A stretch of 64,000 nucleotides of DNA from Candidatus Woesearchaeota archaeon (GTDB lineage: Archaea; Nanobdellota; Nanobdellia; Woesearchaeales; UBA10216). The DNA lies in assembly GCA_016184345.1 (NCBI GenBank), contig JACPCV010000006.1, positions 64,065 to 128,064 on the forward strand, given 5' to 3'. This document shows, piece after piece, positions 1 through 64,000 of the stretch (position 1 is its first letter; the number at the start of each line of letters is the position of its first letter). A program made the translations under genes and the position numbers. The notes under the pieces are model-generated. The model was given only the letters and a program-made list of their open reading frames with translations. It had not been told where the DNA came from and did not search any database.

Positions 1-248
1 CATCGGTAGGTTTGACTGATGAAAAATGGGCTCAAATATTCACGAATGGAGAAGAGAATCCGTTTTGGGAAATGCCGTTGAACAGACTATCCGGTTATGC
101 GCGAAGCTTGTATGATGATATGCCTGGAAAGCGTGGCTACAGCAAAAAAGATGTTACGGTTTCTTTCCCTTTAACTGGTCAGGTTGGTAAGGGAACATTT
201 TGGGTAGCCAGCGTTAACAATTTCTGTCCAGGCAGTATCAGAAGTTAA
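1..248 (+). CDS. hypothetical protein, C-terminal fragment (gene probably starts upstream of the window)
   Basis: Frame of ORF 12..248 stays open back to the window edge; no recognisable motif. Confidence 0.3.
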   Translation, partial: SVGLTDEKWAQIFTNGEENPFWEMPLNRLSGYARSLYDDMPGKRGYSKKDVTVSFPLTGQVGKGTFWVASVNNFCPGSIRS

Positions 249-338
249 AACTTTACTTAATCTTATTCCACTGGACACTGGACAACCCTCAGGCAAAACT
301 ATTAATACTACGAAAGCTGATGGCAGTATTGATGTGCT

Positions 339-1529
339 ATGTATAAGGGAAAAGCCAGCTACCTCAACAGGTTGTATTCCAAGATGAGCTTCAAGGCAGT
401 GGAGTATTCTGAGAAGCTGTCCGGCTCTTCTCCCCCGTCTGTATTCATTGGGCGGTTTGGCTATCCCAGGATTGCTGTTGGGCCTTTGCTGACTGTTGAG
501 CAGGGTGACAGTAGCATACTTGACCTGCCTGAGGAGTGGCTTCCACAGAACAAGTCAGCTTCTGACATTGTTGACTTCAGGATGCAGCTGATAAGGGGGA
601 AACAGTCTGTTAACGTAAGGGACCCAAGCTCAAGCAGGGGAATTGTGACTAAACTGCAGGAAATAGCATTGGCGAAAAGCCCGCTTGAGATGGAAGCTGA
701 ATTCAAGAAGAAGCCTACAGGCAGGTTTTTTCATGAGGAGGTGCAGCCTTTTGGTCCAAGCGCTGCATTAAAGGAACTGAACTTGGGGAACAGCAAGTTT
801 AATCCTCAGCTTGAGAAGGCTCATTATGACACTGACCTGAAGGCAAAGGAGGCTGTCATCCGGTTGTATGAGAAGGGTGTGCTTTTCTCATCAATCCAGA
901 AGGCGTTCAGCACAGGCGCTTTTGGCGTTGAAAAGAACCGCAAGCTGGTTCCAACAAGATGGAGCATTACCGCTGTTGACAGCGCCCTTTCCAGCCACTT
1001 GCTTGAGGAAATCAAGGCGTACGAGCCCATTGGCGAGTTCAGGGTGTATGAGTCAACGACATTGAATAACAGGTTCGTCGTAATTCTCATGCCAACCATG
1101 TGGAGGTATGAGTGGGTAGAGGCCTTTTTCCCGAGCATAGTGGGCGATAAGCTTGAGATTTTCGGCGATTATGAACGCTTTGGGAGGAAGACAGGATACT
1201 CGCCTGTTGGCGGATGCTACTACTCGGCAAGGCTGGCTGTGGCAGAAAAGCTCAAGGAAGAGAAGAAGCAGGCTGGCGTGATAATCCTCCGGGAAGCTTA
1301 CCCAGGATATATTCCGCTGGGTGTCTGGAATGTGCGGGAGAACATGCGAATGGCAATGCAGCAGGGCAGCCGCAGCTTTGAATCATTCAACGATGCAGTT
1401 GCGTACGCTTCCTCGCGGCTGAAGCTTAGGCTTGGCACATGGCTGCAGCACAGCACACTGTTCAGGGAGGAGTTCGTGCAAAAGAAGCTGCGGGATTTTG
1501 CCAGCTGCGCGGTTGCGAAAAGCTTATAA
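339..1529 (+). CDS. Nre-family putative DNA repair protein (archaeal DUF650/DUF651 type)
   Basis: 396 aa. Motif SSPPSVFIGRFGYPRIAVGP and overall layout resemble archaeal Nre proteins. The N-terminal Cys cluster usual in the family is missing (in-frame stop at 330-332). Confidence 0.65.
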   Translation: MYKGKASYLNRLYSKMSFKAVEYSEKLSGSSPPSVFIGRFGYPRIAVGPLLTVEQGDSSILDLPEEWLPQNKSASDIVDFRMQLIRGKQSVNVRDPSSSRGIVTKLQEIALAKSPLEMEAEFKKKPTGRFFHEEVQPFGPSAALKELNLGNSKFNPQLEKAHYDTDLKAKEAVIRLYEKGVLFSSIQKAFSTGAFGVEKNRKLVPTRWSITAVDSALSSHLLEEIKAYEPIGEFRVYESTTLNNRFVVILMPTMWRYEWVEAFFPSIVGDKLEIFGDYERFGRKTGYSPVGGCYYSARLAVAEKLKEEKKQAGVIILREAYPGYIPLGVWNVRENMRMAMQQGSRSFESFNDAVAYASSRLKLRLGTWLQHSTLFREEFVQKKLRDFASCAVAKSL

Positions 1530-1556
1530 GGCAGGAATCAAAAAGAGTGTGTTTAG

Positions 1557-4500
1557 GTGTGCAGTTTGGGTAAAAGAGGGAGACTAGTCTGCTTAGCGGT
1601 TTTTTCCCTGCTGCTGCTATCTGTTTTTTCAGCAGGCGCTTATGCTGTGGATTATGTTGCAAAGGTCCAGCTTTCGCTTGAAAAGTCCTTTTACGGCCCT
1701 AATGAGGAAGTTCACCTTACTGGCAGCGTCTTTCTCAGCAACTTGTCAGCGAATGATACCAGCTTTGTTGCCGTTTCCGGCGCCTCGGTTAATGTTTCCA
1801 TAAGCAACTCCTCCACCAACGGCTCTGTGCTGCAGTCAAACTACACGCTTAACACAAGCGCTGACGGCTCGTTCAAGTCGAGAAGCGACCTTGTCCCTTC
1901 AGGCATAATCGTGTCCGCTCCGGCTGGCGACGGCTACTATAACATCAGCGCATCCTACCGCGACCCCAACAATGTCGAGTGGAAATCCACTGGTGTGATA
2001 AGGGTTTTCGCCAATTCTGTTGACCAGATTTCCATAAGCCCTGCTGAAGCAAGGTATTATTCAGGAGAGACCGCCTTAGTTACCCTCAGGGCGCTCAGGG
2101 AAGTCGGCGACAAGAAGGTTGCCCTCGCCAATATAACCATAAACGGCTCTATGAGGTATACGAACCGCACAACAATCTCAACGTTTTTCTGCACAACCGC
2201 AAATGACGGCCTCTGCACTGTCTCTGTGTCTGTGCCGTCTGCGGTCGGCACTTACCTGCTTGAAGCGAACAATTTCCTGAGCATTTCCTATTTCACTGTT
2301 GTTCCGTTTGAGGCGTTCGTGTACATCAGGGACTCCACTGGCGAGAGCTTTAAGGAGATTCTCAAGGCCAATGAGCAGGCCTCGGTTGAGGTCAATGTAA
2401 AGTCAAACGGCAGCAATCCCACTGGTGATTTTGTCTTCAACGGCACAGTAACAGATTCCAGCAACAACGTCGTGGCAAACATTACATCAACAGCGCTGAA
2501 CAGCAACAATTCCTACACTAACAGGTTTTCCTTTACAATCACCAATTCTTTCGTAAATGGCGTCTATTACGCTTCTGTGACCGTCTACAAGACAGGCACG
2601 AGCAGCAGGGTAAGCACCTCAACATCTTTCCAGGTCAGGTCGTGGAGCCTGACTGCAAACAAGGGCTCCAGAAACTCAGGCTTTGAATATGAGTACACGA
2701 CTTTCCCCGAGAAGAACGTCTCGTTTGAGATTTTCCCGAAAGAATACGAAAATGGCACAGTAATAACAGGGCTTAACAGCACCCAGTTCAACATCACGCT
2801 CACAAGCAAGACAGGCGCTGTCCTTGCAGTAGGCAACGCTACATACAATGCTTCGTGCAGCAGCTCAGGCTGCTACGAGTTTACCATTGCAGCACCTTCT
2901 GCATCGGGAAGGTACCTGCTGTCTGTTTCGCTCAACTACAGCAGCGAAACTCAGACTGCGCACAGGCTCGTGAGCGTCACAACTACTTCAGTGTCGGCAA
3001 CGCCAAGCAACCAGGAGGGCCAGCTCAAGGAGCTCTTCAGCACATCAGAGGCAGTTTACATATCGCTGTCTGCAAAGAACCTGACTTCCAGCGTGAACAT
3101 CACTGACGTGCTGCTGGAATCGGTAATTTACCAGAACGGCACAAAGTTCAACTTTACTGAGGTTGCACTCTGGGATAATGTCAGCTCTAACAATTCTGCC
3201 CTCGAGTGGGCATGGAACGGTTCAGCGCAAAGGCTGAAGCTTGACGCTCCCAAGACTGGTGGGAACTACCTTATTAACTTCTTTGTCAACAACCGCTCGG
3301 CTGCCGCAAGCGCCACGTTTACCATTAACCCGTATGCGGTTTGCGGTGCTGCGAAGAGCACAGCCGGCTCAGTTGACAGCTCAAGCAGCTTTTATGTGTG
3401 GCAGTACAAGACAACAGACACGGTTTACCTTGAGCTCAAGGTAACCCAAGCGCAAAATGGTGTGGGAAAGGCGGCTGCGTCGAATGGGACATTCAGCAGT
3501 TCGTATTACGGCATGGGAATGGCGTGCTATGTTGACACGACAAAGACCCAGGCGATAACAAACGCCACTATAGTAGTTGAGGAAGTTGCCAATCTCCAGA
3601 CAGGGACAAAGGCAACGCTGAACACATCTGCCTCAACATGCTCTGCTGATGACAACTCAGGCACATACACCTGCACTGTGAAGCCTGAAACAAAATGGGA
3701 TGGTGGAAGGTATTCTGTGAAGCTGAAGATAACAGGTGCTGATGGCGCTACAATTGACAAGGCGGAAAGCGTATTTGAGGCCAGGGCATTTTACCTTTGG
3801 GCTTACAGCAACTCCTGGACCAACAAGCCGACAAGCAACATAACCTTCAACGTTCAGATGTACGAGGCCGGGACAAACTGGTGGAGCAATTACGGCAGCA
3901 CTGGCGGCATCACTGGTGAGGTAGCTATCCAGAAGGTTGAGTACAACGGCAAGGATGGTGAATGGCTCTGGCCGCCAATTGACATCGGCTACAATACTAC
4001 AGGGCTTAATGCCTCCAACATCTCAAACGGCAGGGGCAGCTTCACCTTGTCAACTGACAGGCTGCCGAGGGGAGGGTGGGAACCAGGCTACTATGTGGTT
4101 ACGGTAAAGGGCACAAACACGGCATCTGGTGAAATCGACTATGGCCAGGCATGGCTGGGCATCAAGCAGTGGGAAACATACGCAAGCCCGGTTGACACCT
4201 CAGGCAGCGGCACTGGCATACAATACAAGGACTCCTTTGGAACTAAGGAAAACGTGACGCTCTTTGTCAGGATAACAAATGCCGGGGATTGGAGCGACAG
4301 CGGCAACACCAACCTCGCTGGGGGGAGTAATGTGAGTGTTGGCGTCAAGAAGCTGCAGTACTACAAGGGCGGAGCCCTGTCTGAGCTTAACAAGTCGGCA
4401 TACAGTTTCACATACGTCAACGTTACGGCTTCAAGCCCGTGGTATTCAAGCGGCAACTCAGGCACTCACAACAAGTACTTCCTTAACATTACTCCAGCAA

Positions 4501-7397
4501 GCAAATGGGACGGCGGATGGTATACTGTCATCCTTGACGTTAACGGCACTGAAACAGGCTACGGCTGGTTTAACATAATATCCTTCGGGGTTGACACGCA
4601 GCCCACAGATTCCAGCGGCGTGTACACTTACTCTTCGAGGAGCGCCGGGCCTAGGTATTTCAATGTTACAGCCACTAAGAGCAAGAAAACCTCTTACAGT
4701 TTCTACAAGGCAAACGATTACATAAACACCACTGTTAAGGACATAGTGTTAAGTGTCTGGAGGGAGGATACCTGGGAGTCAGAGAAGCTCGAGTATCCTG
4801 AAGACCTCAACGTCTCGCCGTTGTGGGTCAACGGTAGTGCCATGGTTTCAGTCAACAAGTCCGGCAGCTGGGTTGGAGGCTATTATTGGGGCGAGATAAC
4901 CCTGCAGGATTCCGAGAACTCCACGGCAACCGGTTACCTGTGGTTCAGCGTCAGGTCATTCAGGGTTGACACGTCAGTGCGCAACTATACTGTTGACACC
5001 GATGCCAATGTTTCTGTGAGCCTTGACACTAGGCAGCCGGACTGGGGCAATAACAGCGTTGTTTCCGGCAATTACACCATCACGAGCATCTATGAGGACG
5101 TCTGGTCTGGCTCTGGGAGGAGCAGGACAACGTATACTGACTACAGGCCGAACAGCACCGACACGTTTAATGGCACAACAATCCTGAACGTCACTCCAAA
5201 CTCAGGCAGCTGGGGCTCGGGCAGCTACGGCGGCTACCACTACCTTACCGCTGTTGTGCGGGACAATGCTGACAACACCACCCAGACAGGATGGATATCA
5301 TTCAGGGCAGTGCCTTTTTCAATATCCGTGGCCGCTATTCCGAACCAGTACTCATTCAGCCAGACAAGCAATGTGACAGTGAACGTGACAGTCACGAAGT
5401 CGGCAACAGGCGCAGTCGCAACAGCCAACCTGTCAAGGGCGTTTGAGTCCACCTGGCCAACCCAGACCGAGTACGGCTTTGCTGTAGGCAGCTGCACTTC
5501 CGCTTCCAACGGAAACGCTTGCCAGGTAACCGGGACGCAAAACATAACCTTGATTGCACCTTCAGGAGGGTGGCCTGCAGGATGGCACTACATCAATCTT
5601 GAATTCTTCCCTGCAGCAGGCGGAAGCAAGACACAGGCTGACGGCAGCGCATGGTTCAATGCCGTGCAGGCATACGATGGCAACTTCAACAACGTTGACG
5701 ATGGTGGTCTCAACTACAAGTACTACTTCGGCTTAAGCGAGAACATCACAATCAGGCTTATCGTGCGCAACTCAAACTATGTGCCGCAGCAGGTCAATAT
5801 AACAGCGGTTGAGATGTCCGAAGACGGCGACAGCTGCTGGTACGAATCCTGCAAGGCATACGGCAACTACTCATACAACGTGCTTAACGGCTCTGGCGGC
5901 AATGAGATAAAAGGCAATGGCACCATAAGGATTCTGCTAAACAGTTCCCAGTGGAAGAGGGGCCAGCACTCTATCAGGGCCACTATACAGGGCTCTGCCG
6001 GTAATGCGGTAATAAAGACAGGCTATGTGCACGTGAAAGACACCTCTGCCCCGAACGTCACGATAGTCTCGCCGCAGCTTGGGCAGGTGATTAACGCAAC
6101 ATCTTTGCTCTTTAACGCCACTAGCAACGAAAACGTGATATGCAGTTTAACAGTGCTTAATTATGACACGTTCTCACAGTGGTACTGTGGAGGCGCAGGG
6201 GGAAGTGGTAACGGCACTAACTCAACTGAGCCGTCCTGCAACAGCACCAGGTTCAACGGAAGCACCTACTACTACCAGAACATTAACTACCCACCTTGGG
6301 GTCCGATGAATACAGGCGGCCTTGTGCACCATTACAACATAAGCACGGCAGGCTGGGCCAACCAGGACTATGGTATAGCAGCATGGTGCAACGATGCAGA
6401 CTGGAATTGGATTAATCCCAAAACTGCGTTCAAGTTCAATGGCTCAACAACTGCAGTGCCGTTAAGGGTAAACCTCACAAGCCCTGCAAACCCCTCAATA
6501 GCAAACGCCAGCACTGTAACGTTCAGGTACAACGTTTCAGGCCCTTCAAACTCTGTTGCGAACTGCAGCGTTTACATAAACGTAAGCAACGCGTGGGCAG
6601 CCAATTTAAGCGGCGTTATGGCAAACATCACCAACACCACCAATATCACGGCCGTGAATGTTGCAGGATTTAATAACGGCGCATACGTCTGGAACACGTA
6701 CTGCTATCAGACTACGAATGCCTCAAACGCTGCCTGGGCAGCTTCAAACTTCACGTTCAACGTCGTGAACAACGTAACTTCTCTGCCTGTGGCAGTCAAC
6801 CTTACAAGCCCCGCCAACAATTCAGTGCAAACGTCCTCGCCTGTTGTGCTCGCCTATAACGTTTCGGGCCCGACAGGCATGAGCTGCGCTTTGTGGAGCA
6901 ACTCCACAGGTGTCTGGAAGGCGAACATCACAAACACCTCGGCAGGGCCAGGGCAGCATAACGGCAGCCACTCCTTTGCGAACGGCAACTATACCTGGAA
7001 CGCGAGGTGCGAGGAGAACACCAACAGCAGCAACTACGCCTGGGGGCTGAACCGCACGTTAGCCGTGGAGGGTGCCAATAACATAACAGTCAGCTTAACA
7101 AGCCCTGGAAACAACTCAAACGCTAACGCCAGCACAATCAACTTCATGTACAACGTGAGCACAACCGCTGTTTCGACAGTCAACTGCACTATCTGGGGCA
7201 ACTTCAGCGGCTCATGGGCAGCGAACTTCACAAATACCTCCCTGAGCCCTGGCAGCATTAGCGCCCCTGTCGCCGCGACCTATCTGAACCTCAGCACAAG
7301 CGATTACCTGTGGAACACAAGGTGCATTGACGCAGCAGACAGCTCAGTATTCGCCTTTGCAAGATACAACTGGACATTTAAGAGAAATTCATCGTAA
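1557..7397 (+). CDS. giant secreted surface protein (1946 aa), heavily N-glycosylation-sequon-rich, S-layer/adhesin-like
   Basis: 5.8-kb ORF with GTG start and signal peptide LVCLAVFSLLLLSVFSAGAYA. No later TM segment. Very dense N-x-S/T sequons, beta-rich Ig-like texture, tandem C-terminal domains. Confidence 0.85.
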   Translation: MCSLGKRGRLVCLAVFSLLLLSVFSAGAYAVDYVAKVQLSLEKSFYGPNEEVHLTGSVFLSNLSANDTSFVAVSGASVNVSISNSSTNGSVLQSNYTLNTSADGSFKSRSDLVPSGIIVSAPAGDGYYNISASYRDPNNVEWKSTGVIRVFANSVDQISISPAEARYYSGETALVTLRALREVGDKKVALANITINGSMRYTNRTTISTFFCTTANDGLCTVSVSVPSAVGTYLLEANNFLSISYFTVVPFEAFVYIRDSTGESFKEILKANEQASVEVNVKSNGSNPTGDFVFNGTVTDSSNNVVANITSTALNSNNSYTNRFSFTITNSFVNGVYYASVTVYKTGTSSRVSTSTSFQVRSWSLTANKGSRNSGFEYEYTTFPEKNVSFEIFPKEYENGTVITGLNSTQFNITLTSKTGAVLAVGNATYNASCSSSGCYEFTIAAPSASGRYLLSVSLNYSSETQTAHRLVSVTTTSVSATPSNQEGQLKELFSTSEAVYISLSAKNLTSSVNITDVLLESVIYQNGTKFNFTEVALWDNVSSNNSALEWAWNGSAQRLKLDAPKTGGNYLINFFVNNRSAAASATFTINPYAVCGAAKSTAGSVDSSSSFYVWQYKTTDTVYLELKVTQAQNGVGKAAASNGTFSSSYYGMGMACYVDTTKTQAITNATIVVEEVANLQTGTKATLNTSASTCSADDNSGTYTCTVKPETKWDGGRYSVKLKITGADGATIDKAESVFEARAFYLWAYSNSWTNKPTSNITFNVQMYEAGTNWWSNYGSTGGITGEVAIQKVEYNGKDGEWLWPPIDIGYNTTGLNASNISNGRGSFTLSTDRLPRGGWEPGYYVVTVKGTNTASGEIDYGQAWLGIKQWETYASPVDTSGSGTGIQYKDSFGTKENVTLFVRITNAGDWSDSGNTNLAGGSNVSVGVKKLQYYKGGALSELNKSAYSFTYVNVTASSPWYSSGNSGTHNKYFLNITPASKWDGGWYTVILDVNGTETGYGWFNIISFGVDTQPTDSSGVYTYSSRSAGPRYFNVTATKSKKTSYSFYKANDYINTTVKDIVLSVWREDTWESEKLEYPEDLNVSPLWVNGSAMVSVNKSGSWVGGYYWGEITLQDSENSTATGYLWFSVRSFRVDTSVRNYTVDTDANVSVSLDTRQPDWGNNSVVSGNYTITSIYEDVWSGSGRSRTTYTDYRPNSTDTFNGTTILNVTPNSGSWGSGSYGGYHYLTAVVRDNADNTTQTGWISFRAVPFSISVAAIPNQYSFSQTSNVTVNVTVTKSATGAVATANLSRAFESTWPTQTEYGFAVGSCTSASNGNACQVTGTQNITLIAPSGGWPAGWHYINLEFFPAAGGSKTQADGSAWFNAVQAYDGNFNNVDDGGLNYKYYFGLSENITIRLIVRNSNYVPQQVNITAVEMSEDGDSCWYESCKAYGNYSYNVLNGSGGNEIKGNGTIRILLNSSQWKRGQHSIRATIQGSAGNAVIKTGYVHVKDTSAPNVTIVSPQLGQVINATSLLFNATSNENVICSLTVLNYDTFSQWYCGGAGGSGNGTNSTEPSCNSTRFNGSTYYYQNINYPPWGPMNTGGLVHHYNISTAGWANQDYGIAAWCNDADWNWINPKTAFKFNGSTTAVPLRVNLTSPANPSIANASTVTFRYNVSGPSNSVANCSVYINVSNAWAANLSGVMANITNTTNITAVNVAGFNNGAYVWNTYCYQTTNASNAAWAASNFTFNVVNNVTSLPVAVNLTSPANNSVQTSSPVVLAYNVSGPTGMSCALWSNSTGVWKANITNTSAGPGQHNGSHSFANGNYTWNARCEENTNSSNYAWGLNRTLAVEGANNITVSLTSPGNNSNANASTINFMYNVSTTAVSTVNCTIWGNFSGSWAANFTNTSLSPGSISAPVAATYLNLSTSDYLWNTRCIDAADSSVFAFARYNWTFKRNSS
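6468..7394 (+). repeat. three tandem ~100-aa domain repeats at the C-terminus of the giant surface protein
   Basis: Units begin near 6468, 6792 and 7085: VNLTSPANPSIANASTVTFRYNVSG / VNLTSPANNSVQTSSPVVLAYNVSG / VSLTSPGNNSNANASTINFMYNVS. Each has a conserved Cys and a W-N-T-R/Y-C motif. A looser fourth unit starts near 6054. Confidence 0.6.
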
Positions 7398-7412
7398 GCG
7401 AGGCAATGGAAA

Positions 7413-8975
7413 ATGAAACATGGCTATTTGACATCAAAAGTTTTGGCTGCAGCTGCAGCAATTGTTTTAGCTCTGCTGCTGGTTCCGCAAGCCTTGGCAG
7501 CCCTGCAGGTAACCGCCTTCTCGTGCAATGGCGAATCAGGAACTATTAACGTCCCAAATAGCCTGCCGTTCACATGCATAGCCACAATCAACAACCCCGA
7601 CTCTTCAACTGCATCCCTTGGCTCTGTGAAGCTTTACATTGACGGAACCTGGGCAACGCAGGCTTATGATGCTTCGGGCTTTACAACTTCACTAGGCACA
7701 GGCGCCTCAACAACAGCTGTGTTTATCGACATCACACCCACCACTCCTGGAAGCCATAAGTTCTCCTACTTGCTTCTTGACGGAGTTTCAGATACGCTTG
7801 TGGCAGACGCTGTTGTCAATGTCATGGACATAAGGATATCAAAAGTGACTGCAAACATTTCCTCTGCAGCCCAGAACGCTAACTTCACTGTAACTGCTGA
7901 GCTCTCGATTGGCGGGGCCATGTCCGTAACAGTTACCATAGACCCGTCTGACTGCGCACTGGCTACAGGCGAAACTGCCTCCAAGACAATCGGCTCGCTC
8001 ACTGAAGGAAGCCAGAGCAGCGTTTCCTGGATGCTGAAGATGGGCGCAAATGACTGCAGCTTTACGGTTAGCGTTACCGGAACAGGCTCTGGAAGGGTGA
8101 CTGATGACGTCTCAGGCAGCGTGTCCTCAATCAGCAGCGGCAGCAGCCCTGAAAGCACAAGCAGCAGTAGCAGTGGCGGCGGGGGCGGGGGCGGCGGGGG
8201 AGGCGGAGGGGCAGCGCTTGTTGATGAAAGCGTGCTGTTAAGTTCAATACCTGCAGGAAGCGTTGGCACTTTCGGGTTCAAAAAATTCACTGACATCGCA
8301 GTTTATGAGGTTGCCCTCACCGCAAATGTCAACCTTGAAAATGCCAAGCTGACTGTGAAGGAAGCAAGGCTTGCAACCGGTACACAGCCCGCTTCAGAAA
8401 AGCCGTCAGAGGCTGTTTACAAGTATTTTTCAGTGAACAGGGAGAAGGTCAGCAATGAGCAGATAAGCGATGTTAAGATAAGGTTCAGGGTGCCTGAGAG
8501 CTACTTCAGGAAGGAGCAGGTTATCCCCGAAAGCGTTGTGCTGAAGAAACTGGTTAACAGCAGCTGGGTTTCCAATCCGACCACTATGCTTGGGAAGTCC
8601 GGCAGTTTCGTTAGCTATGAAGCAAGCGTTCCAGGGCTTTCCACATTCGCAGTCGTGGGCGAGAAAAAGGCAGGGGCTGTTGCCCAGAAGGCAGAGCCTG
8701 AAGGGGAGGAAACAGCAACTGAGAAAGCGGCTGCCGAAAGGGCTGCTGAGGAAGCTGCCAGGAAAGCTGCTGAGCAGCAGGCGCTGGCAGAAGGGAAGGG
8801 CGCCGGCGGTCTTGCTGAAAAAATCGGAGGGCTCAGTTCTTCAGTAAATATAGTAGGGACGCTTGTCTTAATAGTGGCGGCCATACTTATCGTGGTCGAG
8901 CTTATGCATTTCATGCACAGGAAGATGCCTCCTTTGAAGCTGCCAAGGATTCCCCCGCCTCCAACACAAGAGTAA
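7413..8975 (+). CDS. PGF-pre-PGF domain surface protein with C-terminal TM anchor
   Basis: Signal peptide. The segment AVYKYFSVNREKVSNEQISDVKIRFRVPESYF...SWVSNPTT...YEASVPGLSTFAVVG matches the archaeal PGF-pre-PGF domain pattern. Followed by an Ala/Glu-rich linker, a TM helix (VGTLVLIVAAILIVVEL) and a Pro-rich tail. Contains a Ser/Gly12 linker. Confidence 0.8.
   Translation: MKHGYLTSKVLAAAAAIVLALLLVPQALAALQVTAFSCNGESGTINVPNSLPFTCIATINNPDSSTASLGSVKLYIDGTWATQAYDASGFTTSLGTGASTTAVFIDITPTTPGSHKFSYLLLDGVSDTLVADAVVNVMDIRISKVTANISSAAQNANFTVTAELSIGGAMSVTVTIDPSDCALATGETASKTIGSLTEGSQSSVSWMLKMGANDCSFTVSVTGTGSGRVTDDVSGSVSSISSGSSPESTSSSSSGGGGGGGGGGGGAALVDESVLLSSIPAGSVGTFGFKKFTDIAVYEVALTANVNLENAKLTVKEARLATGTQPASEKPSEAVYKYFSVNREKVSNEQISDVKIRFRVPESYFRKEQVIPESVVLKKLVNSSWVSNPTTMLGKSGSFVSYEASVPGLSTFAVVGEKKAGAVAQKAEPEGEETATEKAAAERAAEEAARKAAEQQALAEGKGAGGLAEKIGGLSSSVNIVGTLVLIVAAILIVVELMHFMHRKMPPLKLPRIPPPPTQE
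8181..8211 (+). repeat. G-run tract (GGGGG C GGGGG CGGC GGGGG AGGCGGA GGGG) encoding poly-Gly; G-quadruplex-type motif
   Basis: Four runs of at least 4 G separated by 1-7 nt, read directly from the sequence on the coding strand. Confidence 0.6.
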
Positions 8976-9023
8976 GAAAAAAGTAAAGCATTCAAAGAAA
9001 AAGAACAAAGGGAGTTGAGAGAG

Positions 9024-9797
9024 TCACTCCCCTTTCTCCCTTGCTATGTCCACAACGTCCTTCTGGGTGAGCAGGGCTACTCCGGCTTCCTTGCCGATTA
9101 TCTCTACCTGCACAATCTTGTCAGGGTTGTCGAGGTCAACGTTCTTCCTGTCCACTACCTCGGTCAGCTTTATGATGAGCTGCCCTCCTTCAAGCTTGTC
9201 CCAATGCCTTTTGTTTAGGCCGAGCTTCCACTTTTCATTCTGCCCGATGCCTGCTGAGGCTGACCTTATCAGCTTCTGCATTGCTGAAACTTCAGACTGG
9301 CACCAGCTGTCAATTGGCGTGTAGTGGTGCGTTACTGAAAACAGGTTGGGATTGCTGTGGCAAAGGTTCCGTATCTTTGCAGCTGTTGCCCTTGCGTTTG
9401 AGACAGCCACCTTGAACAGGCCTTCAACCTCGGTCTGGCCAATCTGCGGCTTTTCGCCAGCCTGCCTTAGTACCTCGCGAAGCTCAAGCTCGGCTGTCCC
9501 CCTGTGGTTTGGGTCAAACGTCACAATCATGTTGGCCTGCCCCTTGAGCGGTGTTGAGCCAAGCGGCATAGGTTTGGCTGCAGCTTTAGTGGTTTTTCTC
9601 CCTTTCATTGCCTTGGCGGCTGCCTTCGGCTTTGCTTTTGCCTTTCTAGAAACAGTTCGTTTAACAGCCCCCACGTCGTTGCGACGACGGGGCCCAGTCG
9701 AGCGTCCTCGACTTGGGTTTCGTGATGGCTTCTTCGCTGCCTTTCTTGATTTTGCAGATTTGCCTTTGGCCCTGGCTTTTGCCCTTCTTTTTGCCAT
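9024..9797 (-). CDS. THUMP-domain protein with ~85-aa Lys/Arg/Ala-rich N-terminal tail
   Basis: The C-terminal ~170 aa (MIVTFDPNHRGTAELELREVL...LIIKLTEVVDRKNVDLDNPDKIVQVEIIG) resemble stand-alone archaeal THUMP proteins. The ATG at 9797 has GGGGGTGA 6 nt upstream; the ORF could also start at 9803. Confidence 0.6.
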   Translation of the reverse strand: MAKRRAKARAKGKSAKSRKAAKKPSRNPSRGRSTGPRRRNDVGAVKRTVSRKAKAKPKAAAKAMKGRKTTKAAAKPMPLGSTPLKGQANMIVTFDPNHRGTAELELREVLRQAGEKPQIGQTEVEGLFKVAVSNARATAAKIRNLCHSNPNLFSVTHHYTPIDSWCQSEVSAMQKLIRSASAGIGQNEKWKLGLNKRHWDKLEGGQLIIKLTEVVDRKNVDLDNPDKIVQVEIIGKEAGVALLTQKDVVDIAREKGE

Positions 9798-9961
9798 GAA
9801 CATTCACCCCCTGTTTGAGCCTGGCCAGAGGGGTTCAATTATATTAACTTTTCGCTTTGTCGACTGGAACAAGCACGGCATTGGCTTTTCTTTGCCGTAC
9901 ACATGCGTCTGAAGTATATTCACAAAAGATTTTAATAATACCGAACAGGTGTATATGTAAC

Positions 9962-10510
9962 ATGGCTAGTGGCACAGGCAAGGTAGAACCAAGTGAGATA
10001 ACAATTGAAAAGCTGGAGGATAAACATGACCTCAGCAGTTTTCAGTCATATGAGAAAGAGCTTGTTGATTTCCTTGTTGAAGACGCTTTGAATAATCAGA
10101 GGCAAAAGCTTTCAGTTACATTTCTGTGGTTTTATGATAACAAACTGGTAAGCTATGTGACTTTATTGAACGACAAGATTAACCTGGAAGGCGACCTTAA
10201 GGCGTTTTTCAGGGAGAAAGATATTCATTATAAATCATTGCCTGCCTTGAAAATAGGAAGGCTCTGTGCGCACGACAATTTTCAAAGAAGGGGTCTTGGA
10301 AAACTGATGGTTTTATTCGCTATAACGCAAGCTAATGAAATATGCGATCGAAGGTCTGGCTGCCGGTTTATAACGTTAGACGCTAAGAGAAACGAAAAGC
10401 GCGAGTTGGATTCCATCCACTTTTATAAGAGATTGGGGTTCAAAATATTAAAACAGAGGCTAAAAGGCACCACGCCGATGTACTTGGACTTGAAAGCGCC
10501 TCAACAGTAA
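9962..10510 (+). CDS. GNAT acetyltransferase, TacT/AtaT toxin-like architecture
   Basis: Acetyl-CoA motif QRRGLGKLMV. N-terminal F..(E)LVDFL and LPALKIGRLCAHDN parallel GNAT toxins of DUF1778-GNAT modules. The ATG at 9962 is preferred over the long ORF start at 9857. Lies in an AT-rich islet. Confidence 0.7.
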   Translation: MASGTGKVEPSEITIEKLEDKHDLSSFQSYEKELVDFLVEDALNNQRQKLSVTFLWFYDNKLVSYVTLLNDKINLEGDLKAFFREKDIHYKSLPALKIGRLCAHDNFQRRGLGKLMVLFAITQANEICDRRSGCRFITLDAKRNEKRELDSIHFYKRLGFKILKQRLKGTTPMYLDLKAPQQ

Positions 10511-10650
10511 TTGAATTTTGTTATCGCCGCTTCTTTTATCAGGCTTATCCTTGCTTTGGACGGCCTTTTTTCTTCTTTAATCACTTCTTTTATGAAGTTT
10601 ACCGCTTCTATTCCCTTAAGTGTTGGTGTTGCCCTTATCGGTTTTGCCAT
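10501..10650 (-). CDS. possible 49-aa small protein (MAKPIRATPTLKGIEAVNFIKEVIKEEKRPSKARISLIKEAAITKFNYC)
   Basis: Translated by hand; below the ORF-track cutoff. ATG start; convergent with the GNAT gene and overlapping its 3' end by 10 nt. Better-looking composition than the plus-strand ORF 10511..10750. Confidence 0.3.
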   Translation of the reverse strand: MAKPIRATPTLKGIEAVNFIKEVIKEEKRPSKARISLIKEAAITKFNYC

Positions 10651-10764
10651 AATCCCGTGTTTACTTCTGATTTATTTAAACCTAATGGTTTCAATCCACC
10701 AAAACCAAAAGATTTATATATTTCAAAGATTTTCTTTTGTTAAGTATTGATAAACTAATGAAAG

Positions 10765-11190
10765 GTGGTAAAAATTCAAAAGATAAGGTCGGTAATTAAA
10801 AAGGTTGGTGATGCATACGTTATCGGGATACAAGAGCAGTTATTGGATTATCTCGGGCTTAAAGAGGGAGATGAAGTTGAATTTGAGCCGAAAAAAGTAT
10901 TTAAGTTGGCAGAAAGGGTAACTGGTTCTGAAGGCGAGGCGAAAATCAAGCTTACCGATACCTGTTTTAATTACGGTGTGGCCACATTAAGCGTAAACGA
11001 CAGGCACTTGTTCCCTCAGGATCACAACCCTTTCCTGCTTGAAATAGACGGCAGGCTGGAGAGGAAACATGTCGCGTCCCTCAAAATTGCCATGAAGCCA
11101 TTCTTTGATAGACACCCGGGGTTACGGAAAAAAGAACACATCACGATTAAAGTGGTAAAGCCATCAGAGGAATACAAGCTGGTTTATTAA
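10765..11190 (+). CDS. AbrB/SpoVT-like N-terminal domain protein
   Basis: N-terminus VIKKVGDAYVIGIQEQLLDYLGLKEGDEVEFE fits the swapped-hairpin AbrB/SpoVT pattern. The C-terminal ~95 aa are unrecognised. GTG start. Confidence 0.5.
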   Translation: MVKIQKIRSVIKKVGDAYVIGIQEQLLDYLGLKEGDEVEFEPKKVFKLAERVTGSEGEAKIKLTDTCFNYGVATLSVNDRHLFPQDHNPFLLEIDGRLERKHVASLKIAMKPFFDRHPGLRKKEHITIKVVKPSEEYKLVY

Positions 11191-11234
11191 CAAAGTAAGC
11201 TGGAGAAATTGAGTTAGTTGGGAGATGAATAGAA

Positions 11235-11480
11235 ATGAACCAAGATGTTTTGTTTTTGGATTCTATGAGCTTAATGAGTTCGCTTTGTAAGATTGATAAT
11301 GCAGATAATTATCACTTGTTTCTTAATGACGTGGAGAGGAACAGGACTTTGGAATTGGTGCTTTCAAGGAGCTTGCTCTTTGACATTCAAACACTATTTT
11401 CTAAGCGTAGAAGTAACAGACACAAACTGAAAAGGCACAGGTTAGTTTTTGTTAAAAAGGACAAGGCCAATATAAGCTGA
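11235..11480 (+). CDS. hypothetical protein (81 aa)
   Basis: ATG ORF in the AT-rich islet; basic C-terminus; no motif recognised. Confidence 0.3.
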   Translation: MNQDVLFLDSMSLMSSLCKIDNADNYHLFLNDVERNRTLELVLSRSLLFDIQTLFSKRRSNRHKLKRHRLVFVKKDKANIS

Positions 11481-11535
11481 GAGAACATGACCGGTGGGAG
11501 AATCACGTCAAATACACGAAGAGCTGGGTGGTGTT

Positions 11536-14070
11536 TTAATCCTTAATATTCCCGCTGGTTGCCGTCTTAAGTTCGGCAAGGAATCTCATTATTGTTTTCG
11601 TCACGTTCTCAGGCTGCGTCCTGAGCACTTCAACAACCTTTGCGAGGGCATCGCCTTCGTAGGCTGCCGTTGAAGTCAGCTTGGCATCAACCTGCTTTCC
11701 CTTCTTGACTGCAGCTTTCCACTTTTCAAACAGCTCTTCAACCCTTCCGGGCACCTGGTTTGGCTCGCAGTCCAGCAGCTTCGCAACCTCTTCCACAATT
11801 TTTTCTTTCGCTGCAACTGCAGAAGACTCAGCTTTCCCGGCAACGTATTCCAATCTTACGATGCCATCCTGTATCTTGCTGCTCCTAAGCAACTTAATCC
11901 TGCCTACTTCTGCTGTATGGTTGAGGTGGGTTCCTCCGCATGCCTCAACATCAAGCCCCTCAACATCAACTATTCGCAGCAACTTGCCTGGCACGATTCC
12001 TCCCTGGTATATTGAGAAACCGTACTTTTGTTCGGCTTCTGTCCTTGGCACGAACGACTTGTGCACTGCAACATCAGCATCAATTATCTTGTTTGCTTCG
12101 CTTTCGATTTGCCGCAGCTGCTGCTCAGTAAGCTGTTCGTAATGCGTGATGTCAAGCCTTGCCTTGTCAACGAACTTGGCTGCGCCTGCCTGCCATATAT
12201 GGCTGCCGAGAAGCTTCCTGCAGACGCCATTGAGGATGTGCGTTGCAGTATGGTGTTGGGCAAGCTGCTGCCTCCTCTCCCAGTTGATTTTGCAGTCAAC
12301 CTTCTGGCCTGCTTTCAGGCCTCGGCTGTTGCTTTCCAGAACGTGGACTACGACATTGCCCTGCTTGAACACGTCAGCAACAGCGCAGCCCGCCATTTCT
12401 CCAACGTCATGCTCCTGCCCGCCGGATGTCGGGTAGAAGTATGTCTGATCAAGCACAACGTATTTGTCGTCAATGATTTTCAGTATGGCCGCTGGGAACT
12501 CCACAACAGTATAGTCGCTGTAGTACAGGACTTTTGTTGCTGGCACATCAGACAAATCCAGCTTCACGTCTCTTTTTGTGGCTGTGGTTGCAGTGGCGGG
12601 CTTTTCATTCTCGTGCTTCCCAGCAACCAGGGCATAGAAGTTATCAGGCACAGCAACAGCCTTGCCAAGCTTTTTGGCTTCCTCTTTAATCAGGTCAGGG
12701 CTTATTCCGTTGCTGTCGTACAGCTCAACAAGCTTTTCAGGGCTGATTTCTTCACTCCTGCCCATCAGGTGCTGCACTATCTGGCTGCTGCGTTTTTTCG
12801 TTTCAGCGAATTTCAATTTCTCAACAGCCAGTATTTCAGCCACATCATTCAGATTTTCGCTGAGCTCAGGAAATTGCGGCTTCAGGTATGCTGCGTGCAG
12901 CTCACATAGATCCGGAAGCTCAACCTGCCAACCGTAGCTGTCAATGAACGAAAGTGCCCTCCTGAGGACTACCCTCAGGTTGTAGCCTCCAGCGACATTG
13001 CTTGGCAGCACCCCATCGCTAAGCGCAACAAGAAGGCTCCTTGAATGCTCGGCCACAGAGTATAGTGCCGACAACGGCAATATCTTGCTTTTCAACTCGG
13101 CTGCTGGCACTCCAACTTTCGCAGCCACATTTTCCCACGCTTTGTCTATATTCTCCACCTCATCAACATTGAGGTAGCTGCTGTAAGGCAGAAACTTTTG
13201 CAATAGCTGCGGTTCAACCTTTACCCCTGTTATTTCCTGAAGCTTCTTCACAACAGTTGGGAACGTTGTCTCATAGCTTGTTGGCGCAGCCCCTGTAAAC
13301 CACGCGTTTCTCTCCTGCCCCATTCCCATGTCAAGGACCTTGAGCTTTAGCTCCTTGCTTCCCTGGGGAGTTACCTCATACATCATGTATACCTGGTTTC
13401 CCAGCTCCAAGCCTCTGCTGAAGTATTCCATGCAGGGCCCGAAGTTCCCACCCCCTGCCCATGCGTCTTCGTGGTATGTTATTTCCTCGTTAGGCAGCCC
13501 AAGGCCGTCGCTGAGCCACGAATGAATATCCCTGAAGTAGTCTGCCTGCTTCCATTTTTCTGGTGGCATGAACGCGTGCTGGCCTATCATCACAAAGCCG
13601 GTGTAGTGGGCTCCGGTAATGCCAACATTATCAATGTCATTGAATCTCAGGCAGAACTGCGGCACGACCAATGGGTTTGCTGGCGGCTCAACCTCGCCTG
13701 AAACAACATACGGCTGGAAGTCGTAGATTGAGGCTGCCACGAAGTCGCTAGTTGGATTCCATCTTGACGCAACAGGGTAGCGTCTTATTGGTGTGTATCC
13801 AAACTTCTTAAAGTGATTTGCAAATTGTTGCCAAACTTCTATATAACTTAATTTCTTTTTAGCAGGCGATTTATCTATAAAGCGGAAACCGCCAGAGCAT
13901 TCCGGATTTCCACAAACTTCCGAATTAACTGCTGTCCAAAAAAAAGTCTTGCAATTAGTGCAGCACTTTCTCTCAAATCCCATCTCCTTTAACACGGCAA
14001 AAGGGTAATACTTTTCGGGATTCTTTTGGGCTTCCTTCTTGAACCAGCTTTTGGTCTCTTTGTCGCTCAT
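11536..14070 (-). CDS. alaS: alanine--tRNA ligase (archaeal type)
   Basis: 844 aa. Archaeal N-terminal Zn motif CCTNCKTFFW..CGNPEC; editing-domain motifs HHTATHIL and CGGTHL. Confidence 0.95.
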   Translation of the reverse strand: MSDKETKSWFKKEAQKNPEKYYPFAVLKEMGFERKCCTNCKTFFWTAVNSEVCGNPECSGGFRFIDKSPAKKKLSYIEVWQQFANHFKKFGYTPIRRYPVASRWNPTSDFVAASIYDFQPYVVSGEVEPPANPLVVPQFCLRFNDIDNVGITGAHYTGFVMIGQHAFMPPEKWKQADYFRDIHSWLSDGLGLPNEEITYHEDAWAGGGNFGPCMEYFSRGLELGNQVYMMYEVTPQGSKELKLKVLDMGMGQERNAWFTGAAPTSYETTFPTVVKKLQEITGVKVEPQLLQKFLPYSSYLNVDEVENIDKAWENVAAKVGVPAAELKSKILPLSALYSVAEHSRSLLVALSDGVLPSNVAGGYNLRVVLRRALSFIDSYGWQVELPDLCELHAAYLKPQFPELSENLNDVAEILAVEKLKFAETKKRSSQIVQHLMGRSEEISPEKLVELYDSNGISPDLIKEEAKKLGKAVAVPDNFYALVAGKHENEKPATATTATKRDVKLDLSDVPATKVLYYSDYTVVEFPAAILKIIDDKYVVLDQTYFYPTSGGQEHDVGEMAGCAVADVFKQGNVVVHVLESNSRGLKAGQKVDCKINWERRQQLAQHHTATHILNGVCRKLLGSHIWQAGAAKFVDKARLDITHYEQLTEQQLRQIESEANKIIDADVAVHKSFVPRTEAEQKYGFSIYQGGIVPGKLLRIVDVEGLDVEACGGTHLNHTAEVGRIKLLRSSKIQDGIVRLEYVAGKAESSAVAAKEKIVEEVAKLLDCEPNQVPGRVEELFEKWKAAVKKGKQVDAKLTSTAAYEGDALAKVVEVLRTQPENVTKTIMRFLAELKTATSGNIKD

Positions 14071-14286
14071 TTTCTTGCAATCCCTGAATAGCTAGCAATA
14101 ATTCTTCCTTATTTTTTGCTATAACTATGCCGTTCTTTTTAAAAACGTTTACTATTCTTTCGGCAGCATTAGGCACATAAAAAATCACACTTTTAGAATC
14201 CTCTCGACTTCTTTTAAATGTTATGGATAAGACAGGCAAATACCGATAAATAAATTTATAAGCGTGCTTTGCGGAAGCAGGGATGC

Positions 14287-15306
14287 ATGAATTACGTTGA
14301 TTTCAGAAAAGAGGTCATTGATGCTGGCCTGCTCAACAGGCAGTATGGCTATTACGCATTCAAGATTATCTCTTCCCTGCTAACGGTTATTGTACCTGGT
14401 TTTCTTTTTCTTACAGTTTCGAACTTTTGGATTCAGCTGCTGCTCATAGTTGGCATCACTGTCGCGATTTTGCAGTTCGCTTTCCTGGGTCACGACGCGG
14501 GCCATATGGCAATATTCAAGAGCGACAGGTGGAACAACTTTTTCGGGCACATTTTCTTTGAGCTTTTCGGAGGGGTTGGCTACAATTATTGGGTCACCAG
14601 GCATAATGAGCACCACGCAAACCCGAACCACGAAGATGAGGATCCTGACATGATTTTTGTCCAGTCAGAAGGCATGATGGCCAGCAAGAAAGGCATCGGC
14701 CTGTTCCTTGCAAGGAGGCAGCACTGGCTTTATTTCCCCGCACTGAGCATGTACGCAATTGTTTTTCAGGTCAGGAGCGCAGTCCACAACATAAGGCTGA
14801 AGAACTCTGCGGGAAAGTGGTTTGAGCTTGTCTTGTTGCTTGCGCACCTTGGTATTTTCTGGGTTCTGCCATTTTTCTTTATGGCGTGGTGGAAGGCGCT
14901 TATTTTTGTTCCGTTGCTGCGGCTTCTTGAAGGCTTATACTTTGGCTCTGTCTCTGCAACTAACCACAAGGGCATGAGGGTCATAAAAAAGGGGGAGCGG
15001 CTCAATTTCGTTGAGAAACAGGTCCTTACAACAAGAAACGTCAGGAACGGCATTATTGTCGACTTTGTTTACGGTGGGCTTAACTACCAGATTGAGCACC
15101 ACCTTTTTCCGACAATGCCCCGCAGCAATTTCAAGAAATGCAAAGAGCTTGCAATGCGGTTTTGCAGGGAAAACAGCTTGCCGTACGTTGAAACAGGCGT
15201 TTTCAGGTCTTACAGGATAATACTTGGTGAGTTGAGAAAGATTGCCATGTCAGGAAGGCAAGCAAATATTCAGCCAGTAGAGTTGCGCACGTCAAACACA
15301 GTATAG
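14287..15306 (+). CDS. membrane fatty-acid desaturase, front-end (DesD-like) histidine-box pattern
   Basis: Three boxes: HDAGH, HNEHH and QIEHHLFP (Gln in the third box). TM segments before box 1 and between boxes 2 and 3. The ATG at 14287 is preferred to the TTG at 14269. Confidence 0.85.
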   Translation: MNYVDFRKEVIDAGLLNRQYGYYAFKIISSLLTVIVPGFLFLTVSNFWIQLLLIVGITVAILQFAFLGHDAGHMAIFKSDRWNNFFGHIFFELFGGVGYNYWVTRHNEHHANPNHEDEDPDMIFVQSEGMMASKKGIGLFLARRQHWLYFPALSMYAIVFQVRSAVHNIRLKNSAGKWFELVLLLAHLGIFWVLPFFFMAWWKALIFVPLLRLLEGLYFGSVSATNHKGMRVIKKGERLNFVEKQVLTTRNVRNGIIVDFVYGGLNYQIEHHLFPTMPRSNFKKCKELAMRFCRENSLPYVETGVFRSYRIILGELRKIAMSGRQANIQPVELRTSNTV

Positions 15307-16445
15307 CCCTTCAAATCGGCATGAACAGGGAAGTTTTCCTTAAGGATTTCAATCTCTCCCGTTTCATGAAGCGTTTTTGTTTTAATTTCGCAGTCCTTGC
15401 AGAATATGACATAGGTTGTATTAGTCTGCCGGAGATAGGAAATATATTCCTCTTCGGTCCATTCGTGCTGGTAATACTGGCCTTCAAAGTATGGCGAGAG
15501 TGAAGTAACCATCCCTTTCAGCGGGAATACGTATATCCAGCTCCTGCAGTCATCAACTATCCTGATGTTGCCGGGCAGCTGCGGGATTTCTGAGTATGTT
15601 TTTGTGTAGTAGCAGCTTATCCCCTCTTTCCATCCCATCTCAAAAGGAACGAAGAAGACAGGGTAAATGAACAGTATTCCTGCCAGGGTGGCGTAATAAG
15701 CTGCCCTCAGGCTCATTAGCCTGGACAGGAATTTCGGGGCAGATTCTGCCGCAAGCGGGAACAGCAATACGGCAGAGCGTATCGCCAGGTCAAGGATGTT
15801 ATCAAGCTCAAAATCGACAGTGCCTGACAGGAAAACGAACTTTATCAGCAGGAACTGCACTAAAAGAACAGCCAGGCTGGTTAAAAACAGCCGGAGCCTT
15901 CCGAAGAAAACAGTCACCATGTTGCTTACAGCCACGTATGGGTGGTTCAGGCCTGCCAGTGCAATCGCTATTTCACCAAACATCTCGTTCTTTGACTTCC
16001 TTATGAAGTAAACTCCCAGGTAGAACAGGAAGACTGACAATAGGTAGGGGTAAGAGTCCGGAAGCATGATTTTTATGAAGATGAGCGCGTACCAGAAGAA
16101 AAGGGCATTCCTGTTTTTGAAAGTCTTTAGCGAAACCAGGACTATGCACAGGAACAGCGCAACTTCAAGGATCTTTATGGCCAACTTCCCAAAAGCAAAC
16201 CACGCGATTCCGGCAAGGAAGTGCGAAGGCACTCCTACAGCGTAGAGCGGCTGGTTCCCGCTAAGCATGGAGAAGTCCTTTTCCAGCAGGGCGCCCTGCT
16301 CAACCATGCGGTTGTAAAGCCAGCCCCAGTGTATGTTTGAGTAGATGTCAGAGCCTGGAAGCACTAGAACGGCAGAAACGATTATGACAACAAGCAATAA
16401 CTGCAGCAGTAACAGGTTCTTGCCTTGGCTCTTTGATTCACGCAT
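15270..16445 (-). CDS. polytopic membrane protein with C-terminal soluble domain (function unknown; possibly GT-C-like)
   Basis: 391 aa with about 9-10 hydrophobic segments, then a ~110-aa Cys/Tyr-rich soluble tail. Its 3' end overlaps the desaturase 3' end by 37 nt. Confidence 0.6.
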   Translation of the reverse strand: MRESKSQGKNLLLLQLLLVVIIVSAVLVLPGSDIYSNIHWGWLYNRMVEQGALLEKDFSMLSGNQPLYAVGVPSHFLAGIAWFAFGKLAIKILEVALFLCIVLVSLKTFKNRNALFFWYALIFIKIMLPDSYPYLLSVFLFYLGVYFIRKSKNEMFGEIAIALAGLNHPYVAVSNMVTVFFGRLRLFLTSLAVLLVQFLLIKFVFLSGTVDFELDNILDLAIRSAVLLFPLAAESAPKFLSRLMSLRAAYYATLAGILFIYPVFFVPFEMGWKEGISCYYTKTYSEIPQLPGNIRIVDDCRSWIYVFPLKGMVTSLSPYFEGQYYQHEWTEEEYISYLRQTNTTYVIFCKDCEIKTKTLHETGEIEILKENFPVHADLKGYTVFDVRNSTG

Positions 16446-16568
16446 ATCCTGCAGGTCAAATCCCTCTTATTTAAGCATTATGAATGGTGGGCTGAAGTGG
16501 CGTTTACAGGCTTAATAATCGCGTGCTGCAGTCTTCAGGCAGCTTATTGCCGGATTTGAAAAGATATT

Positions 16569-16614
16569 TATAGACAACTTCGATTATCTATCTTATATAC
16601 CAAAGTTGTCTATA
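16569..16614. repeat. solo hairpin copy related to hairpin 1 of twin-hairpin element C
   Basis: TATAGACAACTT / AAGTTGTCTATA 12-bp inverted repeat with a 22-nt loop. The first 20 nt (TATAGACAACTTCGATTATC) are identical to 52347-52366. Confidence 0.7.
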
Positions 16615-16662
16615 TGCCGCAACTGCTCTTATATACAGGTAAATAAAAAAAGACGGTGCTTT

Positions 16663-17397
16663 ATGGTTGACCTTTCAGGCATTCTGCCGGTTGTTGGAAG
16701 TGCGTTTGCTGACTGGCTGAAGCTCTTTATTGCCCCGCTCAGGAACCTTGACATGCTTTGGATTATTGTCCCGGTATGGGGCGTCTGGCTTTTCTCCGAA
16801 TTTTACCAGGAAAAGAAGGGAACGAGCTTCGGCAACGCTATAGCCAACGGGGCGACTATGCTTTTTGTTGGAGTTGACTGGACGCGGCATGTCATTAGCG
16901 ACGTAACCTCCGGCGAGCTGGCATTTGGATTTAAGTTCGTCACGCTGGCAGCAATTGCTGCGGCTGTACTCATCTATGGTGTGGCAATAATCATTCTCGG
17001 AATAAAGGCGAACCGGCTTGTCAGGGTTATTGGCAGGGTGAGGGAGACCACCTATTTCATGGTCATGCTGAGCCCGGTAATTTACGGGGTGGAGGAGTTT
17101 AGCCTGAGGAGCGCGCTGGTTATGCTCACCTTTTTCCCTGTATTTTACGTGCTCGTTGAGGCCATAGACCGGCTGCTGCCTACCCCAAGAATCTTTGAGG
17201 AAGAGGAAGGAGCCGGCTTTGACAAGGAGCTGGGAATTGGCAATACTAGTGAGCCTGCACTAGGCAGCGACTTCGGCCAGGATGTTTTTGGCAGGCAACA
17301 GCAACCTCCACAGCAGCAGTGGCGGCAGCAGGCATATCCTGCCTATCCTAGCGGGTTTCAGCAGTTCAAGCCGCAGCAGCCGCAAAGGAAATTGTAG
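16663..17397 (+). CDS. membrane protein with Gln/Pro-rich C-terminal tail
   Basis: Several TM segments, then the tail QQQPPQQQWRQQAYPAYPSGFQQFKPQQPQRKL. The ATG at 16663 is preferred over the TTG at 16606, which lies inside the hairpin repeat. Confidence 0.55.
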   Translation: MVDLSGILPVVGSAFADWLKLFIAPLRNLDMLWIIVPVWGVWLFSEFYQEKKGTSFGNAIANGATMLFVGVDWTRHVISDVTSGELAFGFKFVTLAAIAAAVLIYGVAIIILGIKANRLVRVIGRVRETTYFMVMLSPVIYGVEEFSLRSALVMLTFFPVFYVLVEAIDRLLPTPRIFEEEEGAGFDKELGIGNTSEPALGSDFGQDVFGRQQQPPQQQWRQQAYPAYPSGFQQFKPQQPQRKL

Positions 17398-17409
17398 AAA
17401 TTGTTACTT

Positions 17410-17505
17410 TATAGCATCGGAGCTTGATAATCGGATACGAATAGTCGCTCCGATGCATATAGGAGAGGAACGTATCATTCCGAAAATCTAGTTCCTCACC
17501 TATAG
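17410..17505. repeat. twin-hairpin ~95-nt intergenic element, copy A
   Basis: TATAG, hairpin 1 (GCATCGGAGC/GCTCCGATGC), hairpin 2 (ATAGGAGAGGAAC/GTTCCTCACCTAT), then AG. Aligns end to end with 47492-47585. Confidence 0.8.
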
Positions 17506-18978
17506 CTGGTGTAGCTTCTTGAACTGCCTGAACGGTTCGCTGTTTTGCACCTTCAGCTGCAGTTCTTTGTCAACAAGCCCCGGCTCTGTCATAGCCTTTG
17601 GGTCGAGTATTTTCCTGAGATCCGCATTCTCTACAATTTTGTTCTCAATTATCACATCTGTCAGCGGCTTATCATCCTTCAGCGCAATTTTCACAATCTC
17701 GGCCGCAACCTCATACCCGACATAGGGGTTGAGGGCTGTGACAAGGCTCAGTCCCTTCTCCAGCAGCTGCTTTGCCCTTTCAGCATCAACTGTGATTCCC
17801 CTCACACAAAGCTCATCCAGCATGTTCAGTGCATTTGCCATTATCCTGGCTGACCAGAGCAAGTCAAAAGCTATGAGCGGTGTCATGACATTGAGCTCCA
17901 TCTGGCCTGATTTTGCAGCCTCTGCAACAGCATAGTCATTCCCCAGCACCTGATAGCACACCATTATTGCACATTCAGGGACTGAAGGGTTGACCTTTCC
18001 AGGCATTATTGACGAGCCAGGCTCAACCTCAGGCAGTGTTACTTCCGCGATTGCTGTCTTGGGCCCTGAGTTTAGCAGCATCAGGTCGTTTGAGATTTTT
18101 ATAATCTCAGTGGCAAGCAACCGCAAAGTGCTTGAAGCCTCCAGAAATGCTGAGGCGCTCCAAGTTGTGAGGATTGAGTCTGCAGCAACAGAAAACTTCA
18201 GGTTGGTGTATGTGCCGAGTTTTGCAACAACCTTTTCCTTGAATTGCGGGTGGGTATTAATGCCTGTTCCCACGGCTGTTCCCCCTATTCCAAGCTGGAG
18301 CAGCGAATCCTCAGCCACCATTATCCTCCTTGCACATTCGTCAAGGGCTTTTGCGTAGCTATTAAAAACCTGTTCAAACCTTACCGGGACCGCATCCTCA
18401 AGGTGGGTTCGCCCTGTCTTGACAATCCCGCTGTATTCCTCAGACTTTTTCCTGAACTCAGAAGCCAATTTTCCGATTGCTGCCATAAGCGGCTGAAGCG
18501 AGAACAACACTGCAATCCTTATTGCTGTCGGGATAACATCGTTGGATGACTGCGCCATGTTCACGTGGTTGTTCGGATGCACACGGTTGTAATCCCCTTT
18601 TTTGCCGCCGAGCTTCTCAATGGCAATATTGGCTATTACTTCATTGCAGTTCATGTTAAAGGGTGTGCCTGCGCCTGCCTGGAAAACGTCAAGCGGAAAC
18701 TCACTGCCCCATCTTCCATCAGCCACTTCAGCGGCAGCAGAAATTATTGCTTCCCCAACTTTTTTGTCAAGAAGCCCAAGCTCAACATTCGCTGCTGCTG
18801 CAGCCTTTTTTATTAAAGCAAGAGCCCTGATAAAATCCCTGTCCGCCCTTATTCCTGAAATCCTGAAGTTCTGCCTTGCCCGCTCGGTGAATATGCCATA
18901 GCACGCATCTGCCGGCACTTCGAGGCTGCCCAGCGCGTCTTTTTCAGTTCTGATGGGATTGCTTTTGTATTCAGCCAT
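17500..18978 (-). CDS. class II fumarate hydratase / aspartate ammonia-lyase family enzyme
   Basis: Signature GSSIMPGKVNP plus GRTHLEDAVP and SQSSND-like motifs (fumarase-like). The N-terminus VPADACYG is aspartase-like. I cannot assign the subfamily by eye. Confidence 0.9.
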   Translation of the reverse strand: MAEYKSNPIRTEKDALGSLEVPADACYGIFTERARQNFRISGIRADRDFIRALALIKKAAAAANVELGLLDKKVGEAIISAAAEVADGRWGSEFPLDVFQAGAGTPFNMNCNEVIANIAIEKLGGKKGDYNRVHPNNHVNMAQSSNDVIPTAIRIAVLFSLQPLMAAIGKLASEFRKKSEEYSGIVKTGRTHLEDAVPVRFEQVFNSYAKALDECARRIMVAEDSLLQLGIGGTAVGTGINTHPQFKEKVVAKLGTYTNLKFSVAADSILTTWSASAFLEASSTLRLLATEIIKISNDLMLLNSGPKTAIAEVTLPEVEPGSSIMPGKVNPSVPECAIMVCYQVLGNDYAVAEAAKSGQMELNVMTPLIAFDLLWSARIMANALNMLDELCVRGITVDAERAKQLLEKGLSLVTALNPYVGYEVAAEIVKIALKDDKPLTDVIIENKIVENADLRKILDPKAMTEPGLVDKELQLKVQNSEPFRQFKKLHQL

Positions 18979-18980
18979 GA

Positions 18981-19571
18981 TTATGCTTCTTTCATGTGGT
19001 CGTAGAAAGCGTCAATGCTCACGCATTTTACGCCGAGCTCCTCTGCCGCCTTGACAAGGCCCTGGTCCATTGTCATTATGGTGGCGGCCATTTCCTTGGC
19101 GAGCATGAGGACTTCAAAATCCTCCTCGCTGTCAAGTATGCCTTCCCTCAATGACTCCTTGTACTGCACCCGGAGCTTGTGGAGCTTTTCCTCTAAAGGC
19201 GTCTTCTCGTCCCTGACGAACTTCTCGCTTACCCTGAGCCCGGCATTAACCCTGCTCCTAAGCTCATCAATGAATTTGTACATGATTATGGCAGGTATTT
19301 TCAGCTCGTACAGCGAAGGCGCCTTTATCGTGATTATGTTTTTGAAGCTGGGAAGCTCTTTCTCTGCAAAATACTTCAGCTCTTTTACTACAGACGGCGT
19401 CATGTAGAACTTTATCCCTTTTGCTTTTGCTGCAACCGCAAGGAAGTTCACCACAGCGTCGTGCACAGTATGCCCAAAGTACTTCCTTGCGTCAGGGTTT
19501 ACGAACAGGCTCGTGTCCAGCACGTACGCGCTGCTGCCTGCCTTACCCCCAAATATCCTCCTGAATACCAT
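18981..19571 (-). CDS. HARP-type protein-only RNase P (PIN_5; formerly 'RNA ligase partner, MJ_0950 family')
   Basis: Collinear with my recollection of Aquifex Aq_880: VLDTSLFVNPD, FYMTPSV, FIDELRSRVNAGLRVSE, YKESLREGILDSEEDFEVLMLA. Confidence 0.8.
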   Translation of the reverse strand: MVFRRIFGGKAGSSAYVLDTSLFVNPDARKYFGHTVHDAVVNFLAVAAKAKGIKFYMTPSVVKELKYFAEKELPSFKNIITIKAPSLYELKIPAIIMYKFIDELRSRVNAGLRVSEKFVRDEKTPLEEKLHKLRVQYKESLREGILDSEEDFEVLMLAKEMAATIMTMDQGLVKAAEELGVKCVSIDAFYDHMKEA

Positions 19572-19625
19572 AGCCTGGTTGGGTTTTCAACAGGTTTAAA
19601 AACCTTTGTTACAACATGTGCCATT

Positions 19626-21365
19626 ATGAAAAACCCAGAAGTTGCGCAGCTGCTGTATGACATTGCCGATATGCTGGAGATGCAGAATGTTGCGTTCAAG
19701 CCGGTTGCTTACAGGAAGGCTGCAAGGTCGGTGGAGACGCTTTCTTCTGACATTGATGAGCTTTTCAAAAGCGGCGGCAGGGAAAAGCTGATGGAGCTGC
19801 CAGGGATTGGGGAAGGAATAGCTGAGAAGATTGCAGAGTTCCTTGAAACAGGAAGGCTGGAGTATTATGACGAGCTCAAGAGGAAGTTTCCGCAGCACAT
19901 TACAGAACTTATGAACGTGCCGGGGATTGGGCCCAAGAGGATTAAGCTCCTGCATGACAAGCTCGGCATTAAGACTGTATCGCAGCTTGAGGCTGCTGCC
20001 CGAAGCCACAGGCTGAGCAGGCTGCCTGGCTTTGGCGAGAAGCTTGAGGGTGACATCCTGAAAGGCATAGGTGTTTTCAAGGCAGGGCAGGAAAGGACGC
20101 CGTTAGGGTATGCACTTCCCGTAGCAGAAGAGATTGAGCAGCGTCTTAAAGGCCTAAAAGCAGTTAGGAGGGTTTCCATAGCCGGCTCTATGTGCAGAAA
20201 AAAGGAAACAGTTGGCGACATTGACATACTTGCCAGTTGCAGGGGCACAGCTGCAGCTGAGAGGATTATGGATTTCTTCACAACAATGCCTGAAGTCAGC
20301 AGGGTCTTGGCAAAGGGCAGCACAAAGTCAAGCGTTTTGCTGAAGACAGGCTTGCAGGTTGACCTCAGGGTTGTTGATGATGCAAGCTTTGGCGCGGCTT
20401 TGCAGTATTTCACAGGCAGCAAGGAGCACAACGTCGTCGTCCGTGAGCTGGCTATCAAAAAGGGGCTGAAGCTGAACGAGTACGGCGTGTTCAGGAAAAG
20501 CAGCAATAAGAAAATAGCTGGCAAGACAGAGGAAGAAGTCTACAAGGCAATCGGCCTCCGCTACATGGAACCTGAAATCCGTGAGAATTCCGGCGAAGTT
20601 GAGGCAGCAATTAAGAATAAATTGCCCATGCTGATAAAATACGGCAGCATAAGGGGAGATTTTCATACACATACCGTGAAGAGCGACGGCGCAAACAGGC
20701 TGGAGGACATGGTTGCTGCCGCGAAAAAGCTCGGCTACGAATACATTGCCATCACAGACCACAGCAAGGGCGAGAGGATAGCCCACGGCTTATCAAACGA
20801 AGCAATGGAGAAATGGCTTAAGGAGATAAAAGCCGCAGCTGCAAAAACAAAAGACATCAGGATATTTGCTGGCTCTGAGGTTGACATTTTGCCAAACGGC
20901 GAGCTGGACTTCCCTGACGACCTGCTGAAGAAGATGGACATCGTTGTTGGCACAGTCCATTCAAGGTTCAAGTCCACAAGGGAAGAGATGACGAAGCGCA
21001 TTCTGACAGCCATGGAAAACAGGCACTTGGACATATTGGGGCACCCAACAGGGAGATTGATCGGGAAAAGAGAGCCGTACGAAGTGGATTTGAGAAAAAT
21101 ATTCGCAGCCGCAGCAGAAAAGAAAATTCTGCTTGAAATAAACGCCCACCCGGAAAGGAGCGACCTCAAGGACATCCATGCCAGGGAGGCCAAAAGTTTT
21201 GGCTGCAAGTTCGTAATAGATACAGACTCGCACAGCACAGACGGCCTGAAGTTCATGGATTTGGGCGTTGCGATAGCCAGAAGGGCGTGGCTCTCACCGG
21301 AGGACGTTGTCAATAGGAGGCCGCTTAAGGAGTTGCCGAAATTTTTCAGGAAGTTAAAACTGTAG
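19626..21365 (+). CDS. polX: family X DNA polymerase with C-terminal PHP domain
   Basis: HhH motifs; Pol-beta-like catalytic motif GSMCRKKETVGDIDIL; PHP motif GDFHTHTVKSDG...ITDH. The ATG at 19626 (MKNPEVAQLLYDIADMLE) is preferred to the long ORF start. Confidence 0.9.
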   Translation: MKNPEVAQLLYDIADMLEMQNVAFKPVAYRKAARSVETLSSDIDELFKSGGREKLMELPGIGEGIAEKIAEFLETGRLEYYDELKRKFPQHITELMNVPGIGPKRIKLLHDKLGIKTVSQLEAAARSHRLSRLPGFGEKLEGDILKGIGVFKAGQERTPLGYALPVAEEIEQRLKGLKAVRRVSIAGSMCRKKETVGDIDILASCRGTAAAERIMDFFTTMPEVSRVLAKGSTKSSVLLKTGLQVDLRVVDDASFGAALQYFTGSKEHNVVVRELAIKKGLKLNEYGVFRKSSNKKIAGKTEEEVYKAIGLRYMEPEIRENSGEVEAAIKNKLPMLIKYGSIRGDFHTHTVKSDGANRLEDMVAAAKKLGYEYIAITDHSKGERIAHGLSNEAMEKWLKEIKAAAAKTKDIRIFAGSEVDILPNGELDFPDDLLKKMDIVVGTVHSRFKSTREEMTKRILTAMENRHLDILGHPTGRLIGKREPYEVDLRKIFAAAAEKKILLEINAHPERSDLKDIHAREAKSFGCKFVIDTDSHSTDGLKFMDLGVAIARRAWLSPEDVVNRRPLKELPKFFRKLKL

Positions 21366-21380
21366 TTGAGAGTAGCTACA

Positions 21381-22049
21381 ATGAAAAGAATCGCTATTAC
21401 TGGTGCAAAAGGCACGATTGGCACTATGCTGAGGAAAGGGTTAACCAAGTACGAAATAATTCCAATAGACCTGCCTGAAGTGGATGCAAGGGACTACAGG
21501 AAGCTGTTGGGCGTGTCCAAAGGATGCTCAGCAGTCATACACCTTGCATGGGACGCGAAGGCTGAAAACTTCCGCAGCGGCGGGCTTAATCCTGACAACA
21601 TTCTAATGGCATCCAACGTATACAGGGCAGCTTTGGAAGCAAAAGTCCCAAAGGTCATCATGGCCAGTTCTGTGCATGCGGATAACTTTTACGGTTGGAA
21701 AGGCCCTGGACTGCTTTCGCCTGACAGGATTCCTGTGCCTGACAACCCCTACGGCGCGAGTAAGGTGTTTATGGAAGCATTAGGCAGGTACTATGCTTCC
21801 AAAGGCCTGGAAGTTATATGCATAAGGTTCGGCGGCGTAAATCCAAGTGACTCCCAAAAGGCGAACGAGAGAGATTACGAGAGGATCTGGCTGAGCTACA
21901 GGGACTGCTGCAGCCTGGTTTCTGCCTGCCTTGACGCTCCCAAAATACCGAATAATTTTTTAATAGTGTATGGAATTTCCAACAACAAGGGGAAAGTCCA
22001 CGACAATTCAAACCCAGTTGGATGGCGGCCGGCGGACGGTTCAAAATAG
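21381..22049 (+). CDS. NAD-dependent epimerase/dehydratase (short SDR-like)
   Basis: N-terminal Rossmann motif IAITGAKGTIGT; YGASK catalytic motif. Confidence 0.75.
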   Translation: MKRIAITGAKGTIGTMLRKGLTKYEIIPIDLPEVDARDYRKLLGVSKGCSAVIHLAWDAKAENFRSGGLNPDNILMASNVYRAALEAKVPKVIMASSVHADNFYGWKGPGLLSPDRIPVPDNPYGASKVFMEALGRYYASKGLEVICIRFGGVNPSDSQKANERDYERIWLSYRDCCSLVSACLDAPKIPNNFLIVYGISNNKGKVHDNSNPVGWRPADGSK

Positions 22050-22610
22050 GTGAATGCGGTGAAATTTGACGCAATTATTGTGCTCGGTGCCGGAATTACT
22101 CAGAAGGGCAACCTGACAAAAGTAGCCAAGTCAAGAATGGATAAGGCGCTGGAACTCTTCCGGGATGGCGCAGCGCAGAAAGTTATAGTGACTGGAAAAA
22201 AAGAGGCAGGGGTTATGAAAAAGTACGCAGTCAGGAGGGGTATTGACCCAAAGTGCGTTTTTGTGGAGAACATGGCCATGGACACGATTGGAAATGCTTT
22301 TTTCACTAGGAAAAGGTTCCTTGAGCCGCGCAGCTGGTGGAGTCTAATTATTGTAACTTCACTGTTCCACCTCCGCAGGGCGCAACTGGTGTTTAGGAAG
22401 GTTCTGGGAAAAGCATACAGCCTGAAGTTCGTGCCATCACCGCGGGTTTTGTCAGCCGAATCATTAAGGAAAAAGCTTGAGGCTGAAAATGGGCTTAGGT
22501 TGGCAACTCAGCTTCTTGGTACGCTAGTGGCTGATGGTGATGTTGAAGCTGTAGAAAACTTCCTGAAAAGGGCTCACCCTCTTTATAGGCCAGCAAGCCG
22601 CAGGGGTTAA
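22050..22610 (+). CDS. DUF218 (YdcF/ElyC-like) protein
   Basis: FDAIIVLGAGI...VIVTGK...TIGNA pattern typical of DUF218. GTG start abutting the upstream stop. Confidence 0.6.
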   Translation: MNAVKFDAIIVLGAGITQKGNLTKVAKSRMDKALELFRDGAAQKVIVTGKKEAGVMKKYAVRRGIDPKCVFVENMAMDTIGNAFFTRKRFLEPRSWWSLIIVTSLFHLRRAQLVFRKVLGKAYSLKFVPSPRVLSAESLRKKLEAENGLRLATQLLGTLVADGDVEAVENFLKRAHPLYRPASRRG

Positions 22611-22617
22611 GCTAGCC

Positions 22618-23310
22618 TTAATGCATCGCCTTCTCCATCTCCTCCCTTGCCTTGTCCGCTAATCTGTGCGCCAGGTGCAAGGGCTCCGGCAGCTTGTGCG
22701 GCTGCCGGATTGTTTTTGTTACGACATCTACAGCTGTATGCAGGCTTACCTTGTGGCCAACTGAAACGTATAGGGGCTTTGAGTGCGGCTTTGCCTTTAC
22801 CTCTGCGCCGATTATCTCCTTTCCCACCTTTATGTTCCCTGCCTCGTCTTCCTCGCCGAGCAGTTTTGTTTTTGCAATGCCGACAGTTGCCTGGTCCAGC
22901 TCAACTCCCAGGTGGGAAGCAAGTCCACATCGGAGCGGGTGGAGGACGCCGTTGCCGTCAACCAGCAGGATATCGGGCTTATGCCTCAGCCTGCGGAATG
23001 CCTCTTTTATGGCAGGCCCTTCGCGGAAGTAAAGCATGCCCGCAAGGTAGGGAAAATCTGTCTCTACGGCAGCGGTCTTTCTCTCTATCACGTTGAGCTT
23101 ATCGTCGCAGACAACAACTGCGGCTACCACTGCGTTGTTCGTGTATGCGCAGTCGCAACCGCCAATCGTCTTTACCTCCCCAGCTTCATCGGTCGTGACG
23201 ACCTTTCGGGCTGCTGCCAGCTGCTCCTCTTTTAACTGTTCAATGTTCATCATGAATGGGCCCGGCCAGACTTTCGAAGCCGCTTTCAAGGCTGTTCGAA
23301 CTGGCGACAT
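22618..23310 (-). CDS. nfi: endonuclease V
   Basis: Motifs GGCDCAY, YFREGPAI and LVDGNGVLHPLRCGLASHLGV. The true start may be the internal ATG pair at 23253/23250. Confidence 0.85.
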   Translation of the reverse strand: MSPVRTALKAASKVWPGPFMMNIEQLKEEQLAAARKVVTTDEAGEVKTIGGCDCAYTNNAVVAAVVVCDDKLNVIERKTAAVETDFPYLAGMLYFREGPAIKEAFRRLRHKPDILLVDGNGVLHPLRCGLASHLGVELDQATVGIAKTKLLGEEDEAGNIKVGKEIIGAEVKAKPHSKPLYVSVGHKVSLHTAVDVVTKTIRQPHKLPEPLHLAHRLADKAREEMEKAMH

Positions 23311-23409
23311 CCACCCTGTGAAGGTGGCGTCATAACCACTAGACCACAGGCCCGTAACAGCACTGTGGAAGGTAAAAGTTTAAAAAAGTTATCTGTTGCG
23401 GCAGTTCCA

Positions 23410-24048
23410 ATGATTAAGGGAGTGATTTTTGACTGGAACGGCACTTTGTCTGATGACATTCCCAGGGTTTTTTCCGTTGCAATGAAAACCTCTGAGAGGC
23501 TTGGAGGGCGAGTTCTGTCATTAGCAGAGTATCGCCGCCTGGTAAGAAACCCTTACATGCCTTTTTACCGCGACCTCGGCTGCACTGCCTCCAAGAAAGA
23601 GACTAACAGGTGGTACCAGTACTATTTGAACCGCAGCAAGATACCTGTGCGGCTGTTTCCTGATGCTGTTAAATTGCTTAAGTTCCTAAAAAGCCACGGC
23701 ATAATTGTGGGCATAGTCAGCAGCCACCCGGGCTATGCGCTCAGGGCAGAGGCCAAAACGTATGGCATAAGCAGATACCTGGACTTTATGAAAGGCGATG
23801 CTCATGCCAAGCGCTACCACATAGCCATGTTTTTGAGGCTGTACAAGCTTAAGCCTAAGGAAGTTGTATTCATTGGGGACATGGCAAACGACATCGAAGA
23901 GGGCAGGAAGTGCGGCGTCATCACTGCCGCTTACCTCAGGGGAGTTGACTCAAAGTCCAAGCTGGTGCCGCAAAAGCCGGATATCATTCTGCCAACCCTG
24001 CTGTCACTGAAGAAGCATGTTTCTAAGCAAGAAAAAAATATGCGTTGA
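23410..24048 (+). CDS. HAD-superfamily hydrolase (phosphatase-like)
   Basis: Motif I variant GVIFDWNGTL (Trp replaces the usual second Asp of DxD); later VVFIGDMANDIEEG. ATG at 23410; the ORF opens at a GTG at 23365. Confidence 0.75.
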   Translation: MIKGVIFDWNGTLSDDIPRVFSVAMKTSERLGGRVLSLAEYRRLVRNPYMPFYRDLGCTASKKETNRWYQYYLNRSKIPVRLFPDAVKLLKFLKSHGIIVGIVSSHPGYALRAEAKTYGISRYLDFMKGDAHAKRYHIAMFLRLYKLKPKEVVFIGDMANDIEEGRKCGVITAAYLRGVDSKSKLVPQKPDIILPTLLSLKKHVSKQEKNMR

Positions 24049-24107
24049 TAGCAATATTTTTATATTTCATACCTACTCTCCAGATTCGGTTGGGCTGCTG
24101 AGCAGGA

Positions 24108-24923
24108 ATGGTAACATTGGCTAAAGAAAGTTACAGAAAGACGTCTCTGCTTCTGGTAGGTAATGGTATGGGAACTGAAGAGCTGCGCTCATTTGTCGAG
24201 AGGCCGCCGTACTCAAGCTATTTGCGCTTGGCAGGCGAGGTTTCTGCTCAAAGAGGGGCAAATGAGATTACAAGGCTGTTTAGAGGCGAAAATGTGGATG
24301 TGGCTTGCGTCACGGCGACAATTTATACTGCAAAAAAAGCCAGTGGCTTAATAGCAGCACTGAAACATGAGGTTCCTCATAAGGGGATAGTGGCTGTCTG
24401 CGAACAGCCTGATAAAGAGGAAAGTGAGGCTCTTAAGCGGGCTGGTATTTCTGGGCGTGCTGATTTTGCCGGGCTTTTTTTAGCTTCCGGGGCAAACGCA
24501 TATATAGGCATTACAGACTACTCGCCTCAGGACTTAAGTCGTGGATCACATCAGCTTTTTTCGGCTGTAGAGGCTGTGAAATGGGGCGGTTTTTATTCAA
24601 GCGAGCCTCCTGAGAGGTTTGTGGTGCCGAATTATCTTGCTTTTAACATTGCTGCAGGCCTTAGAAAAACCAAACCACTCTTGAAAGAAGCCATGCTCCT
24701 CACTGGTTTAGAGAGACTCACAGAAAGAGAAAGGGAAGTTGCAATAATGGCCTGTCAGGGTCAAAGAAATAAAACAATTGCCAATAAGTTAGGAATTAGT
24801 CCTAGGACAGTGGAAAGCCACATTCATAAAATTCTTTTAAAATTAGAGGTGCATGGGAAAGGTGAGCTATTGCCCTTTTTTGTTCAGCCGGAACAGCTGC
24901 TGCTTTCGCAGCATCAAAATTAA
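24108..24923 (+). CDS. LuxR/GerE-type HTH regulator with degenerate receiver-like N-terminal domain
   Basis: C-terminal LTEREREVAIMACQGQRNKTIANKLGISPRTVESHIHKILLKLEV. The N-terminal region has a REC-like beta/alpha rhythm (LLLVGNG, VDVACVT, IVAVCEQ) without the acidic pocket or acceptor Asp. Confidence 0.7.
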   Translation: MVTLAKESYRKTSLLLVGNGMGTEELRSFVERPPYSSYLRLAGEVSAQRGANEITRLFRGENVDVACVTATIYTAKKASGLIAALKHEVPHKGIVAVCEQPDKEESEALKRAGISGRADFAGLFLASGANAYIGITDYSPQDLSRGSHQLFSAVEAVKWGGFYSSEPPERFVVPNYLAFNIAAGLRKTKPLLKEAMLLTGLERLTEREREVAIMACQGQRNKTIANKLGISPRTVESHIHKILLKLEVHGKGELLPFFVQPEQLLLSQHQN

Positions 24924-24988
24924 GGCAGCTTCATTACTATCCTGCCTTCCTTGAACACCCTGACTGTTCCGCCGCTTTCCGAGACGAC
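24924..24988. repeat. 65-bp direct repeat, left copy (relic 3' end of the diadenylate cyclase gene)
   Basis: Identical to 27104-27168. Similarity continues imperfectly for ~13 more nt (to 25001 / 27181). On the minus strand it still reads ...VSESGGTVRVFKEGRIVMKLP-stop. Confidence 0.9.
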
Positions 24989-25046
24989 TGCAGAGATTGA
25001 GCAAAACGGAAAACAATAAAAAACGTCAAGGTTCTGGGCTAGACAC

Positions 25047-25649
25047 ATGCTCACGCTCGTACAGCACTTGTCAAAAAGGGTTAAAGACGCCGCAAATAGT
25101 TTGACGAGAAGGTTTACAAAAAAGCAGATAGCTTTCCTCGCTGTAGTTGCTTTAGCGCTTGTCGTAATCTTTCAAGGTTTTATAAGGGCGCTGCTATTGA
25201 TAGCAATCCTGTTCGTGATAGGGGTCTTTTCCACTTATTACAAGAGAAAGCTTGAAGATATGAGCGCAATGGGTTTTGAGCTGGTCACTTCCACCTCAGT
25301 GATTGCGGGCATAGCGTTTGGTCCTCTTTTCGGGGCTGTTTTCGGCTTTGCTACCGCTCTTGTCTCGGTTACGCTGTCAAGGGACGTTGGGGTCACCACT
25401 ATTTTGTTCCTGCTGGCAACAGTCAGTGCTGGCGCTGCCGCCCAACTCCTGAGCTCATTCCTGAGGCTGGTAGCGACAGGCATGGTTCTGCTTACCTTTT
25501 CAATGCTTCTTGTTCAAAGCTACACTTTTTTTCTCCAGCGTGAAAACTTGTATAAGGTCACGGCTGTAATCGGTATTTTAGTTAACTTTGCGGTAAATTA
25601 CCTTTTCCTGTCGCATGCTGCCGGCACGCTTCTGGCGCTCGTGCCTTAA
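25047..25649 (+). CDS. hypothetical polytopic membrane protein (200 aa)
   Basis: ATG ORF with 5-6 hydrophobic segments; no motif recognised. Confidence 0.5.
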   Translation: MLTLVQHLSKRVKDAANSLTRRFTKKQIAFLAVVALALVVIFQGFIRALLLIAILFVIGVFSTYYKRKLEDMSAMGFELVTSTSVIAGIAFGPLFGAVFGFATALVSVTLSRDVGVTTILFLLATVSAGAAAQLLSSFLRLVATGMVLLTFSMLLVQSYTFFLQRENLYKVTAVIGILVNFAVNYLFLSHAAGTLLALVP

Positions 25650-25713
25650 CGAATGCTAAAGCGAATGCCTTCGTTCCGAAAGAAATAAATATGATTTGCT
25701 AAAAGGCACTTTT

Positions 25714-26811
25714 ATGGCACTGAACATTGTATTTGGTTCGCTGAAGTCTGGCATGGACAGCTTTTTGAGCCGGCAGCTTGGCAGCAGCACTGCAGGTGAA
25801 CTGCTTAGCATCTTTCTGGCGTTCCTTGTCTCGTTCGTAATAATGGAGTTAGTCAGGACACTCCTCATAGGCAAGCTGAAAAATCTTGCCAAGAAAAGCA
25901 AGTCTGAGTTTGATGACATGCTTCTGGATGCGGTAGGCAGGATTGGCAGGCCGCTTTACTTCCTAGTGGCTGTTTACATAGCACTGAAGTTCACGCAGCT
26001 TGACGAGACAGTGTCAAAGATTTTAGGCTACGCTCTGCTGGTTGGGGTAACTTACTACACGGTAAGGGTAGCGCAAAGCGTGATAAACTACTTCACGCGG
26101 AAGGAAATAAAGAAAAGGGCAAAGGGTGAGGAAGAGGCCCAAACCGCTTCTGTGGTAAACCTGATAACAAGCGCAGTCAACGCCGCGCTCTGGCTTTTTG
26201 CGATTCTGTTCCTTCTTTCAAACTTCGGCTTTGACATAACATCGCTCGTTGCAGGGCTTGGCATAGGCGGCTTGGCGATTGCACTCGCGCTGCAGAGCGT
26301 GTTCGGCGACATCTTTGCGACGATATCTATCTACTTTGACAAGCCATTCAAGGGAGGGGACTTCGTAATCATAGGCCAAGATATGGGAACAGTCCAGCAC
26401 ATCGGACTGAAGTCAACCAGGATAAAGACGCTGCAGGGGCAGGAGCTCGTAATTCCAAACAGGGAAATCACAAACGCGAGAATAAACAACTACAAGAGGA
26501 TGGACAAGAGAAGGGTCGTCTTCAGCATAGGAGTCGTTTACGGCACGAAGAAAGAAAAGCTGGAGAAAATCCCAGATATGATAAGGAAGGTAATTGCAAA
26601 GAACGCGGGAGCCGAGGTTGACCGCGTGCATTTCAAGGAGTTCGGCCCGTACAGCCTCAACTTTGAAGTGGTTTACTACGTCCTGACAGGCGACTACAAC
26701 AAGTACATGGACACCCAGCAGGAAATAAACCTCGCAATAAAGGACGCTTTTGAGAAAGAGGGGATAGATATGGCTTTCCCGACACAGACTGTTATTCTGA
26801 ATAAGCAGTAG
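25714..26811 (+). CDS. small-conductance mechanosensitive channel (MscS family)
   Basis: TM helices followed by the MscS beta-domain pattern FKGGDFVIIGQDMGTVQHIGLKSTRIKTLQGQELVIPNREITNARINNY. The ATG at 25714 is preferred to the TTG at 25696. Confidence 0.85.
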   Translation: MALNIVFGSLKSGMDSFLSRQLGSSTAGELLSIFLAFLVSFVIMELVRTLLIGKLKNLAKKSKSEFDDMLLDAVGRIGRPLYFLVAVYIALKFTQLDETVSKILGYALLVGVTYYTVRVAQSVINYFTRKEIKKRAKGEEEAQTASVVNLITSAVNAALWLFAILFLLSNFGFDITSLVAGLGIGGLAIALALQSVFGDIFATISIYFDKPFKGGDFVIIGQDMGTVQHIGLKSTRIKTLQGQELVIPNREITNARINNYKRMDKRRVVFSIGVVYGTKKEKLEKIPDMIRKVIAKNAGAEVDRVHFKEFGPYSLNFEVVYYVLTGDYNKYMDTQQEINLAIKDAFEKEGIDMAFPTQTVILNKQ

Positions 26812-26969
26812 CTCCGCCTTCCACGTGCTTCACCCACAACATGCCAATGAGGTGAAACTTGCAACGAAGCCGTTTCTTAAATATCTTCTCAAAAGGCACT
26901 TTTCAATAACCCAAATATTTTTATAAGATTAAGATTATTGGATTTTAACAACTGAAACAGGTGATGTAA

Positions 26970-27077
26970 ATGAAAATGGACGAAGGACAAGGCGGGGAAG
27001 GCGGAAGCGGCGGAGATACCGGTTCCGGCGGCTCCGAAGGCGGGGAAGGTAGCGGCTCAGGAGAAGGTGCCAAATAA
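26970..27077 (+). CDS. possible 35-aa Gly/Ser/Glu-rich peptide (MKMDEGQGGEGGSGGDTGSGGSEGGEGSGSGEGAK)
   Basis: Translated by hand. AGGTGAT Shine-Dalgarno-like motif 5-6 nt upstream of the ATG; TATA-like TTTTTATAAG about 45 nt upstream. Confidence 0.35.
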   Translation: MKMDEGQGGEGGSGGDTGSGGSEGGEGSGSGEGAK

Positions 27078-27099
27078 GCGTTGGCAGCAAATGCCCAAG

Positions 27100-28350
27100 T
27101 CACGGCAGCTTCATTACTATCCTGCCTTCCTTGAACACCCTGACTGTTCCGCCGCTTTCCGAGACGACAACAGCTATTGAGTTTGTCAGCTTGGTGATTG
27201 CGGCGGAATACCTGTGCCTTGTCCCGAATCCCTCAAACCCTTCCAGGTTCGCGTCCGAAAGGTCTATGTTGATGTGCGTGCCCGCTGACAGCACCGTCCC
27301 TTTTTCGTCTATGAAGAACACCCCATCCAGCTGAGAGAACCCTTTTATGGTCTCTTTCATGTCCGGGTCTGTTATCTGCTTCATCTCTGAAGGATAATTC
27401 GCAAAGGGGTTGATGATGAGCTGCCTGGCATATTTTGACATCTCGCCCGCATCCCCGACTATGAATGCGGTTCCTATCTTCCTGCCTTCCCTGCCTTCGT
27501 TTACAATTTCCATTGCAATGTTAAGGATTGCTTCGAGCACGTCGCTGCTTATTTTCTCGGTGAGGTTGTGGATGCTCATGTTGAAGAATATCTTGTCAAC
27601 GTCAAACACAAAGATAAGCCCCTTGTAGCCGGTTCCTATGCTTTCGTCTGCCACGCAGACTATCCTTTCTCCCTTGTTTATGAAGTGCCTGTTGACAGCC
27701 TCCATGAGGATTTCCTTTACAGGGAGCGTTGAGCCTCCTATCTGCTTCCTCATCTTGGTGGTATAGCTGAGCTTTGTGTATACGTTCTTAGCTGTTTTCT
27801 TGAATATTGCCAGCTTGACGTAGATGAGATTGAAGTCCTGCGCCTCTTTCTCGGCTTTTTCGATTGAGACTATGCAGTCTGCGCCGACATCCTTGGATAG
27901 CCTTGTCGCTGCCTTTCCTATTAGTTCCTCTATGCTTGTCTGGCTGTAGGGGTCCTTGACTGCTGTGAGGCTTTCACTTTTTCTGGTGCCAGCGCTTTCC
28001 TTATGCTGGAGCTGCTTCAGCTGCTCTGAAATGAACAAGGTTTGTGACTGAGGAACCGGCTGCACCTTAAGTGTTGGTTCGGCAGCCCGGCTTACTGCGA
28101 TGTTCAGCACAGGCTTTTCTTTTTGCAGTTGCATTGGCTGCGGTTGTGATAACTGCTGAGCAGGTTTTATTTCCTCTGGTGTCTTAAAGAAGGAATTGAG
28201 CTTTTTCTGGTTGTATACACGGTCTATCTCTTCAAGCACGTTTTTCGGGATTGCATCTTTCGGGTTGATTGCCTTTTTCTGGATGACTGTGTAGCGGTAT
28301 CCCTTGAAGTCATCCTCGTCTGCTTTCAGCCTCGCAAGCTTCTTGTCCAT
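27100..28350 (-). CDS. diadenylate cyclase, DacZ/CdaZ-like (PK_C-like domain + DAC domain) with Gln/Pro-rich N-terminal region
   Basis: DAC motifs LDGVFFIDEKG...SAG and GFGTRHRYSAAIT...VVVSESGG. The ATG at 28350 lies 5 nt after the upstream mscS stop; the longer ORF start would overlap mscS. Confidence 0.8.
   Translation of the reverse strand: MDKKLARLKADEDDFKGYRYTVIQKKAINPKDAIPKNVLEEIDRVYNQKKLNSFFKTPEEIKPAQQLSQPQPMQLQKEKPVLNIAVSRAAEPTLKVQPVPQSQTLFISEQLKQLQHKESAGTRKSESLTAVKDPYSQTSIEELIGKAATRLSKDVGADCIVSIEKAEKEAQDFNLIYVKLAIFKKTAKNVYTKLSYTTKMRKQIGGSTLPVKEILMEAVNRHFINKGERIVCVADESIGTGYKGLIFVFDVDKIFFNMSIHNLTEKISSDVLEAILNIAMEIVNEGREGRKIGTAFIVGDAGEMSKYARQLIINPFANYPSEMKQITDPDMKETIKGFSQLDGVFFIDEKGTVLSAGTHINIDLSDANLEGFEGFGTRHRYSAAITKLTNSIAVVVSESGGTVRVFKEGRIVMKLP
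27104..27168. repeat. 65-bp direct repeat, right copy (functional 3' end of the diadenylate cyclase gene)
   Basis: Identical to 24924-24988; offset exactly 2180 bp. Confidence 0.9.
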
Positions 28351-28355
28351 CTTAA

Positions 28356-29231
28356 TCAGGCCTTCCACTCGTTCCTGAATTTTGCAAGCACTTTTTTGGT
28401 GACTTCGCTTTTGACAGACTGGAGCTCTTTCACGTTGCACAGGTACCTCAGCGCAAGCTCAACATACGGCGCGTTTGAGGCCAGGTACTCAATCCTTGCC
28501 CTCACCTCAGGCTTTACTTCAGCGTTCCATTTCTTTGAGGCAGCCTTCATTTCTTTGCCAATCACTTCCTCCGCGCATTCAAGGAGCTTTTTTTCAACCT
28601 TCCTGAGGTTGGCCTGGGGCGGCACCCTTACCTTAAGCTCGTTCCATACAAGGGCTGAGCCTTTGGTATAATTAACGATAGGATGAGTCAGGACCATCTC
28701 GTTAGGTACATACGCCATCCTCCCTGTTTGCTCGTCCTTTTCAATCAGGCTTATGTGCGTGTGCATGAGCGCAATGTCGTGCACATACCCTCCGACATTC
28801 CCTATGTCTACTCTGTCGCCAATCCTGAAAGGCCTCTTGGCTACTATCAGGAACCACCCTACTATGTTGAGTATGGGCCTTTGCAATGCAAGGGTCAGGC
28901 CGGCGGCCAGCAGCCCTATTGAGGTAATGGCAGGCCCTATTACCCCGTAAAGCAGTAACATGGCAACAAGGATAAGGATTATCAAGACGACATACTTGTA
29001 AACAGAGGTCATCTGCTTAAGCTCGCCTTTGTCTTTTGTCTTTGCATATCTCTGCAGCAGCAGCACGCCTATCCTCGTGATAATGCTTGAGGCTATAACT
29101 ACAAGCAGGATTACCAGAAGTTTTGTGAGCGCATTGTAATATGCTGTGAGGCTTTGCTGTTTAGCCAGGTATGCAGCAGCGCCTGTAGCGGCTGTGAGCA
29201 GAAGAAGCAGTAAAGTTCCAATGTGCTTCAT
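28356..29231 (-). CDS. small-conductance mechanosensitive channel (MscS family)
   Basis: Signal/TM N-terminus, three TM segments, then RPFRIGDRVDIGNVGGYVHDIALMHTHI...AYVPNEMVLTHPIVNYT. Confidence 0.85.
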   Translation of the reverse strand: MKHIGTLLLLLLTAATGAAAYLAKQQSLTAYYNALTKLLVILLVVIASSIITRIGVLLLQRYAKTKDKGELKQMTSVYKYVVLIILILVAMLLLYGVIGPAITSIGLLAAGLTLALQRPILNIVGWFLIVAKRPFRIGDRVDIGNVGGYVHDIALMHTHISLIEKDEQTGRMAYVPNEMVLTHPIVNYTKGSALVWNELKVRVPPQANLRKVEKKLLECAEEVIGKEMKAASKKWNAEVKPEVRARIEYLASNAPYVELALRYLCNVKELQSVKSEVTKKVLAKFRNEWKA

Positions 29232-29256
29232 CGCTGCGCCTCATTTTTCGCCCTTT

Positions 29257-29328
29257 AATAAAAAAGTAAGGCTCCCTAACGTGAGTTGGGGGTATGGGAG
29301 AGAAGTCTCTTTAGGGAGCCCCTTTTTT
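29257..29328. terminator. 10-bp hairpin (GGCTCCCTAA/TTAGGGAGCC, 31-nt loop) flanked by A6 and T6: bidirectional terminator-like structure
   Basis: Read directly from the sequence. Lies downstream of vapC and only ~25-40 nt upstream of the mscS start codon. Confidence 0.5.
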
Positions 29329-29486
29329 CAAATATCAGGCAATATGGCATAACCAATATATAAATGTTACGTTTTTGTATACTGGAATAGGAATGTATCT
29401 GTTATGACTACTGCTGAGTGCGGCATGACAAGCGCCCGGACGGGGCATTCTTGTAAAATCCGGATAGGCGAACCAGGGAATGCGAC

Positions 29487-29879
29487 TCAGTAAATTGCTA
29501 TGTCTTTTATCCTCTGAAAGTCGCTTTTGTTAGCTGTTACGATCGTCTGGCAGCCGTTAGTCAGCATTGCACCTGCGATAAGCGTGTCAAGAACATTTAT
29601 CATCATACCTTTGTTCTCAAGCTCCGCAGCTATGGCCGCTGCCTTTTTGGCAGCCCTTGGGTCCATATTTATTACGGGACAGGAATTGAAGAATGCCTCT
29701 GCGACCTCCATTGCTTTATTGTCCTTTCTTCTCAGGAGCCCGTGCATTACTTCGAAAACGTTTATGCTTGTTGTACATGGAAAAGTTTCTCTTGTAACAT
29801 CTGCTATTTGCTCTATCGCTGCCGATTTTCCTCTAAGAAAATCGATGATTAGCGTGCTATCCATGCACACATTTTTCAT
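29487..29879 (-). CDS. vapC: PIN-domain toxin
   Basis: MDSTLIIDFLRG... with conserved acidic residues, and C-terminal TIVTANKSDFQRI. ATGA overlap with the upstream antitoxin gene. Confidence 0.85.
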   Translation of the reverse strand: MKNVCMDSTLIIDFLRGKSAAIEQIADVTRETFPCTTSINVFEVMHGLLRRKDNKAMEVAEAFFNSCPVINMDPRAAKKAAAIAAELENKGMMINVLDTLIAGAMLTNGCQTIVTANKSDFQRIKDIAIY

Positions 29880-30124
29880 TTGAACCTCTCCTTGAAACGT
29901 TCCCTGAACTGCTTGGACGCGCGCGCACGCATCTGCCTGATGCCTGACTTAATCTCTTCCGTTTCCTCATCACTGAGGTAGCTTAAGGCTCCCGCAAACC
30001 GCATGATGTCCTGTTTGCCTCCTGTAATTCGCTTTATCTCCTCGCTGAAGCTTTCCTCTGGCCTCTTGAGGGCTTTCAGCCGCTCATACGCGTCCTTTGT
30101 CACAGTTATCGTTTTAGTCACCAT
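29876..30124 (-). CDS. vapB: VapB-type antitoxin (archaeal ribbon-helix-helix-like, 82 aa)
   Basis: MVTKTITVTKDAYERLKALKRPEESFSEEI resembles archaeal putative antitoxins paired with PIN toxins; 4-nt overlap with vapC. Confidence 0.7.
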   Translation of the reverse strand: MVTKTITVTKDAYERLKALKRPEESFSEEIKRITGGKQDIMRFAGALSYLSDEETEEIKSGIRQMRARASKQFRERFKERFK

Positions 30125-30150
30125 AAACGTATGTTTAAACATACGTGTAT

Positions 30151-30681
30151 TTAACCTTTGCGGTTTTGCTGCTGGTCAGCCGTGGCTGCCTGCTTTCTCT
30201 TTCCGGCTGCTGAATCGTCAAACAGGAACCATGCCGTCTGGGGGTCTGCAAGAAAGCTCTCCTGCTTTACCTCGTCTATGATAAAGTACACTTCCTTTTG
30301 CTTTATCCTGAATTTCCTTTCAAGCTGCTCGATGAACTCCTCCATTTCCCCCATTTGCCTGAATATGACATCCAGAAGGAAGTCATAGCCGTTGTTAATC
30401 CTGTACAGGGAGTTCACGTTCTGGTGCTTTTCGAGGAACTGGCTTATCTCGTGCTTCTGCTCCTTGTCTACCTTCAGGATTATGGTTGCCCTTGAGTTGA
30501 AGCCAATCTCGGTGTTGTTTATGATGCAGGTGTACTTTGCTATGTAGCTGCCCAGGGGGTTTCTGATGCGCTCAAACAGGGTTGAGACAGGGATGTCTGT
30601 CTGTGTGCTTATGTGCTTGAGCTTGGCCCTGCCGTTCTTTCTCAGGTGCGCCAGTAAAACTACGTCCCTCTTTTCCATCAT
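30151..30681 (-). CDS. Lrp/AsnC-family transcriptional regulator
   Basis: N-terminal HTH (DVVLLAHLRKNGRAKLKHISTQTDIPVSTLFERIRN) and a C-terminal RAM-like domain. Start at the ATG pair 30681/30678. Confidence 0.8.
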   Translation of the reverse strand: MMEKRDVVLLAHLRKNGRAKLKHISTQTDIPVSTLFERIRNPLGSYIAKYTCIINNTEIGFNSRATIILKVDKEQKHEISQFLEKHQNVNSLYRINNGYDFLLDVIFRQMGEMEEFIEQLERKFRIKQKEVYFIIDEVKQESFLADPQTAWFLFDDSAAGKRKQAATADQQQNRKG

Positions 30682-30864
30682 GCAAATCACCTCTTTTTTA
30701 TCTCGGCAACAGCGGATTATCCAGGCAGCTGCCAAAACTTCTTCCGTTGAAACCGTATATTGTCCGAGAATTAGTTAAGATTTTTTCATAGGGAGTATAA
30801 GGTGGCTTATAGGTGGGGCAGCTTAGCAAAAACGTTATAAAAGTGAAAGCTTCCCGCAGCCTTC

Positions 30865-32094
30865 ATGAGGTTCGCGCACTTTGCTGACATCCACATCGGC
30901 TCCTGGGCTGATGAGCGGCTCGCTGAGGCAAGCACAAGGGCATTCATGAAAGCTGTTGACGCCTGCGTTGAGAAGGCTGTTGACTTCATACTCATCTCTG
31001 GCGACTTCTTTAACACATCCTTGCCGTCTATAGACCGGCTCAAGGAAGTCACCAGCAAGCTGAAGGAGCTTGCTGACATGAACATTCCTGTTTACATCAT
31101 ACCAGGCAGCCATGATTTCTCGCCAACAGGCAAGACCATGCTTGACGTCTTGGAGAATGCCGGGCTTTTAACCAATGTAATGCGGGGCAGCAGTGGCGAA
31201 GATGGGAAGCTCAGCCTGAAATTCACGACTGATAGGAAGACGGGCGCCAAAATCACTGGAATTGGCGGCAAGAAGGGAATGCTGGACAAGCATTATTACG
31301 GGCAGCTGGTGCTTGAGAGCCTGGAAAAGGAAGCCGGCTTCAGGATTTTCATGTTCCACACTGCCCTTGAGGAGTTCAAGCCAAAGGGCATGGAGCAGAT
31401 GGACGCTGTTCCGCTGGCAATGCTGCCGAAAGGGTTCAGTTATTATGCAGGCGGCCACATACACAGGGTGTTTGAAAGGTCTGTCCCGGGCTACGGCCTC
31501 ATAACGATGCCAGGCCCGCTCTTCCCGAATAATTTTGACGAGCTTGAGCTGGTTGGCAATGGCGGATTCTACATAATTGAGTCTTCGTCAGATGGCAAGG
31601 TAAAGGCAACACATCACCCTGTTATTATCCATAACGTCTACACGATAAATGTTGATGCTGAGAAGAAAACCCCTGAGGAAGTTACTGATGCGCTTATGGC
31701 CGCAATTGGGCAAAAGGAGTTTTACAATACGATAGTCCTTGTCAGGGTTGCCGGAAAGCTCCGCTCTGGGAAAACCAGTGACATTGGCTTCAGGCAGTTT
31801 TTGGAGGCAGTCTATGAAAAGCGGGCAGTATATGTTGCCAGGAACACCTCCAAGCTGGTTGGGAAGGACTTTGAGGAGATTAAGGTTGACTACCACAGCG
31901 TTGAGGACATTGAACAAAAGCTGATAGTTGAGCACGCCGGCCAGTCAAAGGCATTCCCTGTTGACAGGGAGAAGGACCTTGCCCACAAGCTTCTCCACAT
32001 ACTTGCAAAGGAGAAGGAGGAGGGCGAGACAACGGCTGATTTTGAGAAGCGCGTAAAGGAGGATTTTGCAAAGGTTGTTGGGATAAAGCTATGA
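30865..32094 (+). CDS. mre11: Mre11/SbcD-type metallophosphoesterase nuclease
   Basis: Phosphoesterase motifs FAHFADIHIG, SGDFFN, IIPGSHD, MFHT and GGHIH. No rad50 follows. Confidence 0.8.
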   Translation: MRFAHFADIHIGSWADERLAEASTRAFMKAVDACVEKAVDFILISGDFFNTSLPSIDRLKEVTSKLKELADMNIPVYIIPGSHDFSPTGKTMLDVLENAGLLTNVMRGSSGEDGKLSLKFTTDRKTGAKITGIGGKKGMLDKHYYGQLVLESLEKEAGFRIFMFHTALEEFKPKGMEQMDAVPLAMLPKGFSYYAGGHIHRVFERSVPGYGLITMPGPLFPNNFDELELVGNGGFYIIESSSDGKVKATHHPVIIHNVYTINVDAEKKTPEEVTDALMAAIGQKEFYNTIVLVRVAGKLRSGKTSDIGFRQFLEAVYEKRAVYVARNTSKLVGKDFEEIKVDYHSVEDIEQKLIVEHAGQSKAFPVDREKDLAHKLLHILAKEKEEGETTADFEKRVKEDFAKVVGIKL

Positions 32095-32163
32095 TGTGCC
32101 TTAATTATCTGGTCTTCTTTTTGACAAAAACCTTTTAAATAGTATGTCTCAGCTATACCATTT

Positions 32164-32709
32164 ATGGCTAGCCCGAGCAAGGAGGAAAGCATACTGCAGC
32201 TCATTTTGGAGAGCAGCCCGCTGAAAGAATGGCACTTTGGAGAGATAGTGGCCGAATCTAAAGTCTCTAGGGCAGTGGCAAACAAATGGCTGAAAAAATA
32301 TGTTAAGGAAGGATTGCTTAAAAGGGTTAAAACTCAGGGCAGGTTTCCATATATAACAGCCGGAGGCAATAATCCTGTTTACCAATCCAGGAAGCGGCTG
32401 TACGCTTTGGAAATGCTTCATAAGAGCAGGTTGATGCAACAGCTGATTTCATTAAAAAGTGCAAAAACAGTGGTGATTTTTGGAAGCATTGCCAGGGGAG
32501 ACTGGTATAAAAGCTCAGACATAGACATATTCATATACGGCAGGGCTGAGGGGCTGAACAAAGGCCTTTATGAGTCTAGGTTAAAGAGAAGCATTGAGAT
32601 TCACGAGTTTGAAAGCCGGAAAGAGCTTAAGGAAGTAAAAACCGGCTTGCTGACAAACGTGCTCAACGGCTATCTGGTCAAAGGGCAAATGCAGGACATT
32701 ACCGGATGA
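32164..32709 (+). CDS. wHTH + minimal nucleotidyltransferase (MNT-like)
   Basis: NTase motif VVIFGSIARGDWYKSSDIDIFIYG (G-S ... D-x-D). N-terminal winged-helix-like segment. TATA-like TTTTAAATA about 28 nt upstream. Confidence 0.75.
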   Translation: MASPSKEESILQLILESSPLKEWHFGEIVAESKVSRAVANKWLKKYVKEGLLKRVKTQGRFPYITAGGNNPVYQSRKRLYALEMLHKSRLMQQLISLKSAKTVVIFGSIARGDWYKSSDIDIFIYGRAEGLNKGLYESRLKRSIEIHEFESRKELKEVKTGLLTNVLNGYLVKGQMQDITG

Positions 32710-32721
32710 TGTGGAGTAGAG

Positions 32722-33225
32722 TCACTTTACGCGCCTGCTTTCTTCTTCTTTCATTTTCTCTCCTATGACGTTTTTAAGAGCATTGATATGAAGCTCAAAA
32801 TTCAGCCTGAACTGTTTCCAGTCATCATATTTCAAAAGCTGCCCGCGGTAATTTATCGCGTTTCTTTTAAGCCTTACCGTTTCGAGGAATTCCCAGTTCA
32901 GCTCAAGCTCGGCATGCTTAAAGCAGATGTAGGCGTTCTTGCACTGGTGGCTGTCTGCTTCAATTCCATCAAACAAGAGAAAAGCTTCAATCAGCCCACG
33001 CAAGGATTCATAGTAGTCCCTGAAGACAAAAGTCCAGTCAGTGCTGTTCTTTGGGATGTCTTTTGACATGCCATTGATAAAGTCCAGCCCCTTCTCAGCA
33101 ACTGTTTTCAGTGATTTGATTAGTTCTAAGTCAATTGCCTTCTCTTTGAATTTGCCTGAGCTCATGCAAAGAGCGAATGTGCTTTTCAAATCGTCTATCC
33201 TGACCTTCATTATGCCTCTTCTCAT
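32722..33225 (-). CDS. HEPN-like domain protein
   Basis: All-helical, with the motif ETVRLKRNAINYRG (R-x4-Y type seen in PF05168-like HEPN). Last gene of the S8 / 97-aa / HEPN operon. Paralogous fragment at 52037..52351. Confidence 0.55.
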   Translation of the reverse strand: MRRGIMKVRIDDLKSTFALCMSSGKFKEKAIDLELIKSLKTVAEKGLDFINGMSKDIPKNSTDWTFVFRDYYESLRGLIEAFLLFDGIEADSHQCKNAYICFKHAELELNWEFLETVRLKRNAINYRGQLLKYDDWKQFRLNFELHINALKNVIGEKMKEEESRRVK

Positions 33226-33230
33226 TCAAT

Positions 33231-33524
33231 TTATGGTTTTGGCTGCTCAATGCCTTGCGCTCTCATGATTCCCTGCTCTTTCACAACATAGCCGTCCTTA
33301 ACCAACATGTCAATTATTTCCTTTTCTTTTATGACTGCAGCAATTGCCTTAACATACTCAAACTTTCTGAAGCCGAACTTCCCGCTGCCGTACTGCTGCA
33401 GCAGCTCATCCGCTTTCTGAAGAAGGTTGTCATAGCGTTGCTGCCGCTCAGCAGCATCAAGCCCCTTGGTTTCGGCATACACTATGTAAGCGTCCTTTAC
33501 AGTATTTTCCAGGTCATTGCTCAT
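33231..33524 (-). CDS. hypothetical protein (97 aa), translationally coupled to the subtilase
   Basis: ATGA overlap with the upstream S8 gene and a 5-nt gap to the downstream HEPN-like gene. Helical; no motif recognised. Confidence 0.5.
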   Translation of the reverse strand: MSNDLENTVKDAYIVYAETKGLDAAERQQRYDNLLQKADELLQQYGSGKFGFRKFEYVKAIAAVIKEKEIIDMLVKDGYVVKEQGIMRAQGIEQPKP

Positions 33525-34852
33525 GAGAACATCCTCCTCAGCTCAGCAACAGCATCATCTGCAAACCCTTTAAGGGCAGCGTCTGCCTTTTTTTCAAGCC
33601 GCAAATATCCTTTCAGCAGCGGCAGTAATGCCTTTTTGCCTGCATAATGGCTGTTTTCAGACAGGTAGCTTGCTATGTTGTCAACCCTCACCAATCCTGC
33701 GCCAAAGGTGTCGGCTTCGCCAAGCTTTTCAGCCTCTTTCTTCATCACATCCTCCAGACTGCTGCCCTCATGCGAAATTGAAAGTGCCAGTGCAAGGCTG
33801 CCTGCAACATGGGGCGAGGCCATTGATGTTCCGGTGAGTGTGGCATAACGCTCGTCCAAATAAGTTGATAATATGCCAACCCCGGGAGCTGCTATGTCGT
33901 TTGTTTCGTAGATGCTGCTGAAGTCAGGATGCCCAAGCTCTTCGTCAACAGCAGCAACGGCGATAACCGACTCCCCGAAAGCGGCGGGATAGTTTGCGCC
34001 GTAACCGTTGTTGCCCGCAGCCGCAACAAGGAGTATTCCCTGCTGCCATGCGTAGCTGCACACTTCTTCAAGGGCTTGCGATGCAACAGGGCTGCCAAAG
34101 CTCATGTTGGCAACATCAACCTTGTTTTTTATGCACCATTCTATTCCTGCTATGGCGTCTGCCTCGCTTCCTGAGCCGTTTTCATCCAGCACCCTAACGG
34201 CATACAATCCTGAGCCTGGCGCAACGCCGTAACCGACAGATGCTACTATTCCCGCGACGTGAGTGCCGTGGCCGTTCTCGTCCATCGGCTCTTCAGTGTT
34301 ATTTACAAAGTCATAGCCCTTGTCGCTGCCAAACCTGCCTCTAAGCTGGCTGTGGCTGTAGTCAATGCCGGTGTCTATGACTGCAACCTTAACACCATCG
34401 CCAGAGGCATATTGCTGCGCCTTGTACGCTCCTATTGCTTCAAGGTTCCACAGCGAGGATTTTGTTCTTGGCCTTTCAATAACCACTGCTGCTGTTGCTT
34501 TTCTGGCTTTTATCTTCGGGATGGAAAAGTTGTTTGAAACATCAATCCCTGATATTGCCGGAATAATATGCCTGAATGCCTTTTCAAACACGCTGTCGCT
34601 GACATTGCCTGATGACGCCTTCTGCAGTATGTCTGCATAGTCTGCATCACATTTTAAGCTGAGGTAAGGGACAAACTCATAGACATGCCTTACCTGCCCT
34701 ATCCTTTCAAGCTGCCGTGCAACCTCTTCCTTCCTTGCTGCCTCTGTCCCGATTATCAGCTCAAGCTCGCTCTTGCTGCCTTTGGCAGCTGTGATGGCAT
34801 CAGTTAAGGCGCGCTTTCTCCTCGCTGACAATGAAGCCGTGTTGCGCTGCAT
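33521..34852 (-). CDS. subtilisin-like serine protease (S8) without signal peptide, with I9-like propeptide
   Basis: Catalytic triad motifs VAVIDTGIDYSH, HGTHVAG and GTSMASPHVAG. N-terminus hydrophilic; extra ~60-aa helical C-terminal tail. Confidence 0.9.
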   Translation of the reverse strand: MQRNTASLSARRKRALTDAITAAKGSKSELELIIGTEAARKEEVARQLERIGQVRHVYEFVPYLSLKCDADYADILQKASSGNVSDSVFEKAFRHIIPAISGIDVSNNFSIPKIKARKATAAVVIERPRTKSSLWNLEAIGAYKAQQYASGDGVKVAVIDTGIDYSHSQLRGRFGSDKGYDFVNNTEEPMDENGHGTHVAGIVASVGYGVAPGSGLYAVRVLDENGSGSEADAIAGIEWCIKNKVDVANMSFGSPVASQALEEVCSYAWQQGILLVAAAGNNGYGANYPAAFGESVIAVAAVDEELGHPDFSSIYETNDIAAPGVGILSTYLDERYATLTGTSMASPHVAGSLALALSISHEGSSLEDVMKKEAEKLGEADTFGAGLVRVDNIASYLSENSHYAGKKALLPLLKGYLRLEKKADAALKGFADDAVAELRRMFS

Positions 34853-35008
34853 GTACTACAGCGTCATTTGAAGTTTAAAGTGCTTTGCGGTGGAAAAGCC
34901 GAAAATACGGCGGAGAATTCGCAAAATATCCGTTGCTGCCGGGAAAATTTTCGGAAAAAAGCTGTTTTTGTGAAAATTATCCGCTTTTCCTGAATTTTCC
35001 ACGAGGGA

Positions 35009-35617
35009 TTACTTTCTGAACTTCCCTTCCATTATTATGTCCTTCAGCGGCTTTCTGGCGCTTGGGGCTTCCATCTCCTGAATTTCCTTTGGCAGGTCCT
35101 CTTTTCTGCCCTTCTTGCCAATGGCAATCATGCACTCAACATCATAATCCGCAGGGATTTCAAGCGCTATTCTCGCTTTTTCGTAGTCAAACCCTTCCAT
35201 GCCGTGCACTGCCAGCCCTCTCCTTGTTCCCTCAATGGCAAGGTTCTCCCAGGCTGCTCCTGTGTCAAAGTTGTGCGTCCTGGATGGCTTGCCGTTGTGC
35301 TCAAAGTCTTTTGAGGATACAACAACTACCAGCACTGCAGCGTTTTTCGCCCATCCCTTGTTGAAGTCTCCCATCAGCTCAAGGAATTTCTGCCAGTCTG
35401 CACTGTTCCTTTTGGCGTAGATAAACCTCCACGGCTGGTTGTTGTACGATGACGGCGCCCATCTTGCTGCCTCAAACAGGGGCATGAGCTCCTCGTCTGA
35501 AATTTCCTCTCCAGCCATTGCCCTTGGCGACCACCTGCCAAGTATCAACGGGTGGATTTCATGCTCCGTCTTCCTTTTTTCACTGACTTCCTTGGGTAGC
35601 TTTTCCATAACTATCAC
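35009..35617 (-). CDS. nitroreductase-family oxidoreductase
   Basis: RWSPRAM...LFEAARWAPSSYNNQPWRF pattern. Confidence 0.8.
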   Translation of the reverse strand: MIVMEKLPKEVSEKRKTEHEIHPLILGRWSPRAMAGEEISDEELMPLFEAARWAPSSYNNQPWRFIYAKRNSADWQKFLELMGDFNKGWAKNAAVLVVVVSSKDFEHNGKPSRTHNFDTGAAWENLAIEGTRRGLAVHGMEGFDYEKARIALEIPADYDVECMIAIGKKGRKEDLPKEIQEMEAPSARKPLKDIIMEGKFRK

Positions 35618-35635
35618 CTTGCCAATTGGCGCTTT

Positions 35636-35697
35636 ATATCGAGTGTCCGATACATAATGCTGTGCCCATATTTAAACATATCGGTTGTGCGACATAT
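35636..35697. promoter_or_regulatory. two copies of an operator-like motif ATATCG-N6/7-CGA(T/C)A in the nitroreductase/padR divergent promoter
   Basis: ATATCGAGTGTCCGATACAT (35636-35655) and ATATCGGTTGTGCGACATAT (35678-35697), 42 bp apart, interleaved with TATA-like boxes. Confidence 0.35.
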
Positions 35698-35751
35698 AAA
35701 TCTGGGCAGCTTTGATAAAAACTTAAATACTAGGCAGCTGTAGAAGCTGTC

Positions 35752-36078
35752 ATGGGAAACTGCTGCGACATGAGGGGGTTCCTGACTTTCACTGCGCTAA
35801 GGCTTATAGGCAAGAGGCCTATGTCCGGCGGGGAGCTTAGGCAGGAACTGGAAAGCAGGAAGGGCTCCAGGCCAAGCCCCGGCACTATTTACCCTGTCCT
35901 TAAAGCGATGAGAAAGTCAGGCTGGATTGAAGAGCTAAAATCCGGAAGCAAGGGCAGCAGCAAGGAAAAGAAATACAGGATCACGCCAAAGGGGAGGAAG
36001 GAGCTTGCTTCCGCAACGAAAAGGTTTGTGGCAATCTTCTCAGATATGAAGGGCGAGTTCAGGAAAATCAGGGCTTAG
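35752..36078 (+). CDS. PadR-family transcriptional regulator
   Basis: Winged-helix pattern MSGGELRQELESRKGSRPSPGTIYPVLKAMRKSGWIE. Confidence 0.8.
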   Translation: MGNCCDMRGFLTFTALRLIGKRPMSGGELRQELESRKGSRPSPGTIYPVLKAMRKSGWIEELKSGSKGSSKEKKYRITPKGRKELASATKRFVAIFSDMKGEFRKIRA

Positions 36079-36622
36079 CTATAACGGATTCAATGTCGTT
36101 GAGCATCTTGGGGAACTTCTTGAAATGGAAGTGTCCCGCGTTTTCCACTATTATGGCATCTGTCCCGAGGTTCTTTGCCAGCTCCTCGCCTTTCTGCATT
36201 GATACGATAAGATCATTGTCAGCGTTGTAAACAAGGAACTTTTTGCAGTTTGCTTTTATCCTGCTCCATTTGAAAGGTTTGTCAACAAATGTCTTTATCA
36301 GCGGCCTGAATTCATGGATGCCGAGGTCAGAGCAGAACCCTGCAACAAGAAAAGCAGCTTTTACCTTTGCCTTTGATTTTTCCAGCAGCCGCAGAATAAA
36401 TGCGGGGCCGATGCTCCTGCCGACAAATACTGATTCTTCATTGACGTATTGCCAGTACGGCTCAAATTCCCTGAGCCAATTGTCAAGCGTCTGCCCTAAT
36501 GGTGTTGGGAAGAAAGGTGCATAAGCCTTATGCCCTCTTTTCTCAAGCTCCTTCCTTAGCCACGGGTAGAAGCATTCGTCAGGGTTGCCTCCTGTGCTGT
36601 GGATGAAGATGAAGTTTGCCAC
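36068..36622 (-). CDS. alpha/beta hydrolase (YdeN/RBBP9-like serine hydrolase)
   Basis: 184 aa with FIFIHSTGGNPDECFYPWL; the nucleophile elbow looks like GRSIG; C-terminal AGHF. The 3' end overlaps padR by 11 nt. Confidence 0.55.
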   Translation of the reverse strand: MANFIFIHSTGGNPDECFYPWLRKELEKRGHKAYAPFFPTPLGQTLDNWLREFEPYWQYVNEESVFVGRSIGPAFILRLLEKSKAKVKAAFLVAGFCSDLGIHEFRPLIKTFVDKPFKWSRIKANCKKFLVYNADNDLIVSMQKGEELAKNLGTDAIIVENAGHFHFKKFPKMLNDIESVIAKP

Positions 36623-36628
36623 GACAAG

Positions 36629-37996
36629 TCACTTTATCAGCCGCTTAAGTATCTCAGTGACTTGCTGCGGAGTGGCTTTTCCCTTTGATTTCTTCATGAC
36701 AGCCCCAACGAGGAAGTTGAGCGCTTTTTCCTTGCCGCTCTTGTAGTCTGCAACCGCTGCCGGACTCTCAACTAGGGCCTCCTCGCAGTATTTTTCCAGC
36801 ACACCGGCTTCAGCAACCGCAAAGAGGTTGTTCCTCTTCACATATTCCTCGATGTCAAAGGGCTTTTCAACCAGCTTTTCAATTATGCCCTTGGCTGTTT
36901 CATCAGTTATCTTCCTGTTTTCAACAAGCTTTAGCAGCTGTATGATGTGCTTCTCGTCAATTTTTACTTCCTCCAGCTCTTTTTTGTTGTAGTTTAAGAC
37001 GCGCAGCAGCTCTCTCCTCAGCCACTTTGCTGCTAGTATCGGGTTCACTGCTGCAGCCACTTTTTCAAACAGCTCAGCCAGCAGGATTTCTGAACTTAAC
37101 ACCTCGGCATCAACATGGTCTATCTTCCACTTCTCTACATACCTCCTGATTTTGGCGGATGGCTTTTCCGGCAGCTTCTCTGCAATTTTTTTTATCTCTG
37201 CGGCGGTTACCTTTATGGCTGGCAGGTCCGGGTCCGGGATGAACATGTAGTCAACTGCTGTTTCCTTCTGCCGCATGAATACACTCATTCCTTCTGAATC
37301 GCGCCATGCCCTTGTCTCCATGGCAATCTTCCTGCCTTCCTTTGCCTCGCGCTGCTGCCTCGCTGTCTCATACTCTATCGCCCTTACTATGCTCCTGAAC
37401 GAGTTCACGTTTTTTATCTCAACCCTTTCAAACTCTGGGGCTACTGAAACGTTTACATCAGACTTTATTCCCAGGTCGGGGTTGACTGCCTTGATGTAGC
37501 TTAGTGTCGTAACCAGGCGGTGCAGCCACTGCCTTACCTCTTCTGCAGAGTTAAAGTCAGGCTTTGTGACAATTTCAACAAGCGGGTAGCCGCTCCTGTT
37601 GTAGTCAACCTTGCCAGTTTCTGGGTCCCACCTTGCAGGGTCTTCCTCGAGGTGTACTTCCTCAATTCCTATGCCGAGAAAGTTTCCTTCCTGCCCGACA
37701 GGGACAGAGTAGCTTCCTGACATGGTTCTCTGGTAGCCTGTTGGCATGTCCGGCCAGTCGTAATGTTTCCTTTGGAATATGAGCCGTTCATTTATGCGGC
37801 AGTCAAGAATGGCAGCAATGGCAATTATTTTGTCAATCGCTTCCCTGTTTGGCAGCATGGGCTTGCTTCCGGGCTGGCCGGTGCATACCGGGCAGATTGT
37901 GGTGTTTGGCTCTGCATCCGGCTCAATGGCGCAGTTGCAGAACAGCTTTACCTTGTTGTCCATGTTGAGGTAGCCGTGGATCTCCAGCCCTGCCAT
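36629..37996 (-). CDS. gatB: Asp/Glu-tRNA(Asn/Gln) amidotransferase subunit B
   Basis: N-terminal GLEIHGYLN...KLFCNC...CPVCTGQPGSKP and a C-terminal YqeY-like tail. The ATG at 37996 is preferred over the long ORF start. Confidence 0.9.
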   Translation of the reverse strand: MAGLEIHGYLNMDNKVKLFCNCAIEPDAEPNTTICPVCTGQPGSKPMLPNREAIDKIIAIAAILDCRINERLIFQRKHYDWPDMPTGYQRTMSGSYSVPVGQEGNFLGIGIEEVHLEEDPARWDPETGKVDYNRSGYPLVEIVTKPDFNSAEEVRQWLHRLVTTLSYIKAVNPDLGIKSDVNVSVAPEFERVEIKNVNSFRSIVRAIEYETARQQREAKEGRKIAMETRAWRDSEGMSVFMRQKETAVDYMFIPDPDLPAIKVTAAEIKKIAEKLPEKPSAKIRRYVEKWKIDHVDAEVLSSEILLAELFEKVAAAVNPILAAKWLRRELLRVLNYNKKELEEVKIDEKHIIQLLKLVENRKITDETAKGIIEKLVEKPFDIEEYVKRNNLFAVAEAGVLEKYCEEALVESPAAVADYKSGKEKALNFLVGAVMKKSKGKATPQQVTEILKRLIK

Positions 37997-38101
37997 TATT
38001 TTGCGGCTCGTTTTCCCCTTCCCGGCAGCTGCTGATAACTGTTGCATAGGCAAAGCCGTGTTGCGAACGTTTTTATACTTTTCCTAAACAGCATTTGAAC
38101 T

Positions 38102-39109
38102 ATGGTAAACTGTTGCAGCCGCATGACCTTTTTGGGAAACCAAATCGCTGTTGCGATTGGTCCCGTCGTCCTAGACGACGTGGAAAGGTCAATCAAAAAA
38201 CGTTGCAGTGAGCCAGCCGTAATCAGCGTTAGGCAGCCGCTTTGCAAGAGCCACTTTATCAGAGATTTTGAGTCAAGGGTGGCAGCGACAATAAAGAAAT
38301 ATAAATTAATCAGCAAAAAAGACAGGATTGTTGTTGCCTGCAGCGGCGGAAAGGATTCTACCGCCATCCTTTACCTGCTGAATAAGTGGTTTGGCAACGT
38401 CACAGCACTGGCGATTGATGAGGGCATCCCTGGCTACCGCAATCTCACACTGGAAGACCTCCGCAACTTTTGCGGCCGCAGCGATATTCCGCTAAAAGTT
38501 TTATCATACAAGAAAGCATTTGGCTTTTCGCTGCACGAGGCGCTCAGGAAGGTTACAGTCCTGCCGTGCAACATCTGCGGCACTTTGCGAAGATACCTTC
38601 TCAATTCCGGGGCAAGGGGCTTCACAAAAATCGCTACCGGCCACAACCTTGATGACGAGGCCCAGTCAATCATGATGAACTTTTTCAAGGGCAATCTTGG
38701 GCTTGCTGCACGCCTGGGCCCAATTTCAGGCGTTGTTGAGGACGAAAAGTTTGTTCCGAGGATAAAACCGTTGTATTTCTGCTATGAAAAGGAAGTGGCT
38801 GCCTACGCCTTTCTAAAGAAATTCGGCATCCGCTTCAACGAGTGCCCCCACGCGAGTGTTTCTTTCAGGGCTTCTGTGAGGGACTTCCTCAACGGTTTGG
38901 AGCAGGAGCAGCCAGGGACAAAGCAGAATATTGTCAGTAACTTCCTTCGGCTGCTGCCCAAGCTGAAAAAGAGATACGCCGCATCAGCCAGCATCAGCCA
39001 CTGCAGCACCTGCGGCGAGCCTGCAAGCAACGGGCTGTGCAAGGCATGCAGTTACGTCAATTCGCTGAGGGAGTCGCTGCAGGTTAAATCATTTAGAAAA
39101 TCGTTTTAA
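38102..39109 (+). CDS. tRNA 2-thiolation ATP-pyrophosphatase (TtuA/Ncs6/TtcA-like)
   Basis: PP-loop VACSGGKDS, GHNLDDEAQS and a C-terminal zinc ribbon CSTCGEPASNGLCKAC. Confidence 0.8.
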   Translation: MVNCCSRMTFLGNQIAVAIGPVVLDDVERSIKKRCSEPAVISVRQPLCKSHFIRDFESRVAATIKKYKLISKKDRIVVACSGGKDSTAILYLLNKWFGNVTALAIDEGIPGYRNLTLEDLRNFCGRSDIPLKVLSYKKAFGFSLHEALRKVTVLPCNICGTLRRYLLNSGARGFTKIATGHNLDDEAQSIMMNFFKGNLGLAARLGPISGVVEDEKFVPRIKPLYFCYEKEVAAYAFLKKFGIRFNECPHASVSFRASVRDFLNGLEQEQPGTKQNIVSNFLRLLPKLKKRYAASASISHCSTCGEPASNGLCKACSYVNSLRESLQVKSFRKSF

Positions 39110-39499
39110 TTCCTGCTCAAGTTTCTCAGCAAGGTCATCAAAATTTTCATATCGGATTACCTTTCGCAAATTAGGAATCCCAAGGACCATGGCTGAAACA
39201 TCAGCTCCCTCTTTGGCTAATGCGATAATAGGGATTTTGTTCTCGTAACCCATCTGGAGTTCCATGCCAACGCCATGTGAAGGGCTGGAAACTTCAGCTA
39301 TGAACAGGCTGCATTTTGAGATGGTTTGGATTGTCCTGTCATAAAAGTCTTTCGGGCTTTCTTTGGAACCCCAGAAGTCTGGATAAGTGCCGATGACCCT
39401 GTCGAAGAATTTGGAGCAAATCTTCATTAAGAGCTTGTAAACCGGAAGGTAATCCTGGCCGTGTACGGTAATCGGGCCGAATACGTAAACGCTCTTCAT
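39089..39499 (-). CDS. nucleoside 2-deoxyribosyltransferase-like protein
   Basis: 136 aa; VYVFGPI...SLFIAEVSSPSHGVGMELQMG pattern of the PF05014-like fold. The 3' end overlaps the TtuA-like gene by 21 nt. Confidence 0.5.
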   Translation of the reverse strand: MKSVYVFGPITVHGQDYLPVYKLLMKICSKFFDRVIGTYPDFWGSKESPKDFYDRTIQTISKCSLFIAEVSSPSHGVGMELQMGYENKIPIIALAKEGADVSAMVLGIPNLRKVIRYENFDDLAEKLEQELKRFSK

Positions 39500-39566
39500 A
39501 AGTTATTTGTTTTCTGCATAATATAAAAATGCTTCCTATCCTGCGGCAATCTTCAAAGGCGGGAGC

Positions 39567-40028
39567 ATGCAAAAATTTAAAAAGAAAGTTGATTCTCCAT
39601 CCATCATGAATCTCCTCAGCAGGCTGCAAGCGGAAAGAAGTAAATTTATTCGGAATAACCATGGCAGTGGTCTTGGATTTCACTGCGGCGATTATATTGC
39701 CTCTCTTCCTTCGCCAGAAAAAGACCTTTCGCCAAGAGAAAAGCGTTATCTTACGAAAAATGTTAAGCAGATTTTAACGAACGCAGGAGCAACAGATGAA
39801 CAGCACGCAATAACTGTTAGTGACATTGCAGACAAACTTGGACCGGTAAGTATCGGAACCCAAGTTTCCCTTAGGCCTAGGTTCTTTCCAGGCGAAGGCC
39901 TTTCTTATTTCAGGCCGTTTGATCTGGCATATCATGGCGCCATGGATTTGGTTATTGAAGGGAAAGCAACCATGATTCAGCAAGAAGGCTTTTCTTACTA
40001 CCTGACAGCTTCTCCTGTCAAGTCTTAA
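39567..40028 (+). CDS. hypothetical protein (153 aa)
   Basis: ATG ORF preceded by TATA-like AATATAAAAA; no motif recognised. Confidence 0.45.
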   Translation: MQKFKKKVDSPSIMNLLSRLQAERSKFIRNNHGSGLGFHCGDYIASLPSPEKDLSPREKRYLTKNVKQILTNAGATDEQHAITVSDIADKLGPVSIGTQVSLRPRFFPGEGLSYFRPFDLAYHGAMDLVIEGKATMIQQEGFSYYLTASPVKS

Positions 40029-40080
40029 TGAAGTTGATGGCAAAGTTTTATATACTAAAAAACGCGGTTTCTGCCGCAGT

Positions 40081-42486
40081 ATGAAAAAGAGGCATCTTAG
40101 GCTGTTTTTAGCTGCGGCTTTTGTTTTAGTGGCCCTGTCGTTTTTCGCTGCCGCTGCTGCGGCAACAGTTACCATAACTGAGCCGAAATTCGGGGTTGCG
40201 AACCAGTCAATGTTCAACGTTACTGTAACCAGCTCTGCTGCCGCAACGTGCAGGTACAGCACGCCTTTCGAGAAGCCGTTTGCAGAGATGTCTCCTTTCA
40301 CTGAGACAGGCGCAGCAACTCATAAGCTGAAGGACTTCAATCCGCAAATCAGCGGCGTGTTCAAGTTCTTTGTGGAATGCTCAAATGCTGAGAAGGGGAA
40401 TTTTGAGCTCTCGGTTGACACTTCCCCTCCCCTTATCACGCGCGCTGTGGCCATTCCTTCAACAGTCATAGAGTTCCCGCTGGAAGCAACGCTTGTTGTT
40501 GAAACCAATGAGAACGCAACGTGCAAGTATAATGGCCTGGACTCTGCCACATATGACTCCATGCTCACGTTCTTCAAGGCACCTAACGCTGACCAGCTCA
40601 AGGACAACTACGAGAACTACCACGAAAGCAAGGTCACAGGGCTTTCTGACAAAACATCTTACACATACAACATCACCTGCCGCAACCTGGCGCAGCTGGC
40701 GTCACCAGTTTCCAAAATTACATTCAACGCTGATACCACCGTAGCACCTGTTATCGCAGAAATAAAGCCTGCAAGCGGCTTTGCCACAACCTCAAAGGAA
40801 GTTAACTTATCAGTTACCACCAACAAGAAGTCTGTCTGCAGCTATGGCAACACCACTGAGTATAGGGAAAGCACTGGGAATTTCTCGCTGCTTACAGTGA
40901 ACCACCAGGCTACTCTCACGCTTGAGCCGCGCCAGCACAAGTATTATGTCAAGTGCCTGTTTGAGGGCCCAAGGGAAGTCCTTGGTGAAACCTCTTTTGC
41001 TGTGGATGATACCGCTCCTTCAGCCCTGTCAATAAACGACTTACAGGGCCTTAGCGGCGTTGATGAAGGCTACACCTATTACCTTGACCGCCTGAATGTA
41101 AAATTCGTGTCTGAGGACAAAGAAAGCGGGATTGACTTTTATAACTACACGATAATTGAGGACTCAACCGGCAAGGCAGTCCAGGGCTGGACAATCGCCA
41201 AGGACAGCATTATAACCGCGAAGGAACTCAAATTGAAGGACGGCGAGCGATACTATGTGCAGGCCTACGCGCAGAACAGGGCAGGCCTTAGGACAGAAAC
41301 AGTGCGCAGTTCCGGAGTTATTGTGAACGTGCTGCTTAACACGGCATACGCCTGCAGCGACAAGTTGAAGGACGGTGATGAAAGCGATGTTGACTGCGGA
41401 GGGAGCTGCAGCAGTAAATGCCCGAACGGCAAAGCCTGCACTTCCGGTCCTGACTGCAAAAGCGCTTATTGCGTTAGCGGCGCTTGCAAGGCAGGCAGCT
41501 GCACTGACAGCTACATGAACCAGGACGAGAGCGATGTTGATTGTGGCGGAAGCTGCAGCGCTAAATGCGACATAGGCAGCAGTTGCAAAAAGAACAGCGA
41601 CTGCGGAACATCATTGTGCACTGAGGGAATATGCGTTGCTGAGGGGCCGTGCTCAAACAGCCGCCTTGACGAAGGCGAGACTGACATTGATTGCGGGGGA
41701 TTGTGCGTTGATGTTAAAGGCAAAAAGTGCTCACTCGGCCAGAAGTGCATTGAGAATTCCGACTGCATGATGGGGATTTGCGGCCCGGTTGGCAAGTGCG
41801 CTAACCAGAACGACCTGGACACTGATGGCGTGCTCAATGACCGGGACAACTGCCCTGAAGCTCCAAATAAGGACCAGAAGGATACTGACGAGGACAAGGC
41901 AGGGGATGCCTGCGACAAGGACAATGACAATGACGGCATGCCTGATGAGTGGGAAATCAAGTATGGCCTTAACCCGCTTGACAGCAGCGACGCGCTTGTT
42001 GACCTTGACGGGGATGGCCTGAGCAACCTTGAAGAGTTCAAGGCAGGCGCCAGCCCTAAGAAAAAGGACACTGACAATGACGGTGCTGACGATGGGAAGG
42101 AAGTCAAGGCCGGCTCTGACCCCAAGGATCCGAAGTCAAAGCCGAGAGGCAGCTTTGTCGCAAAGGCAACATTCTTCCTCGTTATAATAGCGCTGGTAAT
42201 GTTCGCTGCCATGGCCCTTCTTTCATTCCTTAGGAACATGAAAGGCAAAGGTGAAGACAACCTTCCGCCATTAAGGCACTCTCCAGGCAGGAAAACACCA
42301 CCTCCCCAGCTTCAACAGAGAACTCAAGAAGCCGCTCCCACTCATCACCCGCTGCAGGATCAGCCTGAGCAGCCAGCCCATCACCGCTCCCCGCACACTG
42401 TCTTTGATGACCTTGAGCGGACATACTCACAGCTTAGCGGCGAAGAGCTGTTTGAGCATTTAAGGAGAAAAACAGGAAGAAAGTAA
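40081..42486 (+). CDS. secreted, membrane-anchored surface protein with Ig-like modules, Cys-rich repeats and thrombospondin type-3-like Ca-binding repeats
   Basis: Signal peptide. Three modules with conserved Cys (ATCRYS, ATCKYN, SVCSYG). Three ~48-aa repeats E(S/T)D(V/I)DCGG.C. D-x-D-x-D-G runs (DTDGVLNDRDNCPE...DKDNDNDGMPDEWE...DLDGDGLSNLEE...DTDNDGADDG). C-terminal TM helix and Pro/Gln-rich tail. Confidence 0.85.
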   Translation: MKKRHLRLFLAAAFVLVALSFFAAAAAATVTITEPKFGVANQSMFNVTVTSSAAATCRYSTPFEKPFAEMSPFTETGAATHKLKDFNPQISGVFKFFVECSNAEKGNFELSVDTSPPLITRAVAIPSTVIEFPLEATLVVETNENATCKYNGLDSATYDSMLTFFKAPNADQLKDNYENYHESKVTGLSDKTSYTYNITCRNLAQLASPVSKITFNADTTVAPVIAEIKPASGFATTSKEVNLSVTTNKKSVCSYGNTTEYRESTGNFSLLTVNHQATLTLEPRQHKYYVKCLFEGPREVLGETSFAVDDTAPSALSINDLQGLSGVDEGYTYYLDRLNVKFVSEDKESGIDFYNYTIIEDSTGKAVQGWTIAKDSIITAKELKLKDGERYYVQAYAQNRAGLRTETVRSSGVIVNVLLNTAYACSDKLKDGDESDVDCGGSCSSKCPNGKACTSGPDCKSAYCVSGACKAGSCTDSYMNQDESDVDCGGSCSAKCDIGSSCKKNSDCGTSLCTEGICVAEGPCSNSRLDEGETDIDCGGLCVDVKGKKCSLGQKCIENSDCMMGICGPVGKCANQNDLDTDGVLNDRDNCPEAPNKDQKDTDEDKAGDACDKDNDNDGMPDEWEIKYGLNPLDSSDALVDLDGDGLSNLEEFKAGASPKKKDTDNDGADDGKEVKAGSDPKDPKSKPRGSFVAKATFFLVIIALVMFAAMALLSFLRNMKGKGEDNLPPLRHSPGRKTPPPQLQQRTQEAAPTHHPLQDQPEQPAHHRSPHTVFDDLERTYSQLSGEELFEHLRRKTGRK

Positions 42487-42492
42487 TTTTTC

Positions 42493-42837
42493 TTAAGCGC
42501 ATCTTCCGCCAACGCATCCTGCTGGGCAGTCGTAGAACTCAACCTGGGGCTCGCTTCCTACGCAGTAATATTCTATGAGCGTGCTTCCCTGGCATACATC
42601 ATCCTTTGGCTGCTCGCCATTGGCAGCGAAAAGCTGGGCATAAGTTGTGCCCTGGACGCCGTAGTCCCTGTTGTCTGAGTCAAAGCAGCTGACATCCTGC
42701 TGCGAGAGTTTCTGTTCAGAAACAACAAGGCCTGTTACGCTGTTGGCTGAGAACGCGCCCTGGCTCAGGCCATCAAAGGCATACAATGCCCCGATTGCAA
42801 TCATGATGAAGGTAAGAACCTTCAGTTTCTCTTCCAT
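42493..42837 (-). CDS. small secreted Cys-containing protein (114 aa)
   Basis: N-terminal hydrophobic signal/anchor (VLTFIMIAIGALYAF) and a C-terminal Cys pattern C..(x)..YYC...YDCPAGCVGGRC. Confidence 0.5.
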   Translation of the reverse strand: MEEKLKVLTFIMIAIGALYAFDGLSQGAFSANSVTGLVVSEQKLSQQDVSCFDSDNRDYGVQGTTYAQLFAANGEQPKDDVCQGSTLIEYYCVGSEPQVEFYDCPAGCVGGRCA

Positions 42838-42913
42838 GCGGTAACAATTGCCCCTGCTCCTTTTAAGAATTATTATTCTGCAGAATATAGATGACTTTGA
42901 CGAAGAAGACCAA

Positions 42914-42933
42914 GATAATCAAAGTTGTCTATA
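42914..42933. repeat. half-site copy of the hairpin-1 arm motif (GATAATCAAAGTTGTCTATA)
   Basis: Matches the reverse complement of 16569-16588 / 52347-52366 (GATAATCGAAGTTGTCTATA) with one mismatch. Sits 10 nt downstream of the UPF0175 gene stop. Confidence 0.5.
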
Positions 42934-42942
42934 GGTGAGCTG

Positions 42943-43245
42943 TCACTTCTTCAGCCGTTCAGCTGTTCTTCTGCTTGTTTCGTACGCCTGTTCAGTATGC
43001 GACGCTTTTGCTTTGCGCTTTTGCGCAAGCATCAGGACATCATGCACGCTTTTATTAAGCGCCTCAGCCGCCTTTCCAAGCGATATTCTTCCCTCTCCGT
43101 AAAGTTTCAAGACATAATCTTCCACTCCCTGATAGAGGAGTTGCCTGGCGGCTGTGCTCTTGTCTACATAGTCCTCCCTCGCCTTAAATTCTATTATGGG
43201 AAATACGTTCTCGTCTATCCTTAACGGGTAAGCTTTGGTTGTCAT
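42943..43245 (-). CDS. UPF0175-like antitoxin
   Basis: 100 aa; ...LLYQGVEDYVLKLYGEGRISLGKAAEALNKSVHDVLMLAQKR resembles UPF0175 proteins paired with PIN/DUF3368 genes. Confidence 0.6.
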   Translation of the reverse strand: MTTKAYPLRIDENVFPIIEFKAREDYVDKSTAARQLLYQGVEDYVLKLYGEGRISLGKAAEALNKSVHDVLMLAQKRKAKASHTEQAYETSRRTAERLKK

Positions 43246-43251
43246 CTTTTT

Positions 43252-43746
43252 CTACGCCTCCAGTTCTTTGCCAGCTCTTGCATATTGCCCATCATCAATG
43301 AATGGCTTAAGATTTTCAAGCATTTTCTTCGCTGCATCCTTGCTTAACTCCTTTGACTTCGCCAGCAAAACAATAAAATCCGCCGGCAGCAAAAAAGGGG
43401 TGCCCTCCTGCAGCATTAAAGCAATGAACTGCTTATCATCGCTAAGTACGGCTGCCGCCCTGAGCTCTGTAAAGGCCTGTTTTGCCGCAAGCTCCCCCTT
43501 GCCAAGCCGCTCATCCACGCCAGTACCGCTCTTTTGCTTCTCATTGCCGTATAGGGCCACAATGTTTTCCTTGACAAGCTTCTCTGCCGTGAACGCATCC
43601 TGGTGCATGCCTTTCTTGCCTTCTGTGACGACTTCTTCAAAGACCTCCTGTGGTATTACGAGCTTGAAGCCTCGCAGCGCCCCAAACAGGATTTTAGCTT
43701 TTACGAGCTTTATAAACCCGTCTGAATCCAAGACGATTTTATACAT
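43252..43746 (-). CDS. PIN-like (DUF3368-type) putative toxin
   Basis: 164 aa starting MYKIVLDSDGFIKL; 6-nt gap to the UPF0175-like gene downstream in the same operon. Confidence 0.55.
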   Translation of the reverse strand: MYKIVLDSDGFIKLVKAKILFGALRGFKLVIPQEVFEEVVTEGKKGMHQDAFTAEKLVKENIVALYGNEKQKSGTGVDERLGKGELAAKQAFTELRAAAVLSDDKQFIALMLQEGTPFLLPADFIVLLAKSKELSKDAAKKMLENLKPFIDDGQYARAGKELEA

Positions 43747-43965
43747 TTTGATACAAAAAGATACAGAAGTATTTAAATTTTACTGCTGCGCCCTGGCGCA
43801 GGAGCAATGAACAGGCAGTTCGGCGTAAGCCCGCATCATCATAAAATTTATATACCTGCTTGCAGAGTGATAGCAGACAGCAAACAATGCATGCCCAGGA
43901 GGCAGGAAACTCAGGAGTATGCATTTTTTATTTTTTGGACTAAAGTCAAGAGAGGTGTGCACAGT

Positions 43966-44259
43966 ATGTTATCAACCAAGAAAGCCCAGGGCATGTCATT
44001 AAACACAGTAATCATAGCCATAATCGTCCTTGTCGTGCTCGTTGTGCTCGTTATGATTTTCACAGGATACTTCGGGAAGGTGTTCACTCCAACGGTTGCG
44101 AGTTGCCAGTCAGCTGGTGGAACGTGCGCTGATAGCTGCGGTAATGACGAGTCAGGAAGACCAATTGGTGTAGTTAGCGGGGCAAAGTGTTTAGATGATA
44201 AAGGTAAGGTGACCACTCAGAAATGCTGCCAGCGCCCAGAGTCAGGATTATTTACCTAA
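43966..44259 (+). CDS. small Cys-rich protein with class III (archaeal pilin-type) signal peptide
   Basis: MLSTKKAQGMSLNTVIIAIIVLVVLVVLVMIF then a Cys-rich ~55-aa domain. GAGGTG 8 nt upstream of the ATG at 43966. Confidence 0.6.
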   Translation: MLSTKKAQGMSLNTVIIAIIVLVVLVVLVMIFTGYFGKVFTPTVASCQSAGGTCADSCGNDESGRPIGVVSGAKCLDDKGKVTTQKCCQRPESGLFT

Positions 44260-44269
44260 AAGGCTGAAG

Positions 44270-44638
44270 ATGCCATCCAAAGCCCAGGGCTTGTCCCTAA
44301 ACACAATAGTAATTGCGGCCATTGTTCTCATTGTTCTTTTGATTCTTGTTGGGCTGCTGACTGGGTTTTTTGGCAAGAAGTTTGGACCTGACTTTAGGAG
44401 GCTGTCAGACACTAGCTGCAACGGCAGGATAGTTGATGAGAGCCAGGAGTGCGATTCTGCCACCGAGCAGGCCAATTATGCTGCCGAGGTTCCAACAGGA
44501 AAGAAGTGCTGTGCTAAGCTGCCGCCAAAAACTTGCGAACAGCTTGGCGGAAGCTGTTGCAGTGGCGACACCATAATAAGGAGCAATGACGAGGGCTGCA
44601 TTGCAAAGAACCGAAACGCGCCAAACTGCTGCAGCTAA
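44270..44638 (+). CDS. small Cys-rich protein with class III (archaeal pilin-type) signal peptide (paralog)
   Basis: MPSKAQGLSLNTIVIAAIVLIVLLILVGLL then a Cys-rich domain; 10 nt after the previous gene. Confidence 0.6.
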   Translation: MPSKAQGLSLNTIVIAAIVLIVLLILVGLLTGFFGKKFGPDFRRLSDTSCNGRIVDESQECDSATEQANYAAEVPTGKKCCAKLPPKTCEQLGGSCCSGDTIIRSNDEGCIAKNRNAPNCCS

Positions 44639-44788
44639 GGCTATCTTTTCTCTATGCATGTTTATTTGACCTATATTCTCCACCACAACAATCTTTTTAA
44701 AGGGTTTAAACTACCACAGAGTAGTGAAAATAGTGGTTGCGGGAGGGGTTTAACACCAGTGCCGGCAGCCGCACAGAAAATTGGGGGT

Positions 44789-44977
44789 ATGAATTATATG
44801 CCGAAAGCAGTTTTTGACGAGGAAACAGACCTCCTTGGCCAGTTTGAGAGCCAGGAGGAGGATGAGGAAGTGCTGGAGGAGCTGGCAGCCAAGCGAAGGG
44901 AGAGGCAGAAGTCTTTCCTTGCTGTCGTCAACAAGAAGAAGCTCAGCAGGCACGAGTTAGATGAGGTTATGCTGTAA
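44789..44977 (+). CDS. possible small acidic protein (62 aa)
   Basis: Internal ATG with GGGGGT upstream; highly acidic coiled segment (QEEDEEVLEELAAKRRERQ). Confidence 0.3.
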   Translation: MNYMPKAVFDEETDLLGQFESQEEDEEVLEELAAKRRERQKSFLAVVNKKKLSRHELDEVML

Positions 44978-45036
44978 GCGTTTTCATTACAGCTTTGGCA
45001 ACAGCTTTTTAAACCTCCGTAGTTTTCTTTTTCTCC

Positions 45037-45297
45037 ATGCAAACCTCCCAGTACGACCTTGAAATTGAAAAGGCCATTGCCAAGATTAAGGAAGAGAACG
45101 CCAAGCTCGTTTGTATCCAGCTTCCTGACGGCCTGAAGCCTTACGCTGCAGAAATCCAGGAGCAGCTGGAAAAGAGCACTTCTGCAAAGGTTGTGATTTG
45201 GGCTGGCAGCTGCTATGGGGCTTGTGATGCTGCGATAGAAGCGCAGCGTTTGGGTGTTGACCTTCTTGTCCAGTGGGGCCACTCTGAGTGGAGATGA
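45037..45297 (+). pseudogene. dph2: truncated dph2 (diphthamide synthesis, 2-(3-amino-3-carboxypropyl)histidine synthase), N-terminal ~86 aa only
   Basis: YDLEIEKAIAKIKEENAKLVCIQLPDGLKPYAAEIQEQLE...YGACD...LGVDLLVQWGHS is collinear with the N-terminus of archaeal Dph2 (~330-340 aa). Stop after GHSEWR, and no continuation in any frame. Confidence 0.7.
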
Positions 45298-45303
45298 GCT
45301 GAT

Positions 45304-46206
45304 TTGTCTTGGGTGTTCTTTGCAATTGCCGGAACTTTTCTTTGGGCGTGGGGTAACATCTTTGACAAGCGTCTTATGACAAGGCACCTGAAGGACCCGG
45401 TTATCCTGACTGCGCTGTTCAGCTTTCCAAGCCTGGTCTTTTCAGGTTTGCTGCTTGCTTTTATAGGAATTCCTTCTGTCAGTGGCTGGGTTGCATTTGC
45501 AGCTTTTTCTGCAGGAGTTGTTCTCACTTTCGCTCTCATCCCTTATTTCAGGGCTTTGGCTTCCGAAGAGGCCTCTAGGGTTGTTCCGCTGTGGCATTTC
45601 TCGCCGTTATTCACGCTTGTCCTGGCAGTTGTTTTTCTTGGTGAGGTTCTTACGTGGTCAGGTTACGTGGCTTTTGCGCTGATTCTTGCAGGCGGCTTCT
45701 TGGTGTCAACCAGGCGCATTGGGGATGCTTTTCACCTTAGCCATGCGATGGTTCTCATGCTTCTTTCAAGCTTTTTGTTTGCGGTCTCGGATGTTCTTCT
45801 GAAATTTGCCTATTCCAATAATGATGGCTTCTGGGGAGTTTTCCTCCTGACTTCCTTCGGCGCCACTTTAGGCCATTTTTCCCTGTTCGTTATGCCAGGC
45901 GTCAGGGGAAGCTTTTCAAAAGCGGTTTCAAATGGTGGCGCAGCTTTTTTTTCTCTCTTGGCTTTAAGCTCGGTGACAGGGATTTTTGGCAACCTTTTAT
46001 GGAATCTGGCGCTTTTATCCGGGCCTGTCACGCTCGTGAGCGCTTTCATAAGTTTTCACAGCTTTTTTGTCCTGGCATTGACTACCGGGATATCCGTAAG
46101 GTTCCCATCTTTCCTGAAGGAAAGTATAGAGCCGAGAACCATCGGCGTAAAGGCTGTTGCTATTGCTCTTATGGCTTCGGGGTTGTGGATGCTTTCTGCC
46201 AGGTGA
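45304..46206 (+). CDS. EamA/DMT-family transporter
   Basis: 300 aa, about 10 TM segments, two EamA-like halves. TTG (45304) or GTG (45313) start. Confidence 0.8.
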   Translation: MSWVFFAIAGTFLWAWGNIFDKRLMTRHLKDPVILTALFSFPSLVFSGLLLAFIGIPSVSGWVAFAAFSAGVVLTFALIPYFRALASEEASRVVPLWHFSPLFTLVLAVVFLGEVLTWSGYVAFALILAGGFLVSTRRIGDAFHLSHAMVLMLLSSFLFAVSDVLLKFAYSNNDGFWGVFLLTSFGATLGHFSLFVMPGVRGSFSKAVSNGGAAFFSLLALSSVTGIFGNLLWNLALLSGPVTLVSAFISFHSFFVLALTTGISVRFPSFLKESIEPRTIGVKAVAIALMASGLWMLSAR

Positions 46207-46292
46207 CAGGAAAACTTTATTAACAAAGGGAATAGCGATTTTGATGATTATAGCGGGAGTCTTCGCAATAAATTTTTGAGGTGTAACAATTA

Positions 46293-46778
46293 ATGAACGC
46301 CAAACCTAAAGTCGTCATTGGCGCCGACCACGGCGGCTACAAGCTAAAAGAGGAGTTAAAGCAATTCTTGCAGCAGCTCGGATATGCTGTTGAAGATGTC
46401 GGAACAAACAGCGAGGAGAGCTGCGACTATCCAGACTACGCGTTTAAAGTGGCTGAAGCAGTAGGCAAGAACAGCAGCAGTTTGGATAAATTTCCTTCTG
46501 TTTTTGGAATCCTCCTGTGCCGCTCGGCTGCTGGCATGATGATTGCCGCCAACAAGGTCAAGGGCGTGAGGGCAGTTGCTGCCCTTGATGAAACGGCTGC
46601 GAAGCATTCAAGGGAGCATAACGCTGCCAATGTCCTTGGCTTGTCCGGTGACTGGACTTCGCTAGAGGACGCAAGGATAATAACGGAGGCTTGGCTTGAG
46701 ACGCCGTTTACCGGCGAGGAGCGCCATGCCCGCCGCCTCCAGAAGATAGCTGAGTTTGAAAAGAAGGTGTTCAGGTAG
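46293..46778 (+). CDS. rpiB: ribose-5-phosphate isomerase B (RpiB/LacAB family)
   Basis: KVVIGADHGGYKLKEELKQFL...GILLCRSAAGMMIAANKVKGVRA...HNAANVL. Confidence 0.9.
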   Translation: MNAKPKVVIGADHGGYKLKEELKQFLQQLGYAVEDVGTNSEESCDYPDYAFKVAEAVGKNSSSLDKFPSVFGILLCRSAAGMMIAANKVKGVRAVAALDETAAKHSREHNAANVLGLSGDWTSLEDARIITEAWLETPFTGEERHARRLQKIAEFEKKVFR

Positions 46779-46780
46779 CA

Positions 46781-47254
46781 ATGCAGCTCTGGCAATTCTC
46801 GGCAGCAGTTATGGTGTCTTACCTCGGTTTGGTTGCCGGCTTCTTCCTTGCTTCAATGACGAGGGAGGAGCTGCCAACGGCAAAAAAATACCTGCCTTGG
46901 CTTGAGAAGCTCGTTGTTTTGGCTATTGCTGCGGTAATGATGAATCTCTTTGGCCTCAATGTAGCTGCTAAAGCCGCAGTCTATGTCCTGCTGCTGCTTT
47001 TTTTCGTTTACGGTTATAATTTGAAACTTGTTTACGCAGCTTTTGGCGCTGTTATCTTCGCAGTATCAAAGGACAGCGCAATTTTTCTGGCCACAGCGGC
47101 TTTGATTTTCATTTTCGGGCTATTGTCAGGCAGCAGCAATTTCAGCATGAAAATAAGGAAAGGAGAGATTGTAAAAGCGGCTGCAAAGGCGCTTCTGCGA
47201 AATTCATTTTATCCTGCGGTTGCCGTGATGCTGTTTTTGGCCTTCAGCAGATAG
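46781..47254 (+). CDS. hypothetical membrane protein (157 aa)
   Basis: Four or five hydrophobic segments; starts 2 nt after the rpiB stop. Confidence 0.5.
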   Translation: MQLWQFSAAVMVSYLGLVAGFFLASMTREELPTAKKYLPWLEKLVVLAIAAVMMNLFGLNVAAKAAVYVLLLLFFVYGYNLKLVYAAFGAVIFAVSKDSAIFLATAALIFIFGLLSGSSNFSMKIRKGEIVKAAAKALLRNSFYPAVAVMLFLAFSR

Positions 47255-47296
47255 CCGCAGAAGATTTTTTATAGTAAAAACTGTGGTAAGACCTTT

Positions 47297-47485
47297 ATGG
47301 AAGCGCAGGGCGGGCAGGAGAAAAATTTCAGCCGGTGCGAGATTTGCAGGGCAGAGCTGGGCAGCCTGAATCTTGACACGCCCCTCTACTGCGTCCCATG
47401 CATAGAAGAGATGGAGAAGTTGAGCATGAGCCCGAAGCGGTACAGGAGGCATAGGGAACTCAGCGAAGCCTTGTCTGGGAAATAA
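47297..47485 (+). CDS. small zinc-ribbon protein (62 aa)
   Basis: CEIC...(15)...CVPC pattern. Confidence 0.4.
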   Translation: MEAQGGQEKNFSRCEICRAELGSLNLDTPLYCVPCIEEMEKLSMSPKRYRRHRELSEALSGK

Positions 47486-47491
47486 GTTTAT

Positions 47492-47585
47492 TATAGCAAC
47501 GGAACTTAATAATCGGAACAATAGTCGCTCCGTTGCATATAGGAGAGGAAAATAGATTTCCGAAAATTAAGTTCCTCTCCTATAG
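47492..47585. repeat. twin-hairpin ~95-nt intergenic element, copy B
   Basis: TATAG, hairpin 1 (GCAACGGAAC/GCTCCGTTGC), hairpin 2 (ATAGGAGAGGAA/TTCCTCTCCTAT), then AG. Fills the convergent spacer between 47485 and 47589. Confidence 0.8.
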
Positions 47586-47588
47586 TTT

Positions 47589-48077
47589 TTATTTCTGCTG
47601 CGGCTGCTGTTGTGGTTTGGACAGGTATTTTCTCGCATACGCTGGATGACCGTGGTAAATCAGCTGCACTTGCAGGCCGTAAAGCTCGGCAAAGTGCTCA
47701 GCTTCCTTAACTGCAAATTCTACTAACTCCTCAGGCCGCATGGTCACATGCATAAAGTCAGGTGGCAACAGAACTTCAGAATACTGCGCTATCAATCCCT
47801 TGTTTTGCAGCCAAAGAAATTTCACAATGCCAAATGCTTTGTACCTTATTATCATGCCCCAGACAGAATTTGCAAACGCAGATGTTTCTCCAAATGCGGT
47901 GTCCCTCGCCTTGGCCAGCCCCTGCCCAAGCTCGAACTCTATTACTATGCTTTCAAGGGCGCCTTCAAATTTCCTCTCGCCGAAGATTTCCTTGAAATGC
48001 CCTGAATTTCTTTTAGGAAGTACTCCAATTGTGTCGTTGCTATGCACAAACCTATAGGGTAACTGCTTGTTTGTCAT
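47589..48077 (-). CDS. hypothetical protein (162 aa), last gene of an uncharacterised operon
   Basis: ATG at 48077 (TTG alternative at 48089) overlaps the upstream gene's 3' end. Gln/Pro-rich C-terminus; no motif recognised. Confidence 0.5.
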   Translation of the reverse strand: MTNKQLPYRFVHSNDTIGVLPKRNSGHFKEIFGERKFEGALESIVIEFELGQGLAKARDTAFGETSAFANSVWGMIIRYKAFGIVKFLWLQNKGLIAQYSEVLLPPDFMHVTMRPEELVEFAVKEAEHFAELYGLQVQLIYHGHPAYARKYLSKPQQQPQQK

Positions 48078-49851
48078 TTGCCTGCCCAATTTCTGCGTTA
48101 GCTCCTTGTAATTTCAGCTCCAAATCTTTGCGCCTTTCAATGACCGGCTTGACAAAGGCGAATTCTCCCCCGAATAATTTCACTATTTCAGCTGCCGCTT
48201 CAGCCACTATAGAGTCATTCCAACTGGCGGTGGCTTCGATGTCTACGCCGAAACGTGCCTGCAGTTCTTCTGGAATCTTCTCAGCTCTTGTAATCATGGA
48301 ATTATATCTGTCTACAAGCCTCCTCTGCTTCATGGCAAGCGGGTTGTACTTTTCAAAACCGGTTTTATATTGTTTTCTCTGAGGCTCACTCATAGCGCCG
48401 CTTGCTTTTGAAAGTGATTCTTCTATTTGGGTAAGTTGTTCGTGAAGTGAGCTGAGTTCAGCGTCAAGCTTTTCAATCTGCGGACCGAGCACTGGCAACA
48501 TTCTTCCTATGCCTCCAAGCTCGTAAATAGGCATTGGAACAACCGGCATTAGGTTGTCCAGTAGCGAGACCAGGGCATCCAAGCTTCGCTTATTGAGCAT
48601 ACCGTCCATCCCTAACTTTTTTGCTGCCAGCCCTGCCATGAGCCCTGTTTTGAAGGCCTCGGCTGTGCGCTCGCTTATCTGCTTGCTTAATTCTGGCTGG
48701 CCTTGGACTGCTACTGCCTCCGGCGGGTAAAGCTTCCGGATTGCCGGGTTTTCCGGCAAAAGAGCGCTAAGAAGCAGGCTTGAGCGCACATCGGCAGCTT
48801 TGTAGCTCTGTTGCTCGTCAGAAATGAAGTAGGCAACAACTATGGTGTCTAATGTGCGTATGAGCGCAGACGCCATGTGCGCTAATCTCTGCGGCTGCAA
48901 GTAAGGCGCCTGCACATCGTCAGGACCGTTGATAGCGTCTGCCAGTTCGTAGGGCGCAAGCGCTTTTTTGTTGCTTCCACCGGCAAGCGTTTCAGCCACT
49001 TTTGCAAGGAAATGCGACCCGTACCTTGCCCCAAGGATTTTTTGGATTTCCTGCTCAACTTGTATTCTTACGCCAACTATCTCCACTTCTTCAGGAACAA
49101 CCTGGCCTTGCTTCATGGCAAACAATGCATGCGTAAGGGCAGCCAGACCAGCTTCGTCATTGCTGGCTTGTCCGCTTTCAAGCCTTTTAAGCGTGCTGGC
49201 TGTTTCCTGGATTTTTGAGTTCAGGCTAGCTATCCTTGCCGTAAGGGTGTCGTATTCTGGCGGCCGCGAAAACTGCGGCATCATTTCGGAAAGGAGCTTC
49301 AGCACTTGCTCATCCACCTTTCTTGTGCGTATGTAATCTCTTATTTCTTCTTTTAGACGCGCAGTGGCTCCTTTCTCTTTTCTGAGCATATCATAAACGG
49401 CTCCAACGAGAGCATTGATGTCTGCCTTCGTCAAATCTTCCTCCTGGCTGATCCTTGAGCTTATACGATACAGAGATGCGCCATTTTGAGCTGCATAGTC
49501 AGCGAAGGGCTTCGCTCGTGTGGCTTGTGAGGAGCCGGCAGCAATGAGTTCCGTGAAATCTGGCTTGAGCGAATCGCGCGCATCACGTGCTTGGCGCACC
49601 GCATCTTCAAGGCTGATCATCTCAAATTCAAGGCCTTCTTTAACGCTAGAAATGAGCAGAGGCATAACAGCAGCAGCTGCAACCTTGGAGTTTCCAATGT
49701 CGGTTAATATTTGGTAGCCCTGCCTCACTTGACCGCCGTAAGTCGCAGTCAAAACCAGGGCTTTCGCTTTAGGCACAGCTATCGCTGCCATGTAATTCGC
49801 ATCGGCCTTTTCAGTGGTTAGCTGCCCTATCCTGTGATAGACATTCCCCAT
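48052..49851 (-). CDS. hypothetical protein (599 aa), largely alpha-helical/coiled
   Basis: Long ATG ORF with coding-like composition; no catalytic or nucleotide-binding motif recognised. Confidence 0.6.
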   Translation of the reverse strand: MGNVYHRIGQLTTEKADANYMAAIAVPKAKALVLTATYGGQVRQGYQILTDIGNSKVAAAAVMPLLISSVKEGLEFEMISLEDAVRQARDARDSLKPDFTELIAAGSSQATRAKPFADYAAQNGASLYRISSRISQEEDLTKADINALVGAVYDMLRKEKGATARLKEEIRDYIRTRKVDEQVLKLLSEMMPQFSRPPEYDTLTARIASLNSKIQETASTLKRLESGQASNDEAGLAALTHALFAMKQGQVVPEEVEIVGVRIQVEQEIQKILGARYGSHFLAKVAETLAGGSNKKALAPYELADAINGPDDVQAPYLQPQRLAHMASALIRTLDTIVVAYFISDEQQSYKAADVRSSLLLSALLPENPAIRKLYPPEAVAVQGQPELSKQISERTAEAFKTGLMAGLAAKKLGMDGMLNKRSLDALVSLLDNLMPVVPMPIYELGGIGRMLPVLGPQIEKLDAELSSLHEQLTQIEESLSKASGAMSEPQRKQYKTGFEKYNPLAMKQRRLVDRYNSMITRAEKIPEELQARFGVDIEATASWNDSIVAEAAAEIVKLFGGEFAFVKPVIERRKDLELKLQGANAEIGQANDKQAVTL

Positions 49852-49875
49852 GAGAAACAGCGAATCCGGCAGGTT

Positions 49876-50499
49876 TTAAATAGGTTTCTCCGCGCTCTTT
49901 GGCATTGGCTGCTCCGGCGGAATGAGCGGCATCAGCCCATACCCTTCCATTATGGCTTGCCTGACTTGGGCATGCAGGTAAGCGTTGAGGCACGCTGCCC
50001 TAACGACTTTTGGGGGTATTTCCCTTCGGCGCAGGCCCTCTATGACATTGCCAACTGTTGCATAGTTGAACTCGTCAAGCATTCTGCGGTAGAACTTCTC
50101 AGCGTGCTGGATGTGCATACTGTCTTCTTCTGTTACATGCGCAAGCCCGAGAACTTGGTAAATATCATGCAATGCCTCAAGCCTTTCCCTGTCTATTGGA
50201 AGCTCCATGAGCTGCTCAAGGCTGGCTTTTCCCTCCTGCCTTGTAATCTCAACAATGCCATCCAAGGACCTTATGAGATAAGTTAGCATGCCCCTGAAAG
50301 CAGCTAGGTTCCACTGCTCCAATGGGCCGCTTAGCTGCTGCCTTGCATTCCTCAATTTGGCAAGGTTGTCACGTGTTAAGTCAGCCGCTGTCAAAGCCCT
50401 TCCAGCCATAGAACTCGGCAGTAAGACTTCCGCATTTATGAATTTATCCGCTAACTTGTTTAGGTTTCCTTCACAAGCTGCGTCCCATATTCGGGGCAA
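49876..50499 (-). CDS. hypothetical protein (207 aa)
   Basis: TTG start as given by the ORF track; 24-nt gap to the 599-aa gene; helical; no motif recognised. Confidence 0.45.
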   Translation of the reverse strand: MPRIWDAACEGNLNKLADKFINAEVLLPSSMAGRALTAADLTRDNLAKLRNARQQLSGPLEQWNLAAFRGMLTYLIRSLDGIVEITRQEGKASLEQLMELPIDRERLEALHDIYQVLGLAHVTEEDSMHIQHAEKFYRRMLDEFNYATVGNVIEGLRRREIPPKVVRAACLNAYLHAQVRQAIMEGYGLMPLIPPEQPMPKSAEKPI

Positions 50500-50588
50500 C
50501 CCTTAGTCGCGCACTTGTTCTTGCCTTCCAAAAACTCTTCCTCGCTCACAGAGCCGCCGCATGTTCCTGTGCAAACGTATTTTACCAT
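50460..50588 (-). CDS. possible 42-aa zinc-ribbon protein (MVKYVCTGTCGGSVSEEEFLEGKNKCATKGCPEYGTQLVKET)
   Basis: Translated by hand. ATG 5 nt downstream of the lipoprotein gene stop. Four Cys arranged C-x3-C ... C-x4-C. Overlaps the start of the 207-aa ORF by 40 nt. Confidence 0.45.
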   Translation of the reverse strand: MVKYVCTGTCGGSVSEEEFLEGKNKCATKGCPEYGTQLVKET

Positions 50589-50593
50589 GCGCA

Positions 50594-51979
50594 TCACCTT
50601 TCATAAATCATCGCAGATGCCGTGAATCCTGCAACTTCAGCAGCTTTCTTGTCAGGGAAGAATTCTGCTTTTAGTTTTCCGTCGGGGAGAAGCTGGAACA
50701 GCGCCACGCCCCTTATGTCATCGGTGTTTTCTGCATTTAGGCCCTTTGCGAATCCTACCTTATCCCATTTTTCTCCCGAACTCACGTAGTATTCGAATGT
50801 TGCAAGCTCGTACTTTACCACACCAGTTTCAATTCCAACACTGGCCGGGTCTGGGCTGTTGCCTGTTACTCCGTAAACCAGAGACCACCCTCCAATGTTT
50901 CCAACTCCTATCCTTATCTGTGAAGGGTCAATCGAATCGTAGACTATGCTTAAGTGATTTTTCCAGTACTCGCCGGGACCGCCACTATACTTCCCTGTGC
51001 CTTCCTTGAACCAGTTGCCCACAAGCCTGCCGTCTACATCATAGTCGATCTTGCCGCCAAGCGGGGTTGTTGTCCTGAGGTTTTTGGCGATAAGCTGGCT
51101 TCTTAGCGGCTCCTCATAATAATCAAACGTGTCAACGGTGTGTATCTTCCAGACTTCCCCTTCATAGCTCTCCGGGATGGCAAAGCCTTTCAACGTGACA
51201 GACTCATCAACAACGGAAAAGTCAAGCTTTCCCACGCCAATGCTCCCTATCACCTGGCCTTCCTTTACCGGAATGCGCGGCCAGACTTGCTCGCCTGGCT
51301 TGCGTTGAAGTCCGGCAGTTGCCATGATTTCATCGGTCAGTTTGTCAACGTGGATGAAGATTGTGTAGAAGTTGCATGTGTGCTCAATTATGACTCGATA
51401 ATCGCCGTCCATAAAGCCTATTTCCACGATGTTTCCATCACCTGGTGCATGAACTTTAAACCGGTCAAGATTTACCTTGTCATCTACGATGTTATTGCCG
51501 AGCGTGTCCCAGTACTGGTGGTCTGTTGGTGTGATGTGAACGCTTGACAACCCTCCCATTGGGCGTATTTTTTCTATGTCCTCAAGCGCCAATGGCGAAG
51601 CGCCCAGCATGAATGAGCCAGTGCCGTTGCAGCCCCGGGGGCTGAGCAGTCCTTTTTTTATCTCTGCAGTTGCAGGAGTGGATTGCTTTTCTTCCTCGTG
51701 AGTCTTAGCCTCAGGACTTGGGCGCTGAATCATTTGCCCTTTATCCTGCTCTTCAGTTTCAGGCTTAAGGCGCTGAATCTTTTGCCTTACCCTTTCAAGG
51801 TCTTCGCTTGGAATATCGGAAGCTTCAAACTCCCTGAATTTTTCCACAGCAGGGTCGTAAACATCATATCCAACATTCTGCGCGCTTGCTTTACTGGCTT
51901 CGTAGGGGTTTTTTTCCTGGGTGCAGCCGGCAAAGGCCGCAATAACGAGTATCAGAAGGACCAGCACCGCCTTTTTCAT
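50594..51979 (-). CDS. lipoprotein with M23/LytM-like domain (catalytic His pair apparently degenerate)
   Basis: MKKAVLVLLILVIAAFAGC lipobox-like signal. VIIEHTCNFYTIFIHVDKL and VKEGQVIGSIG match the M23 core pattern, but the terminal H-x-H is replaced (KLDF). Confidence 0.55.
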   Translation of the reverse strand: MKKAVLVLLILVIAAFAGCTQEKNPYEASKASAQNVGYDVYDPAVEKFREFEASDIPSEDLERVRQKIQRLKPETEEQDKGQMIQRPSPEAKTHEEEKQSTPATAEIKKGLLSPRGCNGTGSFMLGASPLALEDIEKIRPMGGLSSVHITPTDHQYWDTLGNNIVDDKVNLDRFKVHAPGDGNIVEIGFMDGDYRVIIEHTCNFYTIFIHVDKLTDEIMATAGLQRKPGEQVWPRIPVKEGQVIGSIGVGKLDFSVVDESVTLKGFAIPESYEGEVWKIHTVDTFDYYEEPLRSQLIAKNLRTTTPLGGKIDYDVDGRLVGNWFKEGTGKYSGGPGEYWKNHLSIVYDSIDPSQIRIGVGNIGGWSLVYGVTGNSPDPASVGIETGVVKYELATFEYYVSSGEKWDKVGFAKGLNAENTDDIRGVALFQLLPDGKLKAEFFPDKKAAEVAGFTASAMIYER

Positions 51980-52036
51980 GCTGCATATACTGCTACTGTG
52001 GTTTAAAAAACTATCCACAAAAGAAAAAAGCGCCGT

Positions 52037-52351
52037 GTGGAAGATTCCGACGTGGATTCAGCAAACATTCTCAGGAAAAACCTTCAAAAGAGCAGCAGCC
52101 AGTGGAATAGCGTTTATAAGCTGTATTACGACGCGTTGCACGAATTGGCAGAGTCCTTCTTGCAGTTTGAAAAGGCAAAAATCGACAACCACCAGTGCTT
52201 ATTTTCATATCTTTGTGAAAAACACCCGCAACTGGAGTTCAGCTGGGACTTCTTTGAGAAGGTGAGGACAAAGAGGAACGGGATTAACTATTATGGCACG
52301 CCAGTAGATTCAGACGACTGGAAAGATGCGGAACTTCAGTTTAATTTATAG
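52037..52351 (+). pseudogene. truncated paralog of the HEPN-like gene at 32722..33225
   Basis: ...DNHQCLFSYLCEKHPQLEFSWDFFEKVRTKRNGINYYG...DDWK aligns with ...DSHQCKNAYICFKHAELELNWEFLETVRLKRNAINYRG...DDWK. It lacks ~55 N-terminal and ~25 C-terminal residues. Its stop codon lies inside element C. Confidence 0.55.
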
Positions 52352-52441
52352 ACAACTTCGATTATCCCTCATTATTATATCAAAGTTGTCTTAGAGGACT
52401 TTGAACAAAAGTAACAAATAAGAGTTATTCAAAGTCCTCTA
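52347..52441. repeat. twin-hairpin ~95-nt intergenic element, copy C (divergent sequence, same architecture)
   Basis: TATAG, hairpin 1 (AGACAACTT/AAGTTGTCT, 24-nt loop), hairpin 2 (TAGAGGACTTTGAA/TTCAAAGTCCTCTA, 14 bp, 22-nt loop). Confidence 0.75.
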
Positions 52442-52513
52442 TACATTAAAAAATTAAGGGAAGAGATTAAGAAGAAGCTTGGTAAATGAGTGCCAATAAT
52501 AAAAGCGCCGCGG

Positions 52514-53533
52514 TTAAAGCTTTGGCGCAAAACCCGGATTCCACTCATAAAATCCGCGCTCCAGCTGGTATGCAGCAAATTGCAGCATATCAACAATTGC
52601 CCTTGAGCTGATACCATGAGTGACTAAATTGGATTCGCCTTGTAATCGGACGGCTCCCAAAATGATTCCGGCCAGTTCACCATGCTTCGTAATTATAGGT
52701 CCACCACTCATGCCTGGCGCAGCTTCAGCAGTGATTTGAAAATCTTGGAGTTGCACAGACATAACTTTGTCATCACGCAGGCTTCCTGTAAAAGATCGAG
52801 AGATTATTTGTCCATGATGCAAAATCATGCTTAAGCCTTTATATCCCGCCGCAACCACAGGCTCGTCTAAGTTATGCGTTCGCGCAAATCTGATGCCTGT
52901 AGGCATATGACTTCCCGGTATTACTGCTTTTAGCAGAACAAAGTCCTGCATATCTTGCGCACCCAAAGAATAAACTTTTGGTTCTGGCGAACCAATAAAG
53001 AAGTTGAGGTCTAGGGGATACCGTTGTCCTTTGCGGTACATTGCCGCGTAACCGCGCATTGCATCCAACATTTCTTCTATGGGAGAGTCCTTTTTGAAAA
53101 GCCCGCTTGTGACTTCACTCCATGTAGTGAGCTCCTCCTGAACAACGTGCATGGCCGTAAGAATAAAGCCATCATCTGTGAGCCGGATGCCTGTTCCTCG
53201 TTTTTTGCGAGTTCCGGTTTCCTTGTCCAGTATTTCAATCAGGACGGTGTTATCCAGTATTTTTGCCTGCCCTTCTTCAGGAGACCCTGATGGCAAGTCA
53301 TTGTCTGCGACTGCTTCCTGCAATGCCTTTATGCTTGCCAATCGCTCATCAAGGGTATCGTAAATGACCATACCAGAAGGTAATCGGCTTTCATTTATAA
53401 AGATTATAACGCCGCGGGAGGGACTTTCAACGCCCCTGCGTTGAAATGCTCCGAACGCAGTGAGGCTGTTTGAACCCTCAAGCCCTTTCAGGCAGTGAAT
53501 CCTTGTGTGGTATCGTAGGTATCTAAAGGACAC
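52514..53533 (-). CDS. trypsin-like (S1/PA-clan) serine protease without signal peptide
   Basis: Catalytic motifs LTAMHVV (His), DFVLLK (Asp) and GMSGGPI (Ser). The start is uncertain: GTG at 53533 or ATG at 53371. Confidence 0.7.
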   Translation of the reverse strand: MSFRYLRYHTRIHCLKGLEGSNSLTAFGAFQRRGVESPSRGVIIFINESRLPSGMVIYDTLDERLASIKALQEAVADNDLPSGSPEEGQAKILDNTVLIEILDKETGTRKKRGTGIRLTDDGFILTAMHVVQEELTTWSEVTSGLFKKDSPIEEMLDAMRGYAAMYRKGQRYPLDLNFFIGSPEPKVYSLGAQDMQDFVLLKAVIPGSHMPTGIRFARTHNLDEPVVAAGYKGLSMILHHGQIISRSFTGSLRDDKVMSVQLQDFQITAEAAPGMSGGPIITKHGELAGIILGAVRLQGESNLVTHGISSRAIVDMLQFAAYQLERGFYEWNPGFAPKL

Positions 53534-53713
53534 CTAAATGCCCTTAGCAATCTTCCGGTCCGCAAGCCTTCTGGACTTGTCGAATCACCGCGATACCAGG
53601 TTACGCGACCGCGGCATGACCCCTTTTGCGAAAAGCGGTCAATCGGAAAACCGAAGACTGCTGCAAAAAAGGTCAATTTAGAAGAAGTAATGGCATCTTT
53701 TAAATGTTTTTGG

Positions 53714-54574
53714 TTAAACAACTGATAGAAGTGCTGCCCCGGCAACTATCGCTGCTGTTCCAAGAATGACGTTTCTGGTTATTCTCTCCTGCTGCCTCAG
53801 CAGTACGAATGACAGGATTAGCGCAAACAGCGGCTGGGTGCTCAGCAACGGAAACACAACGCTCACTTTGCCTAACCCTATGGCGAGGAACATCAGCGTG
53901 AAGGCCGCAGCAGCAAACATCCCTGCAATTACAAACCATTTTGCAGCTTTCAAGCTTAAGGGCACTTCCTTCCACTTGCCAAGCCAGGCAATCACAATTA
54001 ACTGGAAGAGCAGTGCTGAAGTGAAGGCTGATGCCATTCCGCTTACTGGCGTGTTTGAGATGTTAAGTGCGAGCTTGGTTGCGACAGCCGCTGCCCCTAT
54101 CGCTGCTGAGCCAGCAACAGCCATAAGCACGTATTTCAGGCTGCTGGTAACCTTGCCCTGCTTCAAAGTGAGAAGCACTACGCCTGCTATTATCAGGAGC
54201 GTGCCTGAGATTATGGCAGTTGTAAGCGATTCATTGAGGAAAATTACCGAGAGCGTTGTTGAAACAAAAGGGGATGCCGCTATTATTGGCACTGTTACCG
54301 CAACTCCGATTCTGCGCAGCGCTATGAATATGAGAAGGGCTGAGATTCCTGGGTCAAGTATTCCCCTAATGGCAAAGAGCGCCAATGCTGGTGCTGTTGA
54401 AGGAATTTCTAGGCCTTGTAGCAGCACAACCAGCCACAAGACAACCATTGCTGAAGATACGGTCAGCAATGCGGTGAAAGGCGAGCTGAACTTTCTTAGC
54501 GCGTTCCTCACTGTCACATTTGTTAGCGCGAATGCAATGGCGCTTCCTATTGCGAACAGCTCTGCCGGGGGCAT
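53714..54574 (-). CDS. EamA/DMT-family transporter
   Basis: 286 aa, 10 TM segments, EamA-like repeats. The plus-strand 275-aa ORF is its antisense shadow. Confidence 0.8.
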   Translation of the reverse strand: MPPAELFAIGSAIAFALTNVTVRNALRKFSSPFTALLTVSSAMVVLWLVVLLQGLEIPSTAPALALFAIRGILDPGISALLIFIALRRIGVAVTVPIIAASPFVSTTLSVIFLNESLTTAIISGTLLIIAGVVLLTLKQGKVTSSLKYVLMAVAGSAAIGAAAVATKLALNISNTPVSGMASAFTSALLFQLIVIAWLGKWKEVPLSLKAAKWFVIAGMFAAAAFTLMFLAIGLGKVSVVFPLLSTQPLFALILSFVLLRQQERITRNVILGTAAIVAGAALLSVV

Positions 54575-54596
54575 GCGCAGTCGTGCTTCCTAAACC

Positions 54597-54604
54597 TTTA
54601 TAAA
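54597..54604 (+). promoter_or_regulatory. TATA box (TTTATAAA) for the tRNA gene
   Basis: Centred about 30 nt upstream of tRNA position 1. Confidence 0.5.
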
Positions 54605-54630
54605 CGTTTGGACAAAACCTTCAAAGCATA

Positions 54631-54759
54631 AGCGGGGTAGGGCAGACTTCGGCAACGAAGCGGTGCCGGAAGCCTAACCAGGAGTGCCCGGTGGGCTCAT
54701 AACCCACAGGTCGTTGGAAGTTCCAAAAGAACTGACGGATTCAAATCCAGCCCCCGCTA
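54631..54759 (+). tRNA. initiator tRNA-Met (CAU) carrying two intron-like insertions (D-loop ~30 nt; between T-stem and T-loop 22 nt)
   Basis: Acceptor AGCGGGG/CCCCGCT (A1:U72), U8, D-stem GGGC/GCCC. Anticodon arm GTGGG-CTCATAA-CCCAC (G29-31:C39-41). Variable loop AGGTC, T-stem GTTGG/CCAGC, T-loop TTCAAAT, discriminator A. 129 nt in total, against about 75 expected. Confidence 0.75.
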
Positions 54760-54760
54760 G

Positions 54761-54796
54761 GGGCTGAGGCGATATTCGCTTCAGCCTCAATTTTCT
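54761..54796 (+). terminator. hairpin (GGGCTGAGGCG-ATATT-CGCTTCAGCCT) followed by T-rich tract
   Basis: Starts 2 nt after the tRNA 3' end, followed by CAATTTTCT. Overlaps the stop of the convergent LAGLIDADG gene. Confidence 0.5.
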
Positions 54797-55593
54797 AATT
54801 TTGTAGCAGCCACTAAAGCTATTTTAACTTTTAATCTATCACTATTTACATTACGAGCTTGCCAAAGCTGAAATTTATTAAGATGCTTTGGACTGGCAAA
54901 GCCAATCATCTTCATCCACGAAATCAATTGCGTTGGACCGTAAATATGAATTCTGTGAATAATACTAAAGCCTCTTTTAAATCTGATATCCTTTTGAACT
55001 ATATCGAAGGAACGAGAGACTTTGAGACCAAGTAATTCCAATGCAGATGCAATTTCTTCCATATAAGCCCTACTTTTAGAAGCGCCTGTAATCACAGGAT
55101 AATAGGGCAGTGATTTGTAGCGCTTTTTTAATGTTAGGCAAAAATCAGTATCAGCCAAGCCACGGATGTAGGACTTCAGGAAAGGTTGATTTTCTTTAAT
55201 CCAAAAAGGGATTTTAAGCTGGTTATATTTATTATTTGAAGGCAGACCTAGAATTTGAGTCAGATAAGTTGCTATCCACTTTGAGCCAAACTCGAAACCG
55301 AAAGTTCCTGAGTGAAAGTCTTTGACCTTTACTTCTAAGTTGAATAGCTTCTTGAGTAAAGGTAAGAGCACATCGAAATAAAGGGGCTTCTCATCAAGGG
55401 GGTTGCCTGAACAATGAATCCCATACCGCTGCTTATCAAGATTAAGTTCTATATGCCCATCACCTGCAAGAATCCCACAGAAATACGCCAAATCGTCCGA
55501 GTATTCTGTAGGCAATCGTATGCCTTTTTTTATGTCAACATGTGAAGGCTTAACTTCAAACTCATCAAATCGTATCAAATTGCTCATTTTCAT
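54787..55593 (-). CDS. free-standing LAGLIDADG homing endonuclease (double-motif)
   Basis: Motifs FCGILAGDGH and YIRGLADTDF about 105 aa apart. AT-rich. The ATG at 55593 with GGAG upstream is preferred to the TTG at 55617. Confidence 0.85.
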   Translation of the reverse strand: MKMSNLIRFDEFEVKPSHVDIKKGIRLPTEYSDDLAYFCGILAGDGHIELNLDKQRYGIHCSGNPLDEKPLYFDVLLPLLKKLFNLEVKVKDFHSGTFGFEFGSKWIATYLTQILGLPSNNKYNQLKIPFWIKENQPFLKSYIRGLADTDFCLTLKKRYKSLPYYPVITGASKSRAYMEEIASALELLGLKVSRSFDIVQKDIRFKRGFSIIHRIHIYGPTQLISWMKMIGFASPKHLNKFQLWQARNVNSDRLKVKIALVAATKLEN

Positions 55594-55668
55594 CTTCTTC
55601 ACACTCCAAAACCTCAATCAAGCGTTGAGGTTTCTTCCGTTAGGAAAGAAACTTCCGCAGTTTGGAAA

Positions 55669-55762
55669 GGAGGACGCTGAGCGGAGCTGCCTAATTGCTT
55701 TTAGCGATTAGCGACCCTGCATAGCAGGGGAAAAGCATAATTTGGCAGCTCTGCGGTCCTCC
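55669..55762. other. 94-nt rod-like imperfect inverted repeat (candidate structured RNA)
   Basis: GGAGGAC/GTCCTCC and AGCTGCC/GGCAGCT outer helices enclose a CCCTGC-ATA-GCAGGG hairpin. A separate 9-bp hairpin lies at 55609-55633. Confidence 0.3.
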
Positions 55763-55905
55763 GAGCCCCTCATAAGAAGTCATTTATATACCTTAGCCGG
55801 GCACTTGTCCAGTGTCCAGTGAGAAACTACGAGAATTCTGGAAAATTTTCGGGTTAAGTGCACAAAACCATCAACATTAAAAACAGGGTAAAATATGACT
55901 TAAGT

Positions 55906-56733
55906 ATGACCGAAGAGTCAGAATATTACGTGTATGTTTATATTGATCCAAGGAATTATGAGGAATTCTATTATGGAAAGGGTAAAGGGGATAGAAAAGA
56001 AGCTCATTTATTTGATGAAGGCGACTCAGAAAAATCAAAAAGGATAAAGGACATAAAAAATGAGGGGCTTAATCCAATAATAAGGGTAATTGCAAAAGGC
56101 CTTTCAGAAAGTGATGCGTTTTTAATTGAAAAAACATTGATTTGGAAATTAGGTCGCACACTTACAAACAAGTCGTCTGGACATTTTGCCGAGAAATTCA
56201 GGCCGCATAACACCTTTCATGTATCCCTTCCATTGTTCGACTATAAAAATGGAGTTTATTATGTCAACGTGGGGGAAGGAAGCACACGCTGCTGGGAAGA
56301 TTGCCAAAAGTATTGTTTTATTTCAGCGGGTCAAGGGAAAAAATGGAGCGACCAAATCAAATCCTTGGAAATTGGTGATGTTGTGGTTGCGTATCTTAAA
56401 AAGCACGGCTTTGTTGGAATAGGTAGGGTTAAAGAAAAAGCTGTGCCCGTACTTGACTTCAGGTTTAACGGCGGTTTACTCTCTGATTTTGAACTTAAAA
56501 GCAAGGAGATTTTCAAAAATTGCAAAAACGAAAACGGAGAATTTTTAGTAAAAATAGATTGGATTAAAACAGTTGACAGAAGGCGTGCAAGATTCCAAAG
56601 GAATGCGGGTCTTTTCACAACCCAACTCGTAAAGGCTTCGCTGGATAAGCAGATCAAAACTTTAGAATTTTTAGAACAGGGATTCGGATTAAAGTTCAGC
56701 GACATATTATTAAAAGATATAAAACGAAGTTAA
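55906..56733 (+). CDS. GIY-YIG nuclease-domain protein with unassigned C-terminal domain
   Basis: N-terminal YYVYVYIDPRNYEEFYYGKGKGDRKEAH...IEKTLI fits GIY-YIG. The C-terminal ~170 aa (KKWSDQIKSLEIGDVVVAYLKKHGFVGIGRV) may be a PUA/EVE-like fold (guess). TATA-like TCATTTATATACC at 55781-55793. Confidence 0.75.
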   Translation: MTEESEYYVYVYIDPRNYEEFYYGKGKGDRKEAHLFDEGDSEKSKRIKDIKNEGLNPIIRVIAKGLSESDAFLIEKTLIWKLGRTLTNKSSGHFAEKFRPHNTFHVSLPLFDYKNGVYYVNVGEGSTRCWEDCQKYCFISAGQGKKWSDQIKSLEIGDVVVAYLKKHGFVGIGRVKEKAVPVLDFRFNGGLLSDFELKSKEIFKNCKNENGEFLVKIDWIKTVDRRRARFQRNAGLFTTQLVKASLDKQIKTLEFLEQGFGLKFSDILLKDIKRS

Positions 56734-56742
56734 AGGCAAAAA

Positions 56743-57408
56743 ATGGTTCTAATCTGCGGTATTGACGAAGCCGGTCGCGGTCCCATCATAGGCCCGATGG
56801 TAATGGCTGGAGTGCTGACTGACGAGGCTGGTGCGACCGAGCTCAAAAAGATTGGTGCAAAGGATTCCAAGCTGCTCAGTCCAAGGCAGCGGGAGCAGCT
56901 TTTCAGCAAGATAGTCAAGATTGTCAAAGATTACAAAGTCGTTGTAATCAGCCCTGCCGAGATTGACGCTTCTGTGAAGTCGGATGATGGGATGAACCTC
57001 AACTGGCTTGAGGCGCACAAGTCAGCAGAAATAATCAACGCGCTCAATCCTGAGAAGGTAATTATTGACAGCCCCAGCAACAATGTTGAAAACTATAAGA
57101 ATTACCTGATGAAGCTACTGAAAAACAAGAAAATTGAGGCTGTTGTGGAGCACAAGGCTGACGTGAACCACGTTGAGTGCTCTGCTGCTTCTATCCTTGC
57201 GAAAGTAACCAGGGACGAGGAGATAGAAAAAATCAAGAAAGTTGTCGTGGAAGACTTCGGCAGCGGCTACCTCGCTGACCCGAAAACAATAGAGTTCTTT
57301 GACAAGTACTTCGAAACATACCCTGACATTTTCAGGAAAAGCTGGGCTCCTTACGGGAAGAAGCTGGAAGGTAAGTGGCAGAGGAAGCTGGGCGATTTTG
57401 AGGACTAG
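56743..57408 (+). CDS. rnhB: ribonuclease HII
   Basis: ICGIDEAGRGPIIGPMV, DSK, IIDSP and SAASILAK motifs. Confidence 0.9.
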   Translation: MVLICGIDEAGRGPIIGPMVMAGVLTDEAGATELKKIGAKDSKLLSPRQREQLFSKIVKIVKDYKVVVISPAEIDASVKSDDGMNLNWLEAHKSAEIINALNPEKVIIDSPSNNVENYKNYLMKLLKNKKIEAVVEHKADVNHVECSAASILAKVTRDEEIEKIKKVVVEDFGSGYLADPKTIEFFDKYFETYPDIFRKSWAPYGKKLEGKWQRKLGDFED

Positions 57409-57409
57409 C

Positions 57410-57853
57410 TCATGGCCTTATCTGCGAGTTCTTTATTGTGTTAAGTATTAGCACGGTGTTGGTTGACTCCACAAAGTCGTAGGTCTGTATTTTTTTCAGG
57501 AAGGTGTCAAGCGCCCTCCTATTTTTGAATTTTGCTATTATGGTACTGTCAAAGTCGCCTGTTATGTCAAAGACCGCGGCAACAGCGGGGTTGCCGGCTA
57601 TTTTGCTCTCCACCTCAAACAATTTCCCCTTGGATATTTTCATATTTATTATGGCATCAATGTCATAGCCGAGTTTTTCATAGTCAAGTATGGCAGTGTA
57701 GCCCTTTACAATGCCCTCCTTCTCCAGCCGCTTTATCCTGTTCATTACGGTGGCCACCGAAACCCCGATTTTTGAGGCAATCCGCCTGTACGAAAGCCGT
57801 GAGTCAGAGAGGAGAACGTCAAGGAGCCTGCGGTCGGTTTCGTCGATTGCCAT
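57410..57853 (-). CDS. Lrp/AsnC-family transcriptional regulator
   Basis: DETDRRLLDVLLSDSRLSYRRIASKIGVSVATVMNRIKRLEKEGIV plus a RAM domain. The ATG at 57853 is preferred over the long ORF start. Confidence 0.85.
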   Translation of the reverse strand: MAIDETDRRLLDVLLSDSRLSYRRIASKIGVSVATVMNRIKRLEKEGIVKGYTAILDYEKLGYDIDAIINMKISKGKLFEVESKIAGNPAVAAVFDITGDFDSTIIAKFKNRRALDTFLKKIQTYDFVESTNTVLILNTIKNSQIRP

Positions 57854-57901
57854 CTTGCCAAAGGTTAAGTTAATTGTGCTTTTGACCAAATTTAATTGGC
57901 T

Positions 57902-57945
57902 ATTATATAAATTTTTTGTCAAAAAGTAAACATATGTTTATATAA
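57902..57945. promoter_or_regulatory. AT-rich divergent promoter region with two TATA-like boxes
   Basis: ATTATATAAAT (57902-57912, serves the minus-strand lrp) and TTTATATAA (57937-57945, serves the plus-strand micro-ORF transcript). Confidence 0.4.
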
Positions 57946-58016
57946 GTGCCACAAAATTATTAATAAGTCCAAAAGTTACTACAAGTTGCGTTGCAGTTAA
58001 GCACGAGGTGACGAAA

Positions 58017-58103
58017 ATGGAAGGCCTGAAGGAGTTTGAGTACGACGAGGACGGCGTCAAGGACTTCTACGATGCCTTTGAGGTCTCGCTCGAGAACGAC
58101 TAA
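58017..58103 (+). CDS. possible 28-aa acidic micro-protein (MEGLKEFEYDEDGVKDFYDAFEVSLEND)
   Basis: Translated by hand. ATG preceded by GAGGTGA 7 nt upstream. GC-rich codon usage contrasts with the AT-rich promoter. Confidence 0.35.
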   Translation: MEGLKEFEYDEDGVKDFYDAFEVSLEND

Positions 58104-58106
58104 AAA

Positions 58107-58236
58107 ATGTTGCCGGAGAGGCAATGTCAGCGGAGAGCTGACACAAATCGGCTTTGCCGATTGTGCAGTCGGCCACTGCCGACTTGCATGCTTCGTCTTA
58201 TGACGAAGCAACATCCTTATTGCCTAGGGCAAGAAG
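58107..58236 (+). ncRNA. array of six consecutive hairpins (candidate structured RNA / UTR)
   Basis: H1 58110-58124 (TTGCC-GGAGA-GGCAA). H2 58126-58142 (GTCAGC-GGAGA-GCTGAC). H3 58146-58162 (7 bp). H4 58165-58187 (9 bp with a bulge). H5 58190-58209 (8 bp). H6 58216-58236 (5+3 bp). Spacers are 1-6 nt. Confidence 0.4.
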
Positions 58237-58312
58237 TAAGCGCTGGGGAAGAGGGCTTCATGGTTGGATTCATGGAAGTGGAAGATTAGGAAAATTAAAG
58301 GAGGCAGCTTCT

Positions 58313-58624
58313 GTGGGTTATAGCAATACAAACGGGCATGACAAGGATAATAACGGTTCAGGCAGGATTTCTTTGAATGATGCCAGGGTAGTGTTTGCTC
58401 ATATGCGGCCAACTGTCACAAGGAATTATCTCCTCAGGAAAGGAGCGGTGCTGTACAGCAGCCCTGGTTCGCAGCAGCCCTTAAATGGCGAAGCAAAGGA
58501 TTTTAACCCTTTGCAGCTTTGGGTTGACATAAGTGATGTTGAAAGGGCTATACTGTCAATTACAACTCCATCAATCAGGCACGCTGCGCAATATCGATTG
58601 GAAGAAATTGTAGACAAATCCTAG
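58313..58624 (+). CDS. hypothetical protein (103 aa)
   Basis: GTG start with AAGGAGG 7 nt upstream. The longer TTG-initiated ORF (58154) would run through the hairpin array. Its stop overlaps the HerA-like gene stop (CTAG). Confidence 0.4.
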
Positions 58625-60174
58625 CTTTTCAGCTCAGGGAACGCTATCCTTGCATGGCCTGGCTTGTTCTTTGCAGCGGCTGCAGCTGCCACTTCGCTGA
58701 AAAGTGGAATCATTATTGGGATTGCGAACCTGGTGAATGCGCTTGTTATGATGGCTTCGCCCTTGTCAAGCGATGCTATGTTCCTGTCGTCTGTTGCAAG
58801 GTCCTGCGCAGCTGATTCAATGAGTGCAGCCCTTTCTGGTGCCATTTCCATGCCGAGGATTACCTTGGTGTTCATGTTTGCCAGTATTTCCTTTGGTATG
58901 AGGGAGGGCAGCTGGGTTATGGCTATCAGCCCGACCTTGAACTTCCTGCCTTCCCTTGCTATCCTGAGGAAGACATTTCCCCCTTTTTCAATGACTTCCT
59001 TGCCGAGCACCCTTGGTGCTTCCTCAACAACAATTGATATAACCGGCTTGCTGTCAAGCTTGCCTTCGCGCTTGTAGTTCTGGTATTTTCTGAGTGCTTC
59101 GCTTGCGAACAGGCTTCCGATGAGCAGCTCAACCTGGCCTGAGAAGCTGGACGTGTCCATGATTACGCACCTGCCGCTTTCAAGGTGTTCAAGCACGTCG
59201 CTGATTGTTGACTGGCCTGCCTCTATGTCAAACACGCCTCTTGGGTATATTTCGTTGTCTTTCACTTCCAGGTCAAGGAGTGACTGCAGCCTGCGCCTTA
59301 GCACGCTGATTGTGCCTTCCTGGAAGTTTGGCGGGAGCTCACCAGTCAATATCTCTTCTATCCATTTGCTGCCGTATTTTTTGCTGTAGTAGCCGAGCGC
59401 TTCCCTTTGTGCGTCAGACCAGTTGACAACCCCTGTGAAGTGTGAAGGCCTGATGTGCCTGATGTTAACTTTTAGCGTCCTTGCCCCCTGTGGCGGGCTG
59501 TTTGGTGTGTAATAGATAATTTTGCCTTTATCGGGAAAGTCCTTCAGCCCTGCCCTGTTCCTGCCGTAATATTCATCGTGCGGGTCAAGCACCAGCACTC
59601 CTGCGTAATCATTTGATGCGAGGTCCCACAGCATGCAGGATGTCAGGTTGGACTTTCCCTTGCCTGTCTGTGCAGCTATCAGGATGTGGTGCGACAGGGC
59701 TTTTTCGCCGTCAATCCTTATGTCAAAGTCTATGGCGTTTGAGCCTGAGCGTATCATTCCAAGCGAGAGCGGCGTGGCTGGCGTTGAAAGGAATGACAGG
59801 TCTTCAGCCATTATCCTTCTGGCCTGTGAAAAGAATGCCGGAAGAGACTTGCATATCCTTGCCTCCCTGCCATTGATGAGCAGCAGCGGCTTCAGAGATG
59901 CGAGCGTGTAGCTCCTAAGCTCTTTGTCAAGCAGCTCAAGGTCGTTCTCGCCTTCAAGTTTCACTCCCGAAATTAGCTCAAGGCTTTGCTGCGAGAGCTG
60001 TGAGCCGTAAGCAAGGTCAAACAGCTGCAGCAGTATTTTGCCTTCAGGAAATTGCGTTACGAGGAGCTCGCCTATCTCAAGCTTCGTGCCTGATTTCTGC
60101 CTGAGGATGACCCTGTCAAACTCCCCTGAGATGACCTGCCCTACTGCCTGCCCGCTTTCCCATTCCCCATCCAT
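58621..60174 (-). CDS. HerA-like (DUF87, FtsK-HerA superfamily) ATPase
   Basis: Walker [12 protein letters not shown] and Walker [12 protein letters not shown]; N-terminal barrel-like segment [16 protein letters not shown]. The ATG at 60174 avoids overlap with the divergent gene. Confidence 0.85.
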
Positions 60175-60226
60175 GAGATGTGAGGAATAAAAAACGTTTA
60201 AAAAGATTGCCATCTTTCTGCGCAGC

Positions 60227-60700
60227 ATGGCATCTGGTGAGGCTTTTGGGGGGCTTAAGGAGTGGGCACTAAGGTATGTGAAGCACAGGGACATTTCTGT
60301 GAAGAAAATTACTGCAGTCAAAGACACTGATTATGGCTTTAGAGTGGCCAACAGTGATGGTACGTCAACAGATTGCATTATTCAGCCATCGCTTAAGGGC
60401 TTAAGCAGCCGGTTTGTTTCAGCAGCAGTGGGAAACACGCTTGTAGTGACTTTAAGCAATGACGAGAACATAAGGGCTGTTTACAGCATGTGGGATGCTC
60501 TTGCTGCAAATCAGGGCCTGCTTATTGTTTTTGTAAGCCCTTTTTCCGGGCAGGAGGACAAGTGGGTGCTGAGGCCTTATCTTCACAACAAGGTGTGCGA
60601 CCGGTCATCATTGTTGCAGGGGTTGAGGGCGATGGCTGAGCTGGTTGAGCCTGTTGACGCAGAAACTCTGGCTGTAAGGGTGCGGGAGCAGGGCTTCTAG
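60227..60700 (+). CDS. hypothetical protein (157 aa)
   Basis: ATG ORF divergent from the HerA-like gene; no motif recognised. Confidence 0.5.
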
Positions 60701-60752
60701 CTTGCTGCGCCAAAAGATAAGAATAAATATCCAAAAAAAGAGGGTTTGACTC

Positions 60753-62324
60753 ATGGAAGGCAAAAAGAGGCTGCTAATTGCAATTCTCCTTGCCGCTGCC
60801 GTATTGTTGGCTGCGCTGCCTGTTTCCGAGGCAGCATCAGAAGCTGTAACAATATTTGACGGCCCTGTCCTTGCTGGCTACAAGTACATCACAACAACAG
60901 GCAGCCAGTTTTCGCTTGTTTCTGTTTCTCCATTAAGCAAGGTTGCCATAGATTTCCCGGGTGAAAGCCTGATAGTTGAGAACAAGTCGTGCTCTGCCGG
61001 GAGGATTTTTCAGGCGTGCTACAGCGGGGCAGCTTTCAAGTGGTATAATTACTCGCTGGCTGACAGAGAAGTATACGAATTCAGCATAAAGGTCAGCCTC
61101 GTTGCGGCTGAGTTTACGGTTGCCAAAAGCGTGGAAAAAGCCCAGATTGACGTTGGAGAGTCAACTGTTGTCCATGTAAATATCACCAATGCAGGCTCTG
61201 CGCTGGGCACTGCGCGCTTTAGCGAGGCTGTTCCTGCCCAGTTTAAAATCGCTGAGCTTCCGGGCCAGCCGTGCGGGCTTTCATTGAACAACACGCTCAC
61301 AATGGCGGCTGACATGAAAGGAGGGGAGGCCGTGCATTGCGATTACAAAATCATCGCGCTGAGCCCTGGAACTTACACCCTGGCCTCGGCTGTTTCGTAC
61401 GATTTGATTAAAACTGAAACAGCGAAAGCCACTGCTGCAGTGGCTGTGAACGCACTGCCCTTTTCTGTGGTTGAGAACATCAGCAGCAGCCTTTTTCTTG
61501 GCGAGCTGCTGAACATCAGCCTGCTGCTGAAGCCAGGCGCAAACCTGAGCTTGTTTGTTTTCAGTGCCTTTGTTCCAGTTCAGGTTAAAGTTTTTTCTGT
61601 GAGCAGGGAAGCAGTTCTGGCGAGGCAGGCTGGCGGTGCAAATGTTGCGTATGGCGACAAAACAGAGGTTTTCCGCAGCGATTCACTCATCAGCATCAGC
61701 TCTCAGCTGGCTTATGCCGGAACTTCTGTCATCAACACAAACTCAAGCTGGGTTTATAACGGGCTTGAACAAAGTTTAGTTAAGGATATCCTTATCAATG
61801 CAACCCTTGCCCGGCCTTATCTTAGGGCTACGAAGTACGACAGCGAAGCTGGAAAGCTGTCTATGGATGTGGTAAACCCTGCGCATCTCTCAATCTACAA
61901 TGTAACAGTAACCAGTTCAGGAGGAATGGCTGCTTTTTCTGCCGTCGAGATAGGAAGCCTGGGCCATGCCAGCTTTTCCGGCACTGCTCTCACGCCAAGC
62001 TACACAGGAGCCATAACGTATAGCACCGCTTACGGCCAGGAGCTGTCAGAGCCGTTCAACCTCTCTGTCAACGCGTCCAACACAATTGCAACAACTTCAG
62101 TTGAAGCAAATTACACCAACAGGACAGTGGAACTGCCGGTAAATTCAACTCAGGGGGAAATCGTTAAGAAGCCAAAGCCGCAGCCAAAAGACCTGATGCC
62201 TGCCGAAATGAGGACGGCAATAATCATGGTAGGAATAATAATCTCGATAATTATTATTTTCTTTGCCATAAGGGGCCGTGAGAGGGGCTTTGCAGAAGAA
62301 AACGACTCGGATAAGCTAAAATAA
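60753..62324 (+). CDS. secreted surface protein with C-terminal TM anchor (CARDB/Ig-like texture)
   Basis: Signal peptide LLIAILLAAAVLLAALPVSEA, beta-rich body with N-x-S/T sequons, C-terminal TM helix (AIIMVGIIISIIIIFFAI). Confidence 0.7.
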   Translation: MEGKKRLLIAILLAAAVLLAALPVSEAASEAVTIFDGPVLAGYKYITTTGSQFSLVSVSPLSKVAIDFPGESLIVENKSCSAGRIFQACYSGAAFKWYNYSLADREVYEFSIKVSLVAAEFTVAKSVEKAQIDVGESTVVHVNITNAGSALGTARFSEAVPAQFKIAELPGQPCGLSLNNTLTMAADMKGGEAVHCDYKIIALSPGTYTLASAVSYDLIKTETAKATAAVAVNALPFSVVENISSSLFLGELLNISLLLKPGANLSLFVFSAFVPVQVKVFSVSREAVLARQAGGANVAYGDKTEVFRSDSLISISSQLAYAGTSVINTNSSWVYNGLEQSLVKDILINATLARPYLRATKYDSEAGKLSMDVVNPAHLSIYNVTVTSSGGMAAFSAVEIGSLGHASFSGTALTPSYTGAITYSTAYGQELSEPFNLSVNASNTIATTSVEANYTNRTVELPVNSTQGEIVKKPKPQPKDLMPAEMRTAIIMVGIIISIIIIFFAIRGRERGFAEENDSDKLK

Positions 62325-62325
62325 T

Positions 62326-63063
62326 TCACCCTTTTTTGCCTTCGCTTTCTGCACCTTTCTTTTTGGCCTTCTCAATCATCCTTTGCAGGAGCCCTTTTCT
62401 TTTTTCCCTGGTCAGCCTGTCAATGTCCTGCGCGGCTTGCTTAACGTAATTTATCCCCCTTTGCGCTACTCTGAAGTTGCTCATCTCAAAGTCAAAGTCA
62501 GCGTGCCTTCCTGGGGAATAGCCGTGGACGTATGCAAGGCCTGCGTCTGTTTCAAGATAGGAGAAATTCTCAAGCCTGTACCTCAGCGGCATTTTGGGAG
62601 CTTCAGCAGCATACCCTACGGTTATTATGCCCATTGGCCTTGCCCCTCCCCGCATAAGGATTATCTCGCCAACCTTCTCTTCCTGCAGGGCGCTCACGAA
62701 GCATGTACCAAGGCCCAAGGAATGAGCTGCAAGCATCATTTGCATTGCTGCCATGGCGCAGTCCTGAATCACGTAAAGGTCCTTCCCTCTCTGCCCGAAG
62801 AAACGCTCGTGCTTGTTGAAAACCCCGACGATGACAATGAATACAGGCGCCTGCTCCATCCAGTACTGTTGCCCTGCTGCCTCGGCAAGCTGTTTCCTTT
62901 TGTTCAAATCGCGGACCACGACGAATTTCCATGCCTGCAGGTTGCCTGCTGAAGGCGCCAGCCTTCCCGCCTCGAGGATGCTGCCCACCTTGTCCCACTC
63001 AACAGGCAGGTCAAGGTACTTTCTTATGCTCCTCCTGTTCCTTATGGCTTCAAAAACATCCAT
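62326..63063 (-). CDS. nitroreductase-family protein with basic C-terminal extension
   Basis: MDVFEAIRNRRSIRKY...AGRLAPSAGNLQAWKFVVV. Confidence 0.8.
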   Translation of the reverse strand: MDVFEAIRNRRSIRKYLDLPVEWDKVGSILEAGRLAPSAGNLQAWKFVVVRDLNKRKQLAEAAGQQYWMEQAPVFIVIVGVFNKHERFFGQRGKDLYVIQDCAMAAMQMMLAAHSLGLGTCFVSALQEEKVGEIILMRGGARPMGIITVGYAAEAPKMPLRYRLENFSYLETDAGLAYVHGYSPGRHADFDFEMSNFRVAQRGINYVKQAAQDIDRLTREKRKGLLQRMIEKAKKKGAESEGKKG

Positions 63064-63103
63064 GTCAAATGCGCTTTTTGGCTGGCAGCGTTTATTAATT
63101 TAT

Positions 63104-64000
63104 TCATTCTTTGCGGCTGCTGCGAAGCTTCCTGAGCTGGCTTCTTTTCCTGCCGATTATGCTTGTTATCATGTATTCACCTGCCATCTGGTCAGGCAGC
63201 ACAACATAGTCGGCTCCTTTTTTGTAGAGTTCAGACGCCTCTTCCTCAGAGTATGCTGCCACGACTATTGGCGATTTCGAGCCTGATGCCCTTATCCTTC
63301 CTATGAGCGCGAGATTGTTGTCCTTGTCCCTTACTGTTGAGATTATGGCCTTTGCAGCCCCGTACTCAAGCATTTTGTCAATGTCCCAGTTGCCCATGTC
63401 AGAGCATACGCAGCTGACTCCTTCTTCAATCAGCCCCCTTATCTTTTCCGGGTTGTAGTCAACGACAACTATCTTCTGTTTCTTTTTCCTCAGCAGCTTT
63501 ATCACCTTGGCGCCAATTTTGTAAACGCCAAACACGATGATATGCCCTTTTGGCTTTTCGGCAATGTTGTTGAGGTGCTTTTCCTTGGAGGATAGCCTTT
63601 CAAATACCTGCACAAAGGGGCTGATTGCGCTGTATATTGCATTGTCAAATTTTATGGCATAAGCTGTCAGGGCGAATGTTGCCATCGTGAGCAGAGCTGT
63701 TATGGTAAAGAACTGGTTGCTTATGTGGCCAAGGGCTACCCCTGAAGCTACTATTATGAGGGAGAACTCACTTACCTGGCCCAGCTGGAGCGATGACAGC
63801 ACTGCAGTGCGGTTGCCAAACCTAAACGCTTTGGTTATTATGAATGTGATTACAGGCTTGAGCACCACGACCATCAGGGCTGCGGCTGCTGTTTTTACAA
63901 GTAATCCTTGGGAGTTGCTGAAGGTGAGCTGCATTCCAAGGCTGACAAAGAATAAGGTAAGGAAGAAGTCCCTTAGCGGCTTGACCTTTCCTGCCACTTC
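63104..64000 (-). CDS. cation:proton antiporter (Kef/CPA2-like) C-terminal part with RCK/TrkA-N domain; N-terminus beyond window
   Basis: TM segments followed by the Rossmann-like HIIVFGVYKIGAKVIKLL...VVVDYNPEKIRGL. The ORF is open to the window end. Confidence 0.8.
   Translation of the reverse strand, partial: EVAGKVKPLRDFFLTLFFVSLGMQLTFSNSQGLLVKTAAAALMVVVLKPVITFIITKAFRFGNRTAVLSSLQLGQVSEFSLIIVASGVALGHISNQFFTITALLTMATFALTAYAIKFDNAIYSAISPFVQVFERLSSKEKHLNNIAEKPKGHIIVFGVYKIGAKVIKLLRKKKQKIVVVDYNPEKIRGLIEEGVSCVCSDMGNWDIDKMLEYGAAKAIISTVRDKDNNLALIGRIRASGSKSPIVVAAYSEEEASELYKKGADYVVLPDQMAGEYMITSIIGRKRSQLRKLRSSRKE

What the first reader, a model, noticed from the sequence alone, without database searches (positions are those of the whole stretch)
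17410..17505. Twin-hairpin ~95-nt element (copy A) with a compensatory stem substitution relative to copy B
17410-17505 and 47492-47585 align end to end, roughly four fifths identical by eye. Each begins TATAG and forms hairpin 1 (A: GCATCGGAGC/GCTCCGATGC; B: GCAACGGAAC/GCTCCGTTGC). A 2-nt spacer and a 12-bp hairpin 2 (ATAGGAGAGGAA.../...TTCCTCNCCTAT) follow, and the element ends CTATAG. The T-to-A difference at stem position 4 of hairpin 1 is mirrored by A-to-T on the opposite arm, so the pairing is conserved rather than the sequence. No transposase, integrase or RNA-family signature I recognise is nearby. Candidates are a REP/PATE-like non-autonomous element, a 3'-end/terminator module, or a small structured RNA.
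Basis: partly seen in the sequence, partly recalled or inferred. Interest (0 to 1): 0.7.

Follow-up and report, generated by a model that had tools for sequence, protein, structure and literature searches.

The report
Twin-hairpin miniature transposon (archaeal MITE)
The two ~95-base look-alikes are copies of a small, gene-less mobile DNA element (a MITE) that inserted at TA sites between genes of a Woesearchaeota-like archaeon; it is real and cleanly delimited, but it is an ordinary kind of genomic parasite, not a new RNA or regulatory system.

Summary
Copies A (17410-17505) and B (47492-47585) are 85% identical and both fold into the same two hairpins. The noted T/A swap is one of many compensatory changes: among 21 distinct relatives, 9 of 26 stem pairs change on both sides.

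The element is a non-autonomous transposon of 89-91 nt (TAG...CTA) flanked by a duplicated TA. Its ends are imperfect 27-nt inverted repeats, so hairpin 2 is roughly the reverse complement of hairpin 1.

The main evidence:
- Two related genomes have the aspartase gene and its convergent neighbour abutting, with no element.
- Removing A plus one TA restores the aspartase C-terminus HQLK* found in the closest homologues. The window reads HQL*, with the stop taken from the element end.
- Related copies are nested inside one another at TA sites.
- Short-read contigs from at least 16 runs break at the element, which implies near-identical sister copies.

The window also holds a second twin-hairpin family (52349-52441) and a solo hairpin (16571-16612). 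No transposase was found in the window or in about 340 kb of related loci, so the mobilising enzyme is inferred. An IS630/Tc1-like DDE enzyme is favoured; a REPIN/RAYT-like hairpin-specific enzyme is not excluded. This is a new member of a known kind, of modest interest.

The parts
17410..17411 (.). Copy A, left TA (target-site duplication)
   Evidence: Deleting the element plus one TA restores CAC CAG C[TA] AAG TAA = HQLK*, as in the closest aspartases.
17412..17502 (+). Copy A, family-1 twin-hairpin MITE proper (TAG...CTA, 91 nt)
   Evidence: The orthologous sites in L043 and L044 are empty. Its last three bases, CTA, form the TAG stop of the aspartase gene on the minus strand.
17414..17456 (+). 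Copy A hairpin 1 (GCATCGGAGC / GCTCCGATGC, 23-nt loop)
   Evidence: Fold. Covariation in helix 1: 5 of 13 pairs change on both sides.
17458..17504 (+). Copy A hairpin 2 (TATAGGAGAGGAAC / GTTCCTCACCTATA, with an A.A mismatch at 17498)
   Evidence: Fold. Covariation in helix 2: 4 of 13 pairs change on both sides.
17503..17504 (.). Copy A, right TA (target-site duplication)
47492..47493 (.). Copy B, left TA
   Evidence: Logan contigs arriving from the left stop being unique at 47491, one base before this TA.
47494..47582 (+). Copy B, family-1 twin-hairpin MITE proper (89 nt). It lies between the TAA stop of ORF 47297-47485 (+) and the TAA stop of ORF 47589-48089 (-).
   Evidence: The ends are 27-nt inverted repeats, 81% complementary (I1).
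47583..47584 (.). Copy B, right TA
   Evidence: Logan contigs arriving from the right stop being unique at 47584.
52349..52441 (+). Family-2 twin-hairpin MITE (TAGACAACTT... / TAGAGGACTTTGAA...TTCAAAGTCCTCTA), flanked by TA at 52347-48 and 52442-43. It lies between convergent ORFs 52037-52351 (+) and 52514-53533 (-).
   Evidence: I3; z -6.9. At least 10 independent copies in other loci share the TA-TAG...CTA-TA ends.
16571..16612 (+). Solo family-2 hairpin (TAGACAACTT...AAGTTGTCTA), flanked by TA at 16569-70 and 16613-14, in the divergent intergenic region.
   Evidence: (I25). The orthologous position in L044 carries the full family-2 twin.

Best explanation

The mobile unit is 89-91 nt, starts TAG and ends CTA. 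It inserts into a TA dinucleotide, which ends up on both sides (TA-TAG...CTA-TA). Its two ends are imperfect 27-nt inverted repeats. Each end is followed by an internal sequence that pairs back on the outer 10-13 nt, so the element folds as two hairpins, and hairpin 2 is roughly the reverse complement of hairpin 1.

The element encodes nothing and must be moved in trans. I infer, but have not shown, that the enzyme is a TA-duplicating cut-and-paste DDE transposase of the IS630/Tc1-mariner type encoded elsewhere in the genome or community.

Copies survive where they do little harm: between convergent genes or at the extreme 3' end of a gene. At a gene end, the terminal TAG can supply the stop codon. 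Copy A removed the last lysine of aspartate ammonia-lyase in this way.

Shown here: repeat family, boundaries, insertion at TA, empty sites, nesting, conserved pairing. Inferred: the enzyme class, and whether the hairpins serve transposition or merely persist.
For: 1. Orthologous empty sites. In L043 (aspartase 88% identical) and L044 (83%), the aspartase gene and its convergent neighbour are 2 nt apart or overlap, with no element. In the window they are 102 nt apart, and the element accounts for 95 nt of that gap (both TAs included).
2. Reading-frame restoration. Removing the element plus one TA gives ...CAC CAG CTA AAG TAA = HQLK*. The seven closest homologues that share this C-terminal motif end HQLK, RNLK or HNLK. 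The window protein ends HQL*, with its stop inside the element end.
3. Nested insertions give filled/empty pairs in related loci.
- A family-1 copy sits in CCACC|TA|AGCAG in L024 and L025, where L041, L018, L030 and L022 are empty.
- A divergent subfamily copy sits at that same TA in L031 and L021.
- A 180-nt multi-hairpin insert sits at the hairpin 1/hairpin 2 junction TA.
4. Terminal inverted repeats. B's arms are 27 nt and 81% complementary. Across 21 copies, 90.5% of cells pair at 20 end-to-end columns, against 40-46% when the partners are slid.
5. Dispersed family. Copies turn up in unrelated gene contexts in two MAGs and 22 metagenome contigs, and no gene is consistently adjacent.
6. Contig breaks. 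Logan contigs from at least 16 sequencing runs end inside the elements. For B the non-unique stretch is exactly 47491-47584. For A it is 17427-17497, bounded by A's two private stem-breaking substitutions. This implies near-identical sister copies, and so recent activity.
7. Sister families. Other families in the same genomes share only the TA-TAG...CTA-TA ends and the twin-hairpin layout.
8. Precedent. A Woesearchaea genome was reported among the most MITE-dense archaeal genomes (PMC11602168).
Against: - No transposase was found. There is no transposase Pfam hit among 48 window ORFs of 150 aa or more (16 of them match no Pfam family), and no multi-copy ORF resembling one in about 340 kb of related loci. 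The trans-acting enzyme and its class are therefore inferred.
- Two of five filled/empty comparisons show one TA fewer than the 'TAG...CTA plus TA duplication' model predicts. These are the solo hairpin against L043, and family 2 inside L022 5642-5831. Slippage in TATATA runs could explain this, but that is an assumption.
- Strong compensatory evolution of the inner stems is not required by a classical double-strand TIR transposase. It fits a hairpin-recognising enzyme better.
- A 2-bp palindromic duplication cannot be told apart from insertion between T and A without duplication.
Confidence: 0.8

Rival explanations
1. This is a REPIN/REP- or PATE-like element moved as single-stranded DNA by a hairpin-recognising HUH (Y1) enzyme, either a RAYT or an IS200/IS605 TnpA. 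The enzyme would bind the folded hairpins and cut next to the conserved ATAG foot. The element is still a non-autonomous mobile element, but with a different enzyme and mechanism.
For: - The element is a doublet of two related palindromic units in inverted orientation, like a REPIN (PMC3116915, PMC3337134).
- Stems are kept by many compensatory changes, as reported for REPINs.
- At least four hairpin families with unrelated stem sequences share only TATAG plus a hairpin. That suggests recognition of structure plus a short motif, as with GTAG in REPs (the GTAG motif is from my own knowledge).
- A solo hairpin unit exists.
- Insertions recur at the same TA in or beside hairpins.
- IS200/IS605 is the most widespread IS family in archaea (PMC13343696).
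Against: - TA is present on both sides and once in the empty site. HUH single-strand transposition makes no duplication and normally needs a 4-5-nt target on one side only. Beyond TA, the flanks share nothing.
- The ends are symmetric inverted repeats that include the loop halves. IS200/IS605 left and right hairpins lie in direct orientation on one strand.
- No Y1_Tnp or RAYT-like ORF was found in the window.
- To my knowledge RAYTs are described in bacteria, not archaea.
Confidence: 0.17
2. The element is primarily a host-functional structured RNA or 3'-end module, such as a bidirectional terminator or mRNA stabiliser between convergent genes, and its copies are kept for that role.
For: - A, B and the family-2 copy all lie between convergent genes.
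- The folds are very stable and the stems covary.
- Loop sequences are conserved.
- Correia elements show that MITE hairpins can be processed in transcripts (PMC2649163).
Against: - Orthologous sites in relatives lack the element, and there the genes simply abut.
- There is no Rfam match even at permissive thresholds.
- No terminator-like pattern falls within the elements. Only B is followed by a T-run.
- G.T against A.C mismatch counts show no strand of function (17 against 10).
- The conserved loop halves are accounted for as the inner parts of the terminal inverted repeats.
- Copies also occur nested in each other and in a divergent promoter region.
Confidence: 0.03

Closest known systems
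Correia / NEMIS elements of Neisseria (CREE)
   Same: Both are about 100-155 bp, non-coding, have about 26-bp terminal inverted repeats, insert at TA with TA duplication, and have no known transposase. Both are found between genes and sometimes disrupt gene ends. The termini begin with the same TATAG (Correia TATAG[CT]GGATTAAC...; here TATAGCAACGGAGCTTAAT...) (PMC2649163; PMC2229807).
   Different: Correia elements are bacterial and fold as one long end-to-end stem. Here each end has its own internal partner, giving two hairpins that are kept by covariation. There is no sequence homology beyond the first 5-6 bases. The IHF site, promoter and RNase III roles of Correia elements have not been shown here.
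RUP and other IS630/Tc1-mariner-derived MITEs (Stowaway-like)
   Same: They have a TA target with duplication, short TIRs and a size near 100 bp, and they are moved in trans by an IS630-family transposase (RUP with IS630-Spn1; PMC2229807). IS630 occurs in archaea (PMC13343696).
   Different: No IS630-like partner with matching ends was found. The internal stems covary, which this class does not need.
REPINs (REP doublets) with RAYT transposases
   Same: Both consist of two related short palindromes in inverted orientation forming one replicative unit. Both show compensatory changes in the stems, a conserved short motif at the hairpin foot, singlet remnants alongside doublets, and mosaics like BIMEs (PMC3116915, PMC3337134, PMC2817692).
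   Different: REPINs are described only in bacteria, are tied to a single-copy RAYT gene and produce no TA duplication. Here TA is duplicated, the motif is ATAG rather than GTAG, and no RAYT was seen.
IS200/IS605-derived PATEs
   Same: They are non-autonomous, have hairpins near both ends, and are common in archaea.
   Different: PATE ends are asymmetric with no TIR, insert 3' of a 4-5-nt target and make no duplication. Here the ends are inverted repeats and only TA is shared by the flanks.
CIR repeats of Caulobacter and Brucella
   Same: The predicted structure has two separate stem-loop arms joined by a linker, rather than one end-to-end stem (PMC2229807).
   Different: CIRs are longer, lack TIRs, carry a GANTC methylation motif, and their mobility is uncertain.

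Membership tests
MITE (generic) | Small (50-800 bp) and non-coding | tested here: met
   The unit is 89-91 nt. The only ORFs running through it are the 3' ends of flanking ORFs and chance ORFs.
MITE (generic) | Terminal inverted repeats of at least 10-15 bp | tested here: met
   B has 27-nt arms, 81% complementary (I1). Across 21 copies, 90.5% of cells pair at 20 end-to-end columns, against 40-46% when slid.
MITE (generic) | Target-site duplication shown by filled and empty sites | tested here: met
   A TA duplication appears in three clean comparisons: A against L043/L044 and the protein C-termini, the nested copy in CCACC|TA|AGCAG, and the insert at the hairpin junction. Two further comparisons are one TA short.
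MITE (generic) | Multiple dispersed copies in unrelated contexts | tested here: met
   There are 21 distinct family-1 sequences in two MAGs and 22 metagenome contigs. Contig breaks imply sister copies in the source population.
MITE (generic) | A cognate autonomous element with matching ends | tested here: inconclusive
   None was found in the window (Pfam on 48 ORFs) or in about 340 kb of related loci.
IS630/Tc1-mariner-derived MITE | TA target duplicated on insertion | tested here: met
IS630/Tc1-mariner-derived MITE | TIRs similar to those of an IS630-family element in the same or a related genome | not testable with these tools
REPIN / RAYT system | Two palindromic units in inverted orientation forming the mobile unit | tested here: met
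   Hairpin 2 is roughly the reverse complement of hairpin 1, loop halves included. Both hairpins are supported by covariation.
REPIN / RAYT system | Association with a single-copy RAYT (Y1 HUH) gene flanked by the repeats | tested here: inconclusive
   No Y1_Tnp hit among the window ORFs. The rest of the genome was not seen.
REPIN / RAYT system | No target duplication, and a GTAG-type head motif | tested here: not met
   TA lies on both sides and once in the empty sites. The head motif is (T)ATAG.
IS200/IS605-derived PATE | Asymmetric ends with hairpins in direct orientation on one strand, and no TIR | tested here: not met
   The ends are inverted repeats over 27 nt.
IS200/IS605-derived PATE | Insertion 3' of a specific 4-5-nt target without duplication | tested here: not met
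   The flanks of 10 insertions share only TA.
Known RNA family (Rfam 15) | Match to a curated covariance model | tested here: not met
   No hit at gathering thresholds in the window. Only chance-level hits at an E-value threshold of 10.
Intrinsic-terminator-like module | Short GC-rich stem, small loop and a following T-run | tested here: not met
   No such site lies inside either element. The loops are 19-23 nt. The scan is bacterial-type, so it is only weakly informative for an archaeon.

The most novel reading that the evidence does not exclude
These elements could be the archaeal counterpart of REPINs. That would be a superfamily of interchangeable hairpin modules defined only by a TATAG foot plus a stem. 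A single structure-specific enzyme (HUH or something new) would move them, not a sequence-specific TIR transposase. The modules would insert preferentially at TA in or beside other hairpins, building BIME-like mosaics of 280-600 nt in DPANN genomes.

If so, it would be a hairpin-directed transposition mode that leaves TA on both sides. It might also represent a long-term, vertically inherited repeat-enzyme partnership in very small archaeal genomes.
Probability: 0.15. Interest if true: 0.65.

Novelty: new member of a known kind. Interest (0 to 1): 0.35.

Why it matters
The practical value is for annotation. These elements end contigs in short-read assemblies of this lineage. They supply stop codons to host genes: aspartate ammonia-lyase here, and possibly ORF 52037-52351. 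They could also be mistaken for small RNAs or terminators.

Biologically, the result documents an apparently recently active family of TA-inserting MITEs, with nested mosaics, in Woesearchaeota-like DPANN archaea, whose mobile DNA is barely described. The unresolved point is what moves them. The combination of TA duplication, weak TIRs, covarying hairpins, and several families sharing only TATAG is unusual enough to justify looking for the enzyme in complete genomes.

Tried and rejected
1. Invertible hairpin loop. The first Logan contig ends, inside hairpin 2, fitted a flip of the loop between its arms. Contigs from the other side rejected this. They end at A's private substitution G17426 and at B's left boundary, which a loop flip does not predict but near-identical sister copies do.
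2. A large structured RNA. The 280-nt repeat in L041 folds with z -9.3 and looked like an omega-RNA or tracrRNA-like gene. Alignment of six copies showed it to be a mosaic of hairpin modules with nested insertions. No conserved neighbouring gene exists and there is no Rfam hit.
3. An autonomous element in L030. Two inverted family-2 copies lie 2.6 kb apart, but they enclose a thioredoxin-reductase-like housekeeping gene (assigned by eye from its translation; no family search was run), not a transposase.
4. Candidate multi-copy ORFs. These turned out to be Lrp/AsnC regulators, ATP-grasp enzymes, RPA and similar proteins.
5. Searches that found nothing: the viral-contig scan for hairpin 2, BLAST against plasmids and phages, and tRNA genes in the window.
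6. Strand of function from G.T against A.C mismatches: 17 against 10, not informative.
7. Chance hits. Three of the six genome-scan hits (L016, L017, L020; unrelated bacteria) are plain palindromes and were discarded.

Full report
**Observation**

A (17410-17505) and B (47492-47585) are 85% identical by BLASTN over 96 columns, and similarity stops at the element ends. Each folds into two adjacent hairpins on either strand, with z-scores of -5.2 to -5.8 and none of 200 shuffles folding as well. The T-A/A-T exchange in hairpin 1 is real. nhmmer and a covariance model find just these two family-1 copies in the window, both on the + strand.

**Setting**

The window is chromosomal archaeal DNA. It encodes AlaRS, Nre, PolX, endonuclease V, GatB/E, RNase HII and HerA. 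The best named relatives of its aspartate ammonia-lyase are Candidatus Woesearchaeota, at 78-81% identity. A, B and a third element all lie between convergent genes. No tRNA and no Rfam family is present.

**A repeat family**

- A genome scan for hairpin 2 found full copies on two contigs of a MAG labelled Methanosarcinales (L015, L019) and in Woesearchaeota UBA10216 (L018).
- A metagenome scan found 22 further contigs.
- After removing duplicates and rejoining copies split by nested inserts, there are 21 distinct family-1 sequences.
- No gene is consistently adjacent.

**Structure**

On the 21 sequences the twin-hairpin structure has 94.8% of cells paired, against 37-48% when the partners are slid. 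Nine of 26 pairs, and 28 cells, change on both sides. None of 500 shuffles reaches any of the measures, and RNAalifold predicts the same two helices independently. Examples in hairpin 1 are GCAACGG/CCGTTGC, GCATCGG/CCGATGC, GCGACGG/CCGTCGC, GCGACAG/CTGTCGC and GCGGCGGAC/GTCCGCCG. In hairpin 2, GGAGAGG/CCTCTCC becomes GGCACGG/CCGTGCC (GGACACGG/CCGTGCC in L021).

The two ends are also inverted repeats: 27 nt at 81% in B, and 90.5% pairing over 20 end-to-end columns across the family. Hairpin 2 is therefore roughly the reverse complement of hairpin 1, loop halves included. This explains why parts of the loops are conserved. G.T and A.C mismatches (17 against 10) give no strand of function.

**Mobility**

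Three lines of evidence agree.

1. Orthologous empty sites. In L043 (GCA_041643095.1, aspartase 88% identical) and L044 (GCA_053533775.1, 83%), the aspartase gene and its convergent neighbour are 2 nt apart or overlap. In the window they are 102 nt apart, and the element accounts for 95 nt of that gap (both TAs included). Removing the element plus one TA yields CAC CAG CTA AAG TAA = HQLK*. The seven closest homologues that share this C-terminal motif end HQLK, RNLK or HNLK. The window protein ends HQL*, and its stop is the terminal TAG of the element.

2. Nested insertions. A family-1 copy sits in CCACC|TA|AGCAG in L024 and L025, where four other copies of the same 280-nt repeat are empty. A divergent subfamily copy occupies that same TA in L031 and L021. 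Other hairpin elements sit at the TA between hairpins 1 and 2, and in the loop of hairpin 1. The clean cases read TA-[TAG...CTA]-TA against a single TA.

3. Contig breaks. Logan contigs from at least 16 sequencing runs that encode the identical flanking proteins all end inside the elements. For B the non-unique stretch is exactly 47491-47584. For A it is 17427-17497, bounded by A's two private substitutions (G17426 and A17498), both of which weaken a stem. Near-identical sister copies must therefore exist in the same populations, so the family has been active recently.

**Sister families**

The window also carries a second twin-hairpin family at 52349-52441 and a solo hairpin of that family at 16571-16612. 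The orthologous position in L044 carries the full twin. At least four families share only the TA-TAG...CTA-TA ends and the layout. In the metagenome loci they are stacked into mosaics of 280-600 nt.

**Mechanism**

The element is a MITE; that much is shown. The enzyme is inferred.

TA on both sides with a single TA in the empty site, together with inverted-repeat ends, is the hallmark of IS630/Tc1-mariner-type cut-and-paste. It matches bacterial MITEs such as Correia, whose ends also start TATAG, and RUP.

Several points count against taking this as settled:
- No transposase was found in the window or in about 340 kb of related loci.
- The inner stems covary, which a double-strand TIR enzyme does not require.
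- Several families share only TATAG plus a hairpin.
- Two of five filled/empty comparisons are one TA short of the model.

These points keep a REPIN/RAYT-like, hairpin-directed mechanism alive. However, the defining features of REPINs (no duplication, a GTAG head) and of IS200/IS605 PATEs (asymmetric ends, a 4-5-nt one-sided target) were tested and not met. A primary role as an RNA or a terminator has no positive support.

**Novelty**

MITEs with a TA duplication are well known. A Woesearchaea genome has already been reported as one of the most MITE-dense archaeal genomes (PMC11602168). As far as my four literature searches show, this particular family and its twin-hairpin, nesting behaviour have not been described. 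I rate it a new member of a known kind, of modest interest. The open question is which enzyme moves it.

Noticed in passing
window 52347-52443: A second twin-hairpin MITE family lies here (TATAGACAACTT... then TAGAGGACTTTGAA...TTCAAAGTCCTCTATA), between convergent ORFs. The TAG of its left end is the stop codon of ORF 52037-52351. At least 10 independent copies occur in related loci.
   Followed up: partly
window 16569-16614; L044 4266-4362: The window has a solo 42-nt hairpin, half of a family-2 element, in the divergent intergenic region upstream of the 244-aa gene. The same junction in relative L044 carries the full twin. So either one hairpin was lost precisely in the window lineage, or single hairpins can move on their own. 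A similar solo unit lies at L046 772-814.
   Followed up: partly
window 16510-16527: GCTTAATAATCGCGTGC matches the loop of family-1 hairpin 1 (GCTTAATAATCGCATGC). It lies in a 34-nt segment that is absent from the orthologous L044 region. It may be a decayed fragment of another insertion.
   Followed up: no
window 55669-55762: A strongly structured, roughly 95-nt intergenic region (GGAGGACGC...GCGGTCCTCC, z -4.8 on the + strand) lies between ORFs 54787-55617 (-) and 55858-56733 (+). It has no Rfam match even at E = 1. It could be an undescribed small RNA or another palindromic repeat.
   Followed up: partly
L041 11947-12226 (also L018, L022, L024, L025, L030 and others): A dispersed composite repeat of about 280 nt is present: a left hairpin module, a family-1 twin hairpin, and a right multi-hairpin module closed by GTCAAGAAC...GTTCTTGAC (fold z -9.3). 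It repeatedly carries further hairpin elements nested at the same TA sites, in the manner of a BIME-like mosaic.
   Followed up: partly
L015, L019 (CAZBPE01, 'uncultured Methanosarcinales archaeon SRP090828_co2_31'): These two contigs carry family-1 copies, and L019 shares homologous genes (45-55% identity) with the Woesearchaeota-like metagenome loci. Their GC content is 45%. Either the contigs are mis-binned DPANN sequence, or the MITE is shared between a host and its episymbiont.
   Followed up: no
window 17500-17505 (minus strand): The aspartate ammonia-lyase gene uses the element's terminal TAG as its stop codon and has lost the conserved C-terminal lysine. This is a small example of a MITE remodelling the end of a gene.
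   Followed up: yes
L001-L014, L048-L061 (Logan contigs): Every short-read contig of this organism that reaches A or B ends within it. These MITEs are a systematic cause of assembly fragmentation in this lineage.
   Followed up: yes
window 29270-29320: An 18-nt imperfect inverted repeat (GGCTCCCTAACGTGAGTT / AAGTCTCTTTAGGGAGCC, 15-nt spacer) lies here. It is unrelated in sequence to the TATAG hairpin families.
   Followed up: no
window 1557-7397: This is a 1946-aa ORF. A 67%-identical partial homologue in L044 has no Pfam annotation on record. Its function is unknown and it was not examined.
   Followed up: no

What the first reader, a model, noticed from the sequence alone, without database searches (positions are those of the whole stretch)
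24924..27168. 65-bp perfect direct repeats bracket a 2.18-kb MscS-containing segment inserted at the 3' end of the diadenylate cyclase gene
24924-24988 is identical to 27104-27168 (offset 2180 bp), with ~13 further nt of imperfect similarity. The right copy is the last ~21 codons of the cyclase gene (minus strand). The left copy, just after the luxR-type gene, still reads ...VSESGGTVRVFKEGRIVMKLP plus a stop (CCT TAA instead of CCG TGA). It looks like the original gene end, displaced by an insertion that carried its own replacement 3' end. That is the signature of site-specific integrative elements (attL/attR). The cargo is a membrane protein, a second MscS channel and a tiny Gly-rich ORF, and it contains no integrase.
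Basis: partly seen in the sequence, partly recalled or inferred. Interest (0 to 1): 0.6.

Follow-up and report, generated by a model that had tools for sequence, protein, structure and literature searches.

The report
Integrase-less gene cassette at cyclase gene end
A 2.2-kb block carrying a mechanosensitive-channel gene was inserted at the end of the c-di-AMP cyclase gene of a Woesearchaeota archaeon; it brought its own copy of the gene's last codons, has moved between species without any recombinase of its own, and is one of several such small cassettes in this group.

Summary
24924-24988 and 27104-27168 are identical (65 nt; 85 nt at 92%), and these are the only two copies in the 884-kb genome.

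The insertion reading is supported by comparison with relatives:
- A second species (G009) has the same block at the same place. The block is about 95% identical (dS 0.14), while ten flanking genes are saturated (dS above 1.2).
- The closest relatives, G001 and G003, have undisturbed cyclase ends.
- In G009 the two repeat copies are reciprocal chimeras, which points to one Campbell-type crossover between a circular DNA and the gene end.
- The block supplies the new last codons and the stop codon. The left copy is the displaced original end.

No integrase is encoded in the block, and no tyrosine or serine recombinase was found in the assembly, which is 85% complete.

The same architecture recurs: a 33-65-nt duplicated gene end, with cargo convergent on the target. 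I found it at two other genes of this genome, at the cyclase end of G004 (AbiEii cargo) and around an MscS gene on an unrelated contig.

Host homologous recombination is my favoured driver, but this is not proven.

The parts
24924..24988 (-). Left repeat copy: the displaced original 3' end of the cyclase gene (last 21 codons, followed by CCT TAA at 24920-24925). Equivalent to attL.
   Evidence: reads ...VSESGGTVRVFKEGRIVMKLP*
24989..25001 (-). Inner tail of the cassette's cyclase mimic (TGCAGAGATTGAG; 9/13 match to the real gene). It is identical in G000 and G009. It is joined at about 24997-25001 to the native upstream sequence of TM200.
25002..25046 (+). Upstream region of TM200. In relatives L139 and L141 this sequence is the 3' end of the HAD gene. 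It marks the original breakpoint of the cassette.
25047..25649 (+). Cargo gene 1: 200-aa polytopic membrane protein (TM200). It belongs to a multi-copy Woesearchaeota family. There is only a sub-threshold hit to the ECF S-component family.
25627..25719 (+). Conserved block of about 90 nt covering the upstream region and start of the MscS gene. It is shared with different MscS genes in relatives and is the left limit of the MscS-only copy in a third lineage.
25714..26811 (+). Cargo gene 2: MscS-family mechanosensitive channel (MscS371; the longest ORF starts at TTG 25696).
26970..27077 (+). Cargo gene 3: 35-codon Gly/Ser/Glu-rich ORF preceded by TATA-like and GGTGAT motifs. The peptide is identical in G009.
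27078..27103 (-). Right arm of the cassette. It carries the new stop codon of the cyclase gene (TGA, 27100-27102) and the third base of its last codon. The flank CAGCAAATGCCCAAGTCAC is shared with G009.
27104..27168 (-). Right repeat copy: the functional 3' end of the cyclase gene. Equivalent to attR.
27100..28350 (-). Target gene: DacZ-type diadenylate cyclase (probable start MDKKLARL; the longest ORF runs to 28440). It lies directly downstream of the MscS291 gene (28356-29231).
24108..24923 (+). Left flank: LuxR/GerE-type gene that abuts the displaced cyclase stop. It is found in no other genome of the family, so it is a separate genome-specific acquisition at the same hotspot.

Best explanation
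The 2.18-kb segment is a small mobile gene cassette (TM200, an MscS channel and a tiny Gly-rich ORF) that encodes no recombinase. It carries a mimic of about 78 nt of the last codons of the diadenylate cyclase gene. A circular form of the cassette recombined once, reciprocally, with the chromosomal cyclase gene inside this mimic (Campbell-type insertion). As a result the cassette now provides the last codons, the stop codon and the 3' flank of the gene, and the original end is left behind as the left repeat. The cassette itself came from a relative's chromosome in which TM200, MscS and the cyclase gene are natural neighbours; one illegitimate joint fused the cyclase fragment to the TM200 upstream region. 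I infer that the crossover is made by the host's homologous recombination system rather than by a dedicated integrase. Recombination between the two repeats can loop the cassette out again, and the circle can enter any related genome that has the conserved gene end. Shown here: insertion, replacement of the gene end, transfer between species, reciprocal chimeras, absence of a recombinase in cis. Inferred: the circular intermediate and homologous recombination as the enzyme system.
For: Perfect 65-nt repeats, with only two copies in the genome. G009 has the same cassette at the same site: 92-98% DNA identity inside against about 75% outside; dS is 0.14 for both cargo genes against 1.2 to saturation for ten flanking genes. 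G001 and G003 have empty sites, and the cargo genes are absent from those genomes. In G009 the right copy is cassette-like from its outer flank to core position 41 and host-like beyond. The left copy is host-like, with mostly synonymous differences, up to position 39-57 and cassette-like beyond. That is the reciprocal pattern of a single crossover. The junction at 24997-25001 joins the cyclase fragment to a sequence that is the HAD 3' end/TM200 upstream in L139 and L141. A native convergent MscS-cyclase arrangement exists in G002 and in the L142-L146 lineage. No integrase lies in the cassette, and the genome has no PF00589 or PF00239 hit. In favour of homologous recombination: in G000 the mimic equals the host allele 65/65 while its innermost 13 nt carry 4 mismatches. 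The mimic versions in G000 and G009 differ only at third codon positions, as if picked up from host alleles. The MscS gene alone (25627-26818, 95%) has also been exchanged into a third lineage. Four further cassettes of the same architecture, at three other targets, share no end motif.
Against: The genome is only 85% complete and even lacks the near-universal XerA, so a recombinase acting in trans could lie in the missing part. In G009 the inferred crossover (core position 40-59) lies in a stretch of poor identity between host and cassette apart from an invariant 8-mer, CCGCTTTC; homologous recombination would be expected in the 25-nt identical block at positions 1-25. The independent G004 cassette duplicates exactly core positions 1-40, close to the G009 switch at 41/42, which hints at a preferred site. 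All five cassettes have cargo convergent with the target and short duplications (33-78 nt). Random homologous events do not predict this regularity, although survivorship of short repeats could.
Confidence: 0.6

Rival explanations
1. A decayed or non-autonomous site-specific integrative element (CIME-like). The repeats are attL and attR of a tyrosine or serine recombinase that is encoded elsewhere (another element, a virus, or the unassembled 15% of the genome) and that recognises the cyclase gene end.
For: The architecture is the same as e14/phage 21 in icd, where the element supplies the last codons and leaves a pseudo-3' end (PMC6379469), and as CIMEs (PMC5704250). The G009 crossover interval contains an invariant 8-mer that could serve as an overlap region. 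The G004 duplication ends at core position 40, next to the G009 switch. G009 does encode a second tyrosine recombinase.
Against: No recombinase lies in or near the cassette, and none is detectable in G000. No integrase-bearing element sits at the cyclase end in the relatives' loci I examined or in any fetched contig. Cassettes at four different targets share no end or core motif, so several specificities would be needed. The perfect match of the mimic to the resident allele, together with a decayed inner tail, is not expected from a fixed crossover point. The cargo derives from the same chromosomal interval in relatives.
Confidence: 0.25
2. Insertion by a break-repair or transposition-like process that itself creates a long target-site duplication (staggered or resected break at a gene end, filled in after capture of foreign DNA). 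Spread to other species came later.
For: Near-perfect repeats in all three G000 cases (100%, 98%, 96%). Duplication lengths are similar and short (33-65 nt). No end motifs are present.
Against: The inner 13-nt tail of the left copy is diverged cyclase sequence and is shared by G000 and G009, which a fresh duplication would not give. The reciprocal chimeras in G009 need a crossover with a pre-existing mimic. In G005 the case-2 cargo lies next to its target without any duplication, as a native neighbour.
Confidence: 0.1
3. An old segmental duplication or ancestral arrangement inherited vertically and lost in some species, or an assembly artefact.
For: TM200 and an MscS gene do belong to this interval in other members of the genus.
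Against: dS of the cargo is 0.14 against more than 1.2 for the flanks. The closest relative lacks the cassette. The repeats are perfect in G000. The same junctions occur in an independent assembly with diverged repeats.
Confidence: 0.03

Closest known systems
e14 / phage 21 integration into the 3' end of icd in Escherichia coli
   Same: The element inserts inside the 3' end of a protein-coding gene and carries a replacement for the last codons. The displaced original end remains as a pseudo-3' fragment, giving direct repeats (attL/attR) (PMC6379469).
   Different: e14 is a 15-kb prophage remnant with its own integrase, and its duplicated part is about 163 bp. Here the element is 2.2 kb, has no recombinase, sits in a DPANN archaeon, and its cargo derives from the homologous locus of relatives.
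CIMEs (cis-mobilizable elements) of streptococci
   Same: They are flanked by attL and attR made of a target gene end and have lost all integration and transfer genes (PMC5704250).
   Different: CIMEs are decay products of ICEs or IMEs and are moved by the integrase of a related element at the same site. No such integrase-bearing relative was found here, and the cargo shows no trace of a decayed mobile element.
Campbell-type (single-crossover) integration of non-replicating circles by homologous recombination, as used in insertion-duplication genetics (my own knowledge)
   Same: One reciprocal crossover in a short homology duplicates that homology as direct repeats around the inserted DNA. Excision happens by recombination between the repeats.
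   Different: It is known mainly as a laboratory technique. Here it would act in nature on 33-78-nt homologies and turn small gene blocks into cassettes that spread between species.
Genomic islands at tmRNA or tRNA genes with tandem partial-gene repeats (for example Dehalococcoides ssrA islands, PMC3146451, abstract listed)
   Same: A conserved gene end serves as a recurrent insertion hotspot, with duplicated ends and accessory cargo.
   Different: Those islands carry cognate integrases and target RNA genes. These cassettes target the ends of protein-coding genes and lack integrases.

Membership tests
Integrase-encoding integrative element (prophage/ICE/IME; e14-icd type) | Direct repeats made of the target gene end flank the element | tested here: met
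   65-nt perfect repeats at 24924-24988 and 27104-27168
Integrase-encoding integrative element (prophage/ICE/IME; e14-icd type) | The element restores the interrupted gene with its own copy of the end | tested here: met
   The right copy, the TGA stop and the 3' flank are cassette-type in both G000 and G009; the protein C-terminus is unchanged
Integrase-encoding integrative element (prophage/ICE/IME; e14-icd type) | Encodes its own site-specific recombinase next to an att site | tested here: not met
   The cargo consists of TM200, MscS and a 35-aa ORF. No PF00589 or PF00239 match in the whole G000 assembly
Integrase-encoding integrative element (prophage/ICE/IME; e14-icd type) | Empty target sites in related genomes | tested here: met
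   G001 and G003 have a single undisturbed cyclase end
Integrase-encoding integrative element (prophage/ICE/IME; e14-icd type) | Excision to a circular form with a hybrid attP, leaving an attB | not testable with these tools
No circular form was found in viral contigs
CIME (cis-mobilizable element) | Retains attL/attR but has no integration or transfer genes | tested here: met
CIME (cis-mobilizable element) | Derives from, and is mobilised by, an integrase-bearing element of the same att specificity | tested here: inconclusive
   No integrase-bearing element lies at the cyclase end in the relatives' loci I examined or in the fetched contigs. Sampling is limited and G000 is 85% complete
Transposon / IS / MITE | Terminal inverted repeats and a short target-site duplication | tested here: not met
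   No terminal inverted repeats at the cassette ends. The duplication is 65-78 nt of coding sequence
Integron gene cassette | attC site on the cassette and an IntI integrase with attI | tested here: not met
   No tyrosine recombinase in the genome. Cassettes lie at four different gene ends, not in an array
IMEX (element exploiting host Xer recombinase at dif) | The repeats are dif-like 28-bp sites | not tested
   The repeats are gene-coding sequence that differs between targets. The dif site of this lineage is unknown

The most novel reading that the evidence does not exclude
Woesearchaeota, and perhaps other DPANN archaea, carry a class of recombinase-free mobile gene cassettes. Each carries a 33-78-nt mimic of the 3' end of a conserved host gene, inserts there by a single crossover that restores the gene, always places its cargo convergent with the target, and spreads between species. 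Cargo includes MscS channels, Fic and AbiEii toxins. This would be a general route of accessory-gene flow in tiny genomes that lack classical mobile-element machinery, driven either by host recombination alone or by an undescribed enzyme.
Probability: 0.4. Interest if true: 0.75.

Novelty: new variant of a known kind. Interest (0 to 1): 0.58.

Why it matters
DPANN archaea have very small genomes and few recognisable mobile elements, yet their gene content varies greatly. This locus gives a concrete, sequence-level route for that variation. Small gene blocks carry a short copy of a conserved gene's end, insert without harming the gene, and move between species whose other genes are saturated with synonymous change. 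The target here is the only c-di-AMP cyclase gene, and the cargo is a mechanosensitive channel, so the event also reshuffles the osmotic-stress toolkit around its second-messenger gene. If host recombination alone is enough, the line between a mobile element and ordinary chromosomal DNA becomes blurred. That idea is directly testable in tractable archaea.

Tried and rejected
- Rfam scan of 23000-30000: only a sub-threshold tRNA hit, and no riboswitch in the conserved MscS upstream block.
- Composition profile: no GC anomaly across the cassette.
- Metagenome scan with MscS371: only about 50% relatives, none with TM200 or a cyclase remnant beside them.
- Viral contigs: no relative.
- Junction 29-mer in species-representative genomes: found only in G009.
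- Degenerate cyclase-end pattern in 401 genomes of the order: uninformative, because the pattern is too specific outside the genus.
- The second tyrosine recombinase of G009 (next to dinB): no flanking repeats and no link to the cassette.
- Homology-facilitated illegitimate recombination of a linear fragment: rejected for G000, because the inner tail of the left copy is not G000's own cyclase sequence.
- Tandem duplication followed by replacement of the first copy: rejected as needing several exact coincidences.
- Other direct repeats found in fetched loci (L056, L071, L083, L106, L127, L051): low complexity, intergenic repeats or paralog N-termini, not gene-end duplications.
Full report
**1. 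Observation**

The two copies are exactly as reported. 24924-24988 equals 27104-27168 (65/65, offset 2180), and the match extends to 85 nt at 92%. The right copy is the end of a diadenylate cyclase ORF on the minus strand (Pfam DAC) and ends CCG TGA. The left copy ends CCT TAA, and its stop overlaps the stop of a LuxR/GerE gene.

The 884-kb, 6-contig genome (G000) holds only these two copies. Names attached to homologues place it in Candidatus Woesearchaeota. Between the copies lie a 200-aa membrane protein (TM200, 25047-25649), an MscS channel (25714-26811) and a 35-codon Gly-rich ORF (26970-27077). GC content shows no anomaly across the segment.

**2. It is an insertion, and it has moved between species**

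- Another species of the genus, G009 (a groundwater MAG), has TM200, MscS, the Gly ORF and a second cyclase end at the same place.
- A G000-G009 alignment is 92-98% identical from the inner edge of the left copy to the middle of the right copy. On both sides it is about 75% identical.
- dS is 0.14 for both cargo genes. It is 1.2 to saturation for ten flanking genes.
- G001, one of the closest relatives (cyclase 88-89% identical at the protein level), and G003 have one undisturbed cyclase end followed by a Fic gene. They lack close homologues of the cargo anywhere in their genomes.
- This excludes vertical inheritance of an old duplication. Because G009 was assembled independently and its repeats are diverged, it also excludes an assembly artefact.

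**3. Topology of the event**

In G009 the right (functional) copy shares with G000 its 3' flank (CAGCAAATGCCCAAGTCAC) and core positions 1-41, with one mismatch. From position 42 on it diverges at third codon positions, like the rest of the gene.

The left copy does the opposite. It differs from G000 at positions 12-39 (and at 45, 48 and 57), mostly synonymously, like a genuine cyclase end of another species. Beyond that it is about 98% identical through the junction into TM200.

Reciprocal chimeras of this kind are what a single crossover between a circle and the chromosome produces. The crossover lies between core positions 40 and 59. The cassette therefore supplies the last 14-19 codons, the stop and the 3' flank of the gene, and the left copy is the displaced host end.

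**4. Where the cassette came from**

Same-genus contigs L139, L140 and L141 carry about 80% identical TM200 orthologues. In L139 and L141 the orthologue follows the HAD gene directly. This is inside the same interval between EndoV/tRNA-Val and the cyclase gene.

G000's homology to these contigs resumes at 24997, which corresponds to the HAD 3' end in L139. So the left copy's cyclase-like 78 nt are fused there to native TM200 upstream sequence.

G002 has a native MscS gene convergent with the cyclase gene. L139 keeps a truncated N-terminus of that MscS type behind the same conserved ~90-nt upstream block found at 25627-25719.

The cassette is therefore a piece of a relative's version of this very locus, closed by one illegitimate joint.

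The MscS gene alone (25627-26818, 95% identity) also sits in a third lineage (L142-L146). It is again convergent with a cyclase end, it retains the last 22 nt of TM200, and its flanks are otherwise unalignable.

**5. Which enzyme**

Evidence that no dedicated recombinase is visible:
- Nothing in the cassette resembles a recombinase.
- The G000 assembly has no Phage_integrase or Resolvase match, while control genomes do. The assembly is only 85% complete.
- No integrase-bearing element sits at a cyclase end in any relative or contig examined.

Three features favour host homologous recombination with variable crossover points:
- In G000 the mimic equals the resident allele at 65/65 positions, while its innermost 13 nt, where crossovers cannot occur, carry 4 mismatches that are shared with G009.
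- The G000 and G009 versions of the mimic differ only at third codon positions, as if copied from host alleles.
- Tracts of gene-conversion size have been exchanged between lineages at this locus.

Two features count against it:
- The G009 crossover lies in a poorly matching stretch, apart from an invariant 8-mer (CCGCTTTC).
- The independent G004 cassette (section 6) duplicates exactly core positions 1-40, next to that switch.

**6. The architecture recurs**

A self-comparison of the genome found two more cases in G000.
- C5 90924/91917: 47-nt repeats made of the end of an HTH-CBS regulator gene. The cargo is a 286-aa ORF.
- C3 33988/35004: 45-nt repeats made of the end of a conserved 126-aa gene. 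The cargo is a Fic protein.

Relatives show single-copy empty sites for both.
- G008 shares the Fic insertion. The cargo is 90-98% identical against 65-78% for the flanks, and the remnant is decayed.
- G005 has the 286-aa gene next to its target without any duplication, that is, as a native neighbour.

Two further cases lie in other genomes.
- G004, a close relative, has a different cassette (AbiEii toxin, 1.39 kb) at the cyclase end with a duplication of about 42 nt.
- An unrelated metagenome contig (L109) has an MscS gene bracketed by 33-36-nt repeats made of the end of a 154-aa membrane-protein gene.

In all five cases the cargo is convergent with the target. The remnant lies beyond the cargo's 5' end. 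No end motif is shared between cases.

**7. Comparison with known systems**

The closest analogue is e14/phage 21 in icd (PMC6379469). The closest integrase-less category is the CIME (PMC5704250). This cassette fails the defining integrase feature of the first. For the second it lacks any sign of a parental integrase-bearing element. I therefore file it as a new variant, not as a member of either.

**8. Limits**

The choice between homologous and site-specific recombination rests on inference from five cassettes.

Noticed in passing
G000 contig C5 90924-90970 and 91917-91963 (outside the window): A second cassette of the same architecture. The 47-nt repeats (98% identical) are the last 15 codons of an HTH-CBS regulator gene (90402-90977, +). 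They bracket a convergent 286-aa ORF of unknown function. G008 and G004 have empty sites. G005 has target and cargo adjacent without any duplication.
   Followed up: partly
G000 contig C3 33988-34032 and 35004-35048 (30 kb upstream of the window): A third cassette. The 45-nt repeats are the end of a conserved 126-aa gene and bracket a convergent Fic gene. Eight relatives have empty sites. G008 shares the insertion, with cargo 90-98% identical against flanks of about 70%.
   Followed up: partly
L029 (G004:C82) 298-343 and 1684-1725: An independent 1.39-kb cassette carrying an AbiEii toxin gene at the same cyclase gene end in a close relative. It has a duplication of about 42 nt that ends at core position 40.
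   Followed up: partly
L109 (Ga0180437_10000022) 9774-9809 and 11032-11067: An MscS gene (about 50% identical to MscS371) bracketed by 33-36-nt repeats made of the 3' end of a convergent 154-aa membrane-protein gene. This is the same architecture in an unrelated contig.
   Followed up: partly
window 23287-23353 (minus strand): A tRNA-Val(CAC) gene interrupted by a non-canonical intron. It scores 24.9 bits in Rfam and is missed by ARAGORN. It is intact in G003 and carries one or two introns in G001, G002 and G009. It forms the other boundary of the variable interval, and the long EndoV ORF call runs over it.
   Followed up: partly
window 24108-24923: The LuxR/GerE gene has no homologue in the other 25 genomes of the family apart from one weak HTH-only hit. 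In G009 a Fic gene plus a small membrane-protein ORF occupy its place, so it is a separate genome-specific acquisition that abuts the displaced cyclase stop codon.
   Followed up: partly
window 25627-25719: A block of about 90 nt (end of TM200, TATA-like AAATAAATAT, ATG GCA) is conserved upstream of three different MscS genes in different genomes (MscS371, the G002-type MscS430, and the truncated 86-aa ORF in L139). It may be a shared promoter or leader, or a recombination boundary. It has no Rfam match.
   Followed up: partly
window 25047-25649 and G000:C6 126966-129720: TM200 belongs to a family of about 200-aa membrane proteins with several copies in most genomes of the family (six matches in G000), some in tandem arrays. 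Its only Pfam lead is a sub-threshold hit to the ECF transporter S component (E 0.018).
   Followed up: no
G000 contigs C5 1-103 and C6 163495-163597; C4 27964-28309 and C6 5967-6309: Contig ends overlap as reverse complements (99% over 103 nt), which suggests that C5 and C6 can be joined. A 346-nt segment at 91% identity is shared by C4 and C6.
   Followed up: no
L137 (G009:C20) 8643-9917: A 424-aa tyrosine recombinase lies downstream of a dinB-like polymerase gene and is followed by several ORFs with no Pfam match. It is a candidate integrated element with no detectable flanking repeats.
   Followed up: partly

What the first reader, a model, noticed from the sequence alone, without database searches (positions are those of the whole stretch)
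32164..34852. Cytoplasmic subtilase / 97-aa protein / HEPN-like operon with a convergent wHTH-nucleotidyltransferase
On the minus strand, three genes are tightly coupled. An S8 protease with an intact D/H/S triad has an I9-like propeptide, no signal peptide and an extra helical C-terminal tail. An unknown 97-aa protein follows with an ATGA overlap, then a HEPN-like protein after a 5-nt gap. A wHTH + minimal nucleotidyltransferase gene converges on the HEPN gene with a 12-nt spacer. MNT/HEPN pairs are established toxin-antitoxin systems, and protease-coupled effectors are a recurring theme in prokaryotic defence. I do not recognise a subtilase fused into a HEPN/MNT neighbourhood as a described system.
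Basis: inference. Interest (0 to 1): 0.6.

Follow-up and report, generated by a model that had tools for sequence, protein, structure and literature searches.

The report
Subtilase pair beside inserted HEPN cassette
The four genes are real, but they are two unrelated units lying side by side in a tiny (DPANN) archaeon: an inherited pair made of a cytoplasmic subtilisin-type protease and a small partner that looks like a detached protease "safety cap", and a mobile toxin-antitoxin-like nucleotidyltransferase/HEPN cassette that was dropped in later, so this is not a new protease-coupled defence system.

Summary
The interpretation as one system is not supported.

(1) **The S8 protease and the 97-aa protein are a vertically inherited, translationally coupled pair.**
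- The pair sits at the same chromosomal place (GatB…S8-p97 converging on Mre11) in about 20 related Woesearchaeota genomes.
- At least 10 of those loci have no HEPN or nucleotidyltransferase (NT) gene.
- The 97-aa protein folds as β-α-β-β-α-β. Its best structural and profile matches are subtilase propeptides, but all of them are weak.
- I read it as a stand-alone propeptide-like inhibitor or chaperone (about 60%).

(2) **The wHTH-nucleotidyltransferase and the 167-aa protein are a separate mobile cassette.**
- The 167-aa protein has a HEPN fold (pLDDT 96.5), but its motif is R-x4-Y, not R-x4-6-H.
- The pair belongs to PADLOC candidate system PDC-M05, an MNT/HEPN toxin-antitoxin-like module.
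- In 12 of 12 other loci it is a co-directional NT→HEPN operon with no protease nearby.
- It is patchy, multicopy and often pseudogenised.
- Here it is an insertion. Its dS is 0.27-0.46 against 1.0-1.5 for the flanks. A relative keeps a duplicated p97 3' scar. Another lineage carries MazE-PIN in the same slot. In one lineage the cassette is decaying while S8-p97 stays intact.

Only the convergent rearrangement of the cassette is unusual. Interest is modest.

The parts
33521..34852 (-). Cytoplasmic S8A subtilase, 443 aa. It has an N-terminal extension of about 130 aa of unknown fold, a catalytic domain at residues 134-393 (D160, H195, S343, N281), and a genus-specific C-terminal tail at 394-443.
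   Evidence: Pfam Peptidase_S8 8e-50. Closest solved structures are the AK.1 protease, subtilisin DY/Carlsberg/BPN' and thermitase, E about 1e-50. No signal-like hydrophobic stretch. An orthologue is present in 23/25 family genomes. dN/dS 0.12-0.16.
33231..33524 (-). 97-aa partner (p97), translationally coupled to the protease by an ATGA overlap. It has a ferredoxin-like β-α-β-β-α-β fold with a disordered C-terminal tail. Predicted stand-alone propeptide-like inhibitor or chaperone.
   Evidence: AF2 mean pLDDT 79.6, core 87-94. Foldseek top hits are PfSUB1 and its prodomain, E about 0.1. The family profile's top PDB hit is the subtilisin E propeptide, E = 0.04. A small overlapping downstream ORF is found at nearly every S8 orthologue. 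dN/dS 0.13-0.19.
32722..33225 (-). HEPN-fold protein (p167; likely true start at 33210, giving 162 aa). This is the B component of a PDC-M05-type MNT/HEPN module. Family motif: R118-x2-R121-N122-x3-Y126-x-G128, plus N92-H93, Y72 and W111.
   Evidence: AF2 pLDDT 96.5. Foldseek hits are almost all HEPN proteins: 2hsb at E 2e-3 with probability 1.0, HepT-type toxins, and sacsin HEPN. Conservation. 23/72 family members hit PADLOC PDC-M05B. dN/dS about 0.1.
32164..32709 (+). wHTH + minimal nucleotidyltransferase (181 aa; G107-S…D119-x-D121). This is the A component of the PDC-M05 module, the predicted antitoxin or modifier. Here it converges on p167 instead of lying upstream of it.
   Evidence: Pfam NTP_transf_2 2e-9, Polbeta 1.4e-8. 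PADLOC PDC-M05A 4.4e-14. NCBIfam MntA 3e-5, below cutoff. Co-directional NT→HEPN in 12/12 other loci.
32128..33265 (.). Extent of the inserted cassette. This block is 88-93% identical in DNA to relatives L001 and L003, against about 65-80% in the flanks. Its right edge lies in the last ~12 codons of p97.
   Evidence: Sliding-window identity. dS 0.27-0.46 in the cassette against 1.0-1.5 in S8, p97, Mre11 and GatB.
32133..32142 (+). TATA-like box (TTTTAAATAG), 22-31 nt upstream of the NT start codon. It suggests the NT gene has its own promoter and a short or leaderless transcript.
   Evidence: Read from the sequence. Inference only.
34873..34880 (-). TATA-like box (CTTTAAAC), 21-28 nt upstream of the S8 start codon. 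Probable promoter of the S8-p97(-p167) transcript.
   Evidence: Read from the sequence. Inference only. The short p97-p167 spacer leaves no room for a promoter, and none was seen in it.

Best explanation
Two independent gene modules are juxtaposed in the core chromosome of a Woesearchaeota-type (DPANN) archaeon.

**Module A (old, vertically inherited): protease plus partner.**
- It consists of a signal-less subtilisin/thermitase-type S8 protease and a translationally coupled 97-aa partner.
- The partner has the β-α-β-β-α-β fold of subtilase propeptides.
- Inferred mechanism: p97 is made in step with the protease. It docks on the catalytic domain like a prodomain, with its conserved Y-x-V-E-x-Q segment and flexible C-terminal tail at or near the active-site cleft.
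- It would keep the cytoplasmic protease latent and/or help it fold, until p97 is degraded or displaced.

**Module B (younger, mobile): a PDC-M05-type MNT/HEPN toxin-antitoxin-like cassette.**
- It consists of a wHTH-minimal nucleotidyltransferase and a HEPN-fold protein with a non-canonical R-x4-Y motif.
- Inferred mechanism: the HEPN protein is the growth-inhibiting component, acting as an RNase through an altered site or by binding RNA.
- The NT protein would neutralise it by binding or nucleotidylylation of a tyrosine, and would autoregulate through its wHTH domain.
- The cassette landed in the 3'-3' gap between p97 and mre11. In this sub-clade it was rearranged: the HEPN gene now rides on the protease transcript, and the NT gene is transcribed convergently from its own promoter.

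**Shown:** gene structures, folds, synteny, separate histories, purifying selection.
**Inferred:** inhibition or chaperoning by p97, toxicity and neutralisation in module B, and the transcript structure.

**Confidence by part:** two separable modules about 0.9; module B as a PDC-M05/MNT-HEPN toxin-antitoxin-like cassette about 0.75; p97 as a prodomain-like inhibitor or chaperone about 0.6.
For: **The modules are separable.**
- S8-p97 lies between GatB/Ser-hydrolase/PadR and a convergent Mre11 in 10 same-genus loci and in other genera. Nine of these have nothing between p97 and Mre11.
- L004-6 carry MazE-PIN in that slot instead.
- NT→HEPN is a stand-alone, co-directional pair in 12/12 other contexts.
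- The p167 family is patchy, with 0-4 copies per genome and many copies carrying stops. Its closest copies (70-74%) are in other genera and families.
- dS of p167 and NT is 0.27-0.46, against 1.0-1.5 for S8, p97, Mre11 and GatB. The high-identity block is 32128-33265.
- L001 keeps a duplicated 3' end of p97 beyond the NT gene, which is an insertion scar.
- In L088 the NT gene has lost its wHTH, gained a stop and changed DxD to DxN. There p167 has lost its ATG, while S8 and p97 are intact.

**p97 and the propeptide reading.**
- AF2 topology.
- Foldseek rank 1 and rank 5 are PfSUB1 and its prodomain.
- The profile's top hit among 177,635 PDB sequences is the subtilisin E propeptide, followed by the BPN' prosegment and pro-subtilisin E, all aligned in register.
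- hhalign against archaeal I9 domains aligns in the correct register, P = 0.04.
- A small overlapping downstream ORF with Y[IF][IV]R…GY.VE.Q is present at nearly all S8 orthologues.
- The Y-V-E-x-D/Q segment parallels the helix-capping Glu69/Asp71 of the BPN' propeptide (PMC6993865).
- A bacterial precedent exists: a chaperone/inhibitor encoded just downstream of its S8 protease, ASP/ORF2 (PMC5638518).

**Module B.**
- HEPN fold.
- PDC-M05A and PDC-M05B matches.
- PDC-M05 is described as NTase + HEPN, toxin-antitoxin-like, and enriched in archaea (PMC12988326).
Against: **Against the p97 reading.**
- All similarity of p97 to propeptides is marginal: Foldseek E about 0.1 with TM 0.44-0.55, HMM E = 0.04, and hhalign probability 1%.
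- Pfam Inhibitor_I9 does not detect p97, even in a six-frame genome search at E ≤ 10.
- Generic ferredoxin-like folds (EF-G domain, HMA, RRM) score about as well in Foldseek.
- The protease already has a 130-aa N-terminal extension that may be its own prodomain, so the need for p97 is unclear.

**Against the module B reading.**
- The canonical catalytic His of R-x4-6-H is replaced by Tyr.
- The window's own p167 hits no HEPN or PDC-M05B model.
- No toxicity or antiviral role has been shown for PDC-M05.

**Against full independence of the modules.**
- The convergent arrangement, with p167 placed directly behind p97, is kept under purifying selection in four lineages. So some functional coupling cannot be excluded.
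Confidence: 0.7

Rival explanations
1. One reading: all four genes form one protease-coupled HEPN/MNT defence or toxin-antitoxin system. For example, the subtilase would activate the HEPN effector or destroy the MNT antitoxin on a signal.
For: The HEPN gene follows p97 by 5-20 nt, with no room for its own promoter. The S8-p97-HEPN←NT arrangement recurs in four intact lineages of the genus under purifying selection. Protease-coupled effectors exist elsewhere, for example IetAS; the IetS models hit the catalytic domain only weakly.
Against: Both halves occur alone far more often than together. The cassette is younger than its flanks. Another lineage has an unrelated TA pair (MazE-PIN) in the same slot. 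In L088 the cassette decays while S8-p97 is untouched. The protease is a family-wide core gene.
Confidence: 0.07
2. p97 is not a prodomain mimic. It would be another kind of co-expressed subunit: a ligand-binding ACT/ferredoxin-like regulator, an adaptor that delivers substrates, a dedicated substrate or precursor, or a functionally unrelated small protein.
For: Pfam I9 and ORF2 models do not hit it. Many ferredoxin-like folds match equally well. The protease N-terminal extension could already supply a prodomain. The C-terminal tail of p97 varies between species.
Against: Two independent methods (structure and sequence profile) both rank subtilase propeptides first. The pair shows strict adjacency and start/stop overlap with an S8 protease across a whole family. 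The conserved Y-x-V-E-x-Q segment lies at the position of the propeptide capping motif.
Confidence: 0.3
3. The NT/p167 pair is a two-subunit nucleotidyltransferase, with a catalytic MNT subunit and a HEPN-like substrate-binding subunit, as in kanamycin nucleotidyltransferase. It would have a housekeeping or resistance role and would not be a toxin-antitoxin or defence module.
For: The catalytic His of the HEPN RNase motif is missing. An aminoglycoside adenylyltransferase (AadA, 6fzb) appears among the weaker fold hits. The family is unusually well conserved, 73-92% among hundreds of Woesearchaeota proteins.
Against: Its distribution is patchy and multicopy, with many pseudogenes and incongruent similarity, and the cassette decays in L088. 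These are the marks of a selfish or accessory module. HEPN proteins without the motif have been reported to be toxic (PMC3710099). The wHTH fusion suggests autoregulation, as in TA operons.
Confidence: 0.15

Closest known systems
Aeromonas sobria serine protease ASP and its external chaperone ORF2 (PMC5638518; Kobayashi et al. 2015, cited there)
   Same: A small protein is encoded immediately downstream of an S8 protease gene. It acts on the protease in trans as a temporary inhibitor and folding helper, with its C-terminal tail in the active site.
   Different: ASP is secreted, kexin-like and lacks a propeptide. The window's protease is cytoplasmic and subtilisin/thermitase-like, with a 130-aa N-terminal extension. 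p97 shows no sequence match to ORF2: Pfam PF18492 is not among the hits. The organism is archaeal, and the two genes overlap by ATGA.
Stand-alone subtilisin propeptide-like inhibitors (MEROPS I9 type): Pleurotus POIA1, yeast proteinase B inhibitor, Arabidopsis SPI-1, Toxoplasma MIC5, Plasmodium SUB1-ProM (PMC6993865)
   Same: A small free-standing β-α-β-β-α-β protein with little or no sequence similarity to true propeptides. In SUB1-ProM the gene lies next to subtilase genes. A conserved acidic/polar pair sits in the last strand, at the position of the helix-capping residues.
   Different: All characterised examples are eukaryotic. Here the gene is operonic, translationally coupled and cytoplasmic, in an archaeon. 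Inhibition has not been tested.
Bacillus subtilis intracellular subtilisin Isp1 and its inhibitor IPI (PMC3901451)
   Same: A cytoplasmic subtilisin held in check by a dedicated small protein inhibitor.
   Different: IPI has an all-β Ig-like fold. Isp1 is gated by a short N-terminal extension. The two genes are not translationally coupled.
PADLOC candidate system PDC-M05 (nucleotidyltransferase M05A + HEPN M05B; PMC12988326)
   Same: The NT gene hits M05A (4.4e-14). Relatives of p167 hit M05B (best 1e-8). The system is archaeal-enriched and common in DPANN-type small genomes. Its antiviral role is unproven.
   Different: The window's p167 itself scores below every M05B model. The gene order is convergent and the HEPN gene is embedded in another operon, instead of the usual NT→HEPN bicistron.
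Type VII HepT/MntA (HEPN/MNT) toxin-antitoxin systems (PMC7641770; PDB 5yep, 6m6w, 7ae9)
   Same: A minimal nucleotidyltransferase is paired with a HEPN-fold protein. The fold hits include these toxins. A conserved Tyr lies in the R-N-x3-Y(-Y)-G segment, near where HepT is AMPylated.
   Different: p167 is not a DUF86/HepT family member. It has R-x4-Y instead of R-x4-H-x-Y. The NT protein carries an N-terminal wHTH. The NCBIfam MntA score is 23.9 against a cutoff of 60.

Membership tests
Peptidase family S8 (subtilases) | Match to the family profile, and a Asp-His-Ser triad in that order with an oxyanion Asn | tested here: met
   Pfam PF00082 8.3e-50 over the full profile. D160, H195, S343 and N281 lie in canonical motifs. 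PDB subtilisins match at E about 1e-50.
Intracellular (signal-less) subtilases | No signal peptide or membrane anchor | tested here: met
   Maximum Kyte-Doolittle (15-residue window) in the first 60 residues is 0.48. Orthologue N-termini are charged. No dedicated signal-peptide predictor was available.
MEROPS I9 / Pfam PF05922 Inhibitor_I9 (for p97) | Match to the I9 sequence profile | tested here: not met
   No hit for any of 23 family members at E ≤ 10. The six-frame search of 26 genomes hits only the propeptides of other, large subtilases.
MEROPS I9 / propeptide-like inhibitors (for p97) | β-α-β-β-α-β open-sandwich fold resembling subtilase prodomains | tested here: met
   AF2 gives elements E12-17, H24-45, E50-55, E60-65, H68-76, E79-83. 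Top Foldseek hits are PfSUB1 (8pol_B) and its prodomain (4lvn_P), but at E about 0.1 and TM 0.44-0.55.
MEROPS I9 / propeptide-like inhibitors (for p97) | Detectable remote homology to bona fide propeptides | tested here: inconclusive
   The profile's top PDB hits are the subtilisin E propeptide (E = 0.04), the BPN' prosegment (0.12) and pro-subtilisin E (0.15), all in register. hhalign against archaeal I9 domains gives P = 0.04 and probability 1%.
MEROPS I9 / propeptide-like inhibitors (for p97) | Binds and inhibits, or chaperones, a cognate subtilase | not testable with these tools
   Only genetic linkage is available: start/stop overlap with S8 at nearly all orthologous loci.
ASP/ORF2 external chaperone family (Pfam PF18492) | Sequence match to ORF2 | tested here: not met
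   PF18492 is absent from the Pfam hits of all 23 p97 family members at E ≤ 10.
ASP/ORF2 external chaperone family | Gene immediately downstream of an S8 protease that lacks its own propeptide | tested here: inconclusive
   The downstream position is met. Whether the protease's 130-aa N-terminal extension is a propeptide is unknown: there is no I9 signal and no structure was predicted.
HEPN superfamily (for p167) | All-α HEPN fold | tested here: met
   AF2 pLDDT 96.5. Foldseek: AF_0298 HEPN 2hsb at E 2e-3 with probability 1.0, then HepT-type toxins, sacsin HEPN (TM 0.57/0.67), ST0689 and YutE.
HEPN superfamily (for p167) | Catalytic R-x4-6-H motif | tested here: not met
   The family consensus is R118-x2-R121-N122-x3-Y126-x-G128, with Tyr in 56/63 sequences where His is expected. 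A separate N92-H93 is conserved in 58/72. The literature notes such variants in the classical MNT-associated HEPN family.
HEPN, Pfam PF05168 | Profile match | tested here: not met
   The window protein has no hit at E ≤ 0.1. Only 2 of 72 relatives reach E about 1e-3.
PADLOC PDC-M05 (NTase + HEPN candidate defence system) | A-component profile match | tested here: met
   PDC-M05A 4.4e-14 and 2.1e-11 over residues 8-149.
PADLOC PDC-M05 | B-component profile match | tested here: inconclusive
   The window's p167 has no hit at E ≤ 0.1. Of its 72 aligned relatives, 23, 17 and 14 hit three PDC-M05B models, best 1.3e-8.
PADLOC PDC-M05 / MNT-HEPN TA modules | Adjacent, co-directional two-gene operon | tested here: not met
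   In the window and in L001, L003 and L089 the genes converge. In 12/12 other loci they are co-directional NT→HEPN.
[quoted passage not shown] | MNT with G[GS]-x9-13-D-x-[DE]; DUF86 toxin with R-x4-H-x-Y; AMPylation of the toxin | tested here: inconclusive
   The MNT motif is present, but NCBIfam MntA scores 23.9 bits against a cutoff of 60. The toxin is not DUF86 and lacks the His. AMPylation and toxicity are not testable here.

The most novel reading that the evidence does not exclude
In this sub-clade the mobile MNT/HEPN cassette may have been functionally rewired into the protease operon.
- The HEPN gene lost its own promoter and is now expressed only with the S8-p97 transcript.
- The NT gene is transcribed convergently from its own promoter.
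- The subtilase, released from its p97 'cap' under stress or infection, would then control the balance between HEPN and its nucleotidyltransferase, for example by degrading NT.

That would be a protease-gated HEPN switch. Separately, p97 would be the first archaeal, cytoplasmic, operon-encoded prodomain mimic.
Probability: 0.07. Interest if true: 0.7.

Novelty: new variant of a known kind. Interest (0 to 1): 0.35.

Why it matters
- **It removes a false lead.** The apparent 'subtilase-HEPN-MNT system' is an accident of insertion.
- **It shows how such accidents can be recognised.** The signs are separate synteny, a three-fold lower dS in the cassette, an insertion scar, an alternative cargo in the same slot, and independent decay.
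- **It adds an archaeal, cytoplasmic example to an under-described theme.** Subtilases with a separately encoded prodomain-like partner have been shown experimentally only for Aeromonas ASP/ORF2 and for a few eukaryotic inhibitors. In a 0.9-Mb symbiont-type genome, a conserved latent intracellular protease with its own 'cap' is a tractable target for learning how DPANN archaea control proteolysis.
- **It documents natural variation in PDC-M05.** The window holds a rearranged (convergent) PDC-M05 cassette, and a relative holds a decaying one. This is useful for anyone testing that candidate system.

Tried and rejected
**Searches that found nothing**
- Pfam, NCBIfam and PADLOC scans of p97 and p167 gave no hits for the window proteins.
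- A profile of the p167 family against PDB sequences returned only designed helical proteins, so it was uninformative.
- A Pfam scan of the protease N-terminus (residues 1-146) and C-terminal tail found nothing.
- A profile of the protease N-terminal region against the PDB found nothing relevant.
- A profile search of 5.8 billion proteins with the p97 family found 53 clusters. None carries a Pfam annotation, so there is no bridge to I9.

**Tests that were negative or marginal**
- hhalign of the p97 family against the protease's own N-terminal region gave probability 1%. So p97 is not a recognisable copy of the cis extension.
- hhalign of the N-terminal region against archaeal I9 domains gave P = 0.46.
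- Pfam I9 searched six-frame across 26 related genomes hit other, large surface subtilases, but never p97 or this protease.

**An argument I dropped**
- I first read the absence of both S8 and p97 from two same-genus genomes (G006, G008) as co-loss.
- Those assemblies also lack Mre11, so the absence is uninformative.

**A reading I considered and rejected**
- p97 as a RiPP-like precursor. The genome has no modifying enzymes nearby, and the conserved part of p97 is a folded domain.

Full report
**1. Observation**

The four ORFs are present exactly as described.
- S8 protease: 33521-34852(-), 443 aa.
- 97-aa ORF (p97): 33231-33524(-), overlapping the protease stop by ATGA.
- 167-aa ORF (p167): 32722-33225(-).
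- 181-aa ORF (NT): 32164-32709(+). Its stop lies 12 nt from the p167 stop.

The protease matches Pfam Peptidase_S8 at 8e-50.
- It carries D160, H195 and S343, with oxyanion N281.
- It has no hydrophobic N-terminal segment.
- Its catalytic domain (residues 134-393) is closest to the AK.1 protease, subtilisin DY/Carlsberg/BPN' and thermitase, at E about 1e-50.

NT matches NTP_transf_2 and Polbeta, and weakly MarR-type wHTH. It has the G-S…D-x-D motif.

There are three corrections.
- The likely start of p167 is M6 (ATG at 33210, preceded by AGAGG), because all homologues begin there.
- The 'I9-like' nature of the protease N-terminus could not be verified.
- The C-terminal tail of the protease is specific to this genus.

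**2. Organism and setting**

Homologues are annotated as Woesearchaeota or Nanoarchaeota. The assembly is 0.88 Mb. The neighbourhood is housekeeping: GatB, a serine hydrolase, PadR, a nitroreductase, Mre11, an AsnC regulator, VapBC and MscS. It is collinear with relatives. This is core chromosome, not an island.

**3. The protease and p97 form an old, inherited pair**
- In ten same-genus genomes, and in further genera of the family, S8 is followed by a small ORF whose start overlaps the protease stop by 4-13 nt. The pair converges on mre11.
- A profile built from p97 homologues finds the downstream ORF in more genera. The aligned family keeps Y13, G78-Y79 and a Y-x-V-E-x-Q segment.
- The protease orthologue is present in 23 of 25 family genomes and in several other families of the order.
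- Both genes are under purifying selection (dN/dS 0.12-0.19).
- Nine of the genus-level loci have nothing between p97 and mre11.

**4. What p97 looks like**
- AlphaFold2 on 23 sequences gives a β-α-β-β-α-β domain with core pLDDT 87-94 and a disordered tail from residue 86.
- Foldseek against the PDB ranks Plasmodium SUB1 with its prodomain first and the isolated prodomain fifth. E is about 0.1, TM is 0.44-0.55, and other ferredoxin-like domains score close behind.
- A profile of 20 diverse family members was searched against 177,635 PDB sequences. The subtilisin E propeptide ranks first (E = 0.04), followed by the BPN' prosegment and pro-subtilisin E. All are aligned in the expected register: YIV…, then KFEY-x-A-x-AA…, then the second helix.
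- hhalign against I9 domains taken from other subtilases of related archaea aligns the same elements, at P = 0.04.
- Pfam Inhibitor_I9 and the ORF2 model do not detect p97.

So sequence-profile membership of I9 is not met. The fold, the two independent top ranks and the strict genetic coupling all point to a stand-alone propeptide-like partner.

The literature describes such proteins as lacking significant sequence similarity to true propeptides, and lists only eukaryotic examples (PMC6993865). A bacterial precedent for a chaperone/inhibitor encoded just downstream of its S8 protease is Aeromonas ASP/ORF2 (PMC5638518). I put the inhibitor/chaperone reading at about 60%.

**5. p167 and NT are a separate, mobile module**
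- AlphaFold2 on 72 sequences gives pLDDT 96.5.
- Nearly all meaningful Foldseek hits are HEPN proteins: AF_0298 (E 2e-3, probability 1.0), HepT-type toxins, sacsin HEPN and ST0689.
- The family conserves R118, R121-N122, Y126, G128, N92-H93, Y72 and W111. The motif is therefore R-x4-Y, not R-x4-6-H.
- Such variants, with a conserved His elsewhere, have been noted in the classical MNT-associated HEPN family. Motif-less HEPN proteins have also been reported as toxic (PMC3710099).
- NT hits PADLOC PDC-M05A at 4.4e-14. Of p167's 72 aligned relatives, 23 hit PDC-M05B, although the window protein itself does not.
- PDC-M05 is described as an NTase + HEPN, toxin-antitoxin-like candidate that is enriched in archaea and not yet validated (PMC12988326).

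**6. Evidence that the two modules are independent**

(a) In 12 of 12 other loci the pair is a co-directional NT→HEPN bicistron, in unrelated contexts and with no protease.

(b) The family is patchy, with 0-4 copies per genome and many copies carrying stops. The closest copies (70-74%) lie in other genera and families, while most same-genus genomes lack a close copy.

(c) Between the window and L001/L003, dS is 0.27-0.46 for p167 and NT. It is 1.0-1.5 for S8, p97, Mre11 and GatB. The high-identity block runs from about 32128 to 33265, ending inside the last codons of p97.

(d) L001 keeps a second copy of the p97 3' end ('…FEYLKAIIAVIKEKEIIDALLKEGYVVKEQGKMRAF*') between NT and mre11. A duplicated flank of this kind is expected after integration by recombination within p97.

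(e) In L004-L006 the same gap holds MazE-PIN and a transglutaminase-like gene.

(f) In L088 the cassette is decaying: NT lacks its wHTH, has a stop and has DxD changed to DxN, and p167 has ATG changed to CTG. S8 and p97 are intact there.

The full S8-p97-HEPN←NT arrangement is intact in four lineages of one genus: the window, L001/L002, L003 and L089/L090.

**7. What remains odd**
- In this sub-clade the cassette is rearranged. The HEPN gene lies directly behind p97 with no space for a promoter.
- NT is inverted downstream of it, with its own TATA-like box.
- Both genes are still under purifying selection (dN/dS about 0.1-0.18).
- A simple inversion of a canonical NT→HEPN operon cannot produce this order.
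- A functional link between protease and cassette is therefore not excluded, but nothing supports it. I give it about 7%.

**8. Mechanism, and what is shown versus inferred**

Shown:
- The gene structures, folds and synteny.
- The separate evolutionary histories of the two modules.
- Purifying selection on all four genes.

Inferred:
- p97 binds the catalytic domain as a prodomain does. It would hold a cytoplasmic subtilase latent and/or assist its folding.
- p167 is the harmful component of a PDC-M05/MNT-HEPN module.
- NT neutralises p167 by binding it or by nucleotidylylation of a tyrosine in the R-N-x3-Y-Y-G segment.
- NT autoregulates through its wHTH domain.

**9. Novelty and verdict**
- The MNT/HEPN part is a member of a catalogued candidate family, in an unusual orientation.
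- The S8-p97 part is an archaeal, cytoplasmic variant of a known principle (trans-encoded prodomain-like partners). Its sequence family is small (53 clusters) and undescribed.
- Earlier notes of this scan report similar free-standing prodomain-like genes next to subtilases in other prokaryotes. I did not check those notes myself. They are leads, not evidence, and they suggest the theme is common rather than rare.

Noticed in passing
L001:7390-7539 (relative of the window; the equivalent window position, about 32095-32163, is deleted): A second, partial copy of the p97 3' end (about 40 codons, from FEY… to the stop) lies between the NT gene and mre11. This gives a direct duplication flanking the inserted HEPN/NT cassette. 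It looks like the scar of a Campbell-type integration through homology within p97.
   Followed up: partly
L004:6427-8185, with the same in L005 and L006: In another lineage the p97/mre11 gap carries MazE-PIN and a transglutaminase-core/DUF553 gene instead of HEPN/NT. The gap between the two convergent 3' ends seems to be a recurrent landing site for accessory modules.
   Followed up: partly
window 52031-52348 (+): A second, decayed paralogue of p167 (42% identity, one in-frame TAG, residues 40-145 only). No NT gene is detectable anywhere else in the window.
   Followed up: partly
L088:3814-4652: A natural decay series of the cassette. NT is reduced to residues 70-181, with an internal stop and DxD changed to DxN. 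The p167 start codon is mutated to CTG. This fits loss of an accessory toxin-antitoxin-like module after the toxin is inactivated.
   Followed up: yes
Orthologues in other genera of the family stop near residue 400.
   Followed up: no
L009:5806-6871 and L012:9835-10471: Other Woesearchaeota contigs carry two different NT + small-helical-protein pairs within a few kb of each other. In L009 one pair lies next to a Y1 transposase. This suggests local clustering of paralogous MNT/HEPN-like modules.
   Followed up: no
window 29487-30142 (-): A VapB (PF02697) / VapC (PIN) pair with a 4-nt overlap lies 2 kb from the finding. It is conserved at the same position in most same-genus relatives (46-66% identity for VapC), so it behaves as a resident toxin-antitoxin pair rather than a recently acquired one.
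   Followed up: no
genomes G006 and G008 (same genus): Both assemblies lack the S8 orthologue, p97 and also Mre11. Either the whole segment is missing from these 82-88% complete assemblies, or it has been deleted. I could not tell which.
   Followed up: partly
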